Shown piece by piece: positions 1-12,729 of a DNA stretch of 12,729 nt. The stretch comes from an uncultured bacterium. Its GTDB lineage: Bacteria > Hydrothermota > UBA3073 > NMUJ01. Made by a program: the position numbers and the translations under genes. The stretch is taken from contig CBFDTI010000035.1 of NCBI GenBank assembly GCA_965612795.1, forward strand, positions 1 to 12,729, in the 5' to 3' direction. The first letter of the stretch is position 1. Each line of letters begins with the position of its first letter. A model generated the notes under the pieces. It did not search any database. It saw only the letters and a list, made by a program, of their open reading frames with translations, and had not been told where the DNA came from.

Positions 1-1
1 A

Positions 2-67
2 TTAGACTGCGCATTTAAATACCATACTTATCTGCCGATAACTTGGACGGTCGGCGTACGATGGTAA
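2..67 (+). CDS. 3' end of an upstream gene (partial, starts before the window); probable outer-membrane beta-barrel protein C-terminus
   Basis: Frame +2 is open from the window edge: LDCAFKYHTYLPITWTVGVRW* (TAA 65-67). Alternating hydrophobic residues and a terminal Trp fit the last two strands of an outer-membrane barrel (the 'DYA...h..L..t...v.F/W' pattern of PorV/FadL-like proteins). The stop overlaps the next ATG (ATGGTAA, 61-67). Not in the ORF track. Confidence 0.65.
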   Translation, partial: LDCAFKYHTYLPITWTVGVRW

Positions 68-2358
68 TCCTGCTATCCATACTAATTGCTATCAACTTAA
101 ACACCGATAGTTTGTATAAACTCGAGCAACTACCTTTAAGTGAGCCCGAAATTCAAGCAATATACCTATATAGGCTTAAACATGGATACTTTCGTAGCTT
201 CTACGAACTTACAAAAATATTACCCATTGAGTCAGTTAACAAGATACGTTACCTGGTGAAGTTGACACCACCACCTTATAGACGTGAAACCAGCGATTAT
301 TATGAGTATCTACAGGAGAGGCTTACTCGTGAGGAAGGGCCACGTGCAGGTGCTGTAGAAGAGTGGCTCTGGTATCTTGGGCATCCGCTTAACATAAATC
401 GCGCAGATGTTAAGGATATTGCAATGTTCGATGGTGTAAGTTTAGTGGATGCCGCTAGTATTGTAAGATATCGTCAGCTATATGGTGAGATATCATATCA
501 AGGTGCACTCCGTGATATACCAGGGTTATCATACTGGGGGTACAGGAATCTCAGAAATTTTGTAACCTTTGAAGACAAACCCCTACATGGGACAGAAGGT
601 TACCTAAAGATCGACTGGCGTACTATCTATTACGTGAGGGGCAATATATTGGGCGACCTCTATGGTAGGCCTACCTATCTTAAATACAGGGAGGAAGACC
701 TTATAGCAGCTGGATGGACAAAAGACGAAATCGAGCACCTCATATCGCAACTATATCGTGAAAAGGAAGATTACCTACGTGAGGGTACATATCGGGGATG
801 GGACTGGCGGTTACGGATGGGTATAACCCCACATATATATCTGGGAATTAGGAAATTCAATAAGGGTTATATCGAACTACGATCGATAGGCCCATTACGT
901 AAAATGTACATCGGTACGTACAGGGTGACATGGGGGCAAGGTATACTACTCGATAACAGTGACGAGATACGCGCAAGATTACACACGCGTCCAGAAGGGT
1001 TATTCGGTGACCTCACTTATTACGAACATTTCTATCTACAAGGGGTGGCAGCTGAACTCACATTTAACCGCATACATCCTACTGTACTATGGTCGTATGT
1101 ACCAAGGAATGCAATACTTAACCCTGACAGTTCGGTGAACTACCTGATACATATCTATCCGGTGCTACCCGCATTCCGCCATAACGTGAAGGAACGAATG
1201 ATTGGGGTTAACCTCTCCGTAGATATGGGTGGTCTATACAATCTACCCGTAGGTACATACGTAGGGGTTAGTCTACTCGATCTGCTTTACTCGAGGCCAT
1301 TTAATCCGGATCCCAAATACCTCGATATACCCTGGGATAAGGAGGTGATCGACGATCCTAACTACCTCTTATCAAGTCGTGGTCGGCATCGTAGCTTCGT
1401 AGGTGCACATCTTTCTACGGTGGTGAGTAATATGAGTTTAGAATTCGACTATGCGCAGCAGCAGCATGCCGGTCATGCATATATTGTGAAGCTCCACTTA
1501 CAGTATGAAACACTTTATGGGATCCTGGTTTTGCGGCACTACGATGTGGATTATGATAACCCATACTCACGTGGGTTTGCCGAACGTAGGCGGTTTGGTG
1601 AAGGTATATGGCAACGTTCGTATCGGTTGATAGACCCACTTTATGTCTATATTTCCGAATATCCCGTACCGAGGGCAGAGGAGGGTATATACCTGGAGTT
1701 CAGATACCAACCATCACATAGGTTGATAATATCACGTTTTTATATAGATGTATGGAAGGATCTCGCGTATGGGTTACCTAACTGGCGCACACAGGCGACA
1801 TTACAGTATCGGCCAGCTTTCCCATTGCGTATATATCTAAGGCAGAAGCTGCAGGCTAAATCACACAAACGGCTGGCTACCACTACAGTGTCGCACCTAT
1901 GGGAGACATCGCTCACAATCGAATATAGGTTAAACAATTACAACAACCTACGTACTGAATTACGTTATGCGAGGGTATCATTCCCTTCATTACCAAGATA
2001 TGAGACAGCCAACACAATAACGGGAGGGTTTCTCGCACTCACCTATCGGTATAATTTATCACCACATATGTCGATACTGGGTGGATATGCGATATGGCAG
2101 ACACAGGGGTTATCACAGTGGATATTCGAGGATGTGGGTATAGACTTCCTTGAGGGTAGGGGCTGGAAATATTACTTGGTGCTATCAGATAGATTATCAC
2201 ATAACCTGTTATTTAGGTTAAAATTCAGGTATAAGTTGAGCGAGTTTCCACATACTGGGATGTTGGGTGCGCATTTAGAGGATGGTACACCAATTTACGA
2301 GTTTATCGATACCAGACGTGAATTTGGTGGCAACTTACTTTTGATAATATGGTGGTAG
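61..2358 (+). CDS. ComEA-like helix-hairpin-helix DNA-binding domain protein with large C-terminal outer-membrane beta-barrel
   Basis: ATG61 preferred over TTG43 because it is coupled to the upstream stop and begins a hydrophobic leader MVILLSILIA. Two ComEA/HhH_3-like modules: INLNTDSLYKLEQLPLSEPEIQAIYLYRLKHGYFRSFYEL (nt ~91-258) and PLNINRADVKDIAMFDGVSLVDAASIVRYRQLYGEISYQGALRDIPGLS (nt ~385-564). The rest is Tyr/Trp-rich with many amphipathic strands and ends in ...GGNLLLIIWW (terminal aromatic). Confidence 0.8.
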   Translation: MVILLSILIAINLNTDSLYKLEQLPLSEPEIQAIYLYRLKHGYFRSFYELTKILPIESVNKIRYLVKLTPPPYRRETSDYYEYLQERLTREEGPRAGAVEEWLWYLGHPLNINRADVKDIAMFDGVSLVDAASIVRYRQLYGEISYQGALRDIPGLSYWGYRNLRNFVTFEDKPLHGTEGYLKIDWRTIYYVRGNILGDLYGRPTYLKYREEDLIAAGWTKDEIEHLISQLYREKEDYLREGTYRGWDWRLRMGITPHIYLGIRKFNKGYIELRSIGPLRKMYIGTYRVTWGQGILLDNSDEIRARLHTRPEGLFGDLTYYEHFYLQGVAAELTFNRIHPTVLWSYVPRNAILNPDSSVNYLIHIYPVLPAFRHNVKERMIGVNLSVDMGGLYNLPVGTYVGVSLLDLLYSRPFNPDPKYLDIPWDKEVIDDPNYLLSSRGRHRSFVGAHLSTVVSNMSLEFDYAQQQHAGHAYIVKLHLQYETLYGILVLRHYDVDYDNPYSRGFAERRRFGEGIWQRSYRLIDPLYVYISEYPVPRAEEGIYLEFRYQPSHRLIISRFYIDVWKDLAYGLPNWRTQATLQYRPAFPLRIYLRQKLQAKSHKRLATTTVSHLWETSLTIEYRLNNYNNLRTELRYARVSFPSLPRYETANTITGGFLALTYRYNLSPHMSILGGYAIWQTQGLSQWIFEDVGIDFLEGRGWKYYLVLSDRLSHNLLFRLKFRYKLSEFPHTGMLGAHLEDGTPIYEFIDTRREFGGNLLLIIWW

Positions 2359-2362
2359 GAGG
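2357..2362 (+). promoter_or_regulatory. Shine-Dalgarno site (AGGAGG) overlapping the stop codon of the HhH-barrel gene
   Basis: TAG at 2356-2358 runs into AGGAGG at 2357-2362; ATG at 2367. Confidence 0.8.
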
Positions 2363-2366
2363 CTAT

Positions 2367-3461
2367 ATGAGGAAATTTTTGTGTATCCTCAGTTTTGCAG
2401 TAATCCCCCTGTATGGATATACACTACATGAGATAGCAACCGGTGGCTATCCATTATCTACGTTTGATGGTAGAAATGTTGGGTTAGGCTACACATGTAT
2501 AGTTGTGACGAATGCAACCAACCCCGCATGTTTTGATTCAACCTCTATGTTTGCCGTCAACCTACAACTCCATCAGATCACTGAAGAGCGTAAAGCCAAG
2601 GTATACAATGAGTTCGAAGACTATGTGGGTGAAGCTACACGTGCGATACGTGACGAGTTACACGCCGTCCCTATGCCATTAGGTATAAATCTCTATAAAC
2701 ATGGTATGTCGTTCACCTTAAAAATATTCCCTAAATATGTGTTTGACTATGAGTTTAACTTCCCAATATACGATGACTATTATCTTGTAAGGGGATGGCA
2801 AATCGAATCCTCAACCGGTATGGTTATATCGTATTCAACAATGTTAGGTGTACGAGTATGGCCAACCTTGTACGTGGGTATAGGTGGCAGTTATTTAAAA
2901 GGGGATTGGCAACGTGCAAAGGTGTGGCGTCCCTTATATGAAGGTAGTGAGCCATGGGATACATCAACAAGCGGCAAACTTCAAGGCATAAACTTTACAT
3001 TCGGTATATGCATCAAACCTTCTTTCAGGTGGACCATCGGCGGTATATGGGAGATATCTACACTTAAAGATACACTGTTCGATTATCCTCAATTCACGTA
3101 TGGAGTAGGTATCGGATATCGACCAGCAAATATTTTACCTGCATATTTTGTAGCTGAGGTGTTAGCTCACCAAGGTAAACATCGTGAATGGGAATACCAC
3201 ATGGGTGTGGAGCACGAGCTTACACCTTCATTTTTGTTGCGAGCTGGCTTCGCATGGCTATCAGCAGCTAAGGATGAACGTTTATCAAAAGGAATTTACA
3301 CTGCAGGTATCGGCTATAAGGGTGCATTATGTGAGATCGACGTAGGGATAAGCTTCTGGTGTCGCAAATACAGTACATACCTTGTGGATGTAGAAGGGTT
3401 CGACAAAATCGACGAAAGTATGTTTAGTGCCATCTTTACGATCAAAAAGGAGCTACCATGA
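2367..3461 (+). CDS. Outer-membrane beta-barrel protein, FadL/OmpP1/PorV-like
   Basis: Start moved to ATG2367 (SD upstream). Signal peptide MRKFLCILSFAVIPLYG. N-terminal DGRNVGLGYTCIVVTNATNPACF resembles the 'R..gmG.a.......NPA' hatch motif of FadL/PorV-like barrels. C-terminal strands YHMGVEHELTPSFLLRAGFAW...YTAGIGYKG...IDVGISF. Confidence 0.7.
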   Translation: MRKFLCILSFAVIPLYGYTLHEIATGGYPLSTFDGRNVGLGYTCIVVTNATNPACFDSTSMFAVNLQLHQITEERKAKVYNEFEDYVGEATRAIRDELHAVPMPLGINLYKHGMSFTLKIFPKYVFDYEFNFPIYDDYYLVRGWQIESSTGMVISYSTMLGVRVWPTLYVGIGGSYLKGDWQRAKVWRPLYEGSEPWDTSTSGKLQGINFTFGICIKPSFRWTIGGIWEISTLKDTLFDYPQFTYGVGIGYRPANILPAYFVAEVLAHQGKHREWEYHMGVEHELTPSFLLRAGFAWLSAAKDERLSKGIYTAGIGYKGALCEIDVGISFWCRKYSTYLVDVEGFDKIDESMFSAIFTIKKELP

Positions 3462-4018
3462 AACGCATATTTGTAGCAATTATCGTGATAATAGCAAGCA
3501 CGGAGGCGATGGGCTTGCCCGCGGATGAGGTTGAAGTTACATTCAATCGCGACTATGCGAGACGGTTAATCGAGGAGATATACAATGCAGATAGTGTTGT
3601 ACATATAATAATGTTCAGTGCAGGTTATTACCCACAATATCCGCGTGGAATTAATGATTCACTGTATGACGCACTTGCGTATATAAATAGACAGGGTGTG
3701 GAGGTCAAGATCATATTCGATCAATCAGACTGGAACCCCAGTGTTACCCGTAAAAATGTAGAAGTAGCTAAATATCTTCATGAACTAGGTATAACCGAGG
3801 TGTATTTCGATCCCCCCGATGTCACTACACACTCGAAGGTCGTTATAATTGATGGTAGAATAGTATTTGTAGGTTCACATAACTGGACATATTACGCATT
3901 GCAAAGGAATAATGAAAGTACGGTGATGATCGTATCACGTGAGGTTGCAAGGGTATTCGAACAGTACTTTGACCAACTTCTGAGAATGTCGACCAAAACA
4001 TTTCCTACACTAAGATGA
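3458..4018 (+). CDS. Exported phospholipase D-superfamily nuclease (single HKD, Nuc-like endonuclease)
   Basis: Signal peptide MKRIFVAIIVIIASTEAMG. One HxKxxxxDxxxxxxGSxN motif, HSKVVIIDGRIVFVGSHN (nt 3830-3883), followed by the Nuc-type Glu in RNNES. QGVEVKIIFD motif present. 186 aa fits a homodimeric single-domain PLD. ATGA overlap with the previous gene. Confidence 0.82.
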   Translation: MKRIFVAIIVIIASTEAMGLPADEVEVTFNRDYARRLIEEIYNADSVVHIIMFSAGYYPQYPRGINDSLYDALAYINRQGVEVKIIFDQSDWNPSVTRKNVEVAKYLHELGITEVYFDPPDVTTHSKVVIIDGRIVFVGSHNWTYYALQRNNESTVMIVSREVARVFEQYFDQLLRMSTKTFPTLR

Positions 4019-4839
4019 CGGTACTGATAATAGGGTTGATTTTTGTTACTGAGAAACTCGTCATCTTATATACCAATGATATAGCGGAGGTTACATATCC
4101 ACGTCCTGCTACATGGATAAATCCAAACTTTCCACCCGAACTTGGTGGCCTTCCATCACTGAAATACCTATTGTCGGTAGAACGCCAGAAGGCACAGAAA
4201 GACGGCTACCCATTGTTGCTCCTAGATGCAGGTAATTTCAGTGCACCCGGTAGATATGGCGAACCACCACGTATGATGTTGAGGATGTTTGGTGAGCTTA
4301 ATTACGATGTTGTAAATATTGGAGTATATGACCTACCATGGATAGCGTATTTGCCAGATAGCATTACATTTATATCAGCAAACGTAGAGGGCTACAACAA
4401 ACCATATGTGATCTTGGAGAAAGATGGTATCACGATAGGTGTAGTAGGTGTAGTGACCCAGTACTTAGCACCCGCATTAGCTTGGGAGTATGCAACCAAG
4501 ATTAAAGTACATAACCCCATAGAGAGTGTAAGTCGTGTGCTGGACCACATACGCGATAGAGTTGATGTGCTTATTGTATTGTCATCACTTGGGTTCGACA
4601 ACGATGTGAAACTGGTCGAACAGGTAAGAGGTATCGATATACTTGTGGGTGGCTACGAAGGGCGTGGCTTACATGAGCCGTTTGAAGATAGTCTGTCACA
4701 TACAATTATAGTACGTACATATGGGGAATTGTCAGAAGTCGGCAAACTAGTGATATATTTTGACGAAGATCACAATATTGTAGGGTATGATGGTACAACC
4801 CTTACCTTATTTCGTGAGGCCTATCCAGGGGTTAAATGA
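4015..4839 (+). CDS. 5'-nucleotidase/UshA N-terminal (calcineurin-like metallophosphoesterase) fold protein with degenerate active site; no C-terminal domain
   Basis: Fold motifs in the correct order: ILYTND, LLLDAG, LNYDVVNIG, FISANV, KPYVILEKDGITIGVVGVVT, VDVLIVLSSLG...DVKL...GIDILVGG, GELSEVGKLVI. Metal and catalytic residues are substituted (see findings). ATGA overlap with the nuclease gene. Confidence 0.8.
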   Translation: MTVLIIGLIFVTEKLVILYTNDIAEVTYPRPATWINPNFPPELGGLPSLKYLLSVERQKAQKDGYPLLLLDAGNFSAPGRYGEPPRMMLRMFGELNYDVVNIGVYDLPWIAYLPDSITFISANVEGYNKPYVILEKDGITIGVVGVVTQYLAPALAWEYATKIKVHNPIESVSRVLDHIRDRVDVLIVLSSLGFDNDVKLVEQVRGIDILVGGYEGRGLHEPFEDSLSHTIIVRTYGELSEVGKLVIYFDEDHNIVGYDGTTLTLFREAYPGVK

Positions 4840-6093
4840 TCATGTACCCCATTCCCATGAACTGAGGTATTGTTGCTGTTCGGGTGTGAGCTTGTCAATC
4901 TTAACCCCCATCACCTCAAGTTTACGTATCGCTATATCGCGGTCGATCTCGTCCGGCAGTTTATACACCTTCTTCTCTAGCTTATCTCCATGTTTTACAA
5001 GATATTCAACTGCACGCGCTTGGTTGGCAAAACTCATGTCCATAACCTCAGCGGGATGACCTTCGGCGGCTGAAAGATTCACTAACCTACCTTCAGCCAA
5101 CAAGTATATTCTTTTATTACCCAAATGGTAGCAATCAACCATGGGTTTGATGCTTTCTACTTTATCTGCCAGTTCATGCAACTTCTGTATGTTGATTTCA
5201 ACATCAAAATGTCCCGCATTCGCAAGTATTACACCATCTTTGGCAAATTTGAAATGTTCAACATCTACGACATTGATATCGCCAGTAGCTGTTACAACGA
5301 TATCGGCCACCTTTATTGCATCACGCATGGGCATCACCGTGAAGCCATCCATCACAGCTTCAAGTGCACGTATAGGGTTGGTTTCAGTAACTATCACATG
5401 GCCACCCATACCCCTTGCACGCCAGGCGATACCCCTACCACACCATCCATAACCGGCAACCACAAACGTCTTACCTGCCAATAATACATTTGTTGCACGC
5501 ATGATGGCATCTATGGTACTTTGCCCCGTACCGTAGCGGTTGTCGAATAGATATTTGGTATAGGAGTCATTAACCGCGATGACGGGATAACCAAGTACAC
5601 CTTTGGTGGCCATCTGTTTCAATCTCACAACACCGGTGGTTGTCTCTTCAGTACCTCCTATGACGTTAGGAATAAGATCGCGTCGCTCTTTATGTAACGT
5701 AGATATGAGGTCGGCACCATCGTCCATGGTTATGTGTGGCTCAATATCAAGCGCTTGGTTTATGTGTTTGTAATAAGTTTCACGATCCTCACCTTTAATC
5801 GCAAATACTGGTATACCATACTCAGCGACAAGTGCAGCCGCCACATCATCCTGAGTAGATAGGGGGTTGGATGCGGTGAGTCTTACTTCTGCCCCCCCTT
5901 CTTTTAGGGTTAAAATAAGGTTGGCCGTTTCTGTTGTCACATGTAGACACGCTGCCACCCTTATACCCTTAAGGGGTTGTGATTTGGCGAACTCCTTACG
6001 TATGGTTTGCAATACCGGCATACGAGTAGTAGCCCATTCTATTCGTTTGATACCGTTGCCACTCAACCTCAAATCCTTTATATCGTATTCCAT
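4840..6093 (-). CDS. ahcY: Adenosylhomocysteinase (S-adenosyl-L-homocysteine hydrolase)
   Basis: Signature motifs [54 protein letters not shown]-binding [17 protein letters not shown] and [22 protein letters not shown]. 417 aa. Confidence 0.98.
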
Positions 6094-6096
6094 TTT

Positions 6097-6103
6097 ACCT
6101 CCT
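6097..6103 (-). promoter_or_regulatory. Shine-Dalgarno site for ahcY (AGGAGGT on minus strand)
   Basis: Plus-strand ACCTCCT at 6097-6103, just upstream of the ahcY ATG (CAT 6091-6093). Confidence 0.8.
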
Positions 6104-6223
6104 CTTTAGACTCAGCCAGTTTAAGATACGTCATAAATCGAGTTGAAAAGAGGTATTAAGTGACTACAGGGAAAGGCACTCCTACGTATCACCTAAGAGT
6201 TATAACTGAAGCGGTGTCTATGG

Positions 6224-6252
6224 TTGATTAATGTAATTAATGGATATATTTT
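6224..6252 (+). promoter_or_regulatory. Possible sigma70-type promoter for the DUF3857 operon
   Basis: TTGATT (6224-6229), 17 nt spacer, TATTTT (6247-6252), in the AT-rich part of the divergent intergenic region. Match to consensus only. Confidence 0.3.
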
Positions 6253-6260
6253 AGACGCAT

Positions 6261-6267
6261 AAGGAGG
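6261..6267 (+). promoter_or_regulatory. Shine-Dalgarno site (AAGGAGG)
   Basis: AAGGAGG at 6261-6267; ATG at 6272. Confidence 0.8.
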
Positions 6268-6271
6268 CAAA

Positions 6272-8176
6272 ATGCGTAAGTGTCTGCTAGTAGCTATAGG
6301 GGTGATAGTCACTGGATGTGTAACTTATAGGGTTAACTATGCACCGTTGTTGAATACAATAACAACCGAACAATATAAAGATGCGAATGCAGTTATAGTA
6401 TTCGATTCACTAAAATATTATGTGGAACGTGACGGTAAATGTAAGTCGTATCATCATAGGTTGGTTAAAATATTCACCACCACAGGTAAGAGCGAGTTTG
6501 CCGAACCTGTGTTCTACTACTACGAAACCTATAGCAAGCTGAAGGTTAAACTTGCAAGAGTGATAAAATCAGATGGTCGTGTGGTGAAAGTACCAAAAGA
6601 AAATATCAAAGAATTTCCGATGCCAGCATGGGAAGGGTCGAAGTTCTTTTTACCCAACGTATATGTTGTAAAAATCGTATACCCAGCACTCGAAACAGGT
6701 GATGCTATCGAATATATTGTCGAAGAGAACATATATAATCCGCCCATGGATTCGAATTTCGACCTGTTTTGTATGTTTGAAGAGAACGAACCCGTACGTG
6801 AGAAAGTAGTAATTATCGACCTACCGGTAGATATGCCGGTTAAGTGGAAGGTTAAAAACGGTAGACTTGAAATTGATAGTCTCATAAAGCGGGATAGGAT
6901 AACATATGTGTTTCATAAGGAGGATATACCCAAGATTGTAAGGGAACCCCTTATGCCGCCAATACGGGAGATAGCACTAAAGTTGTTGGTGACTACGGTG
7001 CCATCGTTTGAGGTATGGTCCAGCTGGTACTATAAGCTGGCGAGTAAAAACTTCGTGGTGGATAGCAGCTTAAGGGCCAAAATACATGAACTTACGGATA
7101 CACTGGAGAGTTTGGATGCAAAGATACGTGCACTGTTTCTGTTCGTAAGTAATAACATACGGTACGTGGAGACTAAGCTAACTGGTAAGAAAGGCGGTTA
7201 CGAGCCTGCACCTGCCACGGTTACGTTTAATCGCAAATATGGAGTATGCCGTGACAAAGCGGCATTGTTAGTTACCATGTTACGTGAGATAGGCGTAGAC
7301 GCATATATAGTACTGTGTAATCCCACAATGCGTATAGATCAAGATATTGCAGTGGATGAGTTCAACCACGCAGTAGTCGCCATTAAAAAGGACGGTGGAT
7401 ACGAATTCCTCGACCCTACTGTAGAGAATACCACCGAATACCTTCTGGCTTATGAAGAAGGTAAGCAGATGCTGGTGTGTGACGAAGATGGCGAGCCATT
7501 ACGTACAATACCATACTCAAAACCTGACAAACACGCACTGAAGGTGACCCTCCAGATGGAGATAGATACATCATGCTCCGTGATAGGGAGGCTTCACTTT
7601 AGTACGAAAGGATTTTACGATTGGGTATTCCGTAATATGTTCAAGAAGATGCCGGTTGAGTTTAGGCGCCAGCTGTTTCAACAAATGGTGACAGAGTTGG
7701 GCCCAAATGCGGTACTTGATAGTTTCTCGATGACGGAACTGGATAACTTTGACGAAAATGTGCGGTTCACATTATACTATCACATGAGTGAATTTGGCGT
7801 AAAATACGGTAATGAGTATAGGTTTAAGCTGGGTGGCAGCGGTGGATTCCAACTTGGTGGTAATCCGTTTGCGCTTGAGGAACGCCATTACCCTTTGTTT
7901 ATGCATACAGTGATGCAGACAGAAAGTAAGGCGGTTGTTAAACTACCTGAGGGGTATAGAGTTAAACATCTACCCGAGGATATGCAACTGGATAGCGAGC
8001 AACTCGAGAGTTACGTAAAATATGAGGTTGTGGGTGATACAATCTTTGTGACCAGCTATTCATGTGTGAAAGATCCCTTCATACCGGTAACGGTATACCC
8101 TGAAATTAAACGCAAATTTGACAAATTGCAACAATTAGCACAACAGGACATAGTTTTGGAGAGGAAGAAATTTTAA
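6272..8176 (+). CDS. DUF3857 + transglutaminase-like cysteine protease domain lipoprotein (probable C-terminal DUF3858-like domain)
   Basis: Lipoprotein signal MRKCLLVAIGVIVTG|C16. DUF3857-like N-terminal region (HRLVKIFT..G..EFA; ARVIKSDGRVV; IVYPALETGDAIEY). Transglutaminase-like triad YGVC326RDKA / FNH366AVV / FLD381PT is intact. Confidence 0.85.
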   Translation: MRKCLLVAIGVIVTGCVTYRVNYAPLLNTITTEQYKDANAVIVFDSLKYYVERDGKCKSYHHRLVKIFTTTGKSEFAEPVFYYYETYSKLKVKLARVIKSDGRVVKVPKENIKEFPMPAWEGSKFFLPNVYVVKIVYPALETGDAIEYIVEENIYNPPMDSNFDLFCMFEENEPVREKVVIIDLPVDMPVKWKVKNGRLEIDSLIKRDRITYVFHKEDIPKIVREPLMPPIREIALKLLVTTVPSFEVWSSWYYKLASKNFVVDSSLRAKIHELTDTLESLDAKIRALFLFVSNNIRYVETKLTGKKGGYEPAPATVTFNRKYGVCRDKAALLVTMLREIGVDAYIVLCNPTMRIDQDIAVDEFNHAVVAIKKDGGYEFLDPTVENTTEYLLAYEEGKQMLVCDEDGEPLRTIPYSKPDKHALKVTLQMEIDTSCSVIGRLHFSTKGFYDWVFRNMFKKMPVEFRRQLFQQMVTELGPNAVLDSFSMTELDNFDENVRFTLYYHMSEFGVKYGNEYRFKLGGSGGFQLGGNPFALEERHYPLFMHTVMQTESKAVVKLPEGYRVKHLPEDMQLDSEQLESYVKYEVVGDTIFVTSYSCVKDPFIPVTVYPEIKRKFDKLQQLAQQDIVLERKKF

Positions 8177-8225
8177 CACTTATTGATGAGTTGAAATGTG
8201 GAGTTAGAGATTGGGGTTAAAATCA

Positions 8226-8232
8226 AGGAGGT
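8226..8232 (+). promoter_or_regulatory. Shine-Dalgarno site (AGGAGGT)
   Basis: AGGAGGT at 8226-8232; ATG at 8236. Confidence 0.75.
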
Positions 8233-8235
8233 GAC

Positions 8236-9945
8236 ATGTGGATGTGGATGATACTTCTGGTGACAGCTGATGCAAAAATACTATTGGATAGCACGTATGT
8301 TAAGTTAGATGGAAATGGAATACGAACGTATCGTCATTATAAGATTGAGATATTGACTGAACGTGGCCGTGATACATACGGCGATGTGAAGGTACGTTAC
8401 AACAAGGACGAGTATGAGTTCAATATCATACGAGCGGTAACAATATTGCCGGACGGTAGGGAAGTGGAACCTGAACCAAAAGCGATCGCTGATGTAAGCC
8501 CACCTGAAGTATACAATGCGCCGATGTATGCGAATCTAAGAATGAAGGTGGTAACCTTTCCAGCGCTTAAACCTGGTGCAATAATCGACTACGAATATGA
8601 AATTGTACCTAAGAAGCGACCAAAGGAGCGACCTAAACTCTACGGTGATGTGGTGTTTAGTGAATACGAACCTATTAAGAAGAAGGTTTTTGTGCTGGAG
8701 ATACCAAAAGATATAACGTTGCATTATAACTTGAAGCCCAAAGTGTATGAGAACAGTGACCATACAATTTATGTGTGGGGATACGAAAATATTCGCAGGA
8801 TAAAGCGTGAACCCTACAGCCCATCATTAAGAGAGATAGGCCCTACACTCTACTACAGTGAATTCAGCGGTTGGGAAGAACTAGGTGATTGGCTACGTGA
8901 CCAGCTTAAGGCCAAAGGTAAGCCACCCCAATTGAGTTACAACAATATAGACGAACTTGTGGAGTATATAAAAACTGGTATCCGGACAGTACCTATAAGT
9001 TTGGAGTGGACGGGATTCAAACCTAATCCCGCAACTAAGGTATATGCGAATAAATATGCTGATAGCAAAGATAAGGTAGCACTATTTACGACATTGGTGG
9101 ATAATGCATATCCGGTGTTGGTGGCACCTTCATTGTTTAGCCTAGATGTCAAGATAGCTACACCTAGTATATTTGCTAAGATGATAGTTGCAATTGCGGA
9201 TGAGCATGGCTTAAGATTTGAGGATCTGGTGGATGAGTTTGGAGATGTGGGTTATACAAGATATGAAGGATACATGGGGTTTGTGGTTGCCTCAGATAGT
9301 GTGTATTTTGTGACAATAGAAAATAGAGTAAAGAATCACGAAAAGCTAACATTTGATGGAGTAATCGATACAAACGGGACACTTACCGGGGAGTTCAATG
9401 GCCATTTCATAGGCCGTACAGCGGCAGACCTACGGCATGCGTTACGTGGCAAATCAGCAACTGAATTACGTAACTGGTTTGAACAACGAGTTGCAGGTAT
9501 AAAGCCTGGATGTAAACTCATGGGATATGAGATTGATGGATTGGACACACTTCTAGGAGGGATAACCATAAGAATAGAGGTGGAATGTCCAAATTACTAC
9601 ATTGAAAATAGTAGCATCACTATACCGGCGAAAATACTCGGTATAGATGTAGGTAGATATTTCCAACTATCAAAAAGAAGTAACCGGCTCACTATATACG
9701 AAGGAAATAAGTGGGAATATACTGTAACACTTAATATGGAAGGGTTTACCCCCACGTACCTGCCAGAGAAGACAGTAGCTACTAGGGCCTTCGAAGGTAA
9801 GATCAGAAGTGAAGTTAAAGATGGTACCATAATATGGCAGGAAGAAGGGTATATCAAACGCTGTATGCTATGTCCATGTAAGTATCCACAAATACGAGAA
9901 GAAGTGACCTCATTCTTATTAAATAAGTGGCGTATGGTTATGTAA
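8236..9945 (+). CDS. DUF3857 + degenerate transglutaminase-like domain protein, paralogue of the upstream gene
   Basis: Same architecture: IEILTERGRDTYGDV; AVTILPDGREV; VVTFPALKPGAIIDYEY; FKPNPATKVYANKYADSKDKVAL. The triad positions read S277/K315/D330. Short hydrophobic leader. Confidence 0.8.
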   Translation: MWMWMILLVTADAKILLDSTYVKLDGNGIRTYRHYKIEILTERGRDTYGDVKVRYNKDEYEFNIIRAVTILPDGREVEPEPKAIADVSPPEVYNAPMYANLRMKVVTFPALKPGAIIDYEYEIVPKKRPKERPKLYGDVVFSEYEPIKKKVFVLEIPKDITLHYNLKPKVYENSDHTIYVWGYENIRRIKREPYSPSLREIGPTLYYSEFSGWEELGDWLRDQLKAKGKPPQLSYNNIDELVEYIKTGIRTVPISLEWTGFKPNPATKVYANKYADSKDKVALFTTLVDNAYPVLVAPSLFSLDVKIATPSIFAKMIVAIADEHGLRFEDLVDEFGDVGYTRYEGYMGFVVASDSVYFVTIENRVKNHEKLTFDGVIDTNGTLTGEFNGHFIGRTAADLRHALRGKSATELRNWFEQRVAGIKPGCKLMGYEIDGLDTLLGGITIRIEVECPNYYIENSSITIPAKILGIDVGRYFQLSKRSNRLTIYEGNKWEYTVTLNMEGFTPTYLPEKTVATRAFEGKIRSEVKDGTIIWQEEGYIKRCMLCPCKYPQIREEVTSFLLNKWRMVM

Positions 9946-9946
9946 A

Positions 9947-9953
9947 GGGAGGT
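9947..9953 (+). promoter_or_regulatory. Shine-Dalgarno site (GGGAGGT)
   Basis: GGGAGGT at 9947-9953 places the start at ATG9958 rather than GTG9952. Confidence 0.7.
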
Positions 9954-9957
9954 GAAG

Positions 9958-11208
9958 ATGGGTCTTACATTGGCTGAGAAAATATTGAGCGAGAAAGTTG
10001 GCCACACCGTAAAAGCTGGCGATATAGTAGTGACACCGGTCGATGTGGCTGCAGCACAGGATGGGACAGGGCCACTTGCGGCAAGACAGATAGAGGAACT
10101 CACCAAACAGCTGAATATTGATAAACTGCGTGCTCCTGAGGTGATATTCTTTATAGACCATGCTGCCCCAAGTCCACGTAAGGAGCTATCGAATGACCAT
10201 AAATACTTAAGGGAGTTTACAAAAAAATATGGCGTGAAACTATCAGATGTAGGTGAAGGTGTAATACATCAGCGGTTGGTGGAGGAGTTTGTGAAACCCG
10301 GTGATGTGGTGGTGGGTGCGGATTCACATACGACGACGTCGGGTGCATTGTGTGCATTCGCTACCGGTATGGGTTCAACCGATGTGGCGGTAGCTATGAC
10401 GTTGGGTAAGACTTGGCTTAAGGTGCCAGAGAGCTTTAAAGTTATATACAAAGGTAAGATGCCGCCAAACGTCTACTCGAAAGACATTATGTTATACTTT
10501 ATAGGGATGATAGGGGCGGATGGCGCTACATATAAGGCGTTAGAGTTTGGAGGTCCTGTCATTGAGCAGATGCCCATGGAGGAACGGTTTGTGTTGAGCA
10601 ATATGGCAGTAGAGGCAGGTGCTAAGGTGGGCCTCATTGCATCAGACAATAAGACACGTGAATACCTTGAAATGCAAGGTAGGGGAGATGAATGGCGTCC
10701 TATAGCAGCAGATGATGATGCCGAATATGAGAAAATAATAGAGATAGATGTATCGGAACTTGAACCCCAGGTAGCATTCCCACATAGGGTGGATAACGTG
10801 CATCCGGTCTCTGAAGCTAAGGGTATAAAGGTAGACCAGGTGTATATAGGTACATGTACTAATGGAAGGGTGGAAGACTTAAGAGTAGCAGCTAAGATAC
10901 TCGAAGGTAATAAGGTACACCCAGATGTAAGGCTGATCGTTGTACCAGCATCTAGGAGAGTATTTCTACAAGCACTTAAGGAAGGGTTGATCGAAATATT
11001 CGTTAAAGCAGGTGCAACAGTATTGGGCCCCGGTTGTGGGCCATGTGTTGGTGTACATGAAGGAGTATTGGCAAACGGTGAGGTATGCCTATCATCGCAG
11101 AACCGTAACTTCAAAGGCAGGATGGGCAACCCCGACGGTTTCATATATCTGGCGTCACCCGCGGTATGCGCGGCGTCGGCGATTAAGGGCGAAATAACTG
11201 CACCATAG
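9958..11208 (+). CDS. leuC: 3-isopropylmalate dehydratase / homoaconitase family large subunit (LeuC/HacA/DmdA type, [4Fe-4S])
   Basis: MGLTLAEKIL start; QDGTGP, FIDHAAP, GEGVIHQ, GADSHTTTSGA, GMGSTD, SNMAVEAGAK; three cluster cysteines in IGTCTNGR and GPGCGPCVG; SQNRNFKGRMG; YLASPAVCAASAIKG. About 416 aa, the short archaeal-like type. Substrate (leucine vs lysine or other) cannot be fixed from sequence alone. Confidence 0.88.
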   Translation: MGLTLAEKILSEKVGHTVKAGDIVVTPVDVAAAQDGTGPLAARQIEELTKQLNIDKLRAPEVIFFIDHAAPSPRKELSNDHKYLREFTKKYGVKLSDVGEGVIHQRLVEEFVKPGDVVVGADSHTTTSGALCAFATGMGSTDVAVAMTLGKTWLKVPESFKVIYKGKMPPNVYSKDIMLYFIGMIGADGATYKALEFGGPVIEQMPMEERFVLSNMAVEAGAKVGLIASDNKTREYLEMQGRGDEWRPIAADDDAEYEKIIEIDVSELEPQVAFPHRVDNVHPVSEAKGIKVDQVYIGTCTNGRVEDLRVAAKILEGNKVHPDVRLIVVPASRRVFLQALKEGLIEIFVKAGATVLGPGCGPCVGVHEGVLANGEVCLSSQNRNFKGRMGNPDGFIYLASPAVCAASAIKGEITAP

Positions 11209-11209
11209 T

Positions 11210-12274
11210 ATGAACGTATATGAGATTGTAGAATGGCTTAGTTATTATGGTGATGTGAGGGAATGGTCGGAAGAGGAAGGTGTAATCAAGGTCTCATATG
11301 TACCACGTATATCAACGAGGGAACTATTTCGTAACATAAGGAATCAACTTGTAGGTTATACACCACTCCTGAGAAAAGGTACCTATCCAAGGGAAGTAGT
11401 ACTATATCTGGTACCACGTCCCAAATATATTGAGGCAACCTCGTACCGGTTGAATATCCTGTTGTTGATAGCGACACTATTTACGACGATGCTGGCAGGT
11501 GCGATACTGGCGGGGGTGGACCCGTTCCGTAATCCCGCAAATATATTGAAAGGGCTACCGTTTTCATTAGCCATAATGTTTATACTGGGGTCGCATGAGT
11601 TGGGTCACTACATCATGTGCAGAAGGCTCGGAGTAGAGGCCACATTACCGTTTTTTATACCTGTACCACCACCATTTATTCTGGGTACGTTTGGTGCTGT
11701 CATAAGGATACGTAGCCCCATACCCGACAAGTCTGCACTGATGAAAATAGGGGTGATGGGCCCACTTGTGGGTTTCATTGTATCTATACCCATAATCCTG
11801 GTAGGGTTGAAGTTATCCACGTTGACGGTGATAATACCAGAAGAGATGCCATACTTTAAACTGGGACGCTCGATACTGTTTTCAGTGTTGGTAAACCTGT
11901 TGTATGGTGAATTACCAGAGAATTACTCATTACTATTGCATCCGGTGGCGTTTGCGGGTTGGGTTGGCCTATTTATCACAGCGCTTAACCTGTTACCTAT
12001 AGGGCAGTTCGACGGCGGGCATATAAGTTATGCGATGTTTGGTGAGAAATATCATCCCAAGGTTATGATGGCTATGTTTGTGATACTGATGGGGTTGGGC
12101 TTTCTTTGGCCGGGTTACTTTTTGTGGGCATTCCTTGGCATTATAGTGGGGTTCAAACATCCAAAGCCACTCGATAGCGTAACACCGTTGACCTCACAAG
12201 ATAAAGTATTAGGCATAGTTGCATTAGTCATGCTAATACTGACGTTTGTGCCACGTCCGTTTGCAATTAGATGA
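11210..12274 (+). CDS. Site-2 protease family (peptidase M50) intramembrane zinc metalloprotease
   Basis: HELGH zinc motif (H129, nt 11594), LPFFIP...LGTFGAVIRI, GPLVGF, LHPVAFAGWVGLFITALNLLPIGQFDGGHI (NLLP-x3-DG motif), several transmembrane helices and a short soluble N-terminal domain. Confidence 0.93.
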   Translation: MNVYEIVEWLSYYGDVREWSEEEGVIKVSYVPRISTRELFRNIRNQLVGYTPLLRKGTYPREVVLYLVPRPKYIEATSYRLNILLLIATLFTTMLAGAILAGVDPFRNPANILKGLPFSLAIMFILGSHELGHYIMCRRLGVEATLPFFIPVPPPFILGTFGAVIRIRSPIPDKSALMKIGVMGPLVGFIVSIPIILVGLKLSTLTVIIPEEMPYFKLGRSILFSVLVNLLYGELPENYSLLLHPVAFAGWVGLFITALNLLPIGQFDGGHISYAMFGEKYHPKVMMAMFVILMGLGFLWPGYFLWAFLGIIVGFKHPKPLDSVTPLTSQDKVLGIVALVMLILTFVPRPFAIR

Positions 12275-12324
12275 AGGCAAAATAAATTTAACGATCTTTC
12301 AGAAACTATATACCAGAATGCAGA

Positions 12325-12729
12325 TTAAAAGGTTCGGTGATTATGACGTAACATATGAATAAGGATTGCACGCTTGATACGCGTGTATTTAGCGTAAGCT
12401 GGATGTTTAGTGAACAGGAACTCACCTATTGCCTTATCGTCACCATCTGGTATTTCACCGATTTTCCGTTGTGTGAGTTCAAGGTTCTTTTTCTCCATGT
12501 TGATGATATGTGTGAACATATCCTGTGGCAGTGCAGACATTACAGCTATAAACTTTAGGTTATAATCTGGGCCGAACACCTTTTCAAAAACGTACCGCGT
12601 ACGTTTGAGATGAAACTCCGACGTCACCACCATTACATTACGCCAGCCACGTGGCTTGATTATCCTAACTTTCGGGAAATACGCATTACCTATGGTATCA
12701 CGGGCTTCCTCATCCAGTAATATCTTATC
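12325..12729 (-). CDS. YdcF/DUF218 (ElyC/SanA-like) family protein, 3' part; starts beyond the window
   Basis: The minus frame is open from the window edge: DKILLDEEARDTIGNAYFPKVRIIKPRGWRNVMVVTSEFHLKRTRYVFEKVFG... This matches the DUF218 motifs 'E..s.dT..NA' and 'vVTs.fHm.Ra...f'. The ORF-track start at 12633 is internal. Confidence 0.85.
   Translation of the reverse strand, partial: DKILLDEEARDTIGNAYFPKVRIIKPRGWRNVMVVTSEFHLKRTRYVFEKVFGPDYNLKFIAVMSALPQDMFTHIINMEKKNLELTQRKIGEIPDGDDKAIGEFLFTKHPAYAKYTRIKRAILIHMLRHNHRTF

Follow-up and report, generated by a model that had tools for sequence, protein, structure and literature searches.

A conserved gene cassette around an HhH-fused outer-membrane barrel as a candidate locus for extracellular nucleic-acid capture, import and breakdown

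Positions 2 to 4,839 of the window (a contig of 12,729 nucleotides from an uncultured bacterium of the Hydrothermota, CBFDTI010000035.1 in assembly GCA_965612795.1) carry the distal five of six genes, here g0 to g5, that probably serve the capture, import and breakdown of extracellular nucleic acids, in the manner of a PUL but for DNA. Four independent nucleic-acid-linked domain types meet in this cassette: HHH_3, PLDc_2 with an intact HKD motif, a UshA-like domain and, in the upstream gene g0, DUF5689 together with an ExeM/NucH N-domain. The initial annotation had already read the stretch as a DNA capture and degradation operon. Domains and synteny support this in part; the first barrel, however, is predicted to be an anchor and not a channel, the combination of PLD and dead nucleotidase is a minority variant, and close functional analogues have been published.

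ORF analysis placed all cassette genes of this stretch on the forward strand (Table 1). The five co-oriented genes and their junctions were found as first described: ATGGTAA at 61-67 joins g1 and g2, g2 and g3 are separated by TAG followed by GGAGG and the ATG at 2367, and ATGA overlaps link g3 to g4 (3458-3461) and g4 to g5 (4015-4018). The most likely start of g3 is ATG 2367, with ATG 2349 also in frame. Genes g2 to g5 are real genes, as supported by dN/dS values of 0.06-0.15 for all four against a congeneric genome, and every domain assignment made earlier proved correct in Pfam or profile matches and AF2 models. Export leaders, previously claimed for all four complete genes, were assessed by eye. 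Those of g3 and g4 are clear, while those of g2 and g5 are short and weakly charged; in g2 and g5 orthologues the leaders are hydrophobic.

Table 1 Features of the cassette within the window
Feature	Position	Strand	Basis or remark
g1, last 21 codons of PorV/PorQ-family outer-membrane barrel	2..67	+	ends ...RW*; remainder beyond contig edge
g2, 765-aa HhH-barrel protein	61..2358	+	alternative TTG start at 43
g2 HhH module 1, ~residues 10-65	88..255	+	weak ComEA TIGR01259 match, model helices
g2 HhH module 2, ~residues 107-170	379..570	+	Pfam HHH_3
g2 large beta-barrel, residues 179-765	595..2355	+	DSSP on AF2 model
g3, FadL/PorV-fold 14-strand-type barrel, g1 paralogue	2367..3461	+	structure and hhalign
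g4, exported single-HKD PLD-family protein, putative Nuc/NucT-like nuclease	3458..4018	+	PLDc_2
g4 HKD catalytic motif, residues 125-142	3830..3883	+	regex match
g5, short UshA-like protein, N-domain only, without metal ligands	4015..4839	+	profile match and motif comparison

The order g0-g1-g2-g3-(PLD)-UshA recurs in 80 loci of WOR-3, TA06, Edwardsbacteria, Fermentibacteria, Cloacimonadota-labelled and other MAGs. Conserved synteny had been proposed as a check on the DNA reading, and the neighbourhood is indeed kept: among loci of this set with room for the respective gene, g1 precedes g2 in 63 of 66, g3 follows in 61 of 71 and a UshA-like g5 follows in 49 of 61. An OB-type g0 stands beside g1 in 34 of 53 loci with room and is absent from the other 19. 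The g5 gene is an intact long 5'-nucleotidase in 40 of the 49 loci that carry it. PLD genes were found in 9 of the 80 loci; each of these belongs to the 61 loci that have room for g5, and each carries a dead short g5. The originally described set of a PLD and a nucleotidase-like pseudoenzyme is therefore present here, but as a minority variant of a cassette that commonly encodes an intact 5'-nucleotidase and lacks the PLD. A T9SS-tailed CehA/McbA (PHP) metallohydrolase is encoded directly after g5 in 13/80 loci (domain scanned in two), followed by a second PorV-like barrel in at least six of the 13. Stand-alone homologues of g2 exist in Bacteroidota (hhalign probability 99.75%, E 2.5e-27, 537 aligned columns), the homology spanning HhH module 1 and the whole barrel. 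These proteins differ in having a single HhH module, which aligns with g2 module 1, and no helical insert. Across 80 metagenome loci around them, g0, g1 and g4 were found in none, a g5-like gene in 1 and a g3-like gene in 2, none of them adjacent, and no characterization of these homologues was found in the literature.

The AF2 model of the central protein, g2 (pLDDT 83.7), shows two helical HhH modules; the barrel after them counts 26 DSSP strand elements and has a helical insert (194-241) behind its first strand. Module 2 is matched by Pfam HHH_3 (residues 109-169, E 9.5e-11, 42.1 bits, cut-off 27), and module 1 by a weak TIGR01259 (ComEA) match at residues 10-56, with helices at 18-62 in the model. 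Neither comEA family cut-off is reached (TIGR01259, 26.3 vs 152; TIGR00426, 28.4 vs 53.1), and compared with the consensus, the GIG-type glycines are gone from the first HhH hairpin of the window's g2. HHH_3 is present in 39 of 41 scanned family representatives, picked among the 150 matches listed, making the HhH-barrel fusion nearly universal in the g2 family. Identity of g2 is 96% with the sister genome and 35-41% across the phylum, with a dN/dS of 0.058 against the congeneric genome. No Pfam family covers the barrel even at E 5, HHH_3 being the only match, and Plug, CarboxypepD_reg and TonB_dep_Rec gave no match to the same limit; the genome encodes 8 TonB-dependent receptors, all away from the cassette. 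The best VIA matches of the barrel are FimD (3ohn_B, Z 16.8, rmsd 5.3, 362 aligned) and PapC (Z 16.2), followed by MtrB and TonB-dependent transporters at Z 13-15. No specific structural relative emerged, as many generic barrels match alike (Foldseek TM <=0.32, VIA Z <=16.8). We do not consider g2 a chaperone-usher of the FimD/PapC type, the likeness being a superposition of the barrel alone and no usher Pfam match being found. A rough count of lumen-facing strand residues gives 34 K+R vs 18 D+E.

The operon begins upstream of the contig edge, as seen in the sister genome and on another contig of the same genome (C37). We found the gene past the edge, g0, to encode a DUF5689/ExeM-type OB-fold surface protein with a T9SS tail; it lies directly upstream of g1, and g1 in turn sits between it and g2. 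Its DUF5689 score is 53.4 bits in the sister genome (cut-off 28.6) and 34.8 bits on C37, and it also matches the ExeM/NucH N-domain. ExeM/NucH N-domains, lamin-tail domains and OB folds recur in g0 orthologues, the tails of which match FlgD_ig, Por_Secre_tail or CHU_C, some above the cut-off (e.g. 36.5 vs 27), and conserve a PNPF...GxY...K..VVGT pattern. With its C-terminal sorting domain and T9SS genes in the genome (SprA above its cut-off; PorU, 394.6 bits, slightly below its cut-off of 420), g0 fits a type A cargo of this system.

Cargo pairs of T9SS include PorQ-PorZ and PorV-PorU. The g1 tail retained in the window shares 19 of 21 residues with the C-terminus of a 270-aa protein of the sister genome, which scores 38.7 bits on PorV_fam, the cut-off of 90 not being reached. 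When g1 and the g0 tail were predicted as a complex, the score was 0.91 (best of 3 controls, 0.00), a level reached by 116/157 solved complexes and 2/215 mismatched pairs, counts that apply only roughly here because our own alignments were used; the score may mirror likeness to known structures because PorV-cargo complexes have already been solved (PMC10994853, available portion). Runs agreed on at least 91% of contacts with partner pLDDT of at least 84, and the g0 C-terminal domain is predicted to contact g1 residues 257-261, within the tail encoded at 2..67. We thus predict g1 to be a PorV/PorQ-type anchor for the T9SS cargo g0, not the channel that the first barrel had been taken for. It resembles PorV and PorQ in a weak PorV_fam match and in a predicted hold on the C-terminal sorting domain of a neighbour's product; it differs in its shorter length (270 aa), in scores under the family cut-offs and in its dedication to a single partner from its own operon. 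The genome, 1.42 Mb in size, encodes no fewer than 9 PorV_fam paralogues.

The second small barrel, g3, yielded an AF2 model (pLDDT 87.8) with VIA Z 31.6 to FadL (1t16, rmsd 3.0, 316 aligned) and Z 25.7 to PorV (6h3i_F); its PorV_fam score is 20.4, below the cut-off of 90. By profile comparison g3 and g1 are paralogous (hhalign probability 98.4%, E 5.5e-15), and the FadL/PorV 14-strand fold is found in the g3 model and, via homology to g3, is expected for g1. The g4 protein matches PLDc_2 with 86.2 bits, and its HxK(x)4D(x)6GSxN motif is intact, as it is by regex in 15/15 cassette-family PLDs including the window's. Like Nuc of the Salmonella plasmid pKM101 (1byr) and NucT of Helicobacter pylori (6ehi), g4 is a single HKD domain of ~160 residues after a signal peptide, but it is distant from them in sequence (E 6e-6 and 3e-4) and scores under the NucT equivalog cut-offs. 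Family matches to NucT and DrmC are weak (best NucT score 39.3 bits, cut-off 211). The nearest solved chains are 7e0m, MitoPLD/Zucchini, Nuc and NucT, and the substrate of g4 is not settled because MitoPLD/Zucchini and the phospholipase 7e0m score equal to or better than Nuc/NucT. The 274-aa g5 aligns to positions 22-269 of 519 in the UshA-like profile, corresponding to the N-domain only, with the C-terminal substrate-binding domain absent. All five metallophosphoesterase motifs are replaced (DIAE/GN/GVYD/S/GYEG vs DIHG/GD/GNHDF/H/GxHSH in relatives), yet at a dN/dS of 0.112 against the congeneric genome this short, motif-less protein is still under purifying selection. In long g5 orthologues all motifs are retained, and their best matches are models of UshA and of multifunctional nucleotidases.

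The cassette is not without precedent, because two sets of related genes have been published; the original statement that no characterized system has this exact composition is tempered by these close functional analogues. According to the available part of the preprint, ddbABCDEF of Bacteroides thetaiotaomicron is a DNA-utilization locus (Sharan et al., bioRxiv 10.1101/2025.03.18.642099), and transformation of Riemerella anatipestifer is described in the accessible text as depending on ComEC and on three further proteins, namely a surface protein with DUF5689, a barrel and an HhH protein (Huang et al. 2021, PMC8459023). Within the same portions of both sources, DUF5689 marks the DNA-binding partner in experimentally studied Bacteroidota DNA-uptake loci, and the DUF5689 proteins DdbD and RA0C_RS04920, each beside a barrel, are required for DNA depletion or transformation. 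As far as the ddb locus is described there, it shares with the cassette a PUL-like layout and a surface DUF5689 protein beside an outer-membrane transporter; it also encodes exported nucleases, one of them periplasmic with an SPI leader, the cassette's counterpart being g4, an HKD protein with a leader and a putative nuclease. In contrast, the transporter DdbC is TonB-dependent (CarboxypepD_reg, Plug and a TonB_dep_Rec barrel), whereas g2 lacks those matches and carries fused HhH modules; the ddb surface protein is a lipoprotein, whereas g0 is a T9SS cargo predicted to dock on a PorV-like barrel; and the cassette has a PLD and a UshA-like protein as hydrolases and two additional FadL-fold barrels. 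Riemerella, by the described features of RS04915 and RS02645, has the same three ingredients in RA0C_RS04920 (DUF5689), RA0C_RS04915 (barrel) and RA0C_RS02645 (HhH), with ComEC in both organisms. In Riemerella the HhH protein stands by itself, with a periplasmic location predicted for it, and the barrel belongs to the TonB-receptor type, whereas HhH and barrel form one polypeptide in the cassette. Judging from sequence, the cassette would be set apart from these known systems by a plug-less HhH-fused barrel that replaces the TonB-dependent transporter and by T9SS/PorV anchoring that replaces lipoproteins.

We propose that the type IX secretion system carries g0 to the cell surface, where g0 would bind DNA via its two OB-fold modules of the DUF5689/ExeM type, while its C-terminal sorting domain is predicted to stay docked on the PorV/PorQ-type barrel g1. 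DNA would then pass g2, a barrel of ~24 strands without a TonB plug, and the two N-terminal HhH modules, periplasmic by usual barrel topology, would bind the incoming strand. The fusion and its conservation are observed, and the modules may bias DNA inward like a ComEA-type ratchet. In the periplasm, the Nuc-like PLD g4 would cut the DNA and, in most lineages, an active UshA-type 5'-nucleotidase would free nucleosides and phosphate. In the window's lineage g5, minus its catalytic residues and C-domain, is probably a binding or scaffold subunit, and g3 could anchor another partner or be a small-molecule channel. Nutrient scavenging is a more likely end use than the feeding of transformation, although the organism, with PurH and PyrF encoded, can make nucleotides itself and therefore has no obligate need for scavenged ones.

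The same genes could instead form a pilus-independent outer-membrane entry for natural transformation, in which dsDNA caught by g0 would reach the periplasm through g2 and be processed by PLD or ComEC, one strand then being imported by ComEC for recombination. The Riemerella gene set and the presence of ComEC in the genome speak for this reading, but we regard it as unlikely: among the cassette's enzymes the 5'-nucleotidase is the best conserved, a PLD or PHP hydrolase is added in other loci, and all of these would destroy DNA, not preserve it. Secretin and ComEC genes, noted at the outset as missing from the window, are encoded elsewhere in the genome together with a small ComEA-like gene (comEC on another contig); the classical route is thus represented and the cassette is not needed to explain competence. 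An equally improbable alternative is a T9SS-linked surface-display and uptake locus for another polyanionic or polymeric substrate (RNA, polyphosphate or glycan), with HhH and OB domains structural or not DNA-binding. The genome's starch locus follows the same grammar, with a PorV paralogue and a transporter alongside enzymes and binding proteins that carry T9SS tails, and the DUF5689 fold is not DNA-specific because a sub-threshold stretch (23.6 bits vs cut-off 28.6) also occurs in a CBM20 starch-binding protein of this genome; HhH-like folds, too, are found in non-DNA contexts, as in weak T2SSK and PsbU matches. Against this stand the convergence of four separate domain families on nucleic acids or nucleotides, the retention of HHH_3 across the g2 representatives and the recurrent domains of g0 orthologues, and a cassette for RNA would fall under the main reading as one of its variants. 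In a further reading, extracellular DNA is bound at the surface and not imported, the purpose being adhesion, a biofilm matrix or DNA export; the OB-fold surface protein and the DNA-binding modules could then hold matrix DNA. This is very improbable, since the large barrel and the periplasm-directed hydrolases, whose leaders are of the SPI type and which show no T9SS tail or lipobox, fit import followed by degradation better.

If nucleic-acid capture and import is the correct reading, the HhH-barrel might represent a third type of outer-membrane DNA conduit beside the secretin/pilus and the TonB-dependent DdbC type, a proposal that we make tentatively and hold to be less probable than the general function: a TonB-independent pore of ~24 strands with a fused ComEA-like ratchet, supplied with DNA by an OB-fold receptor that T9SS would display and a dedicated PorV-like barrel would hold. 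ComEA is the periplasmic competence DNA receptor, for which a ratchet model is described in Vibrio cholerae in the available text (PMC3879209). It has HHH_3-type modules in common with g2 and a similar proposed role in binding incoming DNA on the periplasmic side, but it is small, soluble or membrane-anchored and works with secretin and pilus, whereas g2 has two modules fused to a barrel of ~590 residues. Should the conduit reading be true, the stand-alone Bacteroidota homologues, which number in the thousands and include Prevotella, would be an unrecognized DNA-uptake component of gut and oral bacteria.

Positions 2-4839 of the window, which comprises the initial 12,729 bases of contig C35 in a 1.42 Mb genome of 128 contigs rated 99.5% complete, are filled by five co-oriented reading frames: the tail of a PorV-like barrel (g1), an HhH-barrel protein (g2), a FadL-fold barrel (g3), a PLD protein (g4) and an UshA-like protein (g5). 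The initial annotation had described these genes as joined by an ATGGTAA, a stop/Shine-Dalgarno arrangement and two ATGA overlaps, all of which were found in the sequence, the first at 61-67 and the second, with its ATG, at 2356-2369. At the downstream end, ahcY is convergent with g5 on the minus strand and its stop codon begins at 4840, right after the g5 stop; the two stop codons abut at 4837-4842 with zero bases between them, leaving no room for a terminator. A consensus scan of positions 1-6400 revealed no excess over shuffled sequence of either promoter-like sites (12 found, 18.9 expected) or terminator-like sites (5 found, 3.3 expected). Comparison with a congeneric genome, whose g2 is 96% identical, yielded dN/dS values of 0.058 for g2, 0.145 for g3, 0.127 for g4 and 0.112 for g5, and of 0.07-0.12 for three neighbouring genes. 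All four cassette genes are thus real genes under selection.

Coordinates of the features discussed (positions in the window unless another contig of the same genome, C, or a locus from another genome or metagenome, L, is named)
Feature	Position	Strand	Remarks
g1 tail	2-67	+	21 codons; rest of gene beyond contig edge
g2	61-2358	+	765 aa; TTG at 43 likewise open as start
g3	2367-3461	+	ATG 2367 most likely start; GGAGG precedes ATG, directly after g2 stop
g4	3458-4018	+	
g5	4015-4839	+	
DUF3857 paralogue, first	6272-8176		
DUF3857 paralogue, second	8236-9945		
HacA/LeuC-type large subunit	9952-11208		
M50 membrane peptidase	11210-12274		
Starch-type locus	C3:33195-46312 (L144)		
ComEA-like ORF	C5:20781-21203		141 aa
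HhH-barrel paralogue	C18:9073-10809		578 aa
CehA/McbA-family hydrolase	L053:14021-16113		family match scanned
CehA/McbA-family hydrolase	L052:14216-16443		family match scanned
~540-aa gene after UshA gene	L047:13986-15608		
~540-aa gene after UshA gene	L070:14087-15709		
~540-aa gene after UshA gene	L041:14003-15634		

The remainder of the window encodes tandem DUF3857 paralogues, about 24% identical and both kept in the congeneric genome, the first of which adds a transglutaminase-like core and a lipoprotein-like leader while the second has no transglutaminase match. Beyond them lies a HacA/LeuC-type aconitase-family large subunit gene; the usual small subunit is absent directly after it, and an M50 (site-2 protease-like) membrane peptidase is found there instead, one base on.

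The block extends upstream in the congeneric genome, where a 270-aa protein, the complete g1, ends in the 21-codon tail seen in the window and matches the PorV/PorQ family weakly (38.7 bits, cut-off 90). Ahead of g1, this genome encodes g0, a 642-aa protein with a DUF5689 domain (53.4 bits, cut-off 28.6), similarity to the N-terminal portion of the ExeM/NucH extracellular nuclease model and, at its C-terminus, a domain of roughly 100 residues that is of the T9SS sorting/FlgD-Ig type. The genes beyond g0 in the upstream direction encode a YfiM-like lipoprotein, CoaX, McsB/McsA-like proteins, an ABC ATPase and the T9SS sortase PorU. In the window's own genome, contig C37 opens with g0 residues 1-471 and the genes upstream of g0, in outward orientation. 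Provided that both genomes are collinear, C37 and C35 therefore abut over a gap of about 1.26 kb, which would contain the final 171 codons of g0 and the initial 249 codons of g1.

The likely anchoring of g0 was addressed by complex prediction using g1 (270 aa) and the last 110 residues of g0, with 26 orthologues aligned per chain. The pair scored 0.91 in all three runs, with at least 91% contact agreement and a partner pLDDT of at least 84, compared with 0.00 for the best of three controls. Of the solved complexes, 116 of 157 attain this mark, and of mismatched pairs, 2 of 215; the calibration is only rough given that our own alignments were used. Residues 257-261 of g1, part of the tail encoded in the window, are among the predicted contacts with the g0 tail. 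The high score may also echo solved T9SS cargo-PorV complexes.

A g2 match was found in 18 of 41 sampled genomes of the phylum, its own genome counted, and a scan of one genome per species identified 214 relatives. The best 80 loci were analyzed further; they stem from MAGs labelled WOR-3, TA06, Edwardsbacteria, Fermentibacteria/Aegiribacteria/Hyd24-12, Cloacimonadota, Latescibacterota and UBP2, with one Gemmatimonadetes and one Bacteroidales representative. Cassette genes were counted using HMMs built from the ORFs of the 80 loci, and only loci with enough flanking DNA were considered. Gene order is conserved: g1 directly precedes g2 in 63 of 66 loci with room, g3 directly follows g2 in 61 of 71 and an UshA-like gene follows g3 in 49 of 61. 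In one of the three apparent exceptions for g1 (L038), g1 is located about 750 bases upstream, past the distance limit. An OB-type g0 precedes g1 in 34 of 53 loci with room, a count made with an HMM of the N-terminal part only because the full-length g0 HMM catches unrelated T9SS cargo via the tail. The g0 orthologues range from 344 to about 1250 aa; they differ in their sets of DUF5689, OB-fold, Big_5 and lamin-tail domains, but all share the conserved tail.

The HhH-barrel protein g2 contains a Pfam HHH_3 domain at residues 109-169 (42.1 bits, cut-off 27) and is matched weakly by ComEA models at residues 10-56 and 107-156. An AF2 model based on 38 homologues (pLDDT 83.7, pTM 0.81) predicts a pair of helical modules ending near residue 170, then a single strand, a helical insert (194-241) and a large barrel that reaches the C-terminus and has 26 DSSP strand elements, a few of them very short. 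In VIA structural alignments, the model scored Z 16.8 against the usher FimD (3ohn_B; rmsd 5.3, 362 aligned), 16.2 against PapC, 15.0 against MtrB and 13-15 against TonB-dependent receptors. Foldseek against the PDB gave a top E-value of 8e-9, yet TM scores of 0.27-0.32. No specific structural relative of the barrel stood out by either method, with ushers, MtrB, porins and TonB receptors scoring close together, and no Pfam family, Plug and TonB-receptor included, covers the barrel even at E 5. Based on a rough, indicative strand register, the polar and presumably lumen-facing side carries 34 K+R compared with 18 D+E. The fusion of HhH modules to a barrel is the rule in this family: an exhaustive profile search returned 205 cluster representatives at E ≤1e-30, and 39 of 41 representatives chosen among the 150 matches listed contain HHH_3, one of the 41 adding TPR repeats and two having no Pfam match. 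Of the distant family members whose names were looked up, a single one bore an organism name (Gemmatimonadota).

The third barrel, g3, is predicted to be of the FadL type (pLDDT 87.8), with VIA Z scores of 31.6 to FadL (1t16), 27.9 to TodX and 25.7 to PorV (6h3i_F); three BAM complexes from Bacteroidota have FadL-like subunits that score Z 31-32. It is a paralogue of g1 (hhalign probability 98.4%, E 5.5e-15). The PLD protein g4 (PLDc_2, 86.2 bits) starts with a clear signal peptide, and its HxK(x)4D(x)6GSxN motif is intact, as it is in 15 of 15 cassette-family PLDs; the nearest solved chains are the phospholipase 7e0m, MitoPLD/Zucchini, Nuc (1byr) and NucT (6ehi), with modest E-values throughout. 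Alignment of g5 to UshA-like models is confined to the N-domain, and every metal-ligand motif is replaced in the window's g5.

Comparison across loci revealed an enzyme swap at this end of the cassette. Of the 49 loci with a g5, 40 encode a form of at least 480 aa, mostly 500-545 aa, and no PLD gene is present in any of the 40. Most of these long forms retain all metallophosphoesterase motifs, with partial loss in L040, L050 and L065, and three that were scanned match UshA and multifunctional nucleotidase models best. In the other nine loci, the window included, g3 and g5 are separated by a PLD gene or by two of them, and in all nine g5 is reduced to 274-308 aa, without a C-domain and with the metal ligands lost. 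Its dN/dS of 0.11 marks the dead g5 as a pseudoenzyme that is being retained, as opposed to a gene in decay.

Additional hydrolases were observed next to some of the long-g5 systems. Thirteen of the 80 loci encode, next after g5, a homologue of a T9SS-tailed CehA/McbA-family (PHP-type) metallohydrolase, the family match having been scanned in two of the 13, and a second PorV-like barrel follows the hydrolase in at least six; together these could form a surface nuclease module. Three WOR-3 loci without g0 encode a gene of about 540 aa directly after the UshA gene and, next to it, one of 388 aa. Of the three loci, L047 was scanned; there, the two products are RecJ-like (DHH/DHHA1/RecJ_OB) and an RlmI-type methyltransferase, respectively.

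The genome harbours a further locus in which a PorV paralogue and T9SS-displayed proteins are combined. It encodes SprA and 11 PorV_fam matches, nine of them over the cut-off; contigs with PorV paralogues include C3, C4, C40 and C41, and on four contigs a PorV paralogue lies a few kb from one of the eight TonB-dependent receptors. One of these four was annotated, a starch-type locus on C3 that consists of a CarboxypepD_reg/Plug receptor, a 1107-aa protein, a PorV, a T9SS-tailed CBM20 protein and a T9SS-tailed alpha-amylase, and represents a PUL without SusD-type lipoproteins. The organism therefore makes polymer-utilisation loci from a transporter and T9SS-displayed proteins on dedicated PorV paralogues. 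The cassette is built on the same grammar, with g2 substituting for the transporter.

HhH-barrel proteins also occur outside the cassette. The genome encodes a shorter, 578-aa paralogue on C18, whose neighbours, judged by sequence only, look unrelated to DNA uptake, and a second HhH-barrel copy is also found in two other cassette-bearing MAGs. A weak match to g2 (P0066) led to a Bacteroidota family of ~660-aa "helix-hairpin-helix domain-containing proteins", comprising 3,688 proteins at E ≤0.001 among the candidates scored, with names including Prevotellaceae, Hoylesella and Prevotella; no Pfam model exists for the barrel of these Prevotella-type proteins. Profile-profile comparison aligned this family with the g2 family over HhH module 1 and the whole barrel (probability 99.75%, E 2.5e-27, 537 columns). 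Leads from the ESM Atlas were DUF6029 and Bacteroidota clusters labelled "ComEA family", followed here through P0066. The cassette itself was not found beside the Bacteroidota homologue: 80 metagenome loci (L150-L229) gave 0 hits for g0, g1 and g4, one g5-like gene on the opposite strand and two distant g3-like genes. Gene sizes around the homologue vary among the four loci viewed.

The closest known systems are a DNA-utilisation locus of Bacteroides and the transformation genes of Riemerella. Sharan et al. show that B. thetaiotaomicron depends on ddbABCDEF for the depletion of exogenous DNA; besides three nucleases, the products of this locus are DdbC, a TonB-dependent transporter, DdbD, a DUF5689 protein, and DdbE. 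In their model, DdbD binds dsDNA in a p202-like manner and sits on DdbC, and they relate DdbC and DdbD to Riemerella genes (10.1101/2025.03.18.642099). According to Huang et al. 2021, Riemerella transformation requires RA0C_RS04920 (DUF5689), RA0C_RS04915 (barrel), RA0C_RS02645 (HhH), ComEC, DprA, ComF and RecA (PMC8459023). Features that the cassette has in common with these analogues are a DUF5689 receptor, an outer-membrane barrel, HhH modules and exported hydrolases. Unlike ddb, it does not contain the defining TonB transporter and is predicted to use T9SS anchoring, and whereas the HhH domain of RA0C_RS02645 is given as residues 236-301 (PMC8459023), that of g2 and the Bacteroidota family is N-terminal. 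The cassette is akin to these systems yet lies outside the ddb family. Among the papers listed in literature searches, judged by title and abstract, there was no description of the HhH-barrel fusion or of the present cassette.

The best-supported reading is that the cassette forms a PUL-like machine acting on nucleic acid from outside the cell. Its substrate would probably be DNA, captured at the cell surface by g0, itself held on g1. We hypothesize that the captured DNA then goes through g2, which should accordingly form an open pore for transport in this direction, and that the fused HhH modules act on the periplasmic side, potentially as a ratchet. Breakdown would take place in the periplasm, through the PLD in the window's lineage and, in other lineages, through enzymes of the UshA and PHP types. 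The localisation assigned to each part is putative, as is any role of g3 and of the dead g5. The conserved nucleotidase favours scavenging rather than transformation. The idea that the cassette substitutes for missing competence genes is ruled out by the presence of ComEC, two secretin matches and the 141-aa ComEA-like ORF on C5, and nucleotide auxotrophy by the presence of PurH and PyrF; the inference is therefore not driven by obligate need or by a missing competence route. A Bmp-type nucleoside-binding protein (PF02608) was not found in this nearly complete genome.

In sediments and guts, extracellular DNA makes up a large reservoir of phosphorus, nitrogen and carbon, and it supplies the raw material for transformation. 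To our knowledge, only two means by which it crosses the outer membrane have been described, secretin/pilus machines and, as a very recent addition, TonB-dependent transporters of the Ddb type. Our analysis suggests that the cassette represents a further route over the outer membrane without TonB energy, spread in several uncultured FCB-group phyla. The alternation between an active 5'-nucleotidase and a PLD accompanied by a kept, dead nucleotidase provides a clean natural case of enzyme replacement with pseudoenzyme retention. The large and uncharacterised Bacteroidota HhH family is linked to g2 by clear full-length homology and some of the organisms that carry it may allow genetics, which would make the hypothesis testable.
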